A stretch of 64,000 bases of DNA from a virus. The stretch lies in IMG/VR virus record IMGVR_UViG_3300037797_000117, positions 64,001-128,000 of that record. The stretch is one strand, 5' to 3'. Shown here piece after piece: positions 1 through 64,000 of this stretch (the first letter of the stretch is position 1; the number at the start of each line of letters is the position of its first letter). Below the pieces are notes generated by a model. It ran no database searches, was not told where the DNA came from, and was given only the letters and a program-made list of their open reading frames with translations. The translations under genes and the position numbers were made by a program.

Positions 1-1
1 G

Positions 2-352
2 GTGGTCTGCGACAACGCCGACACGGTGCCGTCGTGTGACGGAGGCTGGGACGACGGGCCGATCCACTTCCCCACCGAACAGGACGCCGTCGACTACGCC
101 CGCACGGCCGGGTTCGTCATCGTCGGAACTACGGTCCTGTGCGCCGAGTGTTCCGCCACCCGTGACTGCGAACGCCTCGGCCACCAGTGGGACACCTGGA
201 CCGACGGCGAGCACCTCGGTGTCACCTTCAAGAAGCGGCACTGTGACCACTGCGGGATCGGCGACTTCAGCGAAGAATTCCAGCAGGCGGTCCTGCTGGC
301 CGAGGTCCGGGACATCGTCAACAATGCCGACCAGGCCGGCCACGATGCCTAG
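2..352 (+). CDS. hypothetical Cys/His-rich protein (5' partial)
   Basis: Open frame from the window edge with CxxC motifs; its stop overlaps the next start. Confidence 0.6.
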   Translation: MVCDNADTVPSCDGGWDDGPIHFPTEQDAVDYARTAGFVIVGTTVLCAECSATRDCERLGHQWDTWTDGEHLGVTFKKRHCDHCGIGDFSEEFQQAVLLAEVRDIVNNADQAGHDA

Positions 353-731
353 CCGGGTCCGGGTCGACGGGGACCTGTTCCACGGCCGGGTCCCCGACGG
401 CGCGATCTACGTGGGGCGGGCCGCGCCCGGTTTGCGGACCTCGCCGTGGGCCAACCCGTTCAAGGTCGGCAGGCCGGTCGGGCCGACCGTACGGCTCGCC
501 GGCGGTGTCTGGACGGTGGCCCCCTCGATCGCGGGAAGTACCCCCGCCGGCACAGCCGAGGTGATCACCTGGTACTCGTGGGCCATCACCACGTTCGACC
601 TGACCGGGCGGGTGGCGTCCGAGCTCGCCGGCCGGGACCTGGCCTGCTGGTGCCGCGAAACGCAGCCCTGCCACGGCGACGTCCTGATGACATTCGCCAA
701 CCCGGGATGGGTGCCGCCGTGGATGCCCTGA
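345..731 (+). CDS. DUF4326 family protein
   Basis: IYVGR...SPWANPF...LAGRDLACWC...PCHGDVL signature; ATG at 345. Confidence 0.85.
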   Translation: MPSRVRVDGDLFHGRVPDGAIYVGRAAPGLRTSPWANPFKVGRPVGPTVRLAGGVWTVAPSIAGSTPAGTAEVITWYSWAITTFDLTGRVASELAGRDLACWCRETQPCHGDVLMTFANPGWVPPWMP

Positions 732-804
732 ACAACCTCAGGCTCCCGTACGACGACGAAGGCGCCGACCGCATGATGCGGTCGGCGCCTTCGTCTGTCT
801 GGAC

Positions 805-1185
805 CTACCGGTCGGCTTCCCGGGCCTTGCGGTCCTCCGCGATCGCCAACGCCTCCTCGGCCATGATCAGCGCCTCTTCGGGCGTTGCCATGACCCAGTC
901 GACGTTGGGGCAGGCCGCCTCCCAAGCGTTGACCCGGTCCAGGGCGGCGTCGCGGAACGTGTCGTAGTCGAAGACGCAGGCCGGCGGGCTGGACGTGTCC
1001 GCGTCGGCGCCTTCCCACACCACGATCCGCCAGTGGTGGTAGGCGACGTTCTGGTTGTTGGCGGCCCATTCGGCTACGTCCCGCGCGGTGCCCGGGTCGT
1101 CGACCGTTTCGGAGGGGCCGGCGGCCTGCCAGACGGTGGCGTTGTGGTCGCCAGACACTTCAAGCTGAACGGTGTAGGCCGTCAT
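805..1185 (-). CDS. hypothetical protein whose C-terminus is a copy of a traB segment
   Basis: MTAYTVQLE...; C-terminal 28 aa are 23/28 identical to TraB encoded at 16997-17081. Confidence 0.7.
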   Translation of the reverse strand: MTAYTVQLEVSGDHNATVWQAAGPSETVDDPGTARDVAEWAANNQNVAYHHWRIVVWEGADADTSSPPACVFDYDTFRDAALDRVNAWEAACPNVDWVMATPEEALIMAEEALAIAEDRKAREADR

Positions 1186-1424
1186 GAGGGGTTCCTCTCG
1201 GTGGAGGCCGGGCCGGCGGGCGGGAACAGCGGTGGGCGGGCGTCGTCGCACGCTACGTCGGCCGAGTGGTGGCCGCTGCACCAGTTGCGTGTGCCGGCCG
1301 GCAGGAAATCCGTCACCGGGGCGTACGGGCGACCTTCGCGGCCCTCGGTGTGTGCCTGCACCAGCAGGTCGTGTTGACGGGTGGCGGCATCCCACTGCCG
1401 GGCGGTGCGGGAACGCTTCGTCAC
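1182..1424 (-). CDS. hypothetical protein
   Basis: GTG start right after the upstream stop; stop overlaps the downstream start. Confidence 0.45.
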   Translation of the reverse strand: MTKRSRTARQWDAATRQHDLLVQAHTEGREGRPYAPVTDFLPAGTRNWCSGHHSADVACDDARPPLFPPAGPASTERNPS

Positions 1425-1425
1425 G

Positions 1426-2142
1426 TTAGGACTGCCTCTGCGCGGAGGCCCGGCCGGCGGCGTACGCCTGGCGGGCGATCTCGCGGTAGGTGTCGGTGCG
1501 GTGGTGACCTTCGCGGGCGTCGTCGAGGGAAACGTCCAGGCCGTCCTCGTCGATGGCGTGCTGGGTGTACGCGTCGAGCAGGGCGGCCGGGATTTCACTG
1601 GCGAGGTCGGGGGTGCTCGGCCTGTACACGTCGATGCGGGCCAGCATGTGGTACTTCAGGTGAAGCGCCGCCCCGGCGACGACACCGGGGGTGCAGCGGC
1701 AACCGCCGCCGTCGCCGCAGGCGTGGATGTTGTACGCGGCACCTTGGACGGCGCTGAAGAACTGTCCATCGACCAGCAGGCTGCCGTCGCGGGCACGGAC
1801 ATCAGCGATACAGAGAGTTTCGAGGACGTCGATCGCGATGCGTAGGTCGACTTCGGCGATCTTCGCGTTGAGCCGGTCGTACAGGTTGTCGATCTCCGAG
1901 ACAATGCCGCGCTCGATCCACCGGTCGTCGCCGAGGGCTGCCTCGTCGGCGACGAGCTTGGCCAGGACTGGGTCGGTGGCGTTGGCGAGGTCCCTGTCGA
2001 CGAAGAGGCGGGTGCGGCCGGGGAAGGACTGGTCGAAGCCTTCGTCGTAGTCAGGGAAGATCAGCATGGTGTACCGGTCGGTGTGGACCTTGTAGGTGCC
2101 GTTGAGGTCGGGGCCGGTCGTGGCGATGAGCGTGGCGGTCAT
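1426..2142 (-). CDS. hypothetical protein
   Basis: 238 aa, GC3-biased codons, GGGAGA RBS, downstream of an operator-promoter. Confidence 0.75.
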   Translation of the reverse strand: MTATLIATTGPDLNGTYKVHTDRYTMLIFPDYDEGFDQSFPGRTRLFVDRDLANATDPVLAKLVADEAALGDDRWIERGIVSEIDNLYDRLNAKIAEVDLRIAIDVLETLCIADVRARDGSLLVDGQFFSAVQGAAYNIHACGDGGGCRCTPGVVAGAALHLKYHMLARIDVYRPSTPDLASEIPAALLDAYTQHAIDEDGLDVSLDDAREGHHRTDTYREIARQAYAAGRASAQRQS

Positions 2143-2177
2143 CCGGGTCTCCCTGGGGCTGTCGAGTTCGTCACCTC

Positions 2178-2207
2178 ATGGTACGCCGTTCCCCGGGTAC
2201 GGAGCAA
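2178..2207 (-). promoter_or_regulatory. operator-promoter copy 1 (leftward)
   Basis: TTGCTC-N18-TACCAT; spacer palindrome CGTACCCGGGGAACG. Confidence 0.7.
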
Positions 2208-2240
2208 CACGACGGTTTGGCGCCATCTGAACATCTAGCG

Positions 2241-2269
2241 TTGTGCCGTACCCCGGAAAGGGGTACCGT
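2241..2269 (+). promoter_or_regulatory. operator-promoter copy 2
   Basis: TTGTGC-N17-TACCGT; spacer CGTACCCCGGAAAGG. Confidence 0.7.
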
Positions 2270-2499
2270 CGAGGGAACAGCCAGGATGGTCGGAACCCCC
2301 GAGATCCCGCAAGGCGGACAGGCCGACCCAACACCACCGGATCGGCCTGTCCTGGTCTCCAACAACCCCCCGCGGATCGTCTGCCGCCCGAGCCCGCTAC
2401 CGACAGGCTCGCGCGAAACGCGAAACGACGCGCTCAGGTGAGGAGACGTTTCGACCCCGTCCATCCTGGCCCGACCGCCACTAGACCTGAAGGGTTCCC

Positions 2500-2991
2500 A
2501 TGACTGATGACGTATCCACCCATTCCGGCACCCTCGACCGCGACCGCCTCGTCACCGCGTACCGGGAGCTGCGCCGCATCGTCGACGTAGACCCGCTTAT
2601 CCCGGCGTTCCCTTCCTCCGTCCAGGTGTTCCAGGTCCTCTGCGACACACCCGGCTGGGACGAGCAGACCGCCCGCATGTACAGCATTGCCGCCCGATGC
2701 TGTTACCAGGACGGGGTCGACCCGGTCACCGGCCGGCCGCTGGCCGGGGAGGCAGCTATCCACCCGGTCCGGGTTGCTGAGGCCCGCAACCTGGTGTACT
2801 CGGTGCTTGCCGGCCTGGACCCGGCGGCGGCGTCCGCCGCGGCGGCGCGGGTGGTGAGCCTGCTCGCCGACGCCGGGTGGCGTCCCAGCGAAGTGCCGAC
2901 CGACCCGGCTGCGCACGCGACCGCGGTGGCGCGCGTTGTGAGCATGCTCCGCGGCGAGCCTCCGATCGAGGGGAATCAGCCGGCCCGTTAG
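2500..2991 (+). CDS. hypothetical protein
   Basis: 163 aa ORF with GAAGG RBS. Confidence 0.6.
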   Translation: MTDDVSTHSGTLDRDRLVTAYRELRRIVDVDPLIPAFPSSVQVFQVLCDTPGWDEQTARMYSIAARCCYQDGVDPVTGRPLAGEAAIHPVRVAEARNLVYSVLAGLDPAAASAAAARVVSLLADAGWRPSEVPTDPAAHATAVARVVSMLRGEPPIEGNQPAR

Positions 2992-3061
2992 GAGATCCCC
3001 GTGCCGGCGGGGCCGGTGCCTAGCTGTTCTGCACGGACCACATCTACGAGGAGGAAACAGA

Positions 3062-3784
3062 ATGATCAACCGTGTCCGCGGCGCTGTCGCCGTGGCGAAA
3101 GGCCGATGGCAGTGGCGCAAGGCTCGCAGCCTCGCCGACCTGGCCAACCTGCGAGCCGACCAGATCGCCCGCAACCTGCCCGGCGTGGGACGCCGGCCAC
3201 GGACTGCCTACCTGAACGGGGACGGCACGGTGCGGCTCGGCCCACCGGCGACCGCTGTCGAGCAGTCCACGAAGACCATGTACTCGGCGCTGGTCGCGCT
3301 CGGCCGGACCGGTGTGGTCGTCCACGACTGGCACCCGGGAACGTTCACCGAGGCCACCGGCGAGCACCCGGCCATGGCGACCAGGGCCTGCGTGGCCGGG
3401 TTCGCCGACGACGAAACGAAGGACTGGCTCGACAGCCTGCTGTACTACGCCGGCAAGGAGCCGGGCGCCACCGGCTACGAACTCGGATCCGTCCTCGACC
3501 TGTGGGCCCCCGGTCAAGAAGATTACGAACGGTGGGACGGGGTCGACGCCCACCGCTCCCGCGGTCACTGGGTCGAGCGCATCGACGACACCCCGACGGT
3601 CCGCATCGGCGACCAGATGACCGCCCGCGAGGTGTACCGGGCGTTCCCCACCCGCGGGCGTGTGCAGCGGGAGTTGCGGAAGGCGTGGCTGATCACGATC
3701 GTCGCACCGACGTGGGGCGACAACACGATGTTCGCCGACCTGCTCCCGCTGTTGGCCGGGGCCCGGCGCCCGGCTGAGGTCTAG
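3062..3784 (+). CDS. DUF6919-like protein, paralogue of 7606-8283
   Basis: WRKARSLADL...RACVAGFAD...WLITIVAPTWGDN pattern; GAGGAGG RBS. Confidence 0.65.
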   Translation: MINRVRGAVAVAKGRWQWRKARSLADLANLRADQIARNLPGVGRRPRTAYLNGDGTVRLGPPATAVEQSTKTMYSALVALGRTGVVVHDWHPGTFTEATGEHPAMATRACVAGFADDETKDWLDSLLYYAGKEPGATGYELGSVLDLWAPGQEDYERWDGVDAHRSRGHWVERIDDTPTVRIGDQMTAREVYRAFPTRGRVQRELRKAWLITIVAPTWGDNTMFADLLPLLAGARRPAEV

Positions 3785-3803
3785 CGCCCGGTTTCGGTCC
3801 AGG

Positions 3804-3846
3804 AAGCGCCGGGCCCGACCCCCTGGGGACGTTGGGCCCGGCGCTT
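3804..3846 (+). terminator. intrinsic terminator-like hairpin
   Basis: AAGCGCCGGGCCC...GGGCCCGGCGCTT followed by TCTT, just after a stop. Confidence 0.6.
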
Positions 3847-3862
3847 TCTTATGGTCCACATG

Positions 3863-3892
3863 TTGCGCCGTTCCCGGGGTACGCGTTACGGT
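3863..3892 (+). promoter_or_regulatory. operator-promoter copy 3
   Basis: TTGCGC-N18-TACGGT; spacer CGTTCCCGGGGTACG. Confidence 0.7.
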
Positions 3893-3930
3893 TGCTGTAT
3901 TCCCCGAACGGCCAATGCCAGGAGTTCACC

Positions 3931-4338
3931 ATGACCTCCCAGACGAAGACCCCCCGACGGGTGGGGTTCCTCCACGACCCCACCGGCGAACACCACGACG
4001 GCATGCCCACCTACCCGTGGGGCCTTGAACCCGGCGAAGACGGAGCCCCACCGGCCAACCTCGCCACCCGCCGCCAACTCGCCAAGATGGGCCTACGCCC
4101 CAACGGCCAGGAACACGTCGCCGAAATCCGCAAACTCGCCTACGGCTGGCTCGTAGCCAAGCTCTACCCGATCGCCGGGGCCGCACCGAAACGGCCCATG
4201 ACCGACGCCATGTGGCGGGCCGTCAACACCGCCGCCCGCTCCCGGTACCGGTGCAACACCTGCCCCCGCACCGACCTGGACTACATCCCGAAGCAAACCT
4301 CCCCGGTCTGGGGACGCTGCCACCACTGCTACCCCTGA
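3931..4338 (+). CDS. RRQRL-motif zinc-binding protein
   Basis: PTYPWG...LATRRQL.KMGLRP.GQ...CNTC...CHHC; family common on actinomycete plasmids and integrative elements. Confidence 0.8.
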   Translation: MTSQTKTPRRVGFLHDPTGEHHDGMPTYPWGLEPGEDGAPPANLATRRQLAKMGLRPNGQEHVAEIRKLAYGWLVAKLYPIAGAAPKRPMTDAMWRAVNTAARSRYRCNTCPRTDLDYIPKQTSPVWGRCHHCYP

Positions 4339-4349
4339 GGAGACCCGCC

Positions 4350-4841
4350 GTGTCCGACGCCCACCAGTTCGCCACCGTCGCCACGATCATCGCCGCCCTG
4401 ACCCTGGGCGCCGCGGCCACCCTGATCGCCCTGTTGGCCAGCTACCGCAAGCTGCGCACGATGATGCTGCTGGCCAGCCTCGTCGACCGGTACGCCGTCA
4501 GCCTCGTCGACCGGGACGCCCCCGACCGGGCCAAGTCCACGATCTACGTCTATCGGCAGTACCTCCACGCCGCTGGCTTCGACCCGGAGCCGGACACCCG
4601 GTGGGTGGTCGTCGGCCCCGACGGCAAGGCCCTGTCCAAGCGCGACGGGTGGGTCGACTACGACCTGGCCGACCGGAAACGCCGCGACGACATTCAGCAC
4701 CCCGATCTGCACGCCGCACTCACGGTGGCCCGCGGCGCCGCCCTGGCCTTCGGCTACCACATGCCCAGCTACGACATGCTGCGCCGGCTGTCCCGCCTGG
4801 CGTCCGTCCAGTTCGGCCCCCGCCGTAGGGGTGATCTGTGA
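4350..4841 (+). CDS. hypothetical protein with N-terminal TM helix
   Basis: GGAG RBS, hydrophobic N-terminus. Confidence 0.6.
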   Translation: MSDAHQFATVATIIAALTLGAAATLIALLASYRKLRTMMLLASLVDRYAVSLVDRDAPDRAKSTIYVYRQYLHAAGFDPEPDTRWVVVGPDGKALSKRDGWVDYDLADRKRRDDIQHPDLHAALTVARGAALAFGYHMPSYDMLRRLSRLASVQFGPRRRGDL

Positions 4842-5239
4842 TGGACAACCCCGCAACCCGGTTCGGCCCGGTCGCGGAGCGCGAGTTCGACTCGGCGAAG
4901 GACTGCCACAAGCCGGCCCTCACAGCATGGCTGGAAGCCCTGCCCACCCTGTCCGACGACGACTTCTTCGCCGCCACCGCGTCCGCCATCCACGGCTCTG
5001 CCCTAGCCAACTCGTTCCGGGGCAACTGGAACCACGAATACTGCAAGGCGTCCGCCGCCCACGACGAGGCCGAACGCCGCCACCGCGCCGCCGGGCACAG
5101 CGACAACTGCAACGGCGACAGCATTTACTCGAAGGCGTTCGCGCAGGTGTGGCGGGCCCAGGGCCACAGCCGGTCTGCGTACCCGCATCGGCCGTGCAAC
5201 TGCGGCGCCAACGCCACGCCCGGGCGGGGGGCCACCTGA
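4838..5239 (+). CDS. hypothetical protein
   Basis: Translationally coupled ORF, GC3 bias. Confidence 0.65.
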   Translation: MMDNPATRFGPVAEREFDSAKDCHKPALTAWLEALPTLSDDDFFAATASAIHGSALANSFRGNWNHEYCKASAAHDEAERRHRAAGHSDNCNGDSIYSKAFAQVWRAQGHSRSAYPHRPCNCGANATPGRGAT

Positions 5240-5667
5240 TGGGCGCCATGTTCTGGATCATCCGCCGGGTGTGGCTCCCCCTGGTGGTGCAGGCCCTGTG
5301 GTGGGGCGGCCGACAGATCGACTGGCCGCGCCCGATGCAGCTCCTGTTCTGCGTCCTGGCCATGGTCGCCTTGGCCGTGGTCGGTCAGTTCATGGTCTAT
5401 TCGACCCGCAACCTGGGTGACGAGGCCCGCTGGATAGAGATCGTCCTGCTCGTCATCGGGTGGGTCAGTGTGCTGGCCATCGTCGTTCTGTTCGCGGTGC
5501 GGATCCCGCTGGTCGGCATCGTGGGGGGCGGGTTCCTCATTTACGCGGCGTTGGATGCGTTCCGGGAGTACCGGGACGCGTTTATCCGGAAGATCCGGGT
5601 CGAGCATGTGGCGCTGCGTCCGGGGGATCCGAACTACCGGCCGGCGGTGGTGCGCCGCCGAAAATAG
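5239..5667 (+). CDS. membrane protein (about 4 TM)
   Basis: TGATG overlap; several hydrophobic segments. Confidence 0.6.
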   Translation: MGAMFWIIRRVWLPLVVQALWWGGRQIDWPRPMQLLFCVLAMVALAVVGQFMVYSTRNLGDEARWIEIVLLVIGWVSVLAIVVLFAVRIPLVGIVGGGFLIYAALDAFREYRDAFIRKIRVEHVALRPGDPNYRPAVVRRRK

Positions 5668-5675
5668 CACACATA

Positions 5676-5704
5676 TTGTGTCGAACCCGGGGTACGGATA
5701 GGAT
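5676..5704 (+). promoter_or_regulatory. operator-promoter copy 4
   Basis: TTGTGT-N17-TAGGAT; spacer CGAACCCGGGGTACG. Confidence 0.7.
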
Positions 5705-5737
5705 GGGTGTGTTGACCCACGTCGAGGAGGCCGCCAT

Positions 5738-6220
5738 ATGCACAAGCCCCGCACCACGATGTTGAGCTGGGACTGGAAAGAACAGCCGGACCTGGACACG
5801 CTGGGCCGCGTTATAACCACCATGTCCAACGGAACGGTCCACCTGCACCAGGTCGACGACGGCACCGACAACATCACCATCCTCCTGTCCGACACCCCCC
5901 TCGACGCGCGGGCCGTCCTGGACGCCTACGACGCGGCCTGCGAACCGCAGGCCGGCACCGACCTTGTCGAGCTGTGGCTGATGCACGACACGATCACCCC
6001 GTACGAGGTTCGGGAGGTGTGGACCAACTGGGCGCGTGCCCTCATCCCCCCGGTCGGTCGGGTGCTGTACCTGAGCACCTTCGGTCCCGGCAACAGCTCC
6101 GGAACCTGGAAGATCAGGTCGGTTGAGCAGGTCCGGCCCGACGCCTACCAGGTCACCCTCACCGACGTCGACCCGTCCGACCCGGACCCGCTGGAACCGA
6201 TCCGGCGCCCGGAAGCCTGA
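5738..6220 (+). CDS. hypothetical protein
   Basis: GAGGAGG RBS; 160 aa. Confidence 0.7.
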   Translation: MHKPRTTMLSWDWKEQPDLDTLGRVITTMSNGTVHLHQVDDGTDNITILLSDTPLDARAVLDAYDAACEPQAGTDLVELWLMHDTITPYEVREVWTNWARALIPPVGRVLYLSTFGPGNSSGTWKIRSVEQVRPDAYQVTLTDVDPSDPDPLEPIRRPEA

Positions 6221-6245
6221 CTCCCCGGTCGTGCCGGCCAGACAC

Positions 6246-6278
6246 GAAACGGCCCCCGCACCGCGCGGGGGCCGTTTC
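6246..6278 (+). terminator. terminator hairpin
   Basis: GAAACGGCCCCCGC/GCGGGGGCCGTTTC inverted repeat. Confidence 0.65.
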
Positions 6279-6299
6279 GCCATCTGCACACTCGTCATG

Positions 6300-6328
6300 T
6301 TGTTCCGTAACGCGGGTACGAGTATGGT
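6300..6328 (+). promoter_or_regulatory. operator-promoter copy 5
   Basis: TTGTTC-N17-TATGGT; spacer CGTAACGCGGGTACG. Confidence 0.7.
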
Positions 6329-6379
6329 CGTTGACACGGGCGACCACGTCGCGGCCCCCCGAAACGCAGGAGGACCCCC

Positions 6380-6982
6380 ATGGGCGCAGACAAGATGACC
6401 CCGCAGGAAGCCTTGGAGATCATGGCATACGACATTGCCGACATGATCAGCCGCTGCGACGGCTACGACGGCCTGATCCCCGACGACAAAGCCACCCAGG
6501 ACGACCTGATCACAGCCCTGCCGGTCCTGTTCCGCGCCCTCGGCTTCGACCCGTTCCAGGAGGTTACGCCGGCCGACTGGATTCCCCAGCCCGGCAACCG
6601 GGTGGTCCACCTGCACTACCCGGAGCCCCGCCAGGTGTGGATCGTCGTCAAGGTGTTCTACCGGGCCGCCCCCGGCGCCGACACCTACCGCGTTGCGGAG
6701 GTCCACGCCGAGAAGACCCCGACCCGGCAGAACATCTTCCGCGCGGAGTTCCTGGCACCGGCCCCCGCCCGCGTTGAGCCGGTTCCGGCGAACAAGGGGG
6801 GCGGAAAGAACAACTCCGCTCCGTTCATCGCGCACTGCTGCAACCCCGAACGCCCCGGCAAGCCCCTCGGCTGGGGCCGGCTGGCCCCCCTCGGTGACTG
6901 CCCCCGCTGCGACGAGCTCCGCGCCGGAGCCGCCCCCCGCCCGGCCCCGGCGTGGACCCGCAAGTCCAACGGCACCTCGTGA
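6380..6982 (+). CDS. hypothetical protein with C-terminal Cys motif (CPRCDEL)
   Basis: AGGAGG RBS; 200 aa. Confidence 0.7.
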   Translation: MGADKMTPQEALEIMAYDIADMISRCDGYDGLIPDDKATQDDLITALPVLFRALGFDPFQEVTPADWIPQPGNRVVHLHYPEPRQVWIVVKVFYRAAPGADTYRVAEVHAEKTPTRQNIFRAEFLAPAPARVEPVPANKGGGKNNSAPFIAHCCNPERPGKPLGWGRLAPLGDCPRCDELRAGAAPRPAPAWTRKSNGTS

Positions 6983-6996
6983 AAGGCGAGCCCACC

Positions 6997-7284
6997 GTGA
7001 AAACCCTCCGCGACACCCTGACCGAGGCGTGGAATGCCCTGTTCGCCCTGCTCGCCGTCGTGCTTGCCTGCGCCATGCTGGTCGCCTTCGGCGCCGGCAT
7101 CGTCGCCTACGTCCGGGACGCCAACGTCGTTGTACCGGTCATGCTCGGCATCGGCCTGCTGGTGCTGGCCGTGGCCGCCCGGGTCCTGTCCCGTATCGAC
7201 GAATATGAGTACGTCCCTGTTACCACCACAACCCGCCGCGGCGGCACCCGTCGCCGCCCCACCAGGAAGGCAACGACGTCATGA
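6997..7284 (+). CDS. small membrane protein (2 TM)
   Basis: Two hydrophobic helices and a basic tail. Confidence 0.6.
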   Translation: MKTLRDTLTEAWNALFALLAVVLACAMLVAFGAGIVAYVRDANVVVPVMLGIGLLVLAVAARVLSRIDEYEYVPVTTTTRRGGTRRRPTRKATTS

Positions 7285-7547
7285 GCTACGTCTACAGGCA
7301 GATCCACAAGCAGCACGCACCCGATCTGTTCACCGTCGGCCACTACGACCCGGACGGCAAATTCGTTCCGCAGAGCGACTACCACACGGAGCAGTCCGCC
7401 GCCGACCGGGTTCACTACCTCAACGGCGGTGACGTGGTTCGGTCCCGGCAGGATCTTATCGACCTGGTCGAAAAGACCGTCAATGCCGCAATCACGCGGC
7501 ACCTGAACAAAGAGCCGCATCTGTACGCCGACGGATCCAACCGCTGA
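7281..7547 (+). CDS. hypothetical protein
   Basis: ATGA overlap; LFTVGHY.PDGKF...AADRVHYLNGG. Confidence 0.7.
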   Translation: MSYVYRQIHKQHAPDLFTVGHYDPDGKFVPQSDYHTEQSAADRVHYLNGGDVVRSRQDLIDLVEKTVNAAITRHLNKEPHLYADGSNR

Positions 7548-7605
7548 AGTTCCCAAACCAGCCTTCCCACACGTCCGACCGCCACAGACCCGAAAGGACA
7601 ATCCC

Positions 7606-8283
7606 GTGAACCGGACCGACCGCGAACGGTGGCGCACCGCCACCACCCTGCCCGCGCTCGGCGAGCTGTACGCCGAATTCCTCGAAGGCCACCTGCCCGA
7701 CGCCCCCGGCTGGTACGGCAGTGGGCCCGACCCGGAGACCGAGCCGCTGGTGCCGACCCTGGCCGCCCTGAACCGGGCCGGGTACGTCACCGTCGAGTCG
7801 CAACCCGGCGACTACGCCAGCTCCCCCCGCGGCGACCGGGTGTGGCGGCAACGCGCCGGCGTCGAGGGGTTCGCCGACTCCCTCACCTTGGAATGGCTGG
7901 CGGCGGCCCTGGCCGGCACCGACTACCTGATGATCGTGCAGACGACCCAGGCCCGCGGTGGCAGCGCCGACCCGCGCGAGATCAACCTCAACCAGGGCAT
8001 CGCCGTCACGACCCGCAACGGCCAGCCGGTCACCTGGTACGGCCGGCAGTTGACCCGCCGGTTCATGCGGGCCGAACTGTTCGGCCGGCACCTGTGCGGT
8101 GCCGCCCTGGATATTCTCGCCGCCGCGTGGCACGTCACCATCGTCGACCCGGTGTGGGACCGCAACACCCTGTGGCCGGTACTGGAACGCGCGACCAACC
8201 CGCAGCCGCTGACGGCGGCGGGCCGCGATTACCACCTGGCCCGGCTGGCCCCGCTCGACGCGGCAGCCTGCCCTGTTTCGTAG
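7606..8283 (+). CDS. DUF6919-like protein
   Basis: W..A.TL..LGEL.A.FLEG...LAALNRAGYVTVESQPG...QRAGVEGFAD...VTIVDPVWDRN. Confidence 0.75.
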   Translation: MNRTDRERWRTATTLPALGELYAEFLEGHLPDAPGWYGSGPDPETEPLVPTLAALNRAGYVTVESQPGDYASSPRGDRVWRQRAGVEGFADSLTLEWLAAALAGTDYLMIVQTTQARGGSADPREINLNQGIAVTTRNGQPVTWYGRQLTRRFMRAELFGRHLCGAALDILAAAWHVTIVDPVWDRNTLWPVLERATNPQPLTAAGRDYHLARLAPLDAAACPVS

Positions 8284-8328
8284 ACCTACCAAGTCCGACC
8301 GCCACCGTTTTGCAAGCGAGGTATCTCG

Positions 8329-8730
8329 ATGAGTACACGGACCGAGCCGGCGCCCGCCGTCGACGTTGACGCCGCCGCCCAGGCCGCCGATGACATCGCC
8401 GCGATGAACGCGGCGATCGACGCGGCGCAGCCGATGACCACAGCCAGGCAGGTCGCTGCCCGGTATGAGAAGACCATCGTGGGGAGACCGATTGCGTACT
8501 TCGCGGTATTCCAGGCCAACGGGCAGGCCTGGCCGCAGGTGCAGCAGGGTGAACGGAGCCTGCCCACCAACGTCGACCCGAGCGCGCTGGAGGATCTCAC
8601 CGCCCGGCTGATGGACGTGTTCGGCCGGGAGCGGCCGACCCGGATCGTGGTGACGGCGACGGCCGGCGGTCGCGGCCACGTCGCGGTGCGGGAGCGGTGG
8701 CCGGTCGGCGACGGCTACATTACGGTCTGA
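8329..8730 (+). CDS. hypothetical protein
   Basis: GAGGT RBS; followed by a terminator. Confidence 0.65.
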   Translation: MSTRTEPAPAVDVDAAAQAADDIAAMNAAIDAAQPMTTARQVAARYEKTIVGRPIAYFAVFQANGQAWPQVQQGERSLPTNVDPSALEDLTARLMDVFGRERPTRIVVTATAGGRGHVAVRERWPVGDGYITV

Positions 8731-8732
8731 TC

Positions 8733-8785
8733 CAGACGAAGGAGGTCCCTCCCGGGTCGCGACCGGGAGGGACCTCCTTCGTCTG
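8733..8785 (+). terminator. long terminator hairpin
   Basis: 21-bp perfect stem CAGACGAAGGAGGTCCCTCCC/GGGAGGGACCTCCTTCGTCTG. Confidence 0.7.
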
Positions 8786-8826
8786 TGTGTGGTTGTGCGG
8801 ATGGCGCCAACCTCCACATACCGGTG

Positions 8827-8856
8827 TTGCGTCGTACCCCCGAAAGCCCGTACGGT
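8827..8856 (+). promoter_or_regulatory. operator-promoter copy 6
   Basis: TTGCGT-N18-TACGGT; spacer CGTACCCCCGAAAGC. Confidence 0.65.
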
Positions 8857-8896
8857 GTGAGGGTAGGTCCACCCACACACCGTGCGGAGGCAGGAC

Positions 8897-9559
8897 ATGG
8901 TCACCACCCTCGATCGGACGTTCCACCACCCGATCAGCCTGACCTGCTCCGACCACCGCAGCATGTCTCGATGGCCTACCTACGCGGCGGGTCTCGGCGA
9001 GCTGCTCAGGAGCTGTTGGGCCTGCGACGCGACGTGGAGGAACCTCCAGGACCCGAACGGGGACTGCTGGGCCCGTTCCCACCTCGACTGGCCACTCGAC
9101 GAGGTCATCGCGGGCACTGCCCACCACGAGGCTGCACACACCGTTGCCGTGCTCCTCGCCGGGCAGCGGGTGGACGAGGTCGTCGTGCGCCGGGATCCGG
9201 ACGTAGACGTCTCGACCGACCCATCCGGGTGGGTCAGATGGAATTCGACGCGGACCAAGGTCGACGTGATGGACCACCTGGTCGTGTGCTGGGCCGGGCA
9301 GATGGCAGGCCTTCGGTACCTGGAGGAGATCGGCCGGGACACCCCAACCGACCGGTTCGACATCATCCACGGTTCGTCCGACGACGCGGGCCAGGCCTAC
9401 AAGCTGGCCGCCGACCATGGCCTGCCGGAAGACGCCGGGATGCGCGCGGCCCGGCTGATCGTGCGAAGCGAGTGGGCCACGATCGCCCGGCTGGCCCGGG
9501 AGCTGTGCACCCGCGGCCGGCTGGACGACACCGAGGTGCGGGCCATCGTCGGGCTCTGA
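8897..9559 (+). CDS. zincin metallopeptidase (M41/FtsH protease domain-like)
   Basis: HEAAH motif, WAG, GSSDD, and C-terminal IARLARELCTRGRLDDTEVRAI. Confidence 0.75.
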   Translation: MVTTLDRTFHHPISLTCSDHRSMSRWPTYAAGLGELLRSCWACDATWRNLQDPNGDCWARSHLDWPLDEVIAGTAHHEAAHTVAVLLAGQRVDEVVVRRDPDVDVSTDPSGWVRWNSTRTKVDVMDHLVVCWAGQMAGLRYLEEIGRDTPTDRFDIIHGSSDDAGQAYKLAADHGLPEDAGMRAARLIVRSEWATIARLARELCTRGRLDDTEVRAIVGL

Positions 9560-9607
9560 CCCGGCGGGTTCCGTTGTGCAGTTGGTGAACACCCCGACAT
9601 CACCATA

Positions 9608-9637
9608 TTGTGCCGTACCCCGGTTTCGATGTACTGT
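9608..9637 (+). promoter_or_regulatory. operator-promoter copy 7
   Basis: TTGTGC-N18-TACTGT; spacer CGTACCCCGGTTTCG. Confidence 0.7.
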
Positions 9638-9695
9638 CTGTCTATCGGCAGCGCGCCACACGGCAGCAGCGCCACAGACTTTCCGGGAGATCCCG

Positions 9696-10385
9696 ATGAC
9701 CACCAGCACCGCTACCCAGCAGGACAGCACCGCCGGAAACTTCACCTACTACATCGCCAGGACCATCGTTCTCGGCTTCGCCATCGGCTGTCTCTACTTC
9801 TCCTTCGACCACACCATCCACCTGGCCCACATGCTCGGCGCCACCGGCACCCAGGCCTACACCGCCCCCGCCTTCGTCGACGGCTTCATGTTGCTTGGCC
9901 GCCTCGGCATGAGCGCCAAGTTCGACGCCGCCACCAACAAGATCGGCCGCCGGATGATGGTCGTCGGCGCCCTGATCTCCCTCGCCGCGAACATCGCCGC
10001 CGGCCAGACCCTCGGCGGCCGCATTCTCGGCGCGGCCGTGGTGATCGGCTTCCTCGTGACCGAGTGGTACGCCGGCAAGCTCAAGCCCGCTCCCGCCCCG
10101 GCCCCGACCGTCACCCCCGACGAGCAGGCCGCGATCGACCTGGCCGCCAAGCGTTCCGCCGCCGCCCGCAAGGCCGCCGAAACCCGCAAGGCGAACCAGG
10201 CCGCCAAGCCCACCCGCAAGCCCCGCACCCGCAAGCCCGCCGCCGCCAAGACCCACCCGGTCGCCGCGATCCAGGCCCTGACCCCCCAGCAGATCAACGA
10301 CGCCCCGGTCTCCCCCGCCCCGTGGATGGGCCCGAGCCTGGTCATCGCGAAGACCACCGCTGACATCCGGAACCTGACCAACTAA
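9696..10385 (+). CDS. DUF2637/SpdA-like plasmid spread membrane protein
   Basis: SFDH..HLA...P.FVDG...ISLAANIA 4-TM pattern and a Lys/Ala-rich tail. Confidence 0.7.
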   Translation: MTTSTATQQDSTAGNFTYYIARTIVLGFAIGCLYFSFDHTIHLAHMLGATGTQAYTAPAFVDGFMLLGRLGMSAKFDAATNKIGRRMMVVGALISLAANIAAGQTLGGRILGAAVVIGFLVTEWYAGKLKPAPAPAPTVTPDEQAAIDLAAKRSAAARKAAETRKANQAAKPTRKPRTRKPAAAKTHPVAAIQALTPQQINDAPVSPAPWMGPSLVIAKTTADIRNLTN

Positions 10386-10456
10386 CCCAGCACCACCCCG
10401 GGGTCGGCACCCGCCGGCCCCGGGACTTCCCCCCGTTCCGAGAGGACACGCCCGAC

Positions 10457-10642
10457 ATGAACGAGGACAACGACCGCAGGCCGACCGCAGAGCAGACGAT
10501 CCGGATGGCAGCCCTTATCGCCGCCGCTGAGATTGCCCCCTCCGGCCTCGGGATCGCCCGCCTGACCGACACCGCGAGCATCCTGGCCGCGTGGATCACA
10601 ACCGGCCAACTTCCCCGGCCCGAGCCGGGCACCTACTACTAG
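10457..10642 (+). CDS. small hypothetical protein
   Basis: GAGGA RBS; 61 aa. Confidence 0.5.
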   Translation: MNEDNDRRPTAEQTIRMAALIAAAEIAPSGLGIARLTDTASILAAWITTGQLPRPEPGTYY

Positions 10643-10670
10643 ACCGGACCGCACCCCGAAGGAGCCCACG

Positions 10671-10994
10671 ATGACCACCACGACCGCCACGACCTACGGT
10701 GCCGAGTTCGGATTCACCGCCCAGACCGACGGGATCAGGGCGTTCGTGAACGACGCCGGCTACACCGCCGACGAGGCCGGCGCCGTGTTCGATGCCTTGC
10801 TGGCCGCGTTCCGTTCCGTGGTCGACGGACGGCTCCCGGACGGGGTGTTGTGGCAGCCGATCACGAGCGAGTTCATCCACCCGGTCGACGTCGACCTGCC
10901 CGACCGGGACGAGATGACCGAGCTGTTCCGGGAGGCGTGGGCCGCGACCGCAGATCGGATCGAGGCGATCGAGTCGGAGGTTCTTGGCGCCTGA
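10671..10994 (+). CDS. hypothetical acidic protein
   Basis: AAGGAG RBS; 107 aa. Confidence 0.7.
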   Translation: MTTTTATTYGAEFGFTAQTDGIRAFVNDAGYTADEAGAVFDALLAAFRSVVDGRLPDGVLWQPITSEFIHPVDVDLPDRDEMTELFREAWAATADRIEAIESEVLGA

Positions 10995-10996
10995 AC

Positions 10997-11040
10997 ACAC
11001 AGCGACGCCCCCCCGGGATCCCGGGGGGCCGTCGCTGTGT
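10997..11040. terminator. bidirectional terminator-like inverted repeat
   Basis: ACACAGCGACG CCCCCCGGGATCCCGGGGGG C CGTCGCTGTGT between convergent genes. Confidence 0.65.
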
Positions 11041-11051
11041 GTAACGAGGAT

Positions 11052-11180
11052 CGTCCGTACGTACGGACGGACGTACGGTTCCACCAAAAACAAGGGAGGG
11101 GGGTCTTACGCGAGCCCAGGGCCCCCTCTGAGGGGGGCGTACGTCCGTACGTACGTACGTCCGTACGGACAACCGTACGA
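11052..11180. repeat. two clusters of tetranucleotide CGTA/CGTC/CGGA repeats
   Basis: CGTCCGTACGTACGGACGGACGTACG and CGTACGTCCGTACGTACGTACGTCCGTACGGAC flanking a G/C-run hairpin. Confidence 0.8.
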
Positions 11181-11237
11181 TACTCACGGTGACATGTCGG
11201 TGGGCGGGGGCATGCCGTCCGACAACCGTGGGAAGCG

Positions 11238-11549
11238 CTATTCCTGAACTTCGTTGCCGCCGTCCGCATGCCCGTCGACCGGGTCTGTCTGGTCCGCGCG
11301 GCTGCGTTCCTGCCCGGCCAACTGGGCCTCCAGCTCGCGGCGTTTCGCCAGAGCAGCAGAGCGGGGGATCCGCGCCCACCGCTTGTCACCCAGCCGGACG
11401 TGCAGCAGTTCTGGCGGGTCGCTGCCGATCATCGCGATGACCTGCCGGCGGGTGGTGCCGTAGCCGATGACCGCCGCCGCCTCCCCTGTAGTCAGCATTT
11501 CGCCTTCCCACGCGGGATGGTCCTGGTCGGGTACCGGCGTATCCGTCAT
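11238..11549 (-). CDS. HTH_17/Xis-like (MerR-type) DNA-binding protein, candidate tra regulator
   Basis: MLTTGEAAAVIG...RRQVIAMI...WARIPRSAA; divergent from the spd-like gene. Confidence 0.7.
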   Translation of the reverse strand: MTDTPVPDQDHPAWEGEMLTTGEAAAVIGYGTTRRQVIAMIGSDPPELLHVRLGDKRWARIPRSAALAKRRELEAQLAGQERSRADQTDPVDGHADGGNEVQE

Positions 11550-11646
11550 AAGCACGTTTGCCCCCTTCGTTCCTGGTGTGGCCGGTCGCCGGTTCGCGTC
11601 CGGCCGACCGCACACACGTCCACGATCAACTGTCCCCCACCGGTAT

Positions 11647-11708
11647 GACAAAGGTACCGAAGTTACCCGACATACCGAGTGACCAAAGCTGCCAAAGTTT
11701 CCGACAGT
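11647..11708. promoter_or_regulatory. tandem imperfect 9-bp repeats, candidate operator
   Basis: GACAAAGGT ACCGAAGTT ACCCGACAT ACCGAGTG ACCAAAGCT GCCAAAGTT TCCGACAGT in a divergent intergenic region. Confidence 0.5.
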
Positions 11709-11724
11709 ATGTCATGATGAGCGC

Positions 11725-13368
11725 ATGGAGCGGAACACCGAACACGGAGCGCCGAAGAGTGCCGAATCGGCCCCCGGCGGTACCGCAGTACCCGCGGTAC
11801 CGGTGACCCCCGGTACCGCGGTACCGGTACCGCCCGCGGCCCGGCCGGTACCGGCACACCGCGCCCCGGTACCGACGACCGACACCGGCGGTACCAGTAC
11901 CGACAGCGGTACCGGTACCGCCGGCCGGTACCGCTGGTACCACCGGCTCGGCCGCCGGTACCGCCACACCGGTACCGGTACTGCCACCGCCGGTACCAGC
12001 CTCGCGGTACCGGCCGACGGGGCAGTACAGGTCTTCGGTACCGGTACCGGCGACCTGGTACCGGCCGCCGGGTACCGGTACAACCCGGTCGGTACCGAAG
12101 CAACGATCCGGGCCCACCTGCGCGACCTGCCGGTGCCGGCGGCCGGTACCGCCCGTCGGCACCGCAAGGCGGCGACCGGCACCACCACCGAGCCGGTGAC
12201 CTTCCTCGGCCGGATCTTCAAAGCGATCAGCACCATCTTCGAGATCGCCCCCCTGGCCGCGCCCCTGTTCGCCTCCGGCTGGTTCACCTACCTCGTCGTC
12301 ACCGACGAGTACGGCCTGAGCCAGCCGTGGCCGATCGCGGTGACCATGGTGCTCGGCCTCGAAGGTGTCGTCTGGACCCTCGCCAAGCTGTACGAGCAGC
12401 GGCTGGTCGCCGGCCACTCCACCATCGCCGACCGGCTCGGAATCCTGTTCGTCGTCAGCGCCATCGGCAGCCTCATCTACTGGCACTCCATGGTCGAGGC
12501 CAAGGCCCGCACCGCCGAGGCCAGGGCCGCCGCCGTGCTGGCCGGCATCGACCCGGACTTCGTCGTCGCCGCCAAGGCCGACTGGCGCGGTGCCGCCGTC
12601 GCCGCGTCCATGAGCGCGCTCGGCGTGTTCGTGTACGGGCGTAGGGCCAGGTGGAACCGCCGTGTCGAGCTGGAAGCCGAAGGCCGCGTCGACATGCAGG
12701 CCCTGCGGATCGGTCTCTGGCAGTGGATCGTCTCCCCCTGGGAGTCGACCTGGTCGTTCCGCCACGGCATGAAGTACCGGATCAAGCGCCCCACGGACGC
12801 GGTACGGGACTGGCGGCTGTGGAAGGAGATGGGCAAGCCCAAGCTGTGGCCGCCGGCCATGACCGCCGGTACCACCGGCACCAGCACCGACGAGACGGTA
12901 CCGGTACCGGCGTGGATGCTCGCCGAGCTACTCGGCAACGCCGCCGGTACCGGTACCGGCGGGGACCTGGTCGGTACCGGGTACCCGGTACCGACCTCGC
13001 CCGGCCCGGCCGGTACCGGTACCGGCGGTACGAGCTACGTACCGGTACCGCCGGCGAGCGTTGGCGGTACCGCGACCCGTACCGCCTCCGGCCCGGCCGG
13101 TACCGGAGCGCGCGGTCCCGGCGGTACCGGTACCGGTACCGCCGGGGACTCGGTGACGATCAGCCAGTACCGGCAGCGCAACGCCCACCGTCTCGACAAG
13201 ATCCGTAAGGTGCTCGACGGTACCGACGGCCGGCCGGATTGGCGGCTCGCCCCGGAAGCCGACCTGACCCTGTCCGTCATCACGGCCGCCGGCGGGTTCA
13301 GCAACCGCACCGACGCCGCCCAGTGCAAGTCGGTCCTCCTGGCCGACCGGCAGCGGGAAGGCGGATAA
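11725..13368 (+). CDS. SpdB2/DUF2637-like membrane protein with GGTACC-repeat-coded N- and C-terminal regions
   Basis: 4-TM core followed by RIGLWQWIVSPWESTWSFR; repeat-derived GT/VP/RY tracts. Confidence 0.7.
   Translation: MERNTEHGAPKSAESAPGGTAVPAVPVTPGTAVPVPPAARPVPAHRAPVPTTDTGGTSTDSGTGTAGRYRWYHRLGRRYRHTGTGTATAGTSLAVPADGAVQVFGTGTGDLVPAAGYRYNPVGTEATIRAHLRDLPVPAAGTARRHRKAATGTTTEPVTFLGRIFKAISTIFEIAPLAAPLFASGWFTYLVVTDEYGLSQPWPIAVTMVLGLEGVVWTLAKLYEQRLVAGHSTIADRLGILFVVSAIGSLIYWHSMVEAKARTAEARAAAVLAGIDPDFVVAAKADWRGAAVAASMSALGVFVYGRRARWNRRVELEAEGRVDMQALRIGLWQWIVSPWESTWSFRHGMKYRIKRPTDAVRDWRLWKEMGKPKLWPPAMTAGTTGTSTDETVPVPAWMLAELLGNAAGTGTGGDLVGTGYPVPTSPGPAGTGTGGTSYVPVPPASVGGTATRTASGPAGTGARGPGGTGTGTAGDSVTISQYRQRNAHRLDKIRKVLDGTDGRPDWRLAPEADLTLSVITAAGGFSNRTDAAQCKSVLLADRQREGG
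11779..12150. repeat. GGTACC cluster 1 (about 22 copies), candidate clt
   Basis: Counted by eye; copies fall in all three reading frames. Confidence 0.85.
12868..13224. repeat. GGTACC cluster 2 (about 17 copies), candidate clt
   Basis: Counted by eye; includes tandem GGTACCGGTACCGGTACC at 13123-13140. Confidence 0.85.
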
Positions 13369-13506
13369 AGATCGGCTAGCTGAACGGTTCCACGCCCATA
13401 GACGTGACCCTGAGCATGATCGATGCTTTACCTGGCACCACACGTACCAACTAGCACCAACCTCCCCAAACAGCCCAGATCCCGACAAGAGGAAGACGCG
13501 ACCCCC

Positions 13507-14094
13507 ATGAAAATGCTGACGGCGCAGACCCGGGCCGAATGGCACCGAGGCAACCCCCTCCCCGAACACCCGGTCCGGTCCAAGCCGGCGAGGCCGACGT
13601 TCAGGTTCCTCGACACCCGGGCGTGGCGGCTCCACACCCGCGGCGTGTGGCTCCTCGTCGCCGCGTGCCTGCCCGCCCTGTTCCTGGTGGCGTTCTGGGT
13701 GACCGCCGACGAACTCGGCATGATCGGCTGGGGCATGACCACCGCGGCGGTCCTGATGGTCGCCGTGGCCACCCTGTCCCTGTGGGCCGCCCGCGCCGTC
13801 GAGAACGCCACCCGCAACCGGGCCGACCTGAACGCCGCCGCCGAGGACGCGTTCCTGGCCTTCGACGGTGTCGGACCGGACCTTCCCCCGCCGGCCGCGG
13901 CGGCCGCCGCACCCGTCCCGACCGGTCCGCTGCCGACGCCCGCACCGTGGGTCGGCCCGAACATCGTCTGGCCGACCCGGCAGGAAGACATCCACGAGTC
14001 CGGCCGCGAATACGACGACTACGCGGAGCAGGTCACGGCGGAGGTCGCCGACCCGGCGCCCGCCGCCGGCCCGGCCCGACCCACCCGCCTGTAA
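13507..14094 (+). CDS. membrane protein (2 TM), transfer operon
   Basis: GAGGAAG RBS; two hydrophobic helices. Confidence 0.6.
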   Translation: MKMLTAQTRAEWHRGNPLPEHPVRSKPARPTFRFLDTRAWRLHTRGVWLLVAACLPALFLVAFWVTADELGMIGWGMTTAAVLMVAVATLSLWAARAVENATRNRADLNAAAEDAFLAFDGVGPDLPPPAAAAAAPVPTGPLPTPAPWVGPNIVWPTRQEDIHESGREYDDYAEQVTAEVADPAPAAGPARPTRL

Positions 14095-14106
14095 CCCGAC
14101 CAAGAG

Positions 14107-15597
14107 GTGAATATCGTGAGCACCCCTCAGAACGTTCCGACCCAGCCGGCCGGGCACGGGCCCTACCCGGTGTACCCGGTCGTTCCGGGTGCACCCGTGC
14201 CCGGCACCCCGGGCACGCCCGGAGCCCGGCCCCGCGGGGATGCGGCGTCCCGGATCCAGCGGATGCCGCTCGGGCCGCTGGTGGCCTCGGCTGGCCTGAT
14301 CAGCCTGATCGTCGTCCTGGTCCTGTTCGAGCTGTTCCCGCCGATGATCGCCCTGATGATTCTGTGTGTCCTGATCCTGCTGGCCATCGGGATCTGGTAC
14401 CTGCGTCAGCGCCGCGCCGCCCGCCGCCGCCCCGGCCCCGCCGGTGCGCGCGGCGGGGCTGCCGGGCCGGGTACCCGCCGCGGCGGGAACCCGATCAGCC
14501 GCATGCTCGGCGGCCGCGGTGCCCGCCCCGGTGGTGCCGGCGGCCGCCCGGGCGGTGGCGGGCTGCGCGGGATGTTGCCCCGCGCGCTCGGCGGAACCCG
14601 GGGACGCCCCGGCGGCGGCACCCCCGGCGGTGCGCGGGCTGCGGGTGGCCGCCCCGGCGGCAAACTCAACCCGCTCAACTGGGGTCGCAACCGGGCAGCC
14701 GGTCGCGGCCCTACCACCGGTCCGGGCGGCAGCAAGGCCCCCGGCCGGTTCAACCCGTTCAGCCGGAGCCGCGGCGCGGCCGGCCCGGGTGGTGGACGGC
14801 CCGGGGGCGGCGCTCCCGGCGGTGGGGGACTCGGCAGGTTCAACCCGTTGAACCGGTTCCGTAGCCGGGGAGCTGGCGGCCAGCCGGCGGGGGCCAAGCC
14901 CGGCGGTGGATCATCCAACTCGCCAGGAAGATCCCCCGGTGGTAGCGGCGGCGGCCTGTTCGGGGGCAAACTGAATCCATCCAACTGGAAACGGAACAAC
15001 ACGACCGGGCGCGGCCCGGCCGGCGGGGCCTCCCCCACCGGCGGAGGCCCGGCCGGCGGCGGCGGGGGGCCGGCTCGGGGGTCCGCTGGCGGGGGACCGC
15101 CACCAGGCCCCACCCTGCGCCGCGGTGGTGGCGGCCCCCCAACGCCGCCCCCCGCCCCCCGGCCGGGCGGTTGGTCCCGACCGGGGGGTGGCGCTACCCG
15201 GCGGGCACCGGATCCGCCCGCAAGCGGCGGCGGTGGTTCAGGAAGCGGAGATGGAGGCAGTTCGGACATGGGCATTGAACTTTCCGACGACAAGGTCAGC
15301 CTCATCAAGTGGGCACTCGGGTTGAAGGCCGCCGCCGCCGCGGGCGAGGCCGAGGCCAAAAAGTGGCGTGCTCTTGCCATGCAGGCGGAACAGGAGCAGC
15401 CGACCGAAACGGCGTTGATCGAGCGGCTCCGCGCGCAGGCCACCCGCTACACGGCGGCGTTCGAGCGGATGAGCAAGTGGTACGAAACCATCAAAAAGCA
15501 GAACGAGCCCGACTTCAGGGCCTACTTCACGCCGCGGCACGGGTCGCTGCATCGGGAGGCCCGGTCGGATACCCGGCGGGCGTTCGACGGCAACTAG
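14107..15597 (+). CDS. Gly/Pro-rich membrane protein with internal G(K/R)xNPxN repeats, transfer operon
   Basis: 2 TM, long Gly-rich region, helical C-terminal domain; upstream of traB. Confidence 0.65.
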   Translation: MNIVSTPQNVPTQPAGHGPYPVYPVVPGAPVPGTPGTPGARPRGDAASRIQRMPLGPLVASAGLISLIVVLVLFELFPPMIALMILCVLILLAIGIWYLRQRRAARRRPGPAGARGGAAGPGTRRGGNPISRMLGGRGARPGGAGGRPGGGGLRGMLPRALGGTRGRPGGGTPGGARAAGGRPGGKLNPLNWGRNRAAGRGPTTGPGGSKAPGRFNPFSRSRGAAGPGGGRPGGGAPGGGGLGRFNPLNRFRSRGAGGQPAGAKPGGGSSNSPGRSPGGSGGGLFGGKLNPSNWKRNNTTGRGPAGGASPTGGGPAGGGGGPARGSAGGGPPPGPTLRRGGGGPPTPPPAPRPGGWSRPGGGATRRAPDPPASGGGGSGSGDGGSSDMGIELSDDKVSLIKWALGLKAAAAAGEAEAKKWRALAMQAEQEQPTETALIERLRAQATRYTAAFERMSKWYETIKKQNEPDFRAYFTPRHGSLHREARSDTRRAFDGN

Positions 15598-15616
15598 AGC
15601 AGAAAGGTGGCCCACC

Positions 15617-15946
15617 GTGGGAACACACAGCTACGACGACCAGACCAGCACCTACAAGTGGATCAACGGCCTGAAGGGGCGGGCGGGTGGCGCTAACGTG
15701 CTCGCCCGGGGCGTCCAGATCCTCGCCCACCAGGCGCAGGACCGCCAGCCGGTAACGCCGGCGTTCGCCGCCGAAGTTGCTGCCGTATCGGCCCTCCTGG
15801 GCAAGGCATCACTCGAAGCGGGCGAACTTTTCAAGGCTGCCCGGGCAGCTCACCGCCGTGACGTTGAACGGGTGGAGAACTACCGCAAGAGCCCGGCGGT
15901 AGAGACCAACGCCGACGTCACCGCAGCCAGGCGCGACGGCATGTAG
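15617..15946 (+). CDS. hypothetical protein (TraA-like position)
   Basis: AAAGGTG RBS; immediately before traB. Confidence 0.65.
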   Translation: MGTHSYDDQTSTYKWINGLKGRAGGANVLARGVQILAHQAQDRQPVTPAFAAEVAAVSALLGKASLEAGELFKAARAAHRRDVERVENYRKSPAVETNADVTAARRDGM

Positions 15947-16016
15947 CTGTCGGTGGCCGGGCCCACCCCCGGCCACCGACCCCCGCACCACCGAGACGTT
16001 GAGGGAGGCGAGACGG

Positions 16017-18233
16017 ATGCCGATGCAGTACAACGCCACCATGTCCGGCGGCACGGCATGGGGGGCGGTCAACGGGTTCCTTACCGCCTTCGCCGTGGCC
16101 CTGCTCGGGTCCAACTGGAATCGCCTCGACCGCAACTGGGGGTGGTGGCACGACCGGTTCGGCCCGTTCCCGATCTGGTTCCCGATGGCTGTCGCCGCCG
16201 CCGCCGCGGTCGCGGCGGTCCTGGTCGGCAACCACCGCGGCACCACCGCTTCCAACATCCGCTTCCGCGCCGGGTGCTGGCTCGGCGCGGGCGTGTGGAC
16301 CACAGTCACCATCCACTACGGCTGGTCCGTGATCGGGTTCGTCATCCTTACCGTCGCCGCGGTTCTTGCGGGAACCCTCGCCCCCGCGTTCGGAACCTTC
16401 ACTCCGCCTCCGCAGCCGTCCATGGACAGCGGAAGCGAGATCACCAGACTCACCCGTTTGATCAACAAGTTTGCCAACATCAAGCCCGAAGACCAGCCGA
16501 CCTTGCAGAAGGTCCGCGACTGGGAACCGAAGGACGCCGGCGTCACCTACAAGGCAGTCGGCGCTCCCGGCACCGACTTCAGTTGGCGCACGCTGCGGGA
16601 GATCCAGATCAGGTTGGCGGCCGGGCTCGGCCTGCCGGAAGGGTGCCCGGTCCAGTCAGAGCCGGCCGGCACCACCCAGAACGAAGCCCTTGTGATGGTT
16701 TCCACCCGGAACTACCTGGCCGAAGACGTCTGGTACCCGATGGACATGACGCCGCTAACCGTCACGGAAGACTTCCCCGTCGGCCGGTTCCTTGACTCGG
16801 CACCGACCGACGTCGAGTTGCGCCAGGCCGCCGGTGTCGTGGTAGGCCAGCGCGGCGGCGGTAAGACCATGCTGCTTCACAACATCACCGCCAGCTTGAT
16901 TCGCATGCCGGACGTCGTGGTGTGGCACATCGACCTCAACGGTGGTGGCCTGTCCGCGCCGTGGACCATGCCGGTAGCGATGGGCGAGGTGCAGTACCCC
17001 GGCGTCGACTGGGTCGCGTCAACGCCCGAAGAGGCGCTGATCATGGCTGAGGTGGCGCTGGCGATCGCGAAGGACCGCAAGCGACGCTACGCCGGCGAGC
17101 TGGTACGCAGCGACGACGACGTGCTCCCCGTCCGACCCGGCCTACCGAAGATCCTCATCATTGTCGACGAGAGTGCCGAGGTCACCGGCGAAGACGCCAA
17201 GAAGAAGGCCCAGGCGGTGTCGGCGGCGTTGCAGGAGGTGCAGCGGATCGGCCGCGCCATGTGCGTCGACGTCTTCTTCTCCGTCCTGCGTGGCACCGGC
17301 GATCTGCTGCCGGCCGGAATCAAGAAGCAGGCCGTCCTGTCGTTCTGCACCCGGGTGCGCGACGAGTCGGAACTGGCGTTCGTGTTCGACTGGAAGTCGG
17401 GCCTGGACCACGAGGCGCTCAAGGAGCCCGGCCAGATGTACATGCAGCGCGGCTCCGGCGCGGTCAAGATGTTCAAGGGGTTCCGATTGAAGCCCAGCAT
17501 GATGATCGCCATCGTGCATGCCATGCAGCATGTCCGGGCCCAGGCCCAACTCGACGGCCCCGCGTTGCGGGTCGCCGGTGACGCCTACCTCCAGCGGTGG
17601 CAGCGACCCGACGCAGTTGCCTACCTGGCGGGGCTCCGCGGCGAAGACGGCCCCGACCCCGGCGACGGTGGGGGCGGCGGCTACGGCGGCCCACCCGACC
17701 CGGACCCGGACCCGTATTCGTCCGGTGGCGACCCCGGGGACGACGCGCTCGCCGAGTTCGACGCCGCCATCCGCGAGATCGAGGCGGGGGAGAAGCCGGA
17801 ATCGACCCGGCCGGCGGCACCGGTGCGGGAGGCAGCACCGGCAGCACCGGCCGGGTCGATTCCCGACGACGTGGTCCAGCGGATGCTGAACCAGATCGAG
17901 GCGCTCCCCACGACGGAGGCGCCGCTGGTAGACCCGGCCCCGGCGGCGACGACGCTGGCCGGCCCGGGCCTGCCGGGCGGCCCGGATCAGGCGTCGACCC
18001 GTGGCCCCGTCCCCCGGCGGGCGTTCATCGAGCAGCTACTCGAGCGGGCCGGTCGGGACGGGATGCGGACGGGGGACATTGTGCGGCTTGTGATGGCGTC
18101 GGGGCTGAAGGTTCGGCGCGAGGCCACGATCAAGGAGGACCTACAGGCTCTCCTTGACGCGGGGGTCATCACGCGGAACAACCCGGACGGCGGCGAGACG
18201 CACGGCATGTACTGGCTGAGCCGGCTGGTCTGA
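16017..18233 (+). CDS. traB: TraB/FtsK-SpoIIIE-like conjugative DNA translocase
   Basis: N-terminal TMs, Walker A GQRGGGKT, Walker B ILIIVDESAE, C-terminal wHTH. Confidence 0.85.
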   Translation: MPMQYNATMSGGTAWGAVNGFLTAFAVALLGSNWNRLDRNWGWWHDRFGPFPIWFPMAVAAAAAVAAVLVGNHRGTTASNIRFRAGCWLGAGVWTTVTIHYGWSVIGFVILTVAAVLAGTLAPAFGTFTPPPQPSMDSGSEITRLTRLINKFANIKPEDQPTLQKVRDWEPKDAGVTYKAVGAPGTDFSWRTLREIQIRLAAGLGLPEGCPVQSEPAGTTQNEALVMVSTRNYLAEDVWYPMDMTPLTVTEDFPVGRFLDSAPTDVELRQAAGVVVGQRGGGKTMLLHNITASLIRMPDVVVWHIDLNGGGLSAPWTMPVAMGEVQYPGVDWVASTPEEALIMAEVALAIAKDRKRRYAGELVRSDDDVLPVRPGLPKILIIVDESAEVTGEDAKKKAQAVSAALQEVQRIGRAMCVDVFFSVLRGTGDLLPAGIKKQAVLSFCTRVRDESELAFVFDWKSGLDHEALKEPGQMYMQRGSGAVKMFKGFRLKPSMMIAIVHAMQHVRAQAQLDGPALRVAGDAYLQRWQRPDAVAYLAGLRGEDGPDPGDGGGGGYGGPPDPDPDPYSSGGDPGDDALAEFDAAIREIEAGEKPESTRPAAPVREAAPAAPAGSIPDDVVQRMLNQIEALPTTEAPLVDPAPAATTLAGPGLPGGPDQASTRGPVPRRAFIEQLLERAGRDGMRTGDIVRLVMASGLKVRREATIKEDLQALLDAGVITRNNPDGGETHGMYWLSRLV

Positions 18234-18235
18234 CA

Positions 18236-18283
18236 ACCGACGAGGCACCTGCCCCAGGGTTCGGGGGCAGGTGCCTCGTCGGT
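18236..18283. terminator. bidirectional terminator hairpin
   Basis: 20-bp perfect stem ACCGACGAGGCACCTGCCCC/GGGGCAGGTGCCTCGTCGGT. Confidence 0.7.
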
Positions 18284-18294
18284 GTTTCGGTGGG

Positions 18295-18591
18295 TCAGGC
18301 GGCGTAACGCGACGGGTAGACGTCGACGTCGTCGTCGTAGTCGTGGTAGTCCGTCGGGGGTGTGTCTTCGCCGTCGGGCCGGTACCAGCCGTTGGCGGCG
18401 TTACGGGCCTGTGCACCGGTGGTGGTCGGCCAGTCGCGGGCGTCGTTGACGCCGTCTTCGACGAGGGCGAAGACCTGGTCTTCGTCGATGCCGACGGACA
18501 GAGCGGTCGCGGCAGCGGCACGGAGCATGCGCGCCGCGCGGTCCATGTCTGTCTGCCAGGCGTCCTTCATGTTCTCCACGATCCCATACAC
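18295..18591 (-). CDS. hypothetical acidic protein
   Basis: 98 aa, GGAGG near the start. Confidence 0.6.
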   Translation of the reverse strand: MYGIVENMKDAWQTDMDRAARMLRAAAATALSVGIDEDQVFALVEDGVNDARDWPTTTGAQARNAANGWYRPDGEDTPPTDYHDYDDDVDVYPSRYAA

Positions 18592-18672
18592 CTCCGCGTA
18601 AATACAGGCAAGTGCTCGCTGCCGGCGTGTCGCCAGCCACGTTCAGAACATCCGTGCTAACACCCTCCCTAG

Positions 18673-18701
18673 TTGTGTCGTACCCCGGCTTCGGGTAACA
18701 T
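18673..18701 (+). promoter_or_regulatory. operator-promoter copy 8 (dnaB)
   Basis: TTGTGT-N17-TAACAT; spacer CGTACCCCGGCTTCG. Confidence 0.7.
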
Positions 18702-18796
18702 CAACTTCTCCGAGTGGCGAGAACTGGACTCCCACCCCGGACCGAGATGGAGCACCACATGCTCACCGCCCCTACCCCCTCCTGCCCGGAGTGGCG

Positions 18797-20161
18797 ATGA
18801 CCACCACCGTCACCCGCCCCGTCGACGCCGACCGCTCGCCGCCCAACGACCTCAACGCCGAAATGGCCGTCCTCGGCGCCATGCTGATCTCCAAAGACGC
18901 CATCGCGGACATCGTCGAGATCCTTCAGGGCAGCGACTTCTACCGCCCCCACCACACCGCGATCTTCGACGCCGCCATCGGCCTCTACAACGACGGCGAC
19001 CCGGTCGACGCCATCTCCGTCACCGACGCCCTCACCACCTCCAACCCCGCCGCGTTCACCCGCATGGGCGGTGCCAGCTACCTCCACGACTGCATGCACG
19101 CCGCCCCCACCGCCGCCAACGGCGGCTACTACGCCGGCATCGTCAAAGAGCACTCCATCGAACGGCGCCTCATCGAAGCCGGCACCAAGGTCGTCCAGTA
19201 CGGCTACGGCACCGCCGGCACCGGCCTCGACGTCACCGAACGCCTCGACATGGCCCAACGAGCCGTGTACGACGTCGCCAACACCGACGCCACTGACGGG
19301 TTTACCGCCCTCGACGACCTCCTCCAACCAACCCTCGACGAAATTGAGGAATGCGGTGCCCAGGGCGACGGCATGCGCGGCGTCCCCACCGGGTTCACCG
19401 ACCTTGACCGGCTCCTCAACGGGCTCGCCCCCGGCCAACTCATCGTCGTCGCCGGCCGGCCCGGTCTCGGAAAGTCGACAGCAGGGCTGGACTTCTGCCG
19501 CTCGGCGTCGATCCGGCACGGCCAGGCCAGCGCCATCTTCTCCTTGGAGATGAGCAAGGTCGAGGTGGTGACACGGCTCCTGTCCGCTGAGGCCCGGGTT
19601 CCGCTGCAAGTGCTCCGGTCGGGGCGGCTGAACGACGACGACTGGACGAAGCTGGCCCGCCGCATGGGCGAGATCAGCGGGGCGCCACTGTTCGTCGACG
19701 ACACGCCGAACATGTCCCTCATGGAGATCCGGGCCAAGGCCCGCCGGCTCAGGCAGCGTCACGACCTGAAACTCATCGTGGTCGACTACCTGCAACTCAT
19801 GACCGTGCCGAGGCGGGGAGATTTCAACCGCCAGAACGAGGTGGCCGAACTGTCGCGGGGGCTGAAGCTACTCGCGAAGGAGGTCGAGTGCCCGGTGGTC
19901 GCGGTCAGCCAGTTGAACCGCGGCCCGGAACAGCGTACCGACAAACGCCCCCTCCTGTCCGATTTGAGAGATTCGGGCGCAATCGAGCAAGATGCGGATG
20001 TTGTCATACTTTTGCACCGCGACGACTACCACGACAAGGAATCCGTCCGGGCAGGCGAGGCCGACTTCATCGTGGCCAAGCACCGAAACGGACCGACCGA
20101 CACCATCACCGTCGCGGCGCAGCTTCACCTGTCCCGGTTCGTTGACATGGCCATCGTCTAG
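18797..20161 (+). CDS. dnaB: replicative DNA helicase
   Basis: AGRPGLGKST, FSLEM, VVDYLQLM, SQLNRGPEQR, SDLRDSGAIEQDAD, KHRNGP. Confidence 0.97.
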   Translation: MTTTVTRPVDADRSPPNDLNAEMAVLGAMLISKDAIADIVEILQGSDFYRPHHTAIFDAAIGLYNDGDPVDAISVTDALTTSNPAAFTRMGGASYLHDCMHAAPTAANGGYYAGIVKEHSIERRLIEAGTKVVQYGYGTAGTGLDVTERLDMAQRAVYDVANTDATDGFTALDDLLQPTLDEIEECGAQGDGMRGVPTGFTDLDRLLNGLAPGQLIVVAGRPGLGKSTAGLDFCRSASIRHGQASAIFSLEMSKVEVVTRLLSAEARVPLQVLRSGRLNDDDWTKLARRMGEISGAPLFVDDTPNMSLMEIRAKARRLRQRHDLKLIVVDYLQLMTVPRRGDFNRQNEVAELSRGLKLLAKEVECPVVAVSQLNRGPEQRTDKRPLLSDLRDSGAIEQDADVVILLHRDDYHDKESVRAGEADFIVAKHRNGPTDTITVAAQLHLSRFVDMAIV

Positions 20162-20179
20162 TTGCGGAAAGGGCCACCC

Positions 20180-20533
20180 ATGACCGACACCGACGTGCGT
20201 TCCTCACCCCGTGCGGCCGCAGGTGAAGCCATGCGAACCATCACGATCAACGGGCACGACGTGCTGCCCTGGGACCAGCTCGCTGCGGACCGGCGCGAGC
20301 TGTGGGGCGACCGGGCCGCCCCGGCGGTGACCGCCGCACTCGACGCGGTCACCGTCCACCACCTCGATCAGCTCGCCCTCGTCCTGTACATCCAGCACCA
20401 CCGGTGGGCCGGCACGTACACCGACGAGACCGTACGCGGCTGGGAGGCCGGTGAGCAGCACGTGGACCGGTGGCCGTGGCGCCACCAAGCACAGACGGTG
20501 ATGGCCGCGGTTGCCCTGCTCGTCAGCCGCTGA
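20180..20533 (+). CDS. hypothetical protein
   Basis: GGAAAGG RBS. Confidence 0.55.
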   Translation: MTDTDVRSSPRAAAGEAMRTITINGHDVLPWDQLAADRRELWGDRAAPAVTAALDAVTVHHLDQLALVLYIQHHRWAGTYTDETVRGWEAGEQHVDRWPWRHQAQTVMAAVALLVSR

Positions 20534-20562
20534 TTGTGCCGTACCCCCGAATCGGCTAACGT
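20534..20562 (+). promoter_or_regulatory. operator-promoter copy 9
   Basis: TTGTGC-N17-TAACGT; spacer CGTACCCCCGAATCG. Confidence 0.7.
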
Positions 20563-20600
20563 AGGTGGTGTTCCCCGAACCCCGCCCGGCAGGAGACGCC

Positions 20601-21023
20601 ATGCCCACCAGCCGCACCATCCGAGCCGACGCCCCCGGACCCGTCCTCGTCGACGCCCACACCCGCAGCCTCACCGTCCACGTCTCCACCGTCCCGAACC
20701 TCGCAGTGGCCGAGCTGACCATCTCCACCGACGACGACAGCGGCCCCTCCGCCGACCTGGTCAACAACGCCCACCTCGACGTGCTGCCACCGGCCGCCGA
20801 CGAGAAAGGAATCGGTGGTGTCCGCGGCGGATACCAGCCGGTGGTGTCCCGGCCGCAGACCTCGACGCGGTGGTCCGAACACATCCCGCCGAACCCGGGG
20901 CAGACCCGCCCGCGGCCGGCACCGCCCGCGAGCTACCACCGACCCGCCAGCCCGCGCTCCAGCCGGTCCAGCGGCGGCTGGCTGGACAGCGTCCTCGACG
21001 GAATCGGCGACGTCTTCGACTAG
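20601..21023 (+). CDS. hypothetical protein; N-terminus resembles DUF4097-type proteins
   Basis: AGGAG RBS; beta-rich start, then a low-complexity tail. Confidence 0.55.
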   Translation: MPTSRTIRADAPGPVLVDAHTRSLTVHVSTVPNLAVAELTISTDDDSGPSADLVNNAHLDVLPPAADEKGIGGVRGGYQPVVSRPQTSTRWSEHIPPNPGQTRPRPAPPASYHRPASPRSSRSSGGWLDSVLDGIGDVFD

Positions 21024-21079
21024 CCGCAGCCCGTCCCTGCTGTTCAACGGCCCCGCCCACCATCGAAGGGATTCGTGTC

Positions 21080-21403
21080 GTGCCCGACGCATACCTGACC
21101 CCAGACCAGGCTGACATCTACCTGGGTGCCAAACGTGACCAGCTCACCCGCGCGGTCGCGGACGGCGACCACGCGGCCGCACTCGACGTCGTCCGCGGCG
21201 TCCGTGACGACGGATTCCCCACCGTCGCCGACGAAATCCACGACGGCGTGGTCCGCATGCTCCCCGCCGACACCGCCGGTCTGGGCTCCACTTCCCCGGA
21301 GCCCAGACCGGCAGCGGTTCACCGCTGGACAACCGCGTGTGACGTAGCCGCGTGCGCAGCGTGCGCCGAGGGCAGTCGTCCCACCACAGAGGACGGTGAG
21401 TGA
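21080..21403 (+). CDS. hypothetical protein
   Basis: GAAGGG RBS; coupled to the next gene. Confidence 0.5.
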   Translation: MPDAYLTPDQADIYLGAKRDQLTRAVADGDHAAALDVVRGVRDDGFPTVADEIHDGVVRMLPADTAGLGSTSPEPRPAAVHRWTTACDVAACAACAEGSRPTTEDGE

Positions 21404-21777
21404 TGGCTGAGGACCTGATCGGCCCGTTGACCGCCGCCGAGTGGTGCGAGTTCCGCCTACGCCCGGGCGACGACCTGCTGACATGCTGCTCGGTCACCTC
21501 CGAGTTCCGGGACGAGATTTTCTACCTGCTCCGCATGGGTGGCGACGACCGGTTGCTACGGGACGGGTTCCGCGCCGCGTACTACCGGATGGTCGACCAC
21601 GGTCTACCCGACGGCCGTAGTGGGGAGCTGGTCGGCCGGCTGGCGACCTACTTCCTCGGCGACCCGCCGGAGCCGAAACAGGACATGGACGATATGACTG
21701 TCGAAGAGATGCTTGCCGAGTTGAAGCGCCGCCAGGACGCCGACGCCGGTGACGTGCCCGGCCAGACAGCCGAGTGA
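21400..21777 (+). CDS. hypothetical protein
   Basis: GTGA overlap; 125 aa. Confidence 0.6.
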
Positions 21778-21826
21778 AAAACAGCAAGTTGCAGAGAGTG
21801 ACCACCACAAAGGGGACTACCAAATC

Positions 21827-22366
21827 ATGGCCGGAGATACCACGATCACGATCATCGGCAACCTGACCGACGATCCGGAGCTGCGGTTCACGCCGTCCGG
21901 TGCGGCCGTGGCCAAGTTCCGCGTCGCCTCGACGCCGCGGTTCATGGACCGGCAGACCAACGAGTGGAAAGACGGCGAACCGCTTTTCCTGGCCTGCACC
22001 GTGTGGCGGCAGGCGGCCGAGAACGTCGCCGAGTCGCTGCAACGCGGCGCCCGGGTGATCGTCTCCGGCCGGCTCAAGCAGCGCAGCTACGAAACCCGCG
22101 AGGGCGAGAAGCGCACCGTCATGGAGTTGGAGGTCGACGAGGTCGGCCCCTCGCTCCGCTACGCCACCGCCAAGGTGCAGAAGATGCAGCGCACCAACGG
22201 GGGGACCGGTGGCGGGTTCGGCGCGTCGGGTTCCACACCGGCAGGCAACGGCGGGGGAGCGGCCGCCGGCGGCGGCGGCTACGCCGACGATCCGTGGGCC
22301 AGCGGATCCCCCGCCACAGCGGGCGGGGCAAAGGCGGGCGACTTCAACGACGAGCCGCCCTTCTAA
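21827..22366 (+). CDS. ssb: single-stranded DNA-binding protein
   Basis: [23 protein letters not shown]...acidic tail DEPPF. Confidence 0.97.
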
Positions 22367-22390
22367 CCGACGAAGGAAAGGGCAACGCTG

Positions 22391-22654
22391 GTGCAGGTCT
22401 CTGGCGGGGACGTTCTGTTCATCACCGACCGGGCAAGTGTTCAGTTTCGCCGTCCCATCCTTTTCCGGGTGATCCGGGAAGAGCCGTGGTCCACCCCGCA
22501 GGGGTGGGTGTGGCTCGACGGATACGAGTTGAACAAGACCTGCGACGCCGTGTCCCGGCGTTCCATCTTCGTACAGCGGGCAGGGCTGATCCGGCCCCGC
22601 CAGAACAGTGCGCCGGCCCGTCTGCTGAACAGCTACAAACCGCCGCGGCTGTAG
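22391..22654 (+). CDS. small hypothetical protein of a family I associate with Micromonosporaceae
   Basis: ASVQFRRPILFRVIR...GWVWLDGYEL...RRSIFVQRAGL. Confidence 0.7.
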   Translation: MQVSGGDVLFITDRASVQFRRPILFRVIREEPWSTPQGWVWLDGYELNKTCDAVSRRSIFVQRAGLIRPRQNSAPARLLNSYKPPRL

Positions 22655-22739
22655 CGCACGATCCGAGAAGGCGTCGGCCGGTGGTGAAGTTTCACCGGCC
22701 GACGCCCGTATCCAAGACCAGAAACAGGGAGGCGCAGAG

Positions 22740-23300
22740 GTGGCGTTTACGTGGACGACGGTGGCCGGCACCGGCCCCCGCGACATGACCGGCCCGTCCG
22801 GCTGGACCCGCACCAACCTGGACCAATGTGCCGTGTGGCTGCGGGAAAAGGCAGGCACCGTCACCGCCGTGTCCGGCCTGGCCCGCGGCTTCGACCTGTG
22901 GTGGGGCGCCGCCGCGGTCCGGGCCGGCCTCGACCTGTGGGCAATGATCCCGTTCGAGGAGCAACCCGACGGGTGGAAGGACGTCGACCAGGCCGAGTGG
23001 CGACGCCTCCGAGCGGCCGCCGCGCGGGAAACGGTCGTCGGCGCCCTCGCTGGCGCCGCCGACCGGCGGCGCCGCGCGATCGATCTGTACCACGCCCGCA
23101 ACGACGCCATGCTCGAGGTTGCCGACGCTGTCGTCACCGGGTGGGAACCCCACCGGCGCAGCGGGGGAACACACTCCGCCCTGCTCAAGGCTGCCCGGCG
23201 GGGCATGCCCGGTATCCACCTTGACCCGGCCCGGCCCGGTGTCCGGTTCCAGCTCCCCACCCTCGCCGAGCTCCAGCCCCGTCGGCGGGCCCCCCGGTGA
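22740..23300 (+). CDS. SLOG (YspA/DUF1273-like) nucleotide-binding protein
   Basis: TGPR, SGLARGFD, IPFEEQ, RNDAML..AD, SGGT motifs. Confidence 0.8.
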   Translation: MAFTWTTVAGTGPRDMTGPSGWTRTNLDQCAVWLREKAGTVTAVSGLARGFDLWWGAAAVRAGLDLWAMIPFEEQPDGWKDVDQAEWRRLRAAAARETVVGALAGAADRRRRAIDLYHARNDAMLEVADAVVTGWEPHRRSGGTHSALLKAARRGMPGIHLDPARPGVRFQLPTLAELQPRRRAPR

Positions 23301-23896
23301 CCGCCGTCCCGGCCGAGCTACGCCCGTACCGTGTCGTCGACCGGTACCAGCGTGGGTGGCTGACTGCGGTGGATCCGTGCACGACCTACCCGCCGATCGG
23401 TGGTAGCCGGGTGTGGACGTTGGCCGCGTTGGAGGAATGCCGGGCGCCGCTACGCCCGGTCGTGGCCGCGCCCACTACCGACCGGGACGCCCTGGTGGCC
23501 ATCCTGGCCGAGGCGGGCCGCGACGCGGTGTCCACGGTGGCGGCGGCCCTGTACCGGGTGGCCCGCGCTTGTTACACCGCGGACGGGCACGACGCGCGGA
23601 TGGTGGCCGGGCGGCCCGGGTCGTGGGAAAGCATGCTGCTGCCCCGGGTGGCGTGGGAGATCGGTATCGACATTGCCGGGCGCCGGGTTCACCCGCGGGC
23701 GTTGGCGGTGTGTGAGCGGACCATCCATTCGTGGGTGTTCACCGCAGAGTGGTATGTCGAGGTTGCCGAGAACCTGGCGTCGGTGCTGGGGGAGGTGGTC
23801 ACGGTGCGGGGTGGCTATCCGAAGGTGTGTGATCAGTGGATTCGTCAGCATGCCCTGGCTGACCGGGTGGAGGCGTGGGTGACGTCGACGGTGTGA
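23297..23896 (+). CDS. hypothetical protein
   Basis: GTGA overlap; 199 aa. Confidence 0.6.
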   Translation: MTAVPAELRPYRVVDRYQRGWLTAVDPCTTYPPIGGSRVWTLAALEECRAPLRPVVAAPTTDRDALVAILAEAGRDAVSTVAAALYRVARACYTADGHDARMVAGRPGSWESMLLPRVAWEIGIDIAGRRVHPRALAVCERTIHSWVFTAEWYVEVAENLASVLGEVVTVRGGYPKVCDQWIRQHALADRVEAWVTSTV

Positions 23897-23927
23897 CACC
23901 TGGCATGCCACACCGCACCGGCCGGTC

Positions 23928-23956
23928 TTGCCCCGTACCCAGGGTACGGATACTCT
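23928..23956 (+). promoter_or_regulatory. operator-promoter copy 10 (perfect palindrome)
   Basis: TTGCCC-N17-TACTCT; spacer CGTACCCAGGGTACG. Confidence 0.75.
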
Positions 23957-24021
23957 GGGTGTTTGTAGTTGCCGAACCCGTTTCCCCACGGACCCATTCC
24001 ATACCCATCGAAGGACCGCCC

Positions 24022-26043
24022 ATGGCCAGCAAAACCGGCTACGTCAACTCCGGACAGTTCTGCACCATCGGAGATGTCGGCGTCACCCGCGCCGGTACCC
24101 GCCTGGAATGTATCGCCGTCGACGGTAAACGTGCCCGCATGCGTATGCCCGCCGGCGAAACCGCCAAGTCGAAAATCCGCAAGCGGGAACGCCGCACCCC
24201 TGCCGACCGGGCCGCCGACGCCCTACGCCCCTCCGAGGTCGGCCACCTGCGCCGCCTCGCCGGCCTGCCCTCCGACCAGGCGAAGATGCGCCGCAAATCC
24301 CAACTCGACAAGCTCCGCACCGCCGGGTTCGTCGACGACCAGGGCGACCTGACCGACGCCGGCCGCGACGCGTTGCGCCGCTGCGGCCAACTCGACGACA
24401 CAACCCCGAAGATCGACCGCTCCGACAACGCCGTCACCGACTGGTCGACCTTCAGCGTGTGCCCGACCTGCGGTGCCGACCTGACCGAGCCGTGCCACGA
24501 CCTGCGCGACCGGGGCAGCCTCAACGCCACCCCGCACGCCGGACGGCCCCACCAGGCCAGCGACACGCTAGCCGAGATCGACCAGCGGGTGGCGGGCAAG
24601 AAGGCCGCGGAAGAGTACCGGCTGGAAAATCACCCGGCCGCGTACGACCTGCGCAACCACCCGGACCGGTTCGTCGGCAAGACCGTTACCGTTACCTCCC
24701 CCAGCTACGGCGGGACGCCGGGAACGACCTACACCGGGGAGCTGGAGTCGGCGCCGTACACCCCGGGAATGTCGCACGTCGTGGTCCGGATCAAAGGCGT
24801 CGACGGCACGGTCCGGTTGGACCCCTCGGCCCCCGTCACCGTCCACGACCGGTCCGCCCAGGCCGGTACCGACTGGTCCCGGTTCGGTATCTGCCCGGCC
24901 TGCACCGCCGCCACCGGCCAGCCGTGCCACGACCTGGGTTCCCCCGGCTCGCTGAACGCGACACCGCACGACGGCCGACCCGCCATCCTGAACCGCGACA
25001 ACGAAGCCGCGGCCGATGTCCGTGCCCGGGACATCGCGGCCGACAAGAAGCTGTCCGACGTCCTGACCCAGGCCGACGAGGACGGCGACCTGACCAACCA
25101 CGACCTGGACAACGCATGCTCGCTGGGCCTGTGGCACACCGGCCCGTGCGTACCGAAGGACGGGCCGGCCCCGCCCGCCGACGACGAGGCCAAGTTCCAG
25201 GCAACCCGCAGCCGGCAGGCCGATATCGACGCCGGCCGGGCCGCGGCCAAGACCGCGGCCGAGGTCGACGAGCTCCGCGCCGAAGGCCACGACGACGTCG
25301 CCCGGCAGCGGCTCACCGACCGGATCGGCCACGACCACCCCAACTGGACTCCTGACCAGGTGAAGAACGAAACCGACCGGATCATGAACGACCCGTGGGC
25401 CGACGCCGCCCAGCACCACACCACCCCGATCGGCGCGGCCGGCGGCACCGAACCCTACGACCCGGCCCGGCACACCGCCATCGGTGACGCCCCCACCGCC
25501 GGCACGCCGGTCACCGTCGTGCGGCCGGGTGCCCAGTGGGGGAGCGGCGACGACACCACCCCGATCGAGAAGGCCCACGTCGCCGACACCGGCCGGCCGG
25601 TACCGGCCCGGCTCGACCCGTCGCTGCCGGTCGAGGACCGTATCCGCGCTGCCTACGACGATCTGAAGAACCGCAAGGACAGCTACGTTCCCGTCGCGGA
25701 CCTGCGGGCGGCCCTGCCCGATGTGCCGAATGACCAGTTCGACGCCACGCTGCGCCGGATGAGTCGCGCCGACGGGGACGCCTACACCGTGCCGGAGTCC
25801 AACCAGAAGGCACTCACCGAGCACCGGCGGGCTGGGGCGCTGTGGATGGGGAATCAGGACAGGCACATCGTTTCCTTCCCGGGTCGTGACTCCGAACCGA
25901 CCGGGGCGTTGGTACAGAGCCCGGGCCAGTGGGATGTCCTGCCTGCCGATGTGGCCGAGCGGGTCCGTGAGTTGTACGGCGATCAGGCGATGCCCAGCCG
26001 TGCGGCGGATACCGGCTCAGCGATGCCGCAGGCCGGTCTGTAA
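24022..26043 (+). CDS. multidomain protein: duplicated CxxC...C...H zinc finger, GrpE-like beta segment, C-terminal wHTH-like domain
   Basis: TDWS.F..CP.C...PCHDL...GSLNATPH.GR twice; EPYDPARH...VTVVRPG; V.VADLRAAL...FDA.L. Confidence 0.7.
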   Translation: MASKTGYVNSGQFCTIGDVGVTRAGTRLECIAVDGKRARMRMPAGETAKSKIRKRERRTPADRAADALRPSEVGHLRRLAGLPSDQAKMRRKSQLDKLRTAGFVDDQGDLTDAGRDALRRCGQLDDTTPKIDRSDNAVTDWSTFSVCPTCGADLTEPCHDLRDRGSLNATPHAGRPHQASDTLAEIDQRVAGKKAAEEYRLENHPAAYDLRNHPDRFVGKTVTVTSPSYGGTPGTTYTGELESAPYTPGMSHVVVRIKGVDGTVRLDPSAPVTVHDRSAQAGTDWSRFGICPACTAATGQPCHDLGSPGSLNATPHDGRPAILNRDNEAAADVRARDIAADKKLSDVLTQADEDGDLTNHDLDNACSLGLWHTGPCVPKDGPAPPADDEAKFQATRSRQADIDAGRAAAKTAAEVDELRAEGHDDVARQRLTDRIGHDHPNWTPDQVKNETDRIMNDPWADAAQHHTTPIGAAGGTEPYDPARHTAIGDAPTAGTPVTVVRPGAQWGSGDDTTPIEKAHVADTGRPVPARLDPSLPVEDRIRAAYDDLKNRKDSYVPVADLRAALPDVPNDQFDATLRRMSRADGDAYTVPESNQKALTEHRRAGALWMGNQDRHIVSFPGRDSEPTGALVQSPGQWDVLPADVAERVRELYGDQAMPSRAADTGSAMPQAGL

Positions 26044-26147
26044 CCCCCTTCGGTAGACGAACCGATCCCTGACCCGGGCCGCCCCCAGACAGATTGGAGG
26101 TGGCCGGGCCGGGGCCAGCCCCGAACTTCCCAAGGAAAGGATCACCC

Positions 26148-26660
26148 GTGACCGACGTCGAGGCGGCAGTGGCCACGTTCCACCGGTTTCTGGGGCAGCC
26201 CGGACCTGACCGGCCCAGCCTGGAGCAGCACGCGGCCCGCCGCGACCTACGGATCGCCCTCCTCGAAGGGGAGACGGCCGAACTGGTGGCCGCGATCCGG
26301 GCGGGTGACCTGACAGCGATCGCGCACGAGCTCGCCGACCTGGCCATCGCCGTCTACGGAACGGCCCACACGTACGGGCTGCCCCTGAACGAGGTGGTGG
26401 CCGTGGTCCACAGGTCGAACATGACCCGGACCCCGACCGCTTCCGGCAAGGCCGTGAAAGGTGTCGGATACGTGTACCCGGACGTAGGGAAGGTTCTCGA
26501 CGCGGCGGCCGCGCGTCCGGATCAGCGGCCGGCGTTCCGGTTCCCGACCGGCCGGCCCGAGTGGCTGGGGACGTTCCAGGAGTGGCCGTGTGGGAGCTGC
26601 GGGAAGGAGGCGGATGACTCGACGAAGCATTTCTGCCGGCCGACCACCACCCGCCTCTAA
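26148..26660 (+). CDS. MazG-like/PRA-PH NTP pyrophosphohydrolase
   Basis: LLEGETAEL...AHELADL...VHRSNM. Confidence 0.8.
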   Translation: MTDVEAAVATFHRFLGQPGPDRPSLEQHAARRDLRIALLEGETAELVAAIRAGDLTAIAHELADLAIAVYGTAHTYGLPLNEVVAVVHRSNMTRTPTASGKAVKGVGYVYPDVGKVLDAAAARPDQRPAFRFPTGRPEWLGTFQEWPCGSCGKEADDSTKHFCRPTTTRL

Positions 26661-26662
26661 CA

Positions 26663-26691
26663 TTGTGCCGTACCCCTGAATCGGGTACCGT
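26663..26691 (+). promoter_or_regulatory. operator-promoter copy 11
   Basis: TTGTGC-N17-TACCGT; spacer CGTACCCCTGAATCG. Confidence 0.7.
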
Positions 26692-26733
26692 AGTGGTCGA
26701 ATCTGACCGCCACAACCAAAGGATCTCGCCCTC

Positions 26734-27059
26734 ATGGACACTCTTGACCCCGACATGCGACAGTTCCTGGGCAGGTACCTGGACCAGCGTGCCGACGAAC
26801 GCCGGCAGAACGCCGACCACGCACTGATGGCCATGACCGAACGGGAGCGGGCAATCTTCCGCGAGGCAGCCGTCATGGGCTACGTCCTCGGCGTCCGTTC
26901 CGTCCCGGGCAGCCACAACCAGGAGATGCCGACCGACGGCCGCATCGCCTACTCGACGCCATCATCGGCTCCGGCGTCGCCGACCTGTACCCGGTCATCA
27001 ACCGCATCGCCCGCAAAGCCGCACGCCGGCGTGCCCGCAAGGCCGCCACCAACCCCTGA
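26734..27059 (+). pseudogene. hypothetical gene with an apparent frameshift near 26950
   Basis: GC3-biased coding continues in another frame (DAIIGSGVADLYPVINRIARK...TNP stop at 27059). Confidence 0.5.
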
Positions 27060-27070
27060 GAGGACCTGTT

Positions 27071-27247
27071 ATGCCCAGATGGCTGAAGTGGGGCCTGATC
27101 ATCGGCGGGGTGGTGTGGCTGGCAAGCAACCCCGACACCGCCGTCGATACCGCGGTGTCGATCGCTGAGGGCCTCGGAACCCTGTTCGGCAAGCTCATCG
27201 ACTTCGCCGTCAAGCTGTTCGACGGCGTCGGAGACGCCGCATCGTGA
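27071..27247 (+). CDS. small membrane protein (58 aa)
   Basis: GAGGA RBS; MPRWLKWGLIIGGVVWL... Confidence 0.55.
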   Translation: MPRWLKWGLIIGGVVWLASNPDTAVDTAVSIAEGLGTLFGKLIDFAVKLFDGVGDAAS

Positions 27248-27290
27248 ACTGGGAAGACTGCGCCGCCAATACCGAAGGGAACGGATCACG

Positions 27291-27857
27291 ATGCACTCCG
27301 AACAGCTGAGCCGATGGCTGGACCGGGAGGTGGAGCAGGAACGCAACGCCGACCTGGACCGGCTCCTGGTTGACACGGCCGCCATCCCTGGCGAGGTCCG
27401 CCGGCTGGTGGAAGCCGCCATCCGGTTTGGCCAAAGCAAGATGGCCGGCGACGGCTACCGCCAGGTCTACGACCGGGAAGAAGCCATCGCGAAGCGGCTG
27501 GCCCGCGTCGAAGCGTTCATCCGCTCCCACCGGCCGCCGCAGACCACCACGGCCGGTGTCCCCGACGACCTGGTCGACGCCATCCGCGCCGTCCTCGCCG
27601 ACAATCCCGACTACCGGGGGCGACCCGGCCTGGGCACCAACGCGTTGCGGAGACGGATCAAGCGCCACCACCCCGCCGTGTACGAGTGGCACATCGCTAC
27701 CGAATCGTGGAGCCACTTCAACGACCACGTGCTCAAGTCGCTGGCCGACGCCGGGATCCTGCGGGCCGACCCGGACGTGCGGTCCACCGCCGGGCCGCGC
27801 TGGCTGCTCGGCGGGGACGCTGCGCCGCGAACTGGGACGAAGGGACTTACTCCATGA
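27291..27857 (+). CDS. hypothetical protein, possible C-terminal wHTH
   Basis: 188 aa; VLKSLADAGIL. Confidence 0.6.
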   Translation: MHSEQLSRWLDREVEQERNADLDRLLVDTAAIPGEVRRLVEAAIRFGQSKMAGDGYRQVYDREEAIAKRLARVEAFIRSHRPPQTTTAGVPDDLVDAIRAVLADNPDYRGRPGLGTNALRRRIKRHHPAVYEWHIATESWSHFNDHVLKSLADAGILRADPDVRSTAGPRWLLGGDAAPRTGTKGLTP

Positions 27858-28036
27858 CCGTTATGACGGAAGACCAGATCAGAGAGTTCGTCGACGACGC
27901 CACGAGTACCCCCGGCGACAGGGCAACCGCGACAGAGATGATCACCGCCCGGTGGCTGAGGGACCAGGCGGCGGCGGCCGAGGAAGCCCGCGACGCGATC
28001 TACGAGGAAGCCCGCGACAGTTGGGACGGAACCTGA
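27854..28036 (+). CDS. small hypothetical protein
   Basis: ATGA overlap. Confidence 0.5.
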   Translation: MTVMTEDQIREFVDDATSTPGDRATATEMITARWLRDQAAAAEEARDAIYEEARDSWDGT

Positions 28037-28075
28037 CGTACCGGACGCCTTCAACAAACGAGAAAGGCAGACAGA

Positions 28076-28348
28076 ATGACGACCGGCCCGATGCTGTGGA
28101 TCGCCTACGACCCGAGCGTTTTCGACCACGACAAGAACCGCGAGCAGTTCAACGGCAAGGAACCCGCCTGGGGTGAGCCGATGGACGACCACCTCGCCAA
28201 GCAGGGCATCGACGTGCCGCAGGTCGGTGATGAGTTGAACCTGCGGATGGGTGCGCGGACCGTCGTCCAGCGGCGGTTGGAGGCGCCCGAGCGCGACGAC
28301 GACGGGAACAGGGCTACCGACTGGTACTGGACAGTCCTCGTCAGGTAA
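28076..28348 (+). CDS. hypothetical protein
   Basis: GAAAGG RBS. Confidence 0.6.
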   Translation: MTTGPMLWIAYDPSVFDHDKNREQFNGKEPAWGEPMDDHLAKQGIDVPQVGDELNLRMGARTVVQRRLEAPERDDDGNRATDWYWTVLVR

Positions 28349-28393
28349 TAAGCCCCCCAAAGGGGCGCAACTTTACATAACGGGCATTATCGA

Positions 28394-28428
28394 ACTGTGC
28401 TTGACTGTCCAGGACTGTCCTGTACAGT
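28394..28428 (+). promoter_or_regulatory. promoter with 10-bp-phased ACTGT repeats
   Basis: TTGACT...TACAGT; ACTGT at 28394, 28404, 28414 and inverted ACAGT at 28424; ATG 8 nt after the -10 suggests a leaderless mRNA. Confidence 0.6.
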
Positions 28429-28435
28429 ATGGGTT

Positions 28436-28840
28436 ATGGCGAAGTACCAGAAGGACAACCGGGTTCGGGTCATCGACCCGGCCGACAGGCGTAAGCGGGT
28501 CAACGGAACGGTGGTCAGCGTGAACGAAGGTCGCGGGCCGCTGGAGTACGTGGTTCTACTGGATGACGAAACGGTGCCGATGGCCTTCGGGCCGTCAGAG
28601 ATCGTTGGGTCAGCCCGGGTAAGTCAGATGACGAAGGCGGAGACGGAGGCGCTGGCCGCGATCAAGGCGGCGGGCACCCTCTACCCGCACAACGGCGTCA
28701 GCATCACGACCGTGGAGGCGTTGGAGCGCAAGGGCCTTGTGGCCGTCACGCGTCGCCCCCCGACTCGGCAGTACGGCACGCTGGGCACTCAGGGTGGCCA
28801 CGGTCGCATGGTCGCTAACTGGTCGGTCACGGCAGCATGA
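28436..28840 (+). CDS. hypothetical protein (SH3-like N-terminus, wHTH-like C-terminus)
   Basis: MAKYQKDNRVRV...TVEALERKGLV. Confidence 0.6.
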   Translation: MAKYQKDNRVRVIDPADRRKRVNGTVVSVNEGRGPLEYVVLLDDETVPMAFGPSEIVGSARVSQMTKAETEALAAIKAAGTLYPHNGVSITTVEALERKGLVAVTRRPPTRQYGTLGTQGGHGRMVANWSVTAA

Positions 28841-29061
28841 GCCAGCGGCGCAAGACCCCGTACACCAGCATCAGCGTCACGCCCGAGGCAGCCGAAGCTA
28901 TGCGCCGGCTGGCCGTCAGCCTCTCGTCTGCCGTCGGTTTCCGGATCAGCATCTCGGGCGCAGCGCTGGCCGCCGAGAGGCTGACGGCCGGTGTCGACCT
29001 GGCAGCCCAACACGAAGTAATCAAGGACGCCATCGCCCAACCCACCATCAACTTGACATAA
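28837..29061 (+). CDS. ribbon-helix-helix-like protein
   Basis: YTSISVTPEAAEAMRRLA. Confidence 0.55.
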   Translation: MSQRRKTPYTSISVTPEAAEAMRRLAVSLSSAVGFRISISGAALAAERLTAGVDLAAQHEVIKDAIAQPTINLT

Positions 29062-29223
29062 GAGACATTACCGAACAGGAGGCAGGATCATGGAGAAGTT
29101 TTCAGTCAGGCTGCTACGCGCGCTGGCCGGGCCACCGGACCCGCCGAATCCGTACCCCGGTGACGACGCGCCGTTCTGGCGTCGGCTGCTGTGGGCGTTG
29201 GCCGGAGGCTACCGGTGACCGAC

Positions 29224-29532
29224 ATGAGTACCGACTTCTGGCTTGGACTCGCCACCATCCCCACCATCGCCGCCGCCGTGCTGCTGGTGGTGAAGGTGCG
29301 CCGGTTCGTCCGGGACCGCATCCAGAACCTTCGCGGCTTCAACCCACGAAGGACCATCCCGCTGGCCGCCCGGCTGGCGGTGGCCCGACGGGCGATCGTC
29401 TGGTCGACACCTCGGGTGGCGGTCGCTGTCGTCGTCGGCACCGACTACGACGCCCACCGGCGGGCCGAAGCGGCGCTACTCGACGTATTCGTGCCGCTGA
29501 CCGATGACGACATTCGTCAAGGGCGGGGCTGA
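29224..29532 (+). CDS. hypothetical membrane-anchored protein
   Basis: N-terminal TM. Confidence 0.55.
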   Translation: MSTDFWLGLATIPTIAAAVLLVVKVRRFVRDRIQNLRGFNPRRTIPLAARLAVARRAIVWSTPRVAVAVVVGTDYDAHRRAEAALLDVFVPLTDDDIRQGRG

Positions 29533-29831
29533 TGGGCGCCGTACCTGCCGAGATCGCCAACGCAGTTCAGCAGCTCGATGACGTAGGCATGCCGGGAATC
29601 GACGGCCGCATCGTCGCCGCGGTCCTCGCGGCTCATCCACACCTGGTGCACGAGGCCCAGGAATGGGGATGGGGTGACACCGAGGTCCGCGACGGTCTGT
29701 TCGTCAGCCTGTGGGCATACCTGACCGGCGGCGACCCTCACGCGCGAGTCGACGAGTCCGAACGAACCGAGCAGATTTACGCGTCCCAGCGTGCCTGGCT
29801 CTCGGCCCGATCGAACGCGGAATCGCCGTGA
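29532..29831 (+). CDS. hypothetical protein
   Basis: TGATG overlap. Confidence 0.6.
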   Translation: MGAVPAEIANAVQQLDDVGMPGIDGRIVAAVLAAHPHLVHEAQEWGWGDTEVRDGLFVSLWAYLTGGDPHARVDESERTEQIYASQRAWLSARSNAESP

Positions 29832-30232
29832 CGACCGAGCCTGCCACGGTAGTTGTCGAGGACCGGGCCGCCGACGCCCGGCAACTCGTCAAGCACCTGA
29901 TGGTCATACGGATGGGACACGGCGTGAGCCAGGAAAAGCTCGCGAAACGGGTGGGTGTTTCGCAGCAGGTCCTCAGCTCCTGGGAGCGTGGGGTTTGCCG
30001 ACCTACACGGCGGTCGCTGCGCCGGTGGGCGTTGGCGCTGGGGCAGGAACCGCTACCTGAGCGGCTCCCGGTCCGGGACAAGTGCGGTACCACACCCGGC
30101 TACCAGGTCCACCAGCGGCGCGGCGAGCCCCCGTGTGACCCGTGCACCGATGCGAACACCGAGTTCATGCGGGCGTACCGCGCGGCCCGACGCGGCCTGT
30201 CGACGCGCCCAACCGAGAAAGGCAGATCATGA
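29828..30232 (+). CDS. XRE-family HTH regulator with C-terminal zinc motif
   Basis: VSQEKLAKRVGVSQQVLSSWERG; CGTTPGYQVH...CDPC. Confidence 0.85.
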   Translation: MTTEPATVVVEDRAADARQLVKHLMVIRMGHGVSQEKLAKRVGVSQQVLSSWERGVCRPTRRSLRRWALALGQEPLPERLPVRDKCGTTPGYQVHQRRGEPPCDPCTDANTEFMRAYRAARRGLSTRPTEKGRS

Positions 30233-30891
30233 CAAGCCAGTTTCCACCGACGGACGTGGCGAACTACGGACTGCTGAACCCGGACCAGATCCGGTCTGTG
30301 TTCCGACGCGGCCGCGTCGGGCCACTCTCGCCGGGCGAGCAGATGATCCCCAAGGACGACCAGGGTGCGGTCGTGGTCTACGGCCACCCCGGCGCGAAGA
30401 TCGCCATACATGGCGCGCGCTTCTTCGGCGGCGGTACCGGCGAGGTTTCCGAGGTTCGCAGGGTTTTCCTGCTGTTCACCGAACGGCCGTTCGACGGGCG
30501 CGAAGCACCACCCGGATCCACGGTGTGCTGGACGGTGGTCCCGGCGGGCACATCCGACGCTGTCCCCGCCACGGTGGTCATCTTCGCCGCGGACCGGCCT
30601 GCGGCCGCCGCTGTCAAGCCGGCCGGCCGGGTACCCGACCGGAACGAGGTGAAGGACATCCTCGGCGAAGGGGTCCACACCGGGCTCCGCAAGGCCGTCG
30701 ACAGCTCCGCCGCGTGGCAGACACACCAATGCATCACCAACCTGTCACCGGCCGAATGGGACCGGGTGCTGAACTTCGCCCTCGACGGCCTGGCCGCTGC
30801 GGGCTACCACATCACCAGCGACCCCACCCAGTGCGGAGACTGGCCGGCCCCCTGCAACTGCGACGACCCGCTGCTGCACAACGGGCACTGA
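30229..30891 (+). CDS. hypothetical protein
   Basis: ATGA overlap; 220 aa. Confidence 0.6.
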   Translation: MTSQFPPTDVANYGLLNPDQIRSVFRRGRVGPLSPGEQMIPKDDQGAVVVYGHPGAKIAIHGARFFGGGTGEVSEVRRVFLLFTERPFDGREAPPGSTVCWTVVPAGTSDAVPATVVIFAADRPAAAAVKPAGRVPDRNEVKDILGEGVHTGLRKAVDSSAAWQTHQCITNLSPAEWDRVLNFALDGLAAAGYHITSDPTQCGDWPAPCNCDDPLLHNGH

Positions 30892-30907
30892 TCGAGAGAC
30901 GTGAACC

Positions 30908-31147
30908 ATGACGTTAACAATCGTTGTCGACGGAGGCGACTGGGTCATCGCCGAAGAGGACTACGACACCAACTACGCGGACGCAGACCCCGACGGTGAC
31001 GGCCCGTTCGAGGCAGACCCCGGCCACTGGTGGGACTTCCACGACGGCTGCGAAGAGGGCGAAGGCTACTTCGACAGCGGCACCGAAACCGGCCGAACCT
31101 ACTGCGGCTGCGGCTTCTGGTACGACCGCTACTACTGGGGGCTGTAA
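30908..31147 (+). CDS. small highly acidic protein
   Basis: 79 aa, D/E-rich, with Cys residues. Confidence 0.6.
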   Translation: MTLTIVVDGGDWVIAEEDYDTNYADADPDGDGPFEADPGHWWDFHDGCEEGEGYFDSGTETGRTYCGCGFWYDRYYWGL

Positions 31148-31210
31148 CCCGAGCGTTACCGGCTCCCCGACCTGACCGTTTCCCCAAGCGTTGACAGGAG
31201 AACACCCGAC

Positions 31211-31819
31211 GTGAACATCAACAGTCCGACCGCCTACATGACTGACGACCCGGCCGCGGTGGCTGCGTTCCTCGCCGCCTGCGCCGCCCAGGCCGAGTTC
31301 GCCCGGAACGTCCACGCGGCCGCTGCTGCGGTCGGGAAGAACATCGGCGCGATGCGTGCCAAGAGTGTGTTCGGCAACGACGAAACCGTCGGGCTCGGCA
31401 CCGACACCCCCGACGACCGGCCGGCCGGCTGGGTGTACTCCAAGTCGAAGGGGTACCTGGTGCCCGGACGCGGCAAGGCCGGCGATGCTGCGCGTGCCTG
31501 GTTGAAGGCGCACCAGCCGCCGGAGGACATCTACACCTGGACGGTCCTGGCCGGGTTCGGGCTGCCCGCGAACGACATGCTCGGCACGACCTCGGCCGGG
31601 TTCCGGATGGGCCGCCCCTCCGTCGCCTACCACGACGACAAGCTGTGGGCCCTGTACCTGGGCACCCCCGGCCTGTGGTGCGAGTCCAACCCGAAGCCGG
31701 TCACGTGGACGCCGTGCAAGGTGAGCGAGTTCTACATCGCGTTGGAAGCGTCCAAGGAGGCCGCCGCGACCGCGCGGGCCGCCGACACATCTGCCGGCCA
31801 GGAGGTTCCTAGTGCCTGA
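31211..31819 (+). CDS. hypothetical protein
   Basis: AGGAG RBS. Confidence 0.7.
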   Translation: MNINSPTAYMTDDPAAVAAFLAACAAQAEFARNVHAAAAAVGKNIGAMRAKSVFGNDETVGLGTDTPDDRPAGWVYSKSKGYLVPGRGKAGDAARAWLKAHQPPEDIYTWTVLAGFGLPANDMLGTTSAGFRMGRPSVAYHDDKLWALYLGTPGLWCESNPKPVTWTPCKVSEFYIALEASKEAAATARAADTSAGQEVPSA

Positions 31820-32576
31820 ACAGCCCGCCATCACCGACCAGGCCATCCAGGCGTACATCGCGGCCGTCATCCGTGAAGCGCCCGCTATGGTCGGCTACCT
31901 CAGCGACCGCGACGTCCGCGCCGGCCTGGCCGACGCCGCACCCCACATCGCCGCCCAAGCCCTCCGCGACGCCGCCGAGGAGGTACTCAAGCCGATGCGC
32001 GAGCGCTCGAAGGCGTACCACTACCGAGCAGCCCTGAGCCGTGCGATCGAGAGGCTCACAGAGCGAGCCGACGAGCTGGGCGCGCGCGGCTGTAACGCCC
32101 CGCCGCGGACGCTTCGGGAGCGGTTCATCGCCGCAGGCATCCCCGTTCCACCGCCGTTGACCGACGAGCAGCGGGCCGACCTGGATCGGCGCCTGCGCGA
32201 AGCCGACGAAGCCGCGGAACGGCATTATGCCCAGCGCCGCGCCACCGGCGACCTCGGCAGCCACGGGCTGGTGCTGCGGACCCGACCGGACAGCGACCTG
32301 TACCTGATCTGGTCGACGATGTGCGACGCCCCGATGTGGATCGGCACCGGCGACCAGCTCGCCGAGGTCCTCGGCACCGAGCACCACGACCGGATGGTCC
32401 GCGCCGCCGAACACGGCACCTCGTCGCATGACGGAGACGGCGGCTGGAACGACACCGGGTTCGTTGCCGAACAGGTCGGCTGGCTCCCCCGGGGCCGGAT
32501 GCATGAGTACACCCTGGCCTACCAGGCGGGCGGCATCGACGCCGCCAAGGAGTTCCTGGACCCGTTCGACGACTGA
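31812..32576 (+). CDS. hypothetical protein
   Basis: GGAGG RBS; 254 aa. Confidence 0.65.
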   Translation: MPEQPAITDQAIQAYIAAVIREAPAMVGYLSDRDVRAGLADAAPHIAAQALRDAAEEVLKPMRERSKAYHYRAALSRAIERLTERADELGARGCNAPPRTLRERFIAAGIPVPPPLTDEQRADLDRRLREADEAAERHYAQRRATGDLGSHGLVLRTRPDSDLYLIWSTMCDAPMWIGTGDQLAEVLGTEHHDRMVRAAEHGTSSHDGDGGWNDTGFVAEQVGWLPRGRMHEYTLAYQAGGIDAAKEFLDPFDD

Positions 32577-32618
32577 CGTCCAGACCCCACCGTTTCCCCA
32601 AACGAAGGAGAAAGTCCC

Positions 32619-33176
32619 ATGTCCGAGCAGGACACCACCGCCGTCGTCATCGAGTTGGAAGACGGCGTCACCCACCCGATGACCCCACCCGCCGAGCTGG
32701 GCGAGGCGTTCGCCGCGGTCATCGCCACCGCCCTGTCGTTGTCGCCCGCCGACCGGGTCGAAATCGAGCAGAAGCAGATCGACTCGATCCCGGACGGCGA
32801 AGACGCCTACTGGCGCCTCACCGACGAGATCCACGAGACGTTGGAGGATGCCGGCCTGGCGTGGTCCTGCCAGTTCGGCGAGCCGGACCACCCGGCCGAG
32901 GCCGGCCCGTACATCGACACCCTCCGCGACCACGACATGACGGGCGCCTCGTACGTAGCCGCCGCCGTCCTGGCCCGCGACCTGGGCCTGATCGTCGAGG
33001 CCGACTTCGCCGCCGTCACCGCGTGGTGGGTGGCGGCCGGGCTGCCCCTGCCGCCGCCGTCCACCGTCACCGGGGCCGGGTTCGCCGCCGACGCGGCTCA
33101 GGTCAAGCAGAACGCCGCCGACCTGAGCAGCAACCGGTACCGCATGGCGGGCTGGCCGAAGTCGGCGGTGCGTTGA
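32619..33176 (+). CDS. hypothetical acidic protein
   Basis: AAGGAG RBS. Confidence 0.7.
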   Translation: MSEQDTTAVVIELEDGVTHPMTPPAELGEAFAAVIATALSLSPADRVEIEQKQIDSIPDGEDAYWRLTDEIHETLEDAGLAWSCQFGEPDHPAEAGPYIDTLRDHDMTGASYVAAAVLARDLGLIVEADFAAVTAWWVAAGLPLPPPSTVTGAGFAADAAQVKQNAADLSSNRYRMAGWPKSAVR

Positions 33177-33619
33177 TGCTGGACGCCAAGACACGTCCCG
33201 GGACCGTCTACATGAAGGTCACCGTCGGCGGTACCGACCGTGTCTTCACTGCGAAGGCCTCCACCACCGGGGACGTCTACGACCTGACCCGCAGGCTCCT
33301 GGCGGCCGCCCAGTTCGACGCCCAGCAGTGGGCGGCCGAACACCGCAACGTGTTCACCCCGCGGTGGGTACTCCACCCCCGGTCGTGGCTTCGGGCTGCT
33401 GCCCGTGCCGCGGCCGACGACACGGCGGGCTCGTCCTACGCGGTGGTCTACGCCTACGCCCTGGCCGAGGGTGAGACGTTCGAGGTTCGCGTCTCCGCCC
33501 GTGGCGACAACGTGTCGGGCGGGAGTATCGCGATTTCCCTGGTCGGGGCGGCGCAGAAGGCACTGTGGGACAAGCTGTGGAATGCCGGCACGGCAGCGTC
33601 GCGGCGCGTCCCGGCGTAG
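33176..33619 (+). CDS. hypothetical protein
   Basis: TGATG overlap. Confidence 0.6.
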   Translation: MLDAKTRPGTVYMKVTVGGTDRVFTAKASTTGDVYDLTRRLLAAAQFDAQQWAAEHRNVFTPRWVLHPRSWLRAAARAAADDTAGSSYAVVYAYALAEGETFEVRVSARGDNVSGGSIAISLVGAAQKALWDKLWNAGTAASRRVPA

Positions 33620-33640
33620 CAAGTTCCCGGCTGGCTGTCT

Positions 33641-33691
33641 GGCACAACACGCGCCCTGCAACTACGGAAGGTGCAGGGCGCGTGTTGTGCC
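33641..33691. repeat. 20-bp perfect inverted repeat overlapping a -35 box
   Basis: GGCACAACACGCGCCCTGCA-N11-TGCAGGGCGCGTGTTGTGCC. Confidence 0.8.
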
Positions 33692-33713
33692 GAAACGGGG
33701 GTACGGGTACAGT
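33685..33713 (+). promoter_or_regulatory. operator-promoter copy 12
   Basis: TTGTGC-N17-TACAGT; spacer CGAAACGGGGGTACG. Confidence 0.7.
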
Positions 33714-33918
33714 CAGGTAGCGCCATAGCCACGTGGGAGGAATCCACAGTGATCTACCACTACTTCGTCAGTTTCCGCGTAACCGGAGCCGTCCATACGG
33801 GGACGCCTGGCCGGATCGTGATGCAGGTCGACAAGCCGCTGAACGGCTCCGGCCCCCACGCGCCGCGCGATCTGGACCCCGCCGACGTTGCACTGATGCC
33901 GACCAAGGAAAGGTGACC

Positions 33919-34566
33919 ATGACATTCACGACGGAGGACCTGGCCCGGATGACGGCCGAGGTCCGCGAAGTCAACACCGCGCTCGGCTGGCGGGCCGAGG
34001 ACAAGACCTTCGGCGACTTCACCGCGCTGCTGCACAGCGAGGTGTCCGAGATGCTGAAGGACTACCGCGTCCACCGGCTGGCCGACGCCACCAAGCCGGC
34101 CGAGCCGATCTACCGGGACGAGGAAGTGCCGAAGATCCGCACGAGCGACGTTTACACCACCGGACGTGTCCTGGTCGGCCACCGCCCGGCCAAGCCCGAG
34201 GGTGTGGGCAGCGAAGCGGCCGACGTCCTGATCCGGCTCCTCGACCAGGCCGACGTGTCCGGCCACGTACTCGACCCGTCGTGCCCCCGCTTCGACGTGC
34301 TCTCGCCGATTTGGCGCGCGGCACGTACGTTCGGCGACTACTGCGCCTTCCTGCACCACTGCATCGACGACGCGAACGTGCAGTATTACGCGATCGAGTC
34401 GGCGCGAGGTACGGCGCGAGGCCTGGAGATCGTGCTGGAGGCGTTGACGGCCGTGTGTGAGAAGTACGGCATCGACCTGGCCGCCGAGTACACCCGGAAG
34501 ATCGCCTACAACAGGACCCGGCCCTTCCAGCACGGCGGCACGGTCACCGACGCGGTGACGGCATGA
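33919..34566 (+). CDS. MazG-like NTP pyrophosphohydrolase
   Basis: ALLHSEVSEML...KPEGVGSEAADVLIRLLD...KIAYNRTRPFQHG. Confidence 0.8.
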   Translation: MTFTTEDLARMTAEVREVNTALGWRAEDKTFGDFTALLHSEVSEMLKDYRVHRLADATKPAEPIYRDEEVPKIRTSDVYTTGRVLVGHRPAKPEGVGSEAADVLIRLLDQADVSGHVLDPSCPRFDVLSPIWRAARTFGDYCAFLHHCIDDANVQYYAIESARGTARGLEIVLEALTAVCEKYGIDLAAEYTRKIAYNRTRPFQHGGTVTDAVTA

Positions 34567-35183
34567 CCAGCGGCTACTACCTGGCGGCCACGTTCGAGCG
34601 GCACGCCGAGATGCGCCGGTACCGCGACCAGTTGGAATCCACCTGGCCCGGCCAGGTCAAGGTGACCAGCCGGTGGATCGACCTGCACGGCGGCGACGAA
34701 CTGGAGGCGTCTACCGCCGCGCAACTGAACGAAGATCCGACGCGGTGTTGGAAGTTTGGCCAGGCCGACGTGGCGGACGTCAACGGCGCCCACGTGTTCG
34801 TCCTGTTCACCGGGGACGGGCCTTCCGCCCGCGGTGGCCGGCACACCGAGTTCGGGCGGGCGCAGGAGCAACACGACCAGTACAACGTGCCGCGGCTGGT
34901 GATCGTCGGGCCGCGCGAGAACGTCTTCCACTGCCACCCCGACGTCGAGGTGTACCCGGACTGGGCGGCGTTCCTCGCCGCCGAGAAGGAGCGGTACCTG
35001 CTGCCCGGCCAGACCAGGCCGCCGGCCGGCGCGGCGACGTGTTCGATGCCGACGATGCGGGGCACACCCTGTGTCCTGCCCCCCGGGCATTCCGCCCCCA
35101 ACATCCACGACGACGGCAGCACCGCCGGCCCCGGCAGCCTGGGTCGCCACCCGGGTGGGGCCTACGTCCTGGACGTGGACTGA
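34563..35183 (+). CDS. nucleoside 2-deoxyribosyltransferase-like protein
   Basis: YYLAA...VTSRWI...DVADV..AHVFVLF...GGRHTEFG. Confidence 0.75.
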   Translation: MTSGYYLAATFERHAEMRRYRDQLESTWPGQVKVTSRWIDLHGGDELEASTAAQLNEDPTRCWKFGQADVADVNGAHVFVLFTGDGPSARGGRHTEFGRAQEQHDQYNVPRLVIVGPRENVFHCHPDVEVYPDWAAFLAAEKERYLLPGQTRPPAGAATCSMPTMRGTPCVLPPGHSAPNIHDDGSTAGPGSLGRHPGGAYVLDVD

Positions 35184-35521
35184 TGCCCGAGCAGTGGCTT
35201 CACGACGTGGCCGCCATGGACCCGGCGGGGCTGCGCCAGCTCCGCCGCCGGCAGGCCGGGACGGTGACCGCCACGGCCGCCGCCGCGGTACTCGCCGCCG
35301 GCGCCGGTGGCTGGTCCGGGGAGCCGATGTGGTGGCTACTGTCGGCCATCCTCACCGGCACGACGGCGGTGCTGCTGTCCATCATGGCCAGGGCCGCCGT
35401 GTGGCGGTCCGGGTACCACACGGCCCTCGCCGACCCGTACGACGTCGACGCCGGCCTGGCCCGCCTGCATACCTGGGTCCGCCAGCAGGACCCGCCAACC
35501 AGACCCGGACAGAGCTCGTAA
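35183..35521 (+). CDS. membrane protein
   Basis: TGATG overlap; 2 TM. Confidence 0.5.
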   Translation: MPEQWLHDVAAMDPAGLRQLRRRQAGTVTATAAAAVLAAGAGGWSGEPMWWLLSAILTGTTAVLLSIMARAAVWRSGYHTALADPYDVDAGLARLHTWVRQQDPPTRPGQSS

Positions 35522-35544
35522 CCCAACCGTCGAAGGAGCCGACC

Positions 35545-35874
35545 ATGGCCACCTACACCCAGATCCTGCCCGCCGTATTTCCCTACGCGATCACGTTCGA
35601 CACCGCCGCCGAGGCCCGCGCCCTGATCGCGAGGCTGATCGAGCCGACCCCGGACAACCCGAGCGGCGACCGGGGTAGCAGCTTCGCCTACACCGCCCGC
35701 CAGCCGGAGTTCACCGTCTGGATCTCGTCGGCCAGCCGCGACCGGATCCGTGACGAGATGGGCGACTACGACCTGTGGGCCCGGACCGAGTCGCCCCTCC
35801 CGTCGCGGCGACCCGGTTCGACCAACCGCGACCCGGGCTCGACCGTCGTCGGCTACCACGCGGGGGACCTGTGA
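35545..35874 (+). CDS. hypothetical protein
   Basis: AAGGAG RBS. Confidence 0.6.
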   Translation: MATYTQILPAVFPYAITFDTAAEARALIARLIEPTPDNPSGDRGSSFAYTARQPEFTVWISSASRDRIRDEMGDYDLWARTESPLPSRRPGSTNRDPGSTVVGYHAGDL

Positions 35875-36122
35875 GCGCGACCCGGTACACCGCGTTCAGC
35901 TACACCGGGGGTGGCGGCAACTTCGACACGGGCCAGAAGACCGTGGGCCGGTTCAACAACCGGGCCGAAGCCGACCGGGCCGCCTACCTGGCCGTCACGT
36001 CCGATCCCGGCCTGCAATCGGCGAGCGTCGTCGGTGACCGCGGTGTCGTGTACTACATCGACCGGGCCGAAATCGCCAACGGGGCCTGCCGGCCCCGCCT
36101 GACCGGCGACCCGTCGCGGTGA
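35871..36122 (+). CDS. hypothetical protein
   Basis: GTGA overlap. Confidence 0.55.
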   Translation: MSATRYTAFSYTGGGGNFDTGQKTVGRFNNRAEADRAAYLAVTSDPGLQSASVVGDRGVVYYIDRAEIANGACRPRLTGDPSR

Positions 36123-36598
36123 CCGCGGCGTGGGGGCAGATCACCCCGGTCGACCTGTCACTTCTGATCAGCACACATCTGCCCCGGGAACCGGCCGCGT
36201 GCGTCGTGTGTGGCTCCACCATGACGGTCGCCTCCTGCGGCGGTAGCCGGGCCACCAAGTACGTGTGCGGGATGGCCGCGACCCACCTGACCCGGCTCGC
36301 CACCGCCGCCCCAGCAGTACAGGCCGAGGTGTCCGACCACTATGCCCGGTCCGCGCAGTACATCACCTACCACGGCGACCACACCGTGGTCGACGTGGCC
36401 CGGGAGCTGCGGGCACTGCGAACCGCGCTGGGTGACGACATGACCGTCCCCGACGGGGCCGTCCACTACCCCCACGGCCACGGCCGCAGCCGGTGCGACA
36501 TGTACCTACGCCACCTCGGCCACGACCGGTGGACCACCGAATCCGACACCACCTACACGCACAACCCGGCCCACGCCGACCTGGACGGCGCGGCCTGA
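36119..36598 (+). CDS. hypothetical zinc-ribbon protein
   Basis: CVVCG...C...C. Confidence 0.55.
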   Translation: MTAAWGQITPVDLSLLISTHLPREPAACVVCGSTMTVASCGGSRATKYVCGMAATHLTRLATAAPAVQAEVSDHYARSAQYITYHGDHTVVDVARELRALRTALGDDMTVPDGAVHYPHGHGRSRCDMYLRHLGHDRWTTESDTTYTHNPAHADLDGAA

Positions 36599-36616
36599 CA
36601 GCCCCCGTACGGGTGT

Positions 36617-36645
36617 CTATGCCGTACCCGCGAAACCAGTACCGT
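36617..36645 (+). promoter_or_regulatory. operator-promoter copy 13 (weak -35)
   Basis: CTATGC-N17-TACCGT; spacer CGTACCCGCGAAACC. Confidence 0.5.
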
Positions 36646-36695
36646 GGTCCGGCAACACCGACCGCCATTTTCCCCGAACGAAGGTAAGGACACCC

Positions 36696-37058
36696 ATGGC
36701 AGACAACACCGCCGACCTGGACAAGTTGTCCCTCGACGACAAGGACCCCACCGCCCGGGACATCGACGAACGGATCAGCGAACTCGACGACGAGGTGGAC
36801 TCGCTGAGCGTGCGCCTGGATGCACACCAGCAGTCTATCCAGGCGTTGGAGGCAGACCCAGGCGGGCCGGAGGTCGGGCTGTGGCTGGCGGTAATCGCGG
36901 TATGGGCGTCGGCCGCCGCTGTCCTCATCACCGCCATCGTCAACCTCGGTACCCTCCCCGCCGAGGACCGGGCCGCGTTCGTCCTGTTCATGACCGCGGG
37001 CCTCAGCGTCGCTGCCGTGATCACCACTGTCAAGCTCGCCAAGCTCGGCAACTGGTAG
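36696..37058 (+). CDS. coiled-coil plus 2-TM protein
   Basis: AAGGA RBS. Confidence 0.65.
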   Translation: MADNTADLDKLSLDDKDPTARDIDERISELDDEVDSLSVRLDAHQQSIQALEADPGGPEVGLWLAVIAVWASAAAVLITAIVNLGTLPAEDRAAFVLFMTAGLSVAAVITTVKLAKLGNW

Positions 37059-37067
37059 GCGGCCAGC

Positions 37068-37757
37068 ATGCCTGTATCGCCCGTACCCCGCCATGTGCAG
37101 AGAGACTTCGACTACATCGAACGCCACACCGACCACATCCCGGACCTGACCCAGATTTCCGGGGACCGGTGGCGGCTGGTCATGGACTCCGGCGACGGCC
37201 GGGTCGTCATGACCCTCGACTACGTCGTTGAGCCCGGCTACCGGCCGAGGTGGCGCCGGGGACCGTCCACTCTGTACGTCAACGGCGAGCGCCGGCCTGT
37301 CCTCCGCGACAGGGGCTTCTTCGACCTGTGGAACGGGGTCGACCCGGAAGCGCCCCTGCCGGCCCGCCGGGAGCCGTCGCCGCTGCCACCGGCCGCCGAC
37401 GTGCGACAAGCCCCGGCCCTGGTGAAGACCACGTACCGGATGTGGCAGGACAAGATCGGTGACCGGGGCGAGTTGTTCCTCGGACGCGACGGCCGGAGGT
37501 GGGTCCTCGCGTTCACCACCGACCGGATCTCGATGCAGTTCACGTTCCTCGCGGAACGTCGCGGGCGGTGCGCGCCGAGCCTGGTCCGGCCGTTGGAGCT
37601 GTTCGTCGACGGGGTCGACAAGACCGCCGAAGCCGAAGGGGAGCTGGCGAAGGCGTTGGAGTTGGCGTTCCCGCCGCCGCCGCCGACCAGCCCGGCCCCG
37701 GCCGCGGTGACAGCCACCTCGGTGAAGGTCCGCAACCAGGCCGTCATCAGGACCTGA
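37068..37757 (+). CDS. hypothetical protein
   Basis: 229 aa. Confidence 0.6.
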   Translation: MPVSPVPRHVQRDFDYIERHTDHIPDLTQISGDRWRLVMDSGDGRVVMTLDYVVEPGYRPRWRRGPSTLYVNGERRPVLRDRGFFDLWNGVDPEAPLPARREPSPLPPAADVRQAPALVKTTYRMWQDKIGDRGELFLGRDGRRWVLAFTTDRISMQFTFLAERRGRCAPSLVRPLELFVDGVDKTAEAEGELAKALELAFPPPPPTSPAPAAVTATSVKVRNQAVIRT

Positions 37758-37759
37758 CC

Positions 37760-38035
37760 GTGCCACGCCGAAACCGTCACCATTCGAGCCCGGCCCGGCC
37801 GGTCAGCCTGCACGGCGCGGAAACGGTCCGGGACTGCACCGACGGTGTGTGGATGTTCCGGGCCGTGTCGGCGTCGGCTGCGGCCAAGCCGTACCGGTGT
37901 CCCGGCTGTAACCAGACCGTCCCGGTGGGGGTGGCGCACATCGTGGCGTGGCCCTGTGACGACCGGGGCGGAACCGCCGACCGCCGCCACTGGCACAGCG
38001 GCTGCTGGCGCCGCGGAAAACGGGACTCGTTTTAA
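37760..38035 (+). CDS. conserved actinobacterial small Zn-binding protein
   Basis: KPYRCPGCNQ...AHIVAWP...RRHWHSGCW. Confidence 0.75.
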   Translation: MPRRNRHHSSPARPVSLHGAETVRDCTDGVWMFRAVSASAAAKPYRCPGCNQTVPVGVAHIVAWPCDDRGGTADRRHWHSGCWRRGKRDSF

Positions 38036-38237
38036 CCTGAACCACATGAACCTGGCCCTGATCGTGGCCGCTGTCGCGGTCGGTGTGTTCACCCGCCGCT
38101 GCCTTGCACAGTGGCTGGATATCGCTCTCGACGAGCAGTAGCACCGCGCAGGCCGGACTCGCGTGCCTGGCCTGCGCTGCCCTACCCTTGGCGACCAAAT
38201 GTTCGTTTCTTCCTGGACGTGTCTGGAGCCGACCGCC

Positions 38238-38693
38238 ATGGCCGACCACCCTCCTGCCCTGTCCGACCGGGACAGGCTTGTCCTGCACGAGCTGCTCAAC
38301 AACTGGAACCGGGCTCGTACCGCCGCCGACCTCGGCCGCGCCATCCGGCTGCCGGCCGGGGCGGTCGCCGACGTTCTGCGTGGCCTGGCCGACGGTGCGT
38401 GGGTGGACGTCACCACCATGGGCCGGACCCGGTTCTACCAACTGGTTGAGGCGCACCTGCCAGCCGCAGCGGCCGCCGTCGGGCGGACCACGCCGCAGAT
38501 CCCCGCATCTGCCCCGCTGCCGGTGGTCGACCGCCCGGCCAAGCCGCCAGCGGCGGCCGCCGCTGGCGAGGATCGGGTGTGGACGGTTCCGCAGTTGCGG
38601 GCTGCGGTCGCGCGCGGTGAGGAGAAGCCGGCGACGCTGGCGTACGTGGAGAAGACGATCGCTGCGCTGCGGGAGAGAGCCCGCGGGGAGTAG
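38238..38693 (+). CDS. winged-helix DNA-binding protein
   Basis: LSDRDRLVL...TAADLGRAIRLPAGAVADVLRGLADGAWV. Confidence 0.65.
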   Translation: MADHPPALSDRDRLVLHELLNNWNRARTAADLGRAIRLPAGAVADVLRGLADGAWVDVTTMGRTRFYQLVEAHLPAAAAAVGRTTPQIPASAPLPVVDRPAKPPAAAAAGEDRVWTVPQLRAAVARGEEKPATLAYVEKTIAALRERARGE

Positions 38694-38912
38694 CCCGGGT
38701 CGGGCCGGGGTTCAAGGTCGTTTCACCTGTAAGCGCCCATGCCTGACCGCACCACACGATCACCACCTGACATGAGAGGGCACAAGCCGGTGTTTCGCCG
38801 TCTCCGCACCCTGTTCCTGGCCGCCGCCGCCCTGCTGCCCCGAGCCCGGCCCCGCCACGCCGGCCGTCACCGTGTCCGCCCGTAATTCCCCACAACGCAT
38901 AGACTCGCGTAC

Positions 38913-38968
38913 CTGCATGTGGGCCGCCCCAGCTTCCCCGGCCGAAAGTCGGGGCGGCCCACATGCAG
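38913..38968. terminator. terminator-like inverted repeat
   Basis: CTGCATGTGGGCCGCCCC/GGGGCGGCCCACATGCAG between convergent genes. Confidence 0.55.
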
Positions 38969-38999
38969 CCGCGGCGGCGAAAGGGGGCCTCCGACGTGG

Positions 39000-39455
39000 T
39001 CAGGCAAACGTGTACCCCTGCGACCGGTACCGGCGAAGCCATCCGTTCACCGTGTGCGTCGGAACCCCCAACTCGTGGGCAACCTTGGCCGGCCCTCCCA
39101 GCCGCTCGTGCATCTGCTGCAACTGGCCGGCCTCCGGAGCTTTCCGATATGGCCGGGCCGCCGCCGGGCCCCGGCGACGCTGCCGCGGTACCCGGACCGC
39201 CGCCGCCGTGGCCGCAACCGGCCCGCCGCCGCCGTCTGGTGCTGCCGCCGCTGCGGGAGCTCCGTTGTCGGGGGCGGGCCGGGCCAGTCCCAGGTCCCGC
39301 AACACCGTCAGGTCCAAATTTTCCAAACCCAGGTCTCCCCCGTCGGCCGCGCGGAGCGTCAACTCCACAACCCGCTGCCCACGGCTGTCCTGATCGACCT
39401 TGATGACGGCTGAAAAGCCGCTGTCCTCGTCGTTCACGGTGATGGTGCGCAACAC
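39000..39455 (-). CDS. HTH protein
   Basis: RPYRKAP...GGPAKVAHELGVPTHTVNGWLRRYR; AAGGAG RBS. Confidence 0.75.
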   Translation of the reverse strand: MLRTITVNDEDSGFSAVIKVDQDSRGQRVVELTLRAADGGDLGLENLDLTVLRDLGLARPAPDNGAPAAAAAPDGGGGPVAATAAAVRVPRQRRRGPAAARPYRKAPEAGQLQQMHERLGGPAKVAHELGVPTHTVNGWLRRYRSQGYTFA

Positions 39456-39620
39456 AGCTCCTTTGCACGTGCGCCGTGCGGCACTGACGGCCCTGTATGC
39501 GTGCCGCGATTTACGCCACAGAACCACAAAATCTCCGGAATTGCCAAACTGCCCGAACAGCCACGCCCGCGTCGTAAACTGTCCTTCCACTGCACGGGCG
39601 CCACACAGAGGAGATCATGC

Positions 39621-41027
39621 ATGTCAGCAGCACCGAAGTCCGCCGCAGGTACACAGCGGACACTGCCGAACGACCCGGATGAGCTAATCAGAATGTGTGA
39701 CAAGGTCGGCTGGACCTCTCGAACCAGCCAGCGGGGAATCATGGTTTCCCTGCCCGACGGATCCGACGCGACTCTCATCCCGGCCCGGATGAAGGCCGGC
39801 CCGACCGCCCGCAACGTGCACTCCAACCTCCGCAAGATGGGCATCGACCGGGCCTTGGACGAGTGGGAAGCCAAGGAGAAGCGGGACCGCGGCGCCAAGT
39901 TGGACAAGGACCGCCGCAAAGCTGAAGAGGCCACCCGCAGGGCCGAAGAGGCCGCCCGCAATGTCATTCCCCACATCGTGAAGTTCGAGGCCCCCGCCGC
40001 CAGCCCGGCCACCAACGGCGCCAACAAGCCCATCCCGACGCCGGCCCCGTCCGACCCGGTCGACCCCGACAACTGGCCGAAGCCCGGCGGGCCGATGGAA
40101 ACCATCGACGTCCTCGTCACCCCCGAGATCGCGCTCGACTGGCTGACCCGCCCACTGGCCCGCCTCGAAGACGGATCAACCATCGAACAGCGGCCCCGCC
40201 GCGAAACCTGGGTCAGGCAACTCACCGGCGAAATGCGGGACGGAACATTCCTGAAGACCCCGCAAGGGATTTCCCTGGCCGCCGCCGAGCCGGTCAACAC
40301 CGGCGCCCCCGTCGACGGGCAGCACCGGCTACAGGCCATCGTCGAATCCGAAATCCCGCAGGACATGCGGGTCACGTTCAACGTGCCCCCGGAGTTGTTC
40401 CCCCTGTTCGACATCGGCAAGCCCCGCACCGGTGGCGACATGCTCGCCATGCGCGGCGAAAAGCAGGTCCACCACCTGGCGTCGGTGTTGAAACTCATCG
40501 CCGTGTGGGAACTGTGGCGGCTCAACCCGCAGAAGTTCCCGTCCTGGAGAAACTGGTCCCGTGTCAACGTCACCAACGCCGAAATGGTGGCGGTCCACAA
40601 GCGGTGGCCGAACGTCGGTAACGAGATGCGGATCACGAAGGCGCTGATCGGCAGCCCCCTCAAGTACGGCAACCAGCCCGCCTTCACGCTGTTCCGGCTG
40701 TGGCTGCGTGAGGTATGGCCGGAAGGCTGCCAGCCGACTTCCGATGGTGGCCTGTCCTACGTCGACACGTGGATCAACGACCAGGTACGGCTGGGTCTGG
40801 GAATCATGGAGCAGGACGACCCGGTCGGGGTGCTCCGCAACTGGATCAACGGCGGGAACGCCAGCAAGATTCCCGGCGCTGTCCGGGAGCTGTCTCTGCT
40901 GGCCCTGCTCCGCTCCTGGAACGCCCACGTCAAGAAGAGGAAGTTCGCGTTCATCCGCGTCGGCAAGGACGACATAATGCCGGTGCCGGTCCCCGGTACC
41001 CAGGAAATGATCGACAGCATGCGCTGA
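39621..41027 (+). CDS. ParB-like/DGQHR-domain protein with a HicA-like N-terminus
   Basis: QGISL...VDGQHRLQAI...FDIGKPRT; N-terminus ELIRMCDKVGW...NLRKMGI. Confidence 0.7.
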   Translation: MSAAPKSAAGTQRTLPNDPDELIRMCDKVGWTSRTSQRGIMVSLPDGSDATLIPARMKAGPTARNVHSNLRKMGIDRALDEWEAKEKRDRGAKLDKDRRKAEEATRRAEEAARNVIPHIVKFEAPAASPATNGANKPIPTPAPSDPVDPDNWPKPGGPMETIDVLVTPEIALDWLTRPLARLEDGSTIEQRPRRETWVRQLTGEMRDGTFLKTPQGISLAAAEPVNTGAPVDGQHRLQAIVESEIPQDMRVTFNVPPELFPLFDIGKPRTGGDMLAMRGEKQVHHLASVLKLIAVWELWRLNPQKFPSWRNWSRVNVTNAEMVAVHKRWPNVGNEMRITKALIGSPLKYGNQPAFTLFRLWLREVWPEGCQPTSDGGLSYVDTWINDQVRLGLGIMEQDDPVGVLRNWINGGNASKIPGAVRELSLLALLRSWNAHVKKRKFAFIRVGKDDIMPVPVPGTQEMIDSMR

Positions 41028-41040
41028 CCCCCAGCACACC

Positions 41041-41076
41041 GCGGCCCGCCACCCCTGACCAGGGGTGGCGGGCCGC
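41041..41076. terminator. bidirectional terminator
   Basis: GCGGCCCGCCACCCCTG/CAGGGGTGGCGGGCCGC between convergent genes. Confidence 0.65.
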
Positions 41077-41090
41077 GCACGTATCTGATC

Positions 41091-41285
41091 TTAGCCGGCG
41101 GGCTTGTCCCGGTCCCGCAGCGCGATCACATCATCCGCCCGGAACCGGCGGTGGCCACCCAACGTGCGGATCGACGCCAACTGGCCCGAGGCAGCCCACC
41201 GGGTGACCGTTTTCGGATCAACCCCGAACATGTCGGCAACCTCCGACGGCGTCATCAGGTCCTCTGTCTCACGTTTCTTCCTCAC
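41091..41285 (-). CDS. bldC: BldC-family MerR-like transcriptional regulator
   Basis: LMTPSEVADMFGVDPKTVTRWAASGQLASIRTLGGHRRF closely matches the BldC signature. Confidence 0.9.
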   Translation of the reverse strand: MRKKRETEDLMTPSEVADMFGVDPKTVTRWAASGQLASIRTLGGHRRFRADDVIALRDRDKPAG

Positions 41286-41424
41286 CGCCGCCCCTCCCGC
41301 CGCACGATCCACGACACCACCTCGCCGGGGCGGTGCGCCCCAGCCAGGTGCCGCATGATCGGGGCCATCCGCCGGGCCAGAATCCCACCGCACATCGGGC
41401 AACACACCAGCCCCGTACGCCCAG

Positions 41425-41673
41425 TCACAGGGCACCACCCGGGTTGGTGTCGACGACCTTCGAGTTGGCGTGCAGTACCAGGAACCCGCACCGTTCCAGC
41501 CGACGCGCCGACCGGACCACCCGCTCCTCCGACACCCCCAACACGGCCGCCAACCCGCCGGTGCCGGCACCCTCACGGCCCTGGTCGGCGGCCAGACGCA
41601 GCACCCGCCAGTCGAACGGGGTCAACGCCACCCGTACCGCGACCCGCGCCTCCACCGACCCGGCCGCAGTCAC
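41425..41673 (-). CDS. winged-helix protein
   Basis: LTPFDWRVL...LAAVLGVSEERVVRSARRLERCGFL. Confidence 0.6.
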   Translation of the reverse strand: MTAAGSVEARVAVRVALTPFDWRVLRLAADQGREGAGTGGLAAVLGVSEERVVRSARRLERCGFLVLHANSKVVDTNPGGAL

Positions 41674-41782
41674 GACGGGATCCCGATCCACGCCAGCATC
41701 CCAGCCAGGACCAACCCGCCGGCGAGCCACGTCAAAGCCATGTGGAACATCAGGTCCGCCACTTCCCGCAACGTCAACGGCT

Positions 41783-41998
41783 TCACCCTGAACCCCCGTT
41801 GTTGTCCAGCCACACCCGCGCGTCACGCAGGGCGGCATCCAACATTTCCCGACCAGACCGGCGGGCACCACGCCCCGCCCGGGTGGCAAGCTCGACCACC
41901 TGAGTCTGTTCGATCACCACCGAACCACGACGGCCGTCGATGGTCACGGTGATGCGGTCAATCTCGGCTTCCACGACACCCCTTCCCGGTGCGTCCAC
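41783..41998 (-). CDS. small hypothetical protein
   Basis: 71 aa ORF in the - strand cascade. Confidence 0.45.
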   Translation of the reverse strand: MDAPGRGVVEAEIDRITVTIDGRRGSVVIEQTQVVELATRAGRGARRSGREMLDAALRDARVWLDNNGGSG

Positions 41999-42097
41999 GC
42001 CGTGAGGGGCGGCGGTCCCGTGATCAACGGGTCACCAACCGGTCAGGTCACGACCCGACGGGGAGAAAGGGACGAACAGCCCGCTACGCTCACCCCC

Positions 42098-42523
42098 ATG
42101 GCAGGGGATTTCGACCACTTCCGGACCCGGCTGACGATCGAACGGCAGCTCCGCGGATGGTCCCAAGCCCACCTCGCTACCCAACTCGGCGTCAACCCGT
42201 CCGCGGTGTCCCAATGGGAACTCGGCCACCGCCGCCCCACCGCCGCCAACGCCCACCGCTGGGCCGCCACCCTCAATGTCCCCTTGCCGGACGCCACCGA
42301 CGGCTGGTTCAGCCGCCTGGACCGGATGAAACAGCCCGTCCACGGCACCCGCAACGGCTACCAGTGGCACCAACGCAACAACGACCTCCCGGCGTGCGGG
42401 CCGTGCCGGGACGCCGGCGCCCGCTACACCGCCGGCCGTAAAGCGGCCCGCCTCCAACGCGAAGCGGCCGAACCCCCTCAGATACAGGGCTCGGCCGCTT
42501 CACACCGGGGTGGGGCCAGCTAG
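42098..42523 (+). CDS. XRE-family HTH regulator with C-terminal zinc motif
   Basis: WSQAHLATQLGVNPSAVSQWELG; HGTRNGYQWH...CGPC. Confidence 0.85.
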   Translation: MAGDFDHFRTRLTIERQLRGWSQAHLATQLGVNPSAVSQWELGHRRPTAANAHRWAATLNVPLPDATDGWFSRLDRMKQPVHGTRNGYQWHQRNNDLPACGPCRDAGARYTAGRKAARLQREAAEPPQIQGSAASHRGGAS

Positions 42524-42702
42524 TCGGGCTTCCCGGCGAGCCCGACCAGCAGATCCCGCAACTCCGGGTTCATCTGTTCCAACACCTCCGGCGGCACCGG
42601 CAGCCACCCGTGCCGCCGTAGCCGCGCCGCCGCAGTCTCATCCCCCCGCCGCCGGTTCTTCGCCGACGCGTTGACCGTGTTCGGGTTCTTCGGCCGCGCC
42701 AT
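42520..42702 (-). CDS. small hypothetical protein
   Basis: MARPKNP...; coupled ORF. Confidence 0.5.
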   Translation of the reverse strand: MARPKNPNTVNASAKNRRRGDETAAARLRRHGWLPVPPEVLEQMNPELRDLLVGLAGKPD

Positions 42703-43064
42703 CAGCCTGCCCCCAACGCGGCCAGCACCTGCGACGGCAGCAGCATCGTCCCGGCCCCGTCGGCGGCCTCGGCCAACGCCCGCACCCGCGCCGCCGGCTT
42801 GTCCACCGGCGACACGTACGGCCGGTGCAGCAGCATTGCTTTCACACCGGCGTCGGTTAGGCCCGCCCGCACCCTGTACGGCACAACCCCCGACGCCTGC
42901 CACACCAGCCCCAACCGGTCCAACACCCCGATCTGCCGCTGCACCCGCGACGGGAACGTCCACAACCTTTCACCGAGCCGATACCGGGCCGCCAACACCT
43001 CCAAAATCAGGTACTGCGTCGGTGGCAGACCACCCACACCGACGTCGGCTACTGCCTCACCCAT
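42702..43064 (-). CDS. hypothetical (wHTH-like) protein
   Basis: LPPTQYLILEVLAAR...LDRLGLV. Confidence 0.55.
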   Translation of the reverse strand: MGEAVADVGVGGLPPTQYLILEVLAARYRLGERLWTFPSRVQRQIGVLDRLGLVWQASGVVPYRVRAGLTDAGVKAMLLHRPYVSPVDKPAARVRALAEAADGAGTMLLPSQVLAALGAG

Positions 43065-43154
43065 CGACGTCCTCACCTTCCACCGGCACCAACGTCCAGT
43101 CCTCAACCACGATCACCGTGCGCCGGTACACCTTCCCCCCGAACCGCTGGTAGC

Positions 43155-43847
43155 TCACGGCGTCTCACCGCCCTCGGTCATGGCCCGCGACAACACATCC
43201 GCCGTATACGCACCAGCGCACCGCCGACCCGTTTCCGGATCGTTGTGGCCGGCGAGCTTGCCGTGCCGGTCGCGACCTATCCGACGCCGGCAGCTCCAGC
43301 AGGTGGACGCCTCGCCGGAACCGAGGTCGCTGCCCTCGGGCTCGACCGGGCACCGGTGATCGTTCGGCAGGCACGCCGGCACGCAGCGCGGGGTGTACTC
43401 GCCCTCACGGCACGACGTCCCGGTTCCGCGGTAGTGCTCGCAATCAGCGTGCGGATGCGGCCGATCACCGCCCTCGACCTCCCGAAGTACCTCCCGGGCC
43501 ACCGCGATCGGCTTGTCATACACCCGCGCGATGTGCGCGTCGTACGCCTCCGGCGTGTACTCCGGAGGCCTGGTCAGCACGGGCCGCATCCGGTCGATCC
43601 GATCGGCGGTCGTGTCCAGCCACTCGGCGACGGCCACCGCGACGGCAGGGTGCATCATCTCGATGTACGCGGCGTTGGCGGCGTTGCTCATCGGCTCGTC
43701 GACGACGTAGCCGAACTCCTGGCCGGCAAGGTTGAACGCGACCAGCCGGTCACCGCCGTCCAGGGAACACCACGTTCCCCCGGTCGCGGCGGTCGCCTTC
43801 GCGCGCAGGCTGGTCGCCGCACGCCTCAACAGGTCAGCAAACATCAA
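43155..43847 (-). CDS. Ead/Ea22-like hypothetical protein
   Basis: ATAATGGTW...ANAAYIEMMHPAVAVAVAEWL. Confidence 0.6.
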   Translation of the reverse strand: MMFADLLRRAATSLRAKATAATGGTWCSLDGGDRLVAFNLAGQEFGYVVDEPMSNAANAAYIEMMHPAVAVAVAEWLDTTADRIDRMRPVLTRPPEYTPEAYDAHIARVYDKPIAVAREVLREVEGGDRPHPHADCEHYRGTGTSCREGEYTPRCVPACLPNDHRCPVEPEGSDLGSGEASTCWSCRRRIGRDRHGKLAGHNDPETGRRCAGAYTADVLSRAMTEGGETP

Positions 43848-43902
43848 CGATCACCCTTCGGTTTGGCAGCTCTTCGCAGAACACGGACAGGCAGATCGGC
43901 CG

Positions 43903-44739
43903 TCATCCGGTCGCCTCCGGGCGGGCCAGCACCGTTCCCGGCGCGTGCTCGGCGTGTGCCTCGGCCGGGATGGCCAGGCAGTGGTGCGGCAGGTACACGG
44001 TGGCCCCGGTCAGCGACGTCGCCTCAGCGAGTACGACCAGCGTGTTGGTCTCCCGGAACACCCCGAGCAGGTGGAACCCGGTCAGCCGGGCGTAGCCCAG
44101 CACCGCATGCGGCCACGTCGCCACCTCATTGCAGTAGCCACACGTCATCGTGCCCATGCCGGCGTCGATCTCGAACTCGCCGTCCTGCCGCGGCGGCACC
44201 GCAGCCGCCTCCTGCTTCCGTAGCCGCTCGGCGGGCCGCGGGCACTCGGCCGGATACCTGCCGATGTGGTGTGCCCAATGTCCGTCGGCGAACACCGTCG
44301 GCGTCGCGCACTCCGGGTCCGGACACGCCGACCACGTCTCGATCGGCACCATCTCGTATCGCACCCCCGGATTCGGGTGGGCCCGACGCAGCCCCGCCAC
44401 CGTCGCGGCAGCCTGGGTTTCGGACCCGACCGTGTCCCAGTCCCGGCGGGCACCCTTAGCCCGGATCTGTGCCGCGTCCTCGTACCGCTGAAGCCGGCGG
44501 GCCTCCCCGATGTGCCGCCTCTTCTTCGGCCACAACGCCGGCTCGGCATCACCCTCAGCCTCAACCGCGGCCGCCCACGCCTCCGGGTCCTCGACGATCC
44601 ACAACACGACGTGCGTACCGAGCCACTCATCAACCGGGCGGCCGGTGTCGGAGTACACCTCCTCCCCGCGGTGGGTGCTCAGGTAGGTGCGGGTATCCCG
44701 CCGCGGCGCCCGCCCAACCACGACGTCCTGGCCGGTCAT
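43903..44739 (-). CDS. hypothetical Cys/His-rich protein
   Basis: Coupled ORF, 278 aa. Confidence 0.55.
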   Translation of the reverse strand: MTGQDVVVGRAPRRDTRTYLSTHRGEEVYSDTGRPVDEWLGTHVVLWIVEDPEAWAAAVEAEGDAEPALWPKKRRHIGEARRLQRYEDAAQIRAKGARRDWDTVGSETQAAATVAGLRRAHPNPGVRYEMVPIETWSACPDPECATPTVFADGHWAHHIGRYPAECPRPAERLRKQEAAAVPPRQDGEFEIDAGMGTMTCGYCNEVATWPHAVLGYARLTGFHLLGVFRETNTLVVLAEATSLTGATVYLPHHCLAIPAEAHAEHAPGTVLARPEATG

Positions 44740-45275
44740 GCCGGCACCGCCGCCGCCAGCTCGCGCCGGATCGTGGGAAGGTCCGTCGCCAGCTCGGCTA
44801 CGACCAGGTCGGCGTGGTCGCCGCAGCGGATTGCCAACGTCTCGTCCGGGGTTCCCCACACCAGGTCGACACCGTACAGGCGGACACATCCACAGCTCAG
44901 GTGGTACACGGTCCCGCCCAGGCCGTGCGACTCGCGCCGCACCACCACATGGCCGGCCTCTTTCAGGTGACGCAGGTACCGGGTCGAGTTGACCCCGATC
45001 CGCCGACGCTGTTCCCGAACCTCCGGCGGCGTCAACAACCCCAACACCTGGGCGCGGCCATCGGGGAGCCCGTCGATCGCAGCCCGCACCTGGTCGGCCG
45101 GCAACGTCCAGTCGACACCGAGCGGCCCCAACCCGACGGCGGCAGCCTTCGCAGCGGCCCGGGTGTGGAACTCCCCCGGGTGGGCGGCCAACCGCGACGC
45201 CTCGTGAAAGACGCGCCACCCGTCGAACCACTTGGCGACGGACAACCCGACCGGAATGCTCGCCCGCGTCTTCAC
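44736..45275 (-). CDS. hypothetical protein
   Basis: Overlapping start and stop codons. Confidence 0.55.
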   Translation of the reverse strand: MKTRASIPVGLSVAKWFDGWRVFHEASRLAAHPGEFHTRAAAKAAAVGLGPLGVDWTLPADQVRAAIDGLPDGRAQVLGLLTPPEVREQRRRIGVNSTRYLRHLKEAGHVVVRRESHGLGGTVYHLSCGCVRLYGVDLVWGTPDETLAIRCGDHADLVVAELATDLPTIRRELAAAVPA

Positions 45276-45850
45276 AACACACCACCCGCAGCGTCGGTCT
45301 CGCCGGTGTCGTTGCCGCCCACCCGGTTCCGGGCGGCAGTCAGCCGCGGGCTGTCGCACCGGGCCGGCTCGTTGATCGGCAGGTCGGCGAAGTCGGCGGC
45401 GGTCAACGGACGGCCGAGACGTCGCTCCAGACAGCCGATACACAACGTGGGCGGCCCGCCGACCTCGGCCCAGATCACGTCGAGAACCGCATACCATTCC
45501 CAGGTGCCGGTGTGATCGCAGCCCTCAGGACACGGATCCCACGCCGCCGCCGCCTTGCACGGCGCGGTGTCGGCGCCGCAGTCGACGCAAATCTTCGGCT
45601 CTTCCTCTTCCTCTTCGTCATCGTCGAACTCGACCGGCTGCCGCGACTGCTGCTGGGTTACTTCGACGAGCTCGGCGCCGAGACCCTCGGCTACCTTCAT
45701 AACGGCGTCGATCAGGTAGTCGGAGTACTCCAGGTCGATGTGGGTAGCGGCCCCGTCGACCGTTTCCACCGTGGCGGAAACGCCAGCGGGCCCAGTTTCG
45801 TCCCGGGTCCAGGTGATGGTCAGCTTCGGCTTTCCCACCGTGGCGGTCAT
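45272..45850 (-). CDS. hypothetical protein with zinc motif (CVDC...LCIGCLERRLGRPL)
   Basis: Phage/plasmid-type Cys motif. Confidence 0.7.
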   Translation of the reverse strand: MTATVGKPKLTITWTRDETGPAGVSATVETVDGAATHIDLEYSDYLIDAVMKVAEGLGAELVEVTQQQSRQPVEFDDDEEEEEEPKICVDCGADTAPCKAAAAWDPCPEGCDHTGTWEWYAVLDVIWAEVGGPPTLCIGCLERRLGRPLTAADFADLPINEPARCDSPRLTAARNRVGGNDTGETDAAGGVL

Positions 45851-46185
45851 GACGGACCGCCCTCAACGCCAGGTTGCGGCCTGTCGATCGGCTCGACAGC
45901 GGCGGCGAACAGGTCGCGAAGCCAGGGGGGATTGTCGGGGTCGGTCTGCGACGCGTAGGCCGTGGCTACAGCGTTGCCGGGCGTGCCGTCCTTCTTCAGC
46001 TTCCACCCGGAGATGGTGGATGGCATGAACGCCAACTCCCCGTTGTGCCAAACCAGCTTTACCTGGAAGGGGGCGGCGGGCCGGCCGGCGAGGTCCATGG
46101 GGTCGGCACCGGTGACGGTGTAGGTGGCTTCGGTCCGGCGCGAGAACGCTTTGAGAGTGGTGACGGGGTTCGATGTGGCGGTCAT
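45847..46185 (-). CDS. hypothetical protein
   Basis: Apparently leaderless, after TCGACA-N17-TAGCGT. Confidence 0.65.
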   Translation of the reverse strand: MTATSNPVTTLKAFSRRTEATYTVTGADPMDLAGRPAAPFQVKLVWHNGELAFMPSTISGWKLKKDGTPGNAVATAYASQTDPDNPPWLRDLFAAAVEPIDRPQPGVEGGPS

Positions 46186-46192
46186 ACCAAAC

Positions 46193-46221
46193 ACGCTACA
46201 CGTTAACGTCTAACGTGTCGA
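46193..46221 (-). promoter_or_regulatory. promoter with palindromic operator ACACGTTA-N5-TAACGTGT
   Basis: TCGACA-N17-TAGCGT on the - strand heading the leftward operon. Confidence 0.55.
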
Positions 46222-46316
46222 GCGGCCGATCTGCTATCGAAGCAACAGGGCATTAACTGCGTCTGACCAGCACAAACACGATCGGCCCAACCATTGACGC
46301 TTGCCTAAACGATCAC

Positions 46317-46344
46317 GTCATTAATAAGATGCCTTATGCCAACG
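46317..46344. other. dif/Xer-like recombination core
   Basis: GTCATTAATAA-GATGCC-TTATGCCAACG (11-6-11), overlapping the recombinase start. Confidence 0.6.
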
Positions 46345-47721
46345 GGTGAAATCGGGCAATCCGTCGAGCCAGTGCAGTGCCGTACGCCTCCCGCTCACCC
46401 TCCGACCGACACCCCGGACCCCGTCGTGATCGAGGCCGAAGTTGTCGCCGACACCGGGGCCGCGCCGGGCCGCAGAGAGTTGATCGTGCGCGGGCGGGCA
46501 GCCCTCGCCGATCTCGACCGCAACCCTGACGACTGGGTCGACGCCGACGTCGACGCCGAGCTGCGTGACGCCATGCCGCGTAACACCCGGCTGGCCTACG
46601 AGTACCAGTGGGGTCGCTGGATCTGGTGGTGCGGCACGAAGGGCCGCGAGCACTGCCCCGCCAGGCCGGGCAGTGTGCGGCAGTACATCAAGGAACACTG
46701 GGACATGACCGACGCGCAGGGCCGTAAGCGTGGCTGGCGGGGCCGGCCGTACGCGCCGGCCAGCGTCGAGCAGGCCGTGTACGTGGTGTCCGCGGTGCAC
46801 CAGTGGTTCGGGTACGCGTCGCCGACGAAACACCCGTCGGTGAAGTTGCAGCTCAAGGCGTACGACAAGCGGTGGAAGGCTGCCGGGTACCGGCAGCGGA
46901 AGGCGTACGCGCTGACGTTGGAGGAGAACGTCGCGGTCGCCCGCACGTGTAGCCGGGCCACGGTGGGAGGGGTGCGTAACGCGTGCGCGTTCCGGCTCCA
47001 GTGGGACATGGGCGCGCGGGTGTCCGAGCTGCTCGGGGAATCCAACGAGGCCGGGGTCTGGCGTGGGCTGCGGATCGGTGACCTGCGGTGGGAGTCCGAC
47101 GACCGGGCGGTCATCCACATTGCCCAGACGAAGACGCACGAGTCGCGTGACGTCGCCGTCGAGGCGACCCGGTGGCTGGTCGACGACAACGACCAGTTCA
47201 TCGACGAGGCCGGCCGGCTGATCCCGCTCGACAATGCCGGCGAGCCGACCCGGCCGCCGGTCCCCCACCCGTACGTCGACGTCGACCCGCTGATCCTGCT
47301 GCGCAGCTGGTACGACCTGCTGGTCACCCGTGGCCAGGCCCACCCGGACGCGCCGCTGTTCCGCGAGGTCGCCTCGACGGGTCGGATGCGGAAGGACGGC
47401 ACCCCCGCTGGTGGCATCCTGCCGGGGCCGTGGGGGTACGAGGCGTTCTCGATCGAGTTCGACCGGTGCGTACGCCGGGCCAGGGTCCACGTCGACCCGG
47501 TCACCGGTGAGGAGCGGCACATCACGTCGCACTCGAACCGGTCGGGGCTGATCACCGAAGCGGTCGACGCGGGGGTGCCGGCGGAGATTCTGCGGCTGCG
47601 AACCGGGCATGCGGCCGGGTCGCGGGTGCTCCAGGGCTACTACCGGTCGGGTCGCAAGTGGGGGCGGCACAACCCGGGGACGGTCATCCGTAGGACCCGG
47701 CGCCGGGCGGTTCCTGCCTGA
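46336..47721 (+). CDS. tyrosine recombinase (Cre/XerD-like resolvase or integrase)
   Basis: GARVSELL (R), ITSHSNRSG (HxxR), TGH...QGYYR (H, Y). Confidence 0.9.
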   Translation: MPTGEIGQSVEPVQCRTPPAHPPTDTPDPVVIEAEVVADTGAAPGRRELIVRGRAALADLDRNPDDWVDADVDAELRDAMPRNTRLAYEYQWGRWIWWCGTKGREHCPARPGSVRQYIKEHWDMTDAQGRKRGWRGRPYAPASVEQAVYVVSAVHQWFGYASPTKHPSVKLQLKAYDKRWKAAGYRQRKAYALTLEENVAVARTCSRATVGGVRNACAFRLQWDMGARVSELLGESNEAGVWRGLRIGDLRWESDDRAVIHIAQTKTHESRDVAVEATRWLVDDNDQFIDEAGRLIPLDNAGEPTRPPVPHPYVDVDPLILLRSWYDLLVTRGQAHPDAPLFREVASTGRMRKDGTPAGGILPGPWGYEAFSIEFDRCVRRARVHVDPVTGEERHITSHSNRSGLITEAVDAGVPAEILRLRTGHAAGSRVLQGYYRSGRKWGRHNPGTVIRRTRRRAVPA

Positions 47722-47782
47722 GGCGGTGGGGCGGCGCGGCGTGTCGGTCCCCCAGAACGTAAACGATCGGTACGATGTAAAC

Positions 47783-47980
47783 GTGCCGAAGAGTGAATCG
47801 TCCCAGGTCAGCAAGCCTCCCGCCGACGTCCGGGTGCCCGTCGCTACCCGGATCCGTATTTCCGCCGTCAAGCAGATCGACGACTTCGCCGCAGAGGAGA
47901 ACCGCCCCCGGTCGGCGATGCTGCGAATCCTCCTGGCCGAGGCGGTCACAGAGCGCCTCCGCAAGCGGGGCCGCCGGTGA
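47783..47980 (+). CDS. ribbon-helix-helix (CopG-like) protein
   Basis: VATRI...IDDFAAEENRPRSAMLRILLAEAV; upstream TACGAT and GTAAACG twice. Confidence 0.75.
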   Translation: MPKSESSQVSKPPADVRVPVATRIRISAVKQIDDFAAEENRPRSAMLRILLAEAVTERLRKRGRR

Positions 47981-48519
47981 GCGCACCTGTCGACGAAGTC
48001 CGGATGGTGATGGTGGCCGGGTGGTGTGCCCGCCACGACTGCCGGCGGCCGTTCGTCGTGGCGCACCCGGTCCGTAACGTCGACGGCTGGCCGACCACAT
48101 GCTCGAGCACCTGCGCCCGCAGGTGCGCCAAGCGGCGCCGCGGTTCGCTCCTGGCAGCGAACCGCCACGCTGTCGCCGCGGCGGGGCGGCGGTGCCGGAT
48201 GTGTTGGAACCGGCCCCGGGTCGGGCCGAGCCCGGTGTGCACGCCGTGCTGGGTGAGCGGGCGCGAATCGGCGACCCGCATGTGCAGTGGCAAGCGGCGA
48301 CTCGGGATGGATGCGGCCTTGGACCGGGCCGGTGCGGCGGGTGTCTTCGAGGGCCGGGACATGGAGGCGTACTGGTGTCCGGTCTGCGGGTGGTGGCACA
48401 TCGGCAACGCCGGGCCCCGGGAGGACCGCAAGCGGCGGGTGTTGGCGGCGGCGATGTACGTCGACACGCTCGACCCGGGCCGGCTGGAACAGTTGCGGTC
48501 CGCCTGGGAGCCGCAGTAG
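47977..48519 (+). CDS. Cys-rich hypothetical protein
   Basis: CSGKRR...AYWCPVCGWWHIG. Confidence 0.65.
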   Translation: MSAPVDEVRMVMVAGWCARHDCRRPFVVAHPVRNVDGWPTTCSSTCARRCAKRRRGSLLAANRHAVAAAGRRCRMCWNRPRVGPSPVCTPCWVSGRESATRMCSGKRRLGMDAALDRAGAAGVFEGRDMEAYWCPVCGWWHIGNAGPREDRKRRVLAAAMYVDTLDPGRLEQLRSAWEPQ

Positions 48520-49123
48520 CCGGTCACGCCGGGGTGGGTTCTGGGTTGGTGCGTAGGTACAACACCCGTGTCGGGTGTTCACCCATCGCGGCGGGGCACC
48601 AGAACACGGTCGGGAATTCGGCCAGGACCACGTCGGCGATCTGCGGGGCGTAGTCGGCGACCCCGACCAGCCGGAACGAGGGGTGGGTCAGGGCGTCGAT
48701 GATGCGGGCGCGTGCTTCGGCCTGTGCTTCGTCGACCGCTACCGGCACCCCGTGCCCCCTTGCCCCGTCTCTGGTGGTTCGCGACGCAGCACACCCGCGG
48801 GTCGCGCCAGCTGGCGCACGACGCAAGACGGTCCTTTGAGCTCGGCTCACGGCGGCCCTTGCCCGAGGGCGCAACCGTGGGTGTGCTGCGTACCGGCCAC
48901 CCTAGCCGCGGTGGTGGGGTGTAACGGGCGAAACGCCGAACCACCTGCCGCATTTCCGCGAACACCGATGTGGGCGAGTTACGCGAGTGACTTCGAAGAT
49001 CACGCTAGGGTGGCCGGTGAGGTTGTGGCGCGCGGGCAAACACACCACACACACGGCAACCCCCTGGCGGGGTGGGCCGCTGCCGTCGCGCACCATAGCT
49101 GTGGCCGAGTGCGGGGGGCAGCG

Positions 49124-49405
49124 ATGTGGAAAACGGTGTGGCGGGTGGTCAGTCGTGGCCTGTCCGAGCCGGTCATGTGCGAAGGCCACCACTGGCATGT
49201 GACCGGGCGGGGCTGGGCGTGTTGTGCGTGTCCGGGCCGGGCGTCGGGCCGGCGGGGCCGCCCGGCCGGCCCGGTGGGCCAGGCGGTGCGGTGCAAGTCG
49301 CCGGTGGAGGCGACGGCCGGGTTGGAGAAGTGGCTGACGCAGATCGCGCCGCCGCGGGTACGGTTCGTGACCCGGCGGAACAGCCGGGACCGGGAACTGG
49401 TGTAG
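49124..49405 (+). CDS. small Cys-rich hypothetical protein
   Basis: ORF in operon context. Confidence 0.4.
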   Translation: MWKTVWRVVSRGLSEPVMCEGHHWHVTGRGWACCACPGRASGRRGRPAGPVGQAVRCKSPVEATAGLEKWLTQIAPPRVRFVTRRNSRDRELV

Positions 49406-49419
49406 ACCCGCCACCGGCG

Positions 49420-49644
49420 GTGCCGCAGGTGCGGGTCGAGATTTGCGCCGGTGGACATCAGGTGATCGTTGAGGCGCCCGAGTCGTTGGAACAGGTGGAA
49501 GCGGCCGCGATGCGGCTGTGGACGGCCACCGACGACCCGCGTCTGCTGCGAGGGTTCGGCCCGGTCGGGTTCGTCACGGAACAGGTCGGGGCTCCGATGC
49601 CGCCGGATCTGACGTTGCCGGGCCGCCTCACCGAATGGGAGTGA
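49420..49644 (+). CDS. small hypothetical protein
   Basis: ORF in operon context. Confidence 0.45.
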   Translation: MPQVRVEICAGGHQVIVEAPESLEQVEAAAMRLWTATDDPRLLRGFGPVGFVTEQVGAPMPPDLTLPGRLTEWE

Positions 49645-49650
49645 CCTGTT

Positions 49651-50061
49651 ATGCCGATGCACGTTGCTGAACCTGTCAGTACCGACGACCTGGTTAAGCT
49701 GTTGGCCACGTTGGTGGGGCCGGTCGAGGTGATGTTGTCCGCCGTCGCGGACGGCGCGGTCGGGGTGATGCGGACGCTGCTCGACCAGGCGTTCGAGCAT
49801 GGCCGGGCGGCGGGGCTGGCCGACGCCGAACATCGGGTGTCGAAGGTTGTCGGGACCCGGGCGGTGGACACCAACGGCATCGACGGGGTGCTGGTGCGGT
49901 GCGGCACGTGCGGCGGTGACGGGCTCCTGGTGCAGGCCGACCAGGGGTTGGACCCGGGCGCCGGGGTGTACGACCCGGCCGCCACCGCGATCATCCCGAA
50001 GATCGGCAACGATCCGACGGCGACGACGAAGTTCTACATGGACCCGCGGCGGCGGGACTAG
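49651..50061 (+). CDS. hypothetical protein
   Basis: GGGAG RBS. Confidence 0.55.
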   Translation: MPMHVAEPVSTDDLVKLLATLVGPVEVMLSAVADGAVGVMRTLLDQAFEHGRAAGLADAEHRVSKVVGTRAVDTNGIDGVLVRCGTCGGDGLLVQADQGLDPGAGVYDPAATAIIPKIGNDPTATTKFYMDPRRRD

Positions 50062-50102
50062 CCGGCCGGCAGGCCGGGGCACAGCTCGACGGGGGAACCA
50101 GC

Positions 50103-51215
50103 ATGCGCAGCCAGATCGTCAACTACAAGAACCGCAGCCCCGGACACCGGCGGGGGCGGCTGGTCAACGTCGGGTTCTTCCTGCACCAGGTGCCGCGGCC
50201 GTTGCTGGCGTGTGCCCTGCTCGGGCACCGCTGCGTCGTCGACGGCTACGACTCCCGTGCCGCCATGGCCGCGCCACCCGCCGACTTCGAGGGCAGGCGG
50301 CTGCGGTGGGTGGTGTGTTCCCGCTGCGGGGACCGGCCCACCCCGCAGGGGGCGTTGGACCCGGACCGGTGGAACCTGGGTGAGAAGTACACCGGCTGCC
50401 ACGGCGACTACGTCGACCCGGCCCGGTACGGCCCGTTGAAGGACCTCAAGTTTTATCCGCCCGGCCCGTACCGGTGGAACGACGCCCGCGGCGAGCTCGG
50501 CGGGCAGGTCATCGTCGGCCGGCAGGAGATGGGGATCGGGTTCGGGTTCAAAATCGGCAACGGCGGCTCCGAGCAGCCCCTCGCCGCGCACCTGCATCTG
50601 GGGTTGTTGGGTGCCCTGTACCTGCACACCGGCGGCGGCATCGGCCGCGGGGTGCAGCGGCGGCTGAACCCGGACCGGCCCGGGGTGTGGAACTCCCGCG
50701 TCGTCGAAGTCGCGCTGCGCCGCGGCACCCTGTCGTGGAAGGTGTGGGCCAAACGCGACGAATACAGCCGCACCGACCCGTGGTGGCAGCAGGGCCGGGT
50801 CAACCTGCGGCCCTTGGACGTGCTGCTCGGCCCGAAACGGGTCGACCACCGTGACGTGCCCGGCGGGGTCGCCACCCGCATCGTGCGGATGCCCGAAGGG
50901 GACTACCTGGTCGGGTTGAAACTGCAACAGGTCACCGTGGGGCGTCGGCGGGGCCGGCGCCGGCGGCTGCCGTACGAGGTGGACTGGTCAGCCCTCGGCA
51001 AAGGGATCCCCACCGAAGGGCCACTGCGGGGGCGGACGTTCGGGGCGTCGGTGGCAGTGTCCGACCCGTCCGTCGACGCCGGTACCTGGGCGGCGGAGGC
51101 CGCCGCGAAGGTGGCGGCGCAGGTCGCGATGTGGCGGACCCGGGAAGGGTGGGAACCCACCGGCCTGGTCCAGGTCGACACGGTCCCGGCCGACACGGTG
51201 CAGGTGACGCCGTGA
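50103..51215 (+). CDS. hypothetical protein (370 aa)
   Basis: Long GC3-biased ORF; CALLGH...VVCSRCG. Confidence 0.7.
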   Translation: MRSQIVNYKNRSPGHRRGRLVNVGFFLHQVPRPLLACALLGHRCVVDGYDSRAAMAAPPADFEGRRLRWVVCSRCGDRPTPQGALDPDRWNLGEKYTGCHGDYVDPARYGPLKDLKFYPPGPYRWNDARGELGGQVIVGRQEMGIGFGFKIGNGGSEQPLAAHLHLGLLGALYLHTGGGIGRGVQRRLNPDRPGVWNSRVVEVALRRGTLSWKVWAKRDEYSRTDPWWQQGRVNLRPLDVLLGPKRVDHRDVPGGVATRIVRMPEGDYLVGLKLQQVTVGRRRGRRRRLPYEVDWSALGKGIPTEGPLRGRTFGASVAVSDPSVDAGTWAAEAAAKVAAQVAMWRTREGWEPTGLVQVDTVPADTVQVTP

Positions 51216-51433
51216 CCGTGGAACGGCACCTGCTGGTGACCAACACCGACGTTGCTGATTTGACCGCCGCCCTGTCCTGGGCGGTCCGGGCCGTCGACAC
51301 CGAGTTTTCCACCGCCACCATGGTGAAGATCGTGGTGGAGCAGACCATGCAGTGTGACACCGACGAGGTGGACTGGCGGTACGTGTGGTCCGCGGCGGTC
51401 AGCGGCTCTCTCGACGAAGAGGCTGAGTCGTGA
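51212..51433 (+). CDS. small hypothetical protein
   Basis: GTGA overlaps. Confidence 0.5.
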   Translation: MTVERHLLVTNTDVADLTAALSWAVRAVDTEFSTATMVKIVVEQTMQCDTDEVDWRYVWSAAVSGSLDEEAES

Positions 51434-51678
51434 ATGCCGACCGGCCCGAACGGATCCCGTACGAAGACATCGCGGACATTGTGCGGGAATGGCCGACCCC
51501 ACGCGGCTATGGCCCGTTCATCGCCGGGAAGTACCAGGTGCCGTTGGCGACCGCGCGGCGGTGGGTGTACCAGACCCGGCTGCGTGGGCTGTTGCCGGCC
51601 GGCACCGGGGACCGGCCGTGCCCGTCGTGTGCCGGCAGCGGCGTCGCCCATTGGGGTTCGAGGCGGCGGACCGCATGA
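51430..51678 (+). CDS. HTH protein
   Basis: IAGKYQVPLATARRWVYQTRLRGLLP. Confidence 0.65.
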   Translation: MNADRPERIPYEDIADIVREWPTPRGYGPFIAGKYQVPLATARRWVYQTRLRGLLPAGTGDRPCPSCAGSGVAHWGSRRRTA

Positions 51679-51896
51679 CCGACACCAACCCGGACCCCGA
51701 CGACACCGCCGTCGACAACGACCCCGACCACGACGACGGGGTGGATGAGGGGCGGTACACGCCGCGGCGGCTGTGGCAGGCATTCAACACCTGGATCGAC
51801 ACGTACGCCTGGACCATCATCACCCTCGGCGTCGCCCTGATCCTGCTCGACGTCCTCATCGTGTTGACGTTCGTCCTGTTCCAGGTATTCCGATAG
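51675..51896 (+). CDS. small membrane protein
   Basis: Acidic N-terminus and C-terminal TM. Confidence 0.55.
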   Translation: MTDTNPDPDDTAVDNDPDHDDGVDEGRYTPRRLWQAFNTWIDTYAWTIITLGVALILLDVLIVLTFVLFQVFR

Positions 51897-52003
51897 GGCC
51901 CCGGACAAAGTGAAGCGGCAGCTTGCCCCCGCCAGCTGCCGCCCCGAACAGACCCCCACTCCCGAGGTGTCCGACCGCACACGATAGCGGACGGAGACCT
52001 GCC

Positions 52004-53131
52004 ATGCCCGAATCCCACACCGTAGCGGCGTGTGTGGTGTGCCGCCGCCGCGAGCCCCAGTCCGGGCAGGTATGCGACCCGTGCCAGGCCCGGATCGTGG
52101 CCGGCCTCGCCGACCTGGTCGACAAGTTGGGCCGGCTCCACCTCGCCGTCGTCCCATCACCGGCCGCCGCCGCCGACCGGGTATCAACCTCACGCACCGG
52201 TGCACCTGTCCCGGCCCGGATGGACGCCCTGTCCCTGGTCGGCCCCGGCAACGAATCGGTCACCGCGATCCTGCACCCGCTGGTGCGGCGCTGGTCCACG
52301 TCGCGGATCGTCACCGTCACCACGGTGCGCGCCAACCGGTTCCACATCGACGAGCGGGTCATCACCGACTGGTTCCAGGAGGTGGCCCGCGACGACGCCG
52401 GCGCCCCGCTCCTGGTCGCCGACGACGACCAGGTCGGTGTCCTCCCGCCGCGGGAATGGCTCGACTCGTGGGTGCGGGCGTGGCGGGCCCATTTCCGGCA
52501 CCACCCGCCCCGCCGCCGGACGCGGCCCGCCGCCCCGGCCGCTGCCGTACCCGTGCGTGGCTACGTCGACCCGCTGCGCCGCGAATGGGAAACCCGGTTC
52601 GGGGAGCCGGCCCGCGACGTCGCTGTCCACACCAACGTCAACTATTTGGCGACGTGGCTCGGGCAGGCCTGCGAAGACGACGTCGGGATCGCCGCGTTCT
52701 CCCACGAACTACGCCACCTCCTGGCCGAACTGACCCGGGTGCTGGGGGAAACCCCCGACCAGCAGTGGCTGGGACGCTGCCCGGCCATCATCTCCGACCC
52801 GGACGGCGGCTCGGCGGCGTGCGCGGCCGGGCTGTGGCAGGACCCCCACGCCTCCCAGGTCATCTGCCCCCGCTGCCACTCGACGTGGGGGCCCCGGCCG
52901 GTGGAGCTCCTCCACTTGGCCGCCGAGATCCGGCGGGTGTGGCCCGTCGACCGCAGGCGCCGCTACACCCGCACCGACATTGGGCAGCTTCGCACCTTGT
53001 CGTGCCCGGGGTGTGCCGGCCCGGTCAACATCCGGTGGCGTGACGTCACCGCCACCGTCGACACCGAACCGTGGTGGCGGCCGGAACGGGCGGTATGCCC
53101 GGCCGGGTGCGACACAGAAAGGCTGATCTGA
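52004..53131 (+). CDS. multi-Cys zinc-binding protein, possible phage-type transcriptional activator
   Basis: CVVC...CDPC; LGRCP...C...VICPRC; GGAG RBS. Confidence 0.65.
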   Translation: MPESHTVAACVVCRRREPQSGQVCDPCQARIVAGLADLVDKLGRLHLAVVPSPAAAADRVSTSRTGAPVPARMDALSLVGPGNESVTAILHPLVRRWSTSRIVTVTTVRANRFHIDERVITDWFQEVARDDAGAPLLVADDDQVGVLPPREWLDSWVRAWRAHFRHHPPRRRTRPAAPAAAVPVRGYVDPLRREWETRFGEPARDVAVHTNVNYLATWLGQACEDDVGIAAFSHELRHLLAELTRVLGETPDQQWLGRCPAIISDPDGGSAACAAGLWQDPHASQVICPRCHSTWGPRPVELLHLAAEIRRVWPVDRRRRYTRTDIGQLRTLSCPGCAGPVNIRWRDVTATVDTEPWWRPERAVCPAGCDTERLI

Positions 53132-53132
53132 C

Positions 53133-54035
53133 ATGACAACAGCGTCGCCAGACCCGGACCGGGGCAGCGTGTGGGTAGCTGCGGTCGGGACGCACTACCT
53201 CGGCGAGGGATGGACCGACCTCGGCTACATCGACGAAACCGGCCTCGTGCCCGATCCGGACCCGCCACCCGCCCGGGCACCGGGCGGCACCGCCGACTTC
53301 GTCGACCGGCTCGACGCCGCCGTCGACGGGCGCTGCGGCTGCGGCTGCGGCACCCCCATCACCGACAGCTCCCCGTCGGCGTACTACGCCACCGCCCACT
53401 GCCAGTCGGCGTGGATGAACCAGCACGCCACCAACCCGGGCGAGGTGTACTCCCGCCCCGACGCCGCGTCGGTCCTCGTCGGCTCCGACGACACCCCGAT
53501 CCCGCTGCGCGAGCCGGCCCGGTCCCCCACCGGCGGCGGGTCGGGTGGCGCCAGCGGCGGGTGGGCGCCGCCGGGCGACCGGTTACAGGTGTACGGGCCG
53601 GGCACGCTTCCCGACTTTCTGTCCTACCACCGGTGGTGCGACGGTTGCCGCACCGCGACCGTGCCGGTCATCGTCGAAGACGACACCCACGACATCACGG
53701 TCGTCGGCGTGTGGGAACCGGTCCGGTCCTACCCGACGGGCCACCGCCAGTGGTGCTCGGCATGCGAAGCCACCTCGGCCGGGCCGGTGTACCTCCCGAC
53801 CGTGGAAACCGACCGGGGCCCGGTCCCCGGCTGGCTGTTCACCCTGTCCGGAAGTTACGGCCGGGTGTCATCGGCCCTGTCCCGGCTCGCGCTGGACCGG
53901 GCCGCCAACCGGCGGCTCCTCGTCGACTCGACGTGGCGCAGCATGGAACGCGACCTGGGCCGCTTCGAGCGGGAATGGTCCGGTCGGGCCGGGCGCCGGG
54001 CCGCCGCCGACCGGTGCACCGACCCACGCCTGTGA
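53133..54035 (+). CDS. hypothetical Cys-rich protein
   Basis: GWTDLGYIDE; CGCGCG; 300 aa. Confidence 0.6.
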   Translation: MTTASPDPDRGSVWVAAVGTHYLGEGWTDLGYIDETGLVPDPDPPPARAPGGTADFVDRLDAAVDGRCGCGCGTPITDSSPSAYYATAHCQSAWMNQHATNPGEVYSRPDAASVLVGSDDTPIPLREPARSPTGGGSGGASGGWAPPGDRLQVYGPGTLPDFLSYHRWCDGCRTATVPVIVEDDTHDITVVGVWEPVRSYPTGHRQWCSACEATSAGPVYLPTVETDRGPVPGWLFTLSGSYGRVSSALSRLALDRAANRRLLVDSTWRSMERDLGRFEREWSGRAGRRAAADRCTDPRL

Positions 54036-54304
54036 TTCTCACCTGGGACGGGGAACGTCCCCTCGCCGACGCCGACATGTTGGCCTCCCTGTATGAGGTG
54101 TCACCCCGCACGGTGCGGCGGCACTGCACCCCGGCCCGGTACCTGCCAAGGGTGGGGCTGCCCCGCGGTGTCGGCGGCACCGCCCTGTATGACGCCATCG
54201 CCGCCGGGGACGCCCTGGCCGGGATCGCCCCCCGCCCCGAGCGGACGCTGGCGGCGTTGCGGTACCGCGCTGAGCAGGAACGCAAGGGTCAGCGGGGACG
54301 CTGA
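54032..54304 (+). CDS. small HTH-like protein
   Basis: MLASLYEVSPRTVRRHC. Confidence 0.5.
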   Translation: MILTWDGERPLADADMLASLYEVSPRTVRRHCTPARYLPRVGLPRGVGGTALYDAIAAGDALAGIAPRPERTLAALRYRAEQERKGQRGR

Positions 54305-54328
54305 CACAGATCCACAGACAACAGGGGG

Positions 54329-54358
54329 TTGCGTCGTTCCCGGGGTACGGGGTACGGT
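54329..54358 (+). promoter_or_regulatory. operator-promoter copy 14 (heads the tRNA/ncRNA array)
   Basis: TTGCGT-N18-TACGGT; spacer CGTTCCCGGGGTACG. Confidence 0.7.
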
Positions 54359-54404
54359 AGTGGAGCAAGTACGGCGGAGGGGTTGCAACCCGAGCCGGGC
54401 GAGC

Positions 54405-54501
54405 AAAGCGATGGTGTAGCGGTAGCACCCCGCCCCGAGTACCCCCGCTGGCAGGTGGGGGGAAACGGGCGGCGGGCCAGGTTCGAATCCTGGGCGCTTG
54501 C
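54405..54501 (+). ncRNA. tRNA-like RNA with a 33-nt hairpin replacing the anticodon loop
   Basis: D arm TGGTGTAGCGGTAGCAC, stem CCGCC/GGCGG, T arm CCAGGTTCGAATCCTGG, acceptor AAGCG/CGCTT. Confidence 0.7.
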
Positions 54502-54734
54502 GGAAGACACGGCGGGGCACCGGCCGTGTCACCCCTGAAGGACACCTCTACTGCCAGGTAGGCGGTGTTCAACCCACAGGTGCAAGGACCCGGAAGCTAG
54601 CGCCGGGAACGAACTCCGGTACCGGGGTACCGGTGCGAGGACGGGGGGAACAATTTCCCCTTAATCCGCCCAGGAAGGGCTCCCGTCAGGGAAGCACCTG
54701 GGACCGGCCTCGCACCGGGCGCCGGAACCACACT

Positions 54735-54814
54735 GGGGATGCATGGGCAAGCCCAACCGGGCCGGCGGCAAGCCGGCAACCGAGGGAACGTCGGTTCGAC
54801 TCCGACCATCTCCA
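54735..54814 (+). ncRNA. tRNA-like RNA with Ala/tmRNA-type acceptor (G3-U70, A73) and atypical D and anticodon arms
   Basis: GGGGATG...GTCGGTTCGACTCCGAC CATCTCC A. Confidence 0.65.
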
Positions 54815-54995
54815 CAGGGCAATGCTGCTGAGCACGCTCCCCGACCCCCACACCAGGGGCACGTCGGGCCTAGGGCAAAAGGCAGCCGGCGGCGACCGTA
54901 ACCGGCACGAAGGACGCAAGGCTCAGGAGGGCGTCCCACGAACGGCTAGGGATGAGGCCGTTCACCCCGTTCCCCCGACGGAAGGGCACCCGACG

Positions 54996-55223
54996 ATGGC
55001 CGACAGGACGCTCACGATCACCCACCACGGTCAGACCTTCGACGTGGTCCGGCACAAGCCGAAGTACACCCACCTACGCGTCCCGTCCAGCGACCCCGAC
55101 CGCGACCCCTACGACGTGGTCGTGGACAAGGACGGCGCCCGCTGCACCTGCAAGGGCCACCTCTTCGGCAAGATGTGCCGGCACAAGAAGCTGGCGCAGA
55201 GCCTGGCCGGTCAGACCAGCTAG
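54996..55223 (+). CDS. SWIM zinc-finger protein
   Basis: YDV...RCTCKG...MCRH. Confidence 0.8.
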   Translation: MADRTLTITHHGQTFDVVRHKPKYTHLRVPSSDPDRDPYDVVVDKDGARCTCKGHLFGKMCRHKKLAQSLAGQTS

Positions 55224-55266
55224 AACAACCCGCACACCCGTTTCCCCAACGGAAAGGATCCCCACC

Positions 55267-55395
55267 ATGTGGTTGCTGGACATGCTGTTCGGCAGCTCCG
55301 ACGACTCGACCGACGAGGTTTACGGCGGCGACGACGGCTACGACGGCGCCGACTGGGAAGACGACTTCGACGGCTACGACGAAGACGAGTTCTGA
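55267..55395 (+). CDS. tiny very acidic peptide
   Basis: GAAAGGA RBS; MWLLDMLFGSSDDSTDE... Confidence 0.55.
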   Translation: MWLLDMLFGSSDDSTDEVYGGDDGYDGADWEDDFDGYDEDEF

Positions 55396-55405
55396 GGCGA
55401 TCGCC

Positions 55406-55588
55406 GTGGCCTACCTGGTGTACGACGCCATCAACGCGGTCTTCGAGGTGTGCTGCGCCGACGACGGCTGCAACGGAGGAGTGGTCGGCACGTTCGACTA
55501 CGAGGACGACGCCGACGAGTACGCCGAAGACCACGAATACGAGCACGACGTCGCCGCGTACGCCGACTACAACGGGGAGGTGTTCTGA
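55406..55588 (+). CDS. small acidic protein, paralogue A
   Basis: YDAINAVFEVCCADDGCNGGVVGTFDYEDDA. Confidence 0.6.
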   Translation: MAYLVYDAINAVFEVCCADDGCNGGVVGTFDYEDDADEYAEDHEYEHDVAAYADYNGEVF

Positions 55589-55592
55589 CCGG

Positions 55593-55748
55593 GTGGCCGA
55601 CTACCACTACGACGAGCTGTCCGACGCCTACGACGTCTACTGCGAAGACGGCTGCAACCCGAACAACGACGGCTACCTCGGCAGCTTCGACGACGAACGC
55701 GACGCCATCCTCACCGCCGACAACGACGAGACGTACCACTACGGCTAG
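55593..55748 (+). CDS. small acidic protein, paralogue B
   Basis: YDELSDAYDVYCEDGCNPNNDGYLGSFDDERDA. Confidence 0.6.
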   Translation: MADYHYDELSDAYDVYCEDGCNPNNDGYLGSFDDERDAILTADNDETYHYG

Positions 55749-56073
55749 CGAGGTGCCAGCCGGGCACCGGTTCAGCCAAAAAGCTAGACGGCCACCGGCC
55801 GAGCACCTACCGTGACACCCAAGCATCACCGACCAGCAGGGAGCCCCACCGTGACATTCGGACAGGCCAACGCCCACCGGCAGCCATTGCTGCCCGGCTG
55901 GCAGGCCATGGCCGAATGCCCGTCGCGATCCACGACCGGCGAGTACGCGAAGCAGGCCAACCTGGGGATCAGGTGGCGGATGTAGGCGCAGCACATCGAG
56001 CGCCGAGAGCCGCCCTCCCCCCACCGGGACAGGGCGGCTCTCCCGTTTGACCGGACAACTCCACAGCACCCTT

Positions 56074-56146
56074 TCGGGCGTAGCTCAACTGGAAGAGCAG
56101 CGGTCTCCAAAGCCGCAAGTTGCAGGTTCGAGTCCTGTCGCCCGGG
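56074..56146 (+). tRNA. tRNA-Trp(CCA)
   Basis: Cloverleaf; loop CTCCAAA; G73. Confidence 0.9.
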
Positions 56147-56536
56147 CGTAACACGAACGGTGCCCTTGATGTCGGGCGCGCACGGCACCATTTGAAAAGT
56201 CCATAGTGGATGGCAAAGAAAATGTTGCCGCTCACCCGGGCAGGCCCCAGGGGCTGCCGAGGTGAGCGAGGACGCCAACCCGGAACCCGCACCAGCCACC
56301 GGCACAGGTCCCCAGCATCATCGGGGCAGCACCAACGGCGGTGAACCGGTCGGGATTCGGCGGGGCGTCTACATACAGCAGCAAGCTGCCCCCGTCACGA
56401 ACGGTAGGGGTAGTTGCCAGGCGGCCCGTGATTCAGCGAGCGGGACGCGGCCGGCAGCAGACGTCGCCGGGCCCCGAGCCGACCCCGCAAGAGGGGCCGG
56501 AAGCCGGACATAGGGCCGGCGCCCGGCGGCGTCAAC

Positions 56537-56609
56537 GGGCCTGTAGCGCAACTGGTAGAGCACCACGCTGGCAGCGTGAAGGTTGGCGGTTCAAGTCCGC
56601 CCAGGTCCA
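56537..56609 (+). tRNA. tRNA-Ala(GGC)
   Basis: Loop CTGGCAG; G3-U70; A73. Confidence 0.9.
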
Positions 56610-56839
56610 CAGGGAGCGTCCAACAACGGTCTCCCATCAATCTGGTACCGCCGGGATAAGAGCCCCCGGGGGGAGCTGGCGACCGGCCCTGCACCGCGGC
56701 GGGATGCACACCTGCCCCGGAGGCCGTCTGGTCGCCTCGCCGGTCTGGCATGACCGGCGGGAACGGCGGTACCTGACAACTTCAACCGGCCTGGTCGCCG
56801 GCAACCTCCCGAGTCCTCGTGTCGACACGAGGAGGAGCC

Positions 56840-57148
56840 ATGACCGCGTTGGATGAAGCGATCGAGCAGTTGCAGCTCACGGAAGTGTTCGCCGCCGGCG
56901 AATACGACTACGAGTGGTGCGAGTTCAAGGCCTGGGTAGCCCCTTCGGGACGCTACTTCTGGTTTGCCGACTCGGGTTGCTCGTGCCGCGGGTACGGCGA
57001 GGACTCGTTCTACTCGGTGTCGGACTTCAGCGATGGAGCCCGCTCGACGTTGGAGCGCGCCTTCCGGGCCTGGCGGCAGAGCAGCGGCAACGGCCCGCTC
57101 GAAGGTGTCGACGAGGCCATGGAGAAGCTCCGGCAGCTCCGGCCCTGA
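56840..57148 (+). CDS. hypothetical phage-type protein
   Basis: GGAGGAG RBS; YDYEW...DSGCSC. Confidence 0.75.
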   Translation: MTALDEAIEQLQLTEVFAAGEYDYEWCEFKAWVAPSGRYFWFADSGCSCRGYGEDSFYSVSDFSDGARSTLERAFRAWRQSSGNGPLEGVDEAMEKLRQLRP

Positions 57149-57173
57149 CGACACCGCCCCTTCGGGGGCACCC

Positions 57174-57248
57174 GGTCCGCTAGCTCAATGGAAGAGCATC
57201 TGACTCTTAATCAGCCGGTTCCCGGTTCGAGCCCGGGGCGGACTACCA
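57174..57248 (+). tRNA. tRNA-Lys(CTT)
   Basis: Loop CTCTTAA; encoded CCA. Confidence 0.92.
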
Positions 57249-57402
57249 GGTACAGCAGTGCGTAACGCACCCCACCGGGGTGTGGCGTGGCGAGCACCGC
57301 CGACCGTGGGAGCGGTACGTGGTGTGGCGCCGGGCAGGGCTCTCCGTGCTCCCACACGCGATCCCGCGGGCCGGTTCCCGCAGCCGAACGTGAGTCTGTG
57401 CC

Positions 57403-57474
57403 GCGTCTGTACCTCAGTGGTCAGAGGACCGTCTGCTAAGGCGGAAGTCGCGGGTTCGAATCCCGCCGGGCGCA
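57403..57474 (+). tRNA. atypical tRNA: CTGCTAA (Ser GCT) on a short-variable-arm body with an irregular anticodon loop
   Basis: Acceptor GCGTCTG/CGGGCGC A; stem CCGTC/GGCGG encloses only 6 nt. Confidence 0.55.
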
Positions 57475-57480
57475 CGTCGT

Positions 57481-57608
57481 GCCTAGGAAGCTCAATCGGT
57501 GGAGCATCCACGTTCCCGAGCCGCAGACCGTGTCGACGCGGTCACGGCGGCCAGCGCGTACGAGCTGGGGAAGGTGGAAGGTTGCGGGTTCGAGTCCCGC
57601 CCTGGGCC
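57481..57608 (+). ncRNA. tRNA-like RNA with a 62-nt insert in the anticodon loop
   Basis: GCCTAGG/CCTGGGC acceptor, GCTC/GAGC D stem, TCCAC/GTGGA stem, GCGGGTTCGAGTCCCGC T arm. Confidence 0.75.
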
Positions 57609-57615
57609 AGCACGT

Positions 57616-57706
57616 GGTTCGCAATGCCCGGCTTGCCTCCGGGTATGTCGCCGCCTCAACGGGCGGCGGTGGGTGTTGCCGGGGTTCGACTCCCCGGACG
57701 CGGATC
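57616..57706 (+). ncRNA. four-way-junction RNA with a T arm
   Basis: GGTTCGC/GCGGATC closing stem, two long hairpins, CCGGGGTTCGACTCCCCGG. Confidence 0.5.
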
Positions 57707-57748
57707 TAGGCTCCCGCGTGGCCGGATGCCAGCCGACGAACCACCCTT

Positions 57749-57820
57749 GCCCTCCTGGCGTAACCGGAAGCGCACGCGGTTGAAGCCCGCGAGGTTCCCG
57801 TTCGATTCGGGAGGAGGGTA
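57749..57820 (+). tRNA. tRNA-Phe(GAA)
   Basis: Loop TTGAAGC; full cloverleaf. Confidence 0.8.
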
Positions 57821-57940
57821 CTTGCGGAGAGAAGGGGAGCGCGGGTAGTCCGCGCGGAGATAGGCATCGTCTTCGGGCTGGCCTCCCGGGACCACCGAGC
57901 CCGGCCACGTACACCCGTCCCCCTCTCCGCATTCAACCCT

Positions 57941-58013
57941 GCGGACCTGGTGAGGCTGGTGCTCACGTCGGTCTTCCAAACCGAAGACGCGGGTTCGATC
58001 CCCGCGGTCCGCT
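57941..58013 (+). tRNA. tRNA-Gly(TCC)
   Basis: Loop CTTCCAA; GCGG acceptor; U73. Confidence 0.9.
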
Positions 58014-58300
58014 CAACCCTCACCCATCGCCTGCACGTACAGGGCGCGGAAGTTGGGGCAGTCGTGCAGGACCGCCACCCGCCGGGCGGCTTCGGCCTTG
58101 CCGGAGCTGACCTGGGTGATGGGGGCCATGACGACCTGCTGCCGGCCGCGGACCGCAGACCGGCCCGGTACCCATCCCGCTTGGCCGGCCGGGAGATGGT
58201 CGGTGTCGACCGGGTCGGCGTCGAACAGGCGCCGCCGCCCGTCGCGGCAGCGAAGCCACTGCACGTACACGGGGCAGTATTCGCATCGGCGGATGGCCAC
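58013..58300 (-). CDS. small Zn-binding hypothetical protein
   Basis: CEYC...FDADP...LHDCP. Confidence 0.6.
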   Translation of the reverse strand: MAIRRCEYCPVYVQWLRCRDGRRRLFDADPVDTDHLPAGQAGWVPGRSAVRGRQQVVMAPITQVSSGKAEAARRVAVLHDCPNFRALYVQAMGEG

Positions 58301-58466
58301 GTCGAACGCAACGACCAGGTGCCGGCGGCGGTTACCACCCGATCGGCGTCGCCCGCCAGGCCAGCAAAGGTGGACATGTCCCCTCCGGTGGGGACAACGA
58401 CTTGGTTATCGGTCAGGACCCGGTTAGCCGGTTAGGTTCCACACCACCACCCGGCATGATCAGCAC

Positions 58467-58709
58467 GTGGAATTAGCGATCATCGCAGCAGCCCTCATCG
58501 TGGCCGTGGCCATCATGTTCGTCGGCACCCGCCGCAACTACCAGCCCCGCCGCTACCGCCCCGCCGGGCAGCCGGCCCGCCCACCAGCACCGGCCGCGTC
58601 CGCACCGCTGAAGCTCCCCGACGCCGGTCCCGACGTCATCACCTACCGGCTGCCACGCGCGCTGCCCACCCCGAACCGGGCATGGCGCACCACCGGCAGC
58701 CGCCGATAG
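58467..58709 (+). CDS. small membrane protein
   Basis: N-terminal TM. Confidence 0.5.
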   Translation: MELAIIAAALIVAVAIMFVGTRRNYQPRRYRPAGQPARPPAPAASAPLKLPDAGPDVITYRLPRALPTPNRAWRTTGSRR

Positions 58710-58720
58710 CGTGCCCGGGG

Positions 58721-59122
58721 TCAGTCGCAGGCGGTGCCGTCCTTGTCACGGTCCAACGCAGGCCGGTACCCGTCGTCGCGGCCGCGACGTAGAGGTGCCG
58801 CACCCGCCTCGCGGGCGGCCGTGCAGTTGGCGTAGTACCGGTCCCGGATATCGGCCGGTTCCACCGGTTCCGGAACAGACGTAGCCGGCGGCGGGGCGGC
58901 GGTCGTGGGCGATGCCGACGGGGCAGGGGAGCTGACCACCGCGGTGAACGTCGGTGTCGGTGAGGTGAACGTCGGCGACGGCCGCGGCGAGTTCACCACC
59001 CGGATCGGGTTCGGGTCCGGCTCCACGTCGGTTCCGACACACGACCCGATCCCGGCCAGGCACGCCAACACGGCGAGGATGCCACCGGAGATGAGAAGCC
59101 CGTTACGGGTGGTCGGATGCAC
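58721..59122 (-). CDS. Excalibur calcium-binding domain surface protein
   Basis: YYANCTAAREAGAAPL...GYRPALDRDKDGTACD; N-terminal TM. Confidence 0.85.
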   Translation of the reverse strand: MHPTTRNGLLISGGILAVLACLAGIGSCVGTDVEPDPNPIRVVNSPRPSPTFTSPTPTFTAVVSSPAPSASPTTAAPPPATSVPEPVEPADIRDRYYANCTAAREAGAAPLRRGRDDGYRPALDRDKDGTACD

Positions 59123-59135
59123 GAAGGTCTCCCTT

Positions 59136-59209
59136 GCCCTGGTGGCCCAACTGGCAGAGGCGCCGCTTTCAAAAGGCGGAGGTTGCGGGTTCGACTCCCG
59201 CCCGGGGCA
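59136..59209 (+). tRNA. tRNA-Leu(CAA), short variable arm
   Basis: Loop TTCAAAA; Leu-type D arm GGCAGAGGCG; A73. Confidence 0.8.
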
Positions 59210-59469
59210 CGTAAGCGTGACGCGGCCCGGCCGGTGAACGGTACCGGCCGGGCCGCGCAAGACAGCATAGTTCCCCGCACTGTCCGTCAGGTAGACGGCA
59301 TGACACCAACTCAGCGGGAACTCGTCACCGAACTCATCGTCGCCGAACTGGCCGGTATTACGGCCGCCTCCCTCGCAGCTGGCGCCGACCCGGCCGAAGT
59401 CGTCGCCGAGCTGGACCGCCGGATCCGGTCGATCAGGGAAAAAGGCGCCCGGTAGCTCCGGGCGTCAAC

Positions 59470-59544
59470 GCCGCCGTAGCTCAGCCAGGTCGGAGCGCTT
59501 CCTTGGTATGGAAGAGGCCGGGAGTTCGAGTCTCCCCGGCGGCT
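59470..59544 (+). tRNA. tRNA-Thr(GGT)
   Basis: Loop TTGGTAT. Confidence 0.9.
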
Positions 59545-59632
59545 CGTCACGTGGGTAGCAGCGGGAGGAACACCCGCTGAGGTCGATCGCCGGGCCGGTG
59601 GAAGCAAGCTGCCGACACTGCCCACGTACAAC

Positions 59633-59705
59633 GCGGACGTAGCTCAGTTGGAAGAGCCCGGCGTTGCCGACGCCGAGGTGGCCGGTTCGAGCCCGGTCGT
59701 CCGCT
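59633..59705 (+). tRNA. tRNA-Gly(GCC)
   Basis: Loop TTGCCGA; U73. Confidence 0.9.
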
Positions 59706-59744
59706 CACGACTTGATCCACCCCACGTGAAGGAGGTGATCCGGG

Positions 59745-60188
59745 GTGAGCCAGGTACTCGTGCTCAACGCCGACTGGGGCCCGCTCCACTGGGTCACCAT
59801 CCGGCACGCCGTCAGGATGCTCGTACGGCAGGTCGCCGAGGTCCACGAGGCCGAACCCGATCGGCTCATCGGCATCTTCCCGCTGCCGCGCGTCGTGCGG
59901 CTCGTGGCGTACGTGAAGACGAAGTGGCGACACACCCGCGGCCCGGCCTGGTCGAGGCCCGGTGTCCTCGCCCGAGACGGATATACCTGCGTCTACTGCG
60001 GTGGATGCGCGTCGACCGTCGACCATGTCCTTCCCCGTTCCCGTAACGGCGGGAACACCTGGTCCAACACCGTCGCCGCTTGCGGCGGCTGCAACCAGCG
60101 CAAGGGTGACCGCACCCCGGCCGAGGCCGGCATGAAGCTGCGGATCGTCCCGGCCACGCCCACCTGGGCGTCGCTGCTGCGTTGGTAG
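59745..60188 (+). CDS. HNH endonuclease
   Basis: VLVLNA...VLARDGYTCVYCG...TVDHVLPRSRNG.NTW.N.VAAC..CN.RKG. Confidence 0.92.
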   Translation: MSQVLVLNADWGPLHWVTIRHAVRMLVRQVAEVHEAEPDRLIGIFPLPRVVRLVAYVKTKWRHTRGPAWSRPGVLARDGYTCVYCGGCASTVDHVLPRSRNGGNTWSNTVAACGGCNQRKGDRTPAEAGMKLRIVPATPTWASLLRW

Positions 60189-60231
60189 CCCGGTGGGGCG
60201 CCGCTCTGTGGCGGTGCGGCGCTCCACCCAT

Positions 60232-60304
60232 TCCGCGCTGGTGCAACTGGCAGCACGCTCGGCTCTGACCCGAGAGATTGGACGTTCAAATCGTCCGCGC
60301 GGAG
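60232..60304 (+). tRNA. tRNA-Gln(CTG)
   Basis: Loop CTCTGAC; U1-A72; G73. Confidence 0.88.
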
Positions 60305-61010
60305 CGGGATGAAGTCACACCGTGAGTCAGCGAGCCGGGGCGCCGGGGCGCTGCCAATACTCGGTCCCTGAACGGATCCCGGGTGACGGAAGCCTGGCCC
60401 AAACCCGTGACAGTCGGAGAGACGACGACACCCCGGAGCGACGGGGGGCAACGAGGTGCGGGGCCTTGCCCGTGACCGCCCTCGGCCACCGGTGGAAGCC
60501 CGGTCGCGACGCGGACCGGGCCAAGCAGGGACCACGGTGCACGGTGGGAGCCCGTAAAGCGACTTGGTCGGCTGTGGTCCACGGACGCGTGGCCTGCTCG
60601 CAAGCCTGGAAGTGCTCTACCCGCGTGAAGAGGTACAGGGTCCGGCACCTGCCCCGCCGGAGGTCACCGGTAGGACTGGCGTCCGGCGGAGCTTAATCCG
60701 AGGTGGCGGGTTCAATTCCCGTTCGGTGCACGTAGGGAAGCTGGGCAACAGCCGTGAGGAACCGCAGGATCTTGTGAGGGCAACCCTCGACACTCCCGCA
60801 GGCCGACACCGGCGCGTCATTCGTTGCAGGGCCCAGCACGTCGCCGTGGGTGGCTTGGTTCCCCGGTGGCACAAGGTCATCCGAAAAGGGCGAAGCCCCA
60901 CGGGGAGCGTCCCCACCAGTAGAACGCAGGCCGGCAGCACCGGCACCGCGGGGTTTATCCGGCGATCGCGACCGGAGAGTGCGAACCCGCCACGCTGGGA
61001 GGAGACCACC
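60305..61010 (+). ncRNA. candidate large structured ncRNA
   Basis: 700 nt with no convincing ORF, many hairpins, internal T arm GCGGGTTCAATTCCCGT. Confidence 0.4.
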
Positions 61011-61011
61011 T

Positions 61012-61182
61012 GGTCGCTGTAGCTCAACAGGTAGAGCAGCGGACCACCGGACGATAGGTACGCGCTGAACAACGACGCCGTGCCTGGCCGCCTCTGTTGG
61101 ACTCTGCGCCGCATGCGGGACGTACGCCTCGGCTCCAGTCCGGTGCCTCCGTGGGTTGCGGGTTCGAGCCCCGCCGGCGGCC
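61012..61182 (+). ncRNA. His-type tRNA-like RNA (G-1:C73) with a 104-nt insert in the anticodon loop
   Basis: GGTCGCTG/CGGCGGCC, canonical D and T arms, GCGGA/TCCGT stem extended by CACCGGAC/GTCCGGTG. Confidence 0.75.
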
Positions 61183-61188
61183 CTCAAT

Positions 61189-61278
61189 TGTCGTGTAGCT
61201 CAATTGGTGAGAGCACCCGCACCGAGCGGGGCCGGGCGACGGCCCGGACGGATGCCGGTTCGACTCCGGCTGCGACAG
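61189..61278 (+). ncRNA. tRNA-like RNA with a 5-nt anticodon loop and long variable arm (G73)
   Basis: TGTCGTG/TGCGACA; CCCGC-ACCGA-GCGGG; CCGGGC-GACG-GCCCGG. Confidence 0.65.
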
Positions 61279-61284
61279 CTCGTG

Positions 61285-61403
61285 GAATCGTGTAGCTCAA
61301 CTGGCAGAGCACCGTCGTGTGGACGTAGCCGGCCCCTCAGGAGGAGACGGCCTAAGCGCGATACCCGGGCGATGCGGAGTTCGATCCTCCGCCACGATCC
61401 CCA
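61285..61403 (+). ncRNA. His-like tRNA-like RNA with expanded anticodon and variable region
   Basis: ATCGTG/CACGAT acceptor, C73 plus CCA; CCGTC-GTGTGGA...-GACGG with a 29-nt loop. Confidence 0.65.
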
Positions 61404-61515
61404 CCAACCGGCGCCCATCGTGGACGGTCGGGTGATCCGGAGGTGTCGGCGTATCTGCCAGGGCGATCTGTCGTTGGCTAGAGGCCCACCGTGTCCACGC
61501 CGAAAGGATCACCCT

Positions 61516-62025
61516 GTGCGTCGGTTCCGTTATCTGGCCCTGTCCGTTCTGGCGATCGGGCTGGCTACCCTGTTCGCGCCTACCGCTGCGCACGCCGCGG
61601 TGACTCCGGGGGCGTGGTGTAAGAAGGCAGAGACCGGCGCATACGGCCAGTCAACCGACGGCGACTGGTACCGGTGCACCCTGAACGCCGGGGCCACGCT
61701 TCCCAAATGGATGCCGTCGTCCCCGCCGCCGCCCGGGCAGAACCCCAGCGCTCCGGCCCCGTCGAAGCGGACCCCGGACGGGCCGTGCCTGGACAGCGAA
61801 GCCGGGCAGGAGTTCAGCACCTCCGCGGGCAAGCTGTACGTGTGCCAGAAGAAGGGCACCAGCTACGCGTGGACCCTCGTCACCGGCGGCGACGACCAGC
61901 CGGGAACGCTACCAAAGACCGGCGTCGACGGGCGGGTCGCGGCCGCAGCCGGCACAGCGCTTGTCGCCGCCGGCGGTGGCCTGTTCTGGGCGATGCGCCG
62001 CCGCCGTGTGAGTTTCCAAGCCTGA
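61516..62025 (+). CDS. sortase-anchored (LPXTG) surface protein
   Basis: Signal peptide ending AHA, LPKTG, TM, RRRR tail. Confidence 0.85.
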   Translation: MRRFRYLALSVLAIGLATLFAPTAAHAAVTPGAWCKKAETGAYGQSTDGDWYRCTLNAGATLPKWMPSSPPPPGQNPSAPAPSKRTPDGPCLDSEAGQEFSTSAGKLYVCQKKGTSYAWTLVTGGDDQPGTLPKTGVDGRVAAAAGTALVAAGGGLFWAMRRRRVSFQA

Positions 62026-62043
62026 CCCGACCCTGAGCAAGCA

Positions 62044-62080
62044 AGCGAGCCCGGCCCCCCATCACAGGGCCGGGCTCGCT
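62044..62080 (+). terminator. hairpin
   Basis: AGCGAGCCCGGCCC/GGGCCGGGCTCGCT. Confidence 0.5.
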
Positions 62081-62091
62081 CTGGTCGGAAC

Positions 62092-62165
62092 GCCGGCGTA
62101 GCTCAGGTTGGTTGAGCAGCGCACTTGTAATGCGAAGGTCGCCGGTTCAAATCCGGCCGCCGGCT
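62092..62165 (+). tRNA. tRNA-Thr(TGT)
   Basis: Loop CTTGTAA. Confidence 0.9.
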
Positions 62166-62188
62166 CGTTCGTCTGGGTAAGGAGGAAT

Positions 62189-62503
62189 GTGGAGCTGGAC
62201 TTCTCCGAGTTTCACCCGACCGGGGACCACTGGCCCGGCACCGCGCGCTGCCAGGCCCTCTACGGGGGGTGGCGCCGACACCTGTACCTGGCATGGGTGT
62301 TTCACCGCCGTGACCAGGTGCTCGGCCCGTTCCGGAAGGTGTTGTGCTGCCCGTTCGGCCGGCACCGGTGGCAGGTCTGGTACAGCCAGGAGGAGCACGG
62401 CGGCCCGGCGCAGGTTCACCCGCTGTGCCCGGACTGCGAAACCACCCGGCTCCCGTCCGAACACGACGTCGACAACAAGCCGGACCTGCCATGGCTGGAG
62501 TAG
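62189..62503 (+). CDS. hypothetical protein
   Basis: AAGGAGG RBS; CPFGRH...CPDC. Confidence 0.65.
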   Translation: MELDFSEFHPTGDHWPGTARCQALYGGWRRHLYLAWVFHRRDQVLGPFRKVLCCPFGRHRWQVWYSQEEHGGPAQVHPLCPDCETTRLPSEHDVDNKPDLPWLE

Positions 62504-62612
62504 CCGGACTCATCTTGGCTTCCCGACGAGAGGAAGAACAGCGTGGAAGGTGCACCAGCTCCCGAGACGTAGAGAGCCCGAAACGCGGGCTCCCTACGCG
62601 AGGGAGCAGACG

Positions 62613-63020
62613 ATGTCCGACACGGACAAGGACCAGCCCTGGTGGGTGACCGCCGAATGGTGGGAGCCCAGCCACACCTACTGTGACGTGTCCGCCTCGC
62701 GCCCGTTCGGCGCGCGTGGACCCCGCCGCCCGTGTAACCTGCCCGCCCGGCCGGTCGTCGCCCGTGACCGGCCCGGGTTCTCCGGGTGGCGCCGCGAACC
62801 CCGCTGCCGCTGGTGGCCTGTCTGGGACCGGCCGGGCCGCCGGTACGCGCTCGGCGGCGTGCCCCGCTGGTTCGTCCACCACGTGTGGACCGGCGCCGAA
62901 CGGGCCGCGGTGCGAGACGACTGCCGCCGCGCGGCCGCCGAGTACCACGCCACCCGCGAAGTCGACACCATGCCCAGCGTCAGGCAGCATCGGCACAACG
63001 CGATGTGGCTCTGGGACTGA
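62613..63020 (+). CDS. hypothetical Trp/Arg-rich protein
   Basis: MSDTDKDQPWWV...HRHNAMWLWD; GGGAG RBS. Confidence 0.65.
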   Translation: MSDTDKDQPWWVTAEWWEPSHTYCDVSASRPFGARGPRRPCNLPARPVVARDRPGFSGWRREPRCRWWPVWDRPGRRYALGGVPRWFVHHVWTGAERAAVRDDCRRAAAEYHATREVDTMPSVRQHRHNAMWLWD

Positions 63021-63231
63021 ACCGAAGGGAGAGCCGACGTGGTCTACCCCCGACGCTGCCCGGTCTGTTCCGCCCCGGGTGGCTTCCACGACTACGGCGT
63101 CCACGCCGATGTGCGGCGCCAGATCGCCGAGGCCGCACCCGTCACCCCGGACGAGCCCGGCGAGGACGGCGGGGTGGTGACGATCCGGACGGACGACAGG
63201 CTCTAGCCTCGCGTCCGGGATGTGGGGAATT

Positions 63232-63304
63232 GCCGGGGATGCATTACGGGTGGTGCGTCCGTTTCGTACGCGGAAGGAGCCGGTTCGAGCCCGGCCCCCC
63301 GGCT
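63232..63304 (+). tRNA. tRNA-Thr(CGT)
   Basis: Loop TTCGTAC; GCCGGGG/CCCCGGC; slightly irregular D arm. Confidence 0.75.
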
Positions 63305-63312
63305 CCCCCACA

Positions 63313-63342
63313 TTGTGTCGCTCTGGGGGTACGGGGTACGCT
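63313..63342 (+). promoter_or_regulatory. operator-promoter copy 15
   Basis: TTGTGT-N18-TACGCT; spacer CGCTCTGGGGGTACG; ATG 7 nt later suggests a leaderless mRNA. Confidence 0.65.
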
Positions 63343-63348
63343 GAGCCA

Positions 63349-64000
63349 ATGCCTATCGACCTGAGTAAAACCCCACTGGCCGACAAGTACGCGGCCGCCG
63401 GCGTCAGCCTTCAGAAGAAACGCCTCGACGGTGTCCGCGCCGCCGTCTACCTGGTCCTCGACTTCTCCCGCTCCATGCGCGGCTTCTACCGCGACGGCTC
63501 GGTCCAACACCTCACCGAGCAGATCCTCGCCCTCGCCGCCCACTTCGACGACGACGGCAGCGTCCCGGTCATCCTGTTCGACAGCTACGCCCGGGAACCG
63601 GTGAACGTGTCGGTCGACGATTTCGCCGGCTCCATCGGCCGGATCGTCGCCCAGGCCGGAACCATGGGCTCGACCAACTACGCCTCCGCCATGCACATGG
63701 TCATCGGCCACCACCGGGTCCACGGGGGCGGCCAGCCCGCCTTCGTCATCTTCCAGACCGACGGATCCCCCGACTCCAAGTCCGCCGCCGAACAGACCCT
63801 GTGCGCCGCCGCGACGATGCCGATCTTCTGGCAGTTCATCGGGTTCGGCGACGACGAGTTCAAGTTCCTCCGCAAGCTCGACGACTTGAAGGTCCCGAGA
63901 AAGCGCGTCGTCGACAACGCCGGCTTCTTCCCCGCCGGCTTCAACCCGAAGGGCATTCCGGACGGCGTGCTGTACGACAACCTGATGTCCGAGTTCCCGC
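63349..64000 (+). CDS. vWA domain TerF-like protein (3' partial)
   Basis: VYLVLDFSRSM (MIDAS), GSTNY, FQTDG, PIFWQFIGFG, VVDNAGFF. Confidence 0.9.
   Translation, partial: MPIDLSKTPLADKYAAAGVSLQKKRLDGVRAAVYLVLDFSRSMRGFYRDGSVQHLTEQILALAAHFDDDGSVPVILFDSYAREPVNVSVDDFAGSIGRIVAQAGTMGSTNYASAMHMVIGHHRVHGGGQPAFVIFQTDGSPDSKSAAEQTLCAAATMPIFWQFIGFGDDEFKFLRKLDDLKVPRKRVVDNAGFFPAGFNPKGIPDGVLYDNLMSEFP

Follow-up and report, generated by a model that had tools for sequence, protein, structure and literature searches.

Three tandem tRNA-shaped RNAs in the tRNA array of a putative actinophage are probably non-decoding, two of them with histidine-type ends

Within the tRNA array of the complete genome of an uncultured soil virus we identified three tandem tRNA-shaped RNAs, here U1, U2 and U3 (Table 1), and we consider it probable that all three are mature, unspliced and non-decoding, i.e., "irregular tRNAs". 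The window, by which we mean the whole stretch of 64,000 nt that was analyzed, covers positions 64001-128000 of an IMG/VR virus record that is complete at 166,387 bp and has direct terminal repeats and a GC content of ~69%. A sequence-only reading of this window had described three units lying about 6 nt apart, which our analysis confirmed, with both spacers being 6 nt in length. It had also proposed that the units with histidine (His) identity either contain short spliced introns or are mimics that can be charged with His. The mimics fit our findings, in that U1, U3 and an orthologous unit from a second tRNA array all retain G-1 and C73, but the introns are unsupported.

Table 1. Coordinates of U1-U3 and of the other features discussed; positions are those of the window unless a genome or contig position is given
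Feature	Position	Strand	Description
U1	61012-61182	+	tRNA-shaped, His-type acceptor end; G-1 at 61012, C73 at 61182
U1 enlarged arm	61044-61147	+	104 nt replacing the 7-nt anticodon loop; ends GTG-CC (61143-61147)
Spacer U1-U2	61183-61188	+	6 nt, CTCAAT; a CCTCAAT tail also follows the L013 unit
U2	61189-61278	+	class-II-like tRNA-shaped RNA; acceptor TGTCGTG/TGCGACA, G73, T arm
U2 variable-arm hairpin	61232-61247	+	CCGGGC-GACG-GCCCGG, 6 bp; same letters in the L013 orthologue
Spacer U2-U3	61279-61284	+	6 nt
U3	61285-61403	+	tRNA-His-derived; G-1 at 61285, C73 at 61400, CCA at 61401-61403
U3 central arm	61314-61373	+	long irregular helix spanning anticodon-arm and variable-region positions
U3 arm tip	61337-61348	+	window-specific TCAGGAGGAGAC; L013 has GCGG here
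L013 His-type unit	L013:3145-3254	-	orthologue of U3; the U2-like unit follows after 5 nt
L013 U2-like unit	L013:3051-3142	-	orthologue of U2
L013 two-unit block	L013:3043-3269	-	His-type unit and U2-like unit, between tRNA-Gln and tRNA-Leu(GAG)
Flanks without the two units	L044:2555-2572; L045:641-644		same tRNA-Gln and tRNA-Leu(GAG) flanks
Canonical tRNA-His	genome 138003-138079		G-1, GUG, C73, CCA; 13 kb downstream, outside the window
Odd tRNA	54735-54815	+	81 nt
tRNA with 6-nt anticodon loop	57403-57475; L044:496-566		kept in a related array
tRNA-shaped RNA with insert	57481-57608; L014:10705-10832; L015:5879-6005		128 nt, branched ~60-nt insert in the anticodon loop
HNH endonuclease	59745-60188	+	between tRNA-Gly and tRNA-Gln
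ORF-poor block	60316-60732; L015:6015-6432; L014:10903-11259		5' of U1
LPKTG-anchor protein	61516-62025	+	169-aa secreted protein, signal peptide, LPKTG sortase anchor (PF00746); 113 nt downstream of U3
RNA ligase (PF09414)	genome 129549-130397 (= L009:11549-12397)		beyond the window end, within the tRNA array
IMPase-family phosphatase	genome 130935-131864 (= L009:12935-13864)		adjoins the RNA ligase in the array

The portal protein of this phage is ~34% identical to the portals of Gordonia and Rhodococcus siphophages, and the HNH endonuclease encoded in the array has >1,800 homologues, many of which are located on chromosomes of the Micromonosporaceae (Actinoplanes, Phytohabitans, Asanoa and Micromonospora; 72-79% identity) and therefore point to this family as the host. 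Taken together, the siphophage-like portal and these HNH homologues suggest that the record represents an uncultured actinophage, with a member of the Micromonosporaceae probably being its host. ARAGORN identified 39 tRNA genes, 38 of which are on the plus strand between genome positions 118.7 and 139.7 kb; U1-U3 lie inside this array, in which the other small genes encode the HNH endonuclease, a vWA-TerF-like protein, an RNA ligase, an IMPase-family phosphatase and a dCTP deaminase. Relatives of the RNA ligase are present in two other viral contigs (L002 and L003), and there is no tRNA array there. Homologues of the LPKTG-anchor protein (58-61% identity) occur in related phage contigs in other contexts, and homologues of P0001 were also found in other contexts, without the U1-U3 units. 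Our search for promoter and terminator sites around U1-U3 found none, and our search of the phage for a HisRS, a CCA-adding enzyme and Ro60 likewise found none.

The His-type ends of U1 and U3 are beyond chance. We read the base at position -1 and the discriminator base of every ordinary tRNA in this phage (38) and in three related arrays (42), and this analysis demonstrated that C73 is present in 1 of 38 ordinary tRNAs of the phage, i.e., its true tRNA-His, and in 0 of 42 in the three related arrays, with G-1 being present in 11 of the 80 ordinary tRNAs of all four. G-1 and C73 occur together in U1, U3 and the orthologous unit, and in each of these the encoded G-1 lies opposite C73, as in a bacterial tRNA-His. 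C73 was also considered as a mark of every insert-bearing unit, and was rejected as such, since the orthologues of the unit at 57481 carry A73. Neither U1 nor U3 presents GUG in a normal anticodon stem-loop, with U3 requiring a hypothetical 22-nt excision and the GTG of U1 being located within a helix, and the features of a decoding adaptor (a 7-nt loop, U33 and a conserved anticodon) are lacking in U1, U2 and U3 alike. The earlier statement that no normal tRNA-His is present holds for the window, but the phage as a whole encodes a canonical copy, and U1 and U3 therefore have no decoding need to fill. A canonical tRNA-Arg(CCG) is also encoded by the phage.

U1 contains a 7-bp acceptor stem (GTCGCTG/CGGCGGC) with two G-U pairs, canonical D and T arms, and an anticodon stem (GCGGA/TCCGT, at 61039-61043/61148-61152) that encloses 104 nt in place of the usual 7. 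It scores 37.7 bits against the Rfam tRNA family RF00005 (gathering score 29), it is called by ARAGORN in intron mode only, and its minimum free energy (MFE) structure is a cloverleaf that includes the G-1:C73 pair. The G-1, the C73 and the GTG-CC at the end of the insert are as they had been described from the sequence. Examination of the enlarged arm showed that its base is an 8-bp helix, formed by CACCGGAC (61045-61052) with GTCCGGTG (61138-61145). The "latent GTG" claimed for this insert is present, but it is the complement of a CAC within this 8-bp helix extension and is not above chance, and the loop that would result from a hypothetical excision, CCGTGCC, has neither U33 nor a purine at position 37. 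The predicted folding of the arm is not superior to that of shuffled sequence (z about +1), no Rfam family was found for it at E<=1, and neither the phage nor any of the related loci yielded a homologue of it. U1 was also compared with the phage tRNA-His as a possible paralogue, and this was rejected: the top match of 41/50 is within the background range of 33-43.

U3 contains a D arm, a T arm and, between them, CCGTC followed by GTGTGGA (61312-61323). From position -1 to position 38 it reads as a textbook 5' half of tRNA-His, in which GUG occupies 34-36, and a single base separates its loop (GTGTGGA) from that of the phage tRNA-His (TTGTGGA). With this complete 5' half, U3 is therefore derived from a tRNA-His gene. 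A re-reading of the sequence confirmed the C73-CCA end, the GTGTGGA loop, the repeated GGA, and that removal of 22 nt yields CCGTC-GTGTGGA-GACGG. U3 is unreported by Rfam even at E<=1, and its acceptor stem contains an A1-C72 mismatch, in contrast to the clean G1-C72 of the orthologous unit.

We identified this orthologous unit using a 20-mer from U3, which matched JACCDR010863009.1, an 8,954-bp metagenome contig (here L013) whose minus strand carries a syntenic tRNA array; the other two metagenome matches to the 20-mer (L011 and L012) were rejected as chance. The His-type unit of L013 is 84% identical to U3 and scores 30 bits against RF00005. Comparison of the central arms demonstrated that 51 of 51 nt are identical when the tip is excluded (25 nt before it and 26 nt after it), and that the tips themselves differ, being CCCCTCAGGAGGAGACGGCC in the window and CCCCGCGGGGCC in L013. 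In the MFE structures of both sequences and in their consensus fold, the 5' segment including GUGUGGA is paired with the conserved 3' segment, so that U3 is predicted to fold into one irregular arm of ~60 nt with a GGCC/GGCC-closed hairpin at its end, and with the indel located at the tip of this hairpin. Judged from these two sequences, the indel behaves as the variable tip of a hairpin in a structured RNA does, and unlike an intron. The arm is otherwise invariant, so the long-arm fold comes without covariation, from one orthologous contig, and this invariance could reflect the recent transfer of a mobile cassette instead of selection.

ARAGORN calls U2 in normal mode too, as a 91-nt tRNA-Arg(CCG) with a long variable arm and A33, and U2 scores 42.9 bits against RF00005, again above the gathering score of 29. 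Its anticodon stem (CCCGC/GCGGG) closes over a 5-nt loop, ACCGA, which has A33 if one pair is opened to give 7 nt, and its folding z score is -2.0. Between U2 and its orthologue in L013 (83% identity) there are 2 compensatory pairs, one in the anticodon stem and one in the T stem, and zero broken pairs. The loop is ACCGA in the window versus GCCUGA in L013, and the names given by ARAGORN change with it, from Arg-CCG to Gln-CTG. A covariance model built from both copies (R1) matched only those two in 210 kb of related DNA. Comparison of the two copies thus indicates that the structure of U2 is selected and that its "anticodon" is not, i.e., that U2 is a conserved but non-decoding tRNA-like RNA with a long variable arm and a 5-6 nt "anticodon" loop that is not conserved.

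Our survey of the array and its relatives also identified other units with an insert or an odd loop. Three phages carry the 128-nt RNA at 57481-57608, which shows 9 compensatory pairs and a very stable fold (z -3.8); both relatives have A as the discriminator base where the window copy has C, and the "anticodon" varies (Ser-GGA versus Arg-GCG). Conservation of this family indicates that tRNA bodies with an enlarged anticodon arm are a maintained feature of these arrays. The ORF-poor block 5' of U1 is 84% and 77% identical to its counterparts in L015 and L014, respectively, and contains a T-arm-like element at its end, with ARAGORN in intron mode reading it as a tRNA with a ~157-nt insert. The tRNA at 57403-57475 scores 58 bits with Rfam and is given a two-base "anticodon" by ARAGORN, ct in the window and cg in L044. 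The tRNA at 54735-54815, named Cys(GCA) by ARAGORN, combines an acceptor of the alanine type (G3-U70, A73) with an aberrant D arm; when considered with the His-type and Ser-like units, its sequence suggests sets of identity elements that are independent of the anticodon.

The ordinary tRNAs common to the L013 array and that of our phage are 76-79% identical, and their spacers do not align; by this measure, conservation of U2 and U3 is at least equal to that of true tRNAs. The L013 unit is a mosaic, with its 5' part nearest to U3 (25/27) and with its 3' part and CCTCAAT tail nearest to U1 (28/34), so that U1 and U3 represent paralogues, derived from a single His-type ancestor, with different arms. 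In two related arrays, L044 and L045, the tRNA-Gln and tRNA-Leu(GAG) that flank the two units of L013 are present, and the pair is absent. This presence or absence between the same two flanking tRNAs indicates that the His-type unit and U2 form an accessory cassette. U1-U3 are absent from the L014, L015, L044 and L045 arrays. No close relatives were found in the viral contig collection by way of the downstream LPXTG protein, DnaB or the portal protein, a scan of the same collection for two U3 motifs gave no match, and the region had no match to isolate phages by blastn. A scan of genome contigs for an 18-mer gave 24 matches, all of which were rejected as chance.

The units could instead be neutral debris, i.e., tRNA genes broken in a fast-changing array by insertion and by recombination between paralogues, still processed but functionless. 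The mosaic units, the presence and absence of the cassette among relatives, the A1-C72 mismatch of U3 and the unique, not notably structured insert of U1 would all be expected of such debris. Against this, true tRNAs are less well conserved between the two phages than U2 and U3, U2 contains compensatory changes without a single broken pair, every core has intact acceptor, D and T arms, and G-1 and C73 are found in all three His-type copies. We therefore regard debris as an unlikely explanation for these RNAs.

It is very unlikely, in our view, that U1 and U3 are spliced, i.e., that ~100 nt and 22 nt, respectively, are removed to give a working tRNA-His(GUG). ARAGORN sees U3 in intron mode only, as a tRNA-His(GTG) with a 22-nt intron at 37/38, and excision of this segment rebuilds the stem. 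The would-be anticodon stem of U3 encloses 29 nt, but the GACGG on which the 22-nt reading depends takes its initial four letters (GAC G) from the window-specific tip. The GACGG strand is absent from the L013 unit, as is the closing stem; no excision there restores an anticodon stem, and ARAGORN in intron mode makes no call. The indel between the window and L013 is not the 22-nt unit and lies at a hairpin tip away from the predicted junctions, and it removes the 3' strand of the stem, so that no discrete insert is seen. Even if "spliced", U3 would retain a 23-nt, poorly paired variable region, and the "spliced" loop of U1 would be the one described above. Unexplained introns are known from phage tRNAs in Lak megaphages (PMC6784885), and an RNA ligase gene is present in our array. 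This ligase could reseal RNA, but no precise cutter was found in the phage: the complete genome contains no match to tRNA splicing endonuclease (PF01974) or RtcB (PF01139), and Rfam gave no match to a group I intron (RF00028; usually >140 nt) or to any ribozyme at 54000-64000 at E<=1. EndA is not known in bacteria. These findings, and the canonical tRNA-His elsewhere in the phage, count against the short spliced introns proposed from the sequence.

Finally, it is scarcely credible that these RNAs act like Y RNAs in partnering a Ro60-type protein, or belong to some other dedicated scaffold of RNA and protein resembling YrlA. The design of YrlA is a tRNA-like module with a long helix (PMC4201824), and a weak YrlA match is present at 61129-61238 (RF02553; 33.7 bits), but this score is far under the gathering value of 69 and the match runs from the final part of U1 into the beginning of U2, i.e., it reflects two neighboring tRNA bodies. 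In addition, U1-U3 end at an acceptor stem and not at the long helix, and no TROVE/Ro60 gene was found in the phage.

If U1-U3 are non-decoding tRNA mimics, as we favor, they would be co-transcribed with the phage tRNA array and released from its transcript by host tRNA-processing enzymes (RNase P and 3' processing). RNase P would leave G-1 on U1 and U3, cutting one base early because G-1 pairs with C73; a cut one base early by RNase P is the established bacterial route for tRNA-His. U1 and U3 would descend from tRNA-His genes in which the anticodon arm was swapped for a long helix (with 104 nt enclosed in the one and a 60-nt arm in the other), and would keep the parts read by RNase P, the CCA-adding enzyme and HisRS, i.e., G-1:C73, the acceptor stem and the D and T arms. 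U2 would keep its class-II shape, with a long variable arm and G73, and a degenerate loop of 5-6 nt. With a complete tRNA "top half", U1 and U3 would presumably be processed, possibly histidylated, and unused in decoding.

HisRS reads mainly G-1 and C73. Considering this reliance and the precedent of Mukai et al., U1 and U3 may therefore be chargeable by HisRS and are probably not used in decoding. U2 may be chargeable by SerRS. Rather than serving as adaptors on the ribosome, such RNAs might lure or sequester host enzymes that act on tRNA by binding or cleavage, or might carry a functional arm; of these, a decoy or sponge that occupies host proteins binding or cleaving tRNA would be the most parsimonious guess. 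The lack of covariation for the long-arm fold, the U1 arm being unique and no more stably folded than shuffled sequence, and the A1-C72 mismatch in U3 weigh against these RNAs being mimics.

We put forward only tentatively, and as an improbable extension, that these RNAs belong to an anticodon-less set that keeps anticodon-independent synthetase marks, is truly aminoacylated and has a role off the ribosome. The proposed identity marks would be His for U1 and U3 (G-1:C73), Ser-like for U2 (long variable arm, G73) and Ala for the tRNA at 54735-54815 (G3-U70, A73). Once charged, these RNAs could be decoys for toxins or defense nucleases that hit charged or intact tRNAs, or could be amino-acid donors, with the swappable long arms bearing the specific function.

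Phage tRNA arrays are usually read as kits of ordinary tRNAs for codon supply or defense evasion. By its sequence, the array described here appears to add RNAs whose decoding arm has been replaced, but which retain all that tRNA processing requires and probably also what HisRS needs to recognize them. Our analysis also illustrates that tRNA finders run in intron mode can yield calls of an "intron-containing tRNA-His", and that a single orthologue suffices to overturn such a call.

The closest published parallel is the irregular G-1 "tRNA1" species that Mukai et al. 2017 (PMC5389517) identified in tRNA polycistrons from soil metatranscriptomes. E. coli HisRS charged irregular G-1 tRNAs of this kind, which nevertheless failed to insert His when a Thr codon (ACC) was tested in an E. 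coli reporter (PMC5389517). Those RNAs, like ours, are in tandem, with a G-1/His-type end and no usable His anticodon, and are co-transcribed, as we predict for U1-U3; the tandem units 6 nt apart, the G-1 with C73 and the lack of a usable His anticodon seen here are the features of irregular G-1 tRNAs. However, the RNAs of Mukai et al. have anticodon loops of normal size (GGU), with an 8/4 acceptor/T layout in one of the two G-1 species tested, and were assigned to acidobacteria, near toxin-antitoxin genes, whereas U1-U3 are located in the array of a probable actinophage, and U1 and U3 have a 7/5 layout with the anticodon arm replaced by 60-110 nt; the likeness meant here is one of features. 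A 7/5 tRNA-His body with a 60-110 nt replacement of the anticodon arm in an actinophage is undescribed in the literature that we searched.

Canonical bacterial tRNA-His shares with U1 and U3 the G-1/C73 pair and the acceptor, D and T arms, with U3 matching it up to position 38, but it has a 7-nt loop closed by a conserved stem, which is absent from both. The "enigmatic" introns of Lak megaphages (Devoto et al. 2019, PMC6784885) likewise represent extra sequence in the anticodon region detected in intron mode; there, however, the same tRNA is found with and without the insert and excision yields a normal tRNA, whereas here the orthologue keeps the insert and loses a strand of the stem. YrlA and other bacterial Y RNAs (RF02553; Chen et al. 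2014, PMC4201824) are likewise non-decoding mimics that join a tRNA-like module to a long helix, but their connectivity is the opposite, with the ends on the long helix; U1-U3 score below threshold for this family, in a phage without Ro60. The His-accepting tRNA-like structures (TLS-His) of plant RNA viruses (PMC8127992) resemble U1 and U3 in being viral mimics of the tRNA-His end that engage host enzymes with no decoding, but they are pseudoknotted, form the 3' termini of the genomes of eukaryotic RNA viruses, and are unrelated to U1 and U3 in sequence and in host. If U1 and U3 are charged yet unused in translation, they would represent a class of bacterial viral tRNA mimic that parallels these His-accepting ends of plant viruses, and would provide a natural viral setting for the irregular G-1 tRNAs of Mukai et al.
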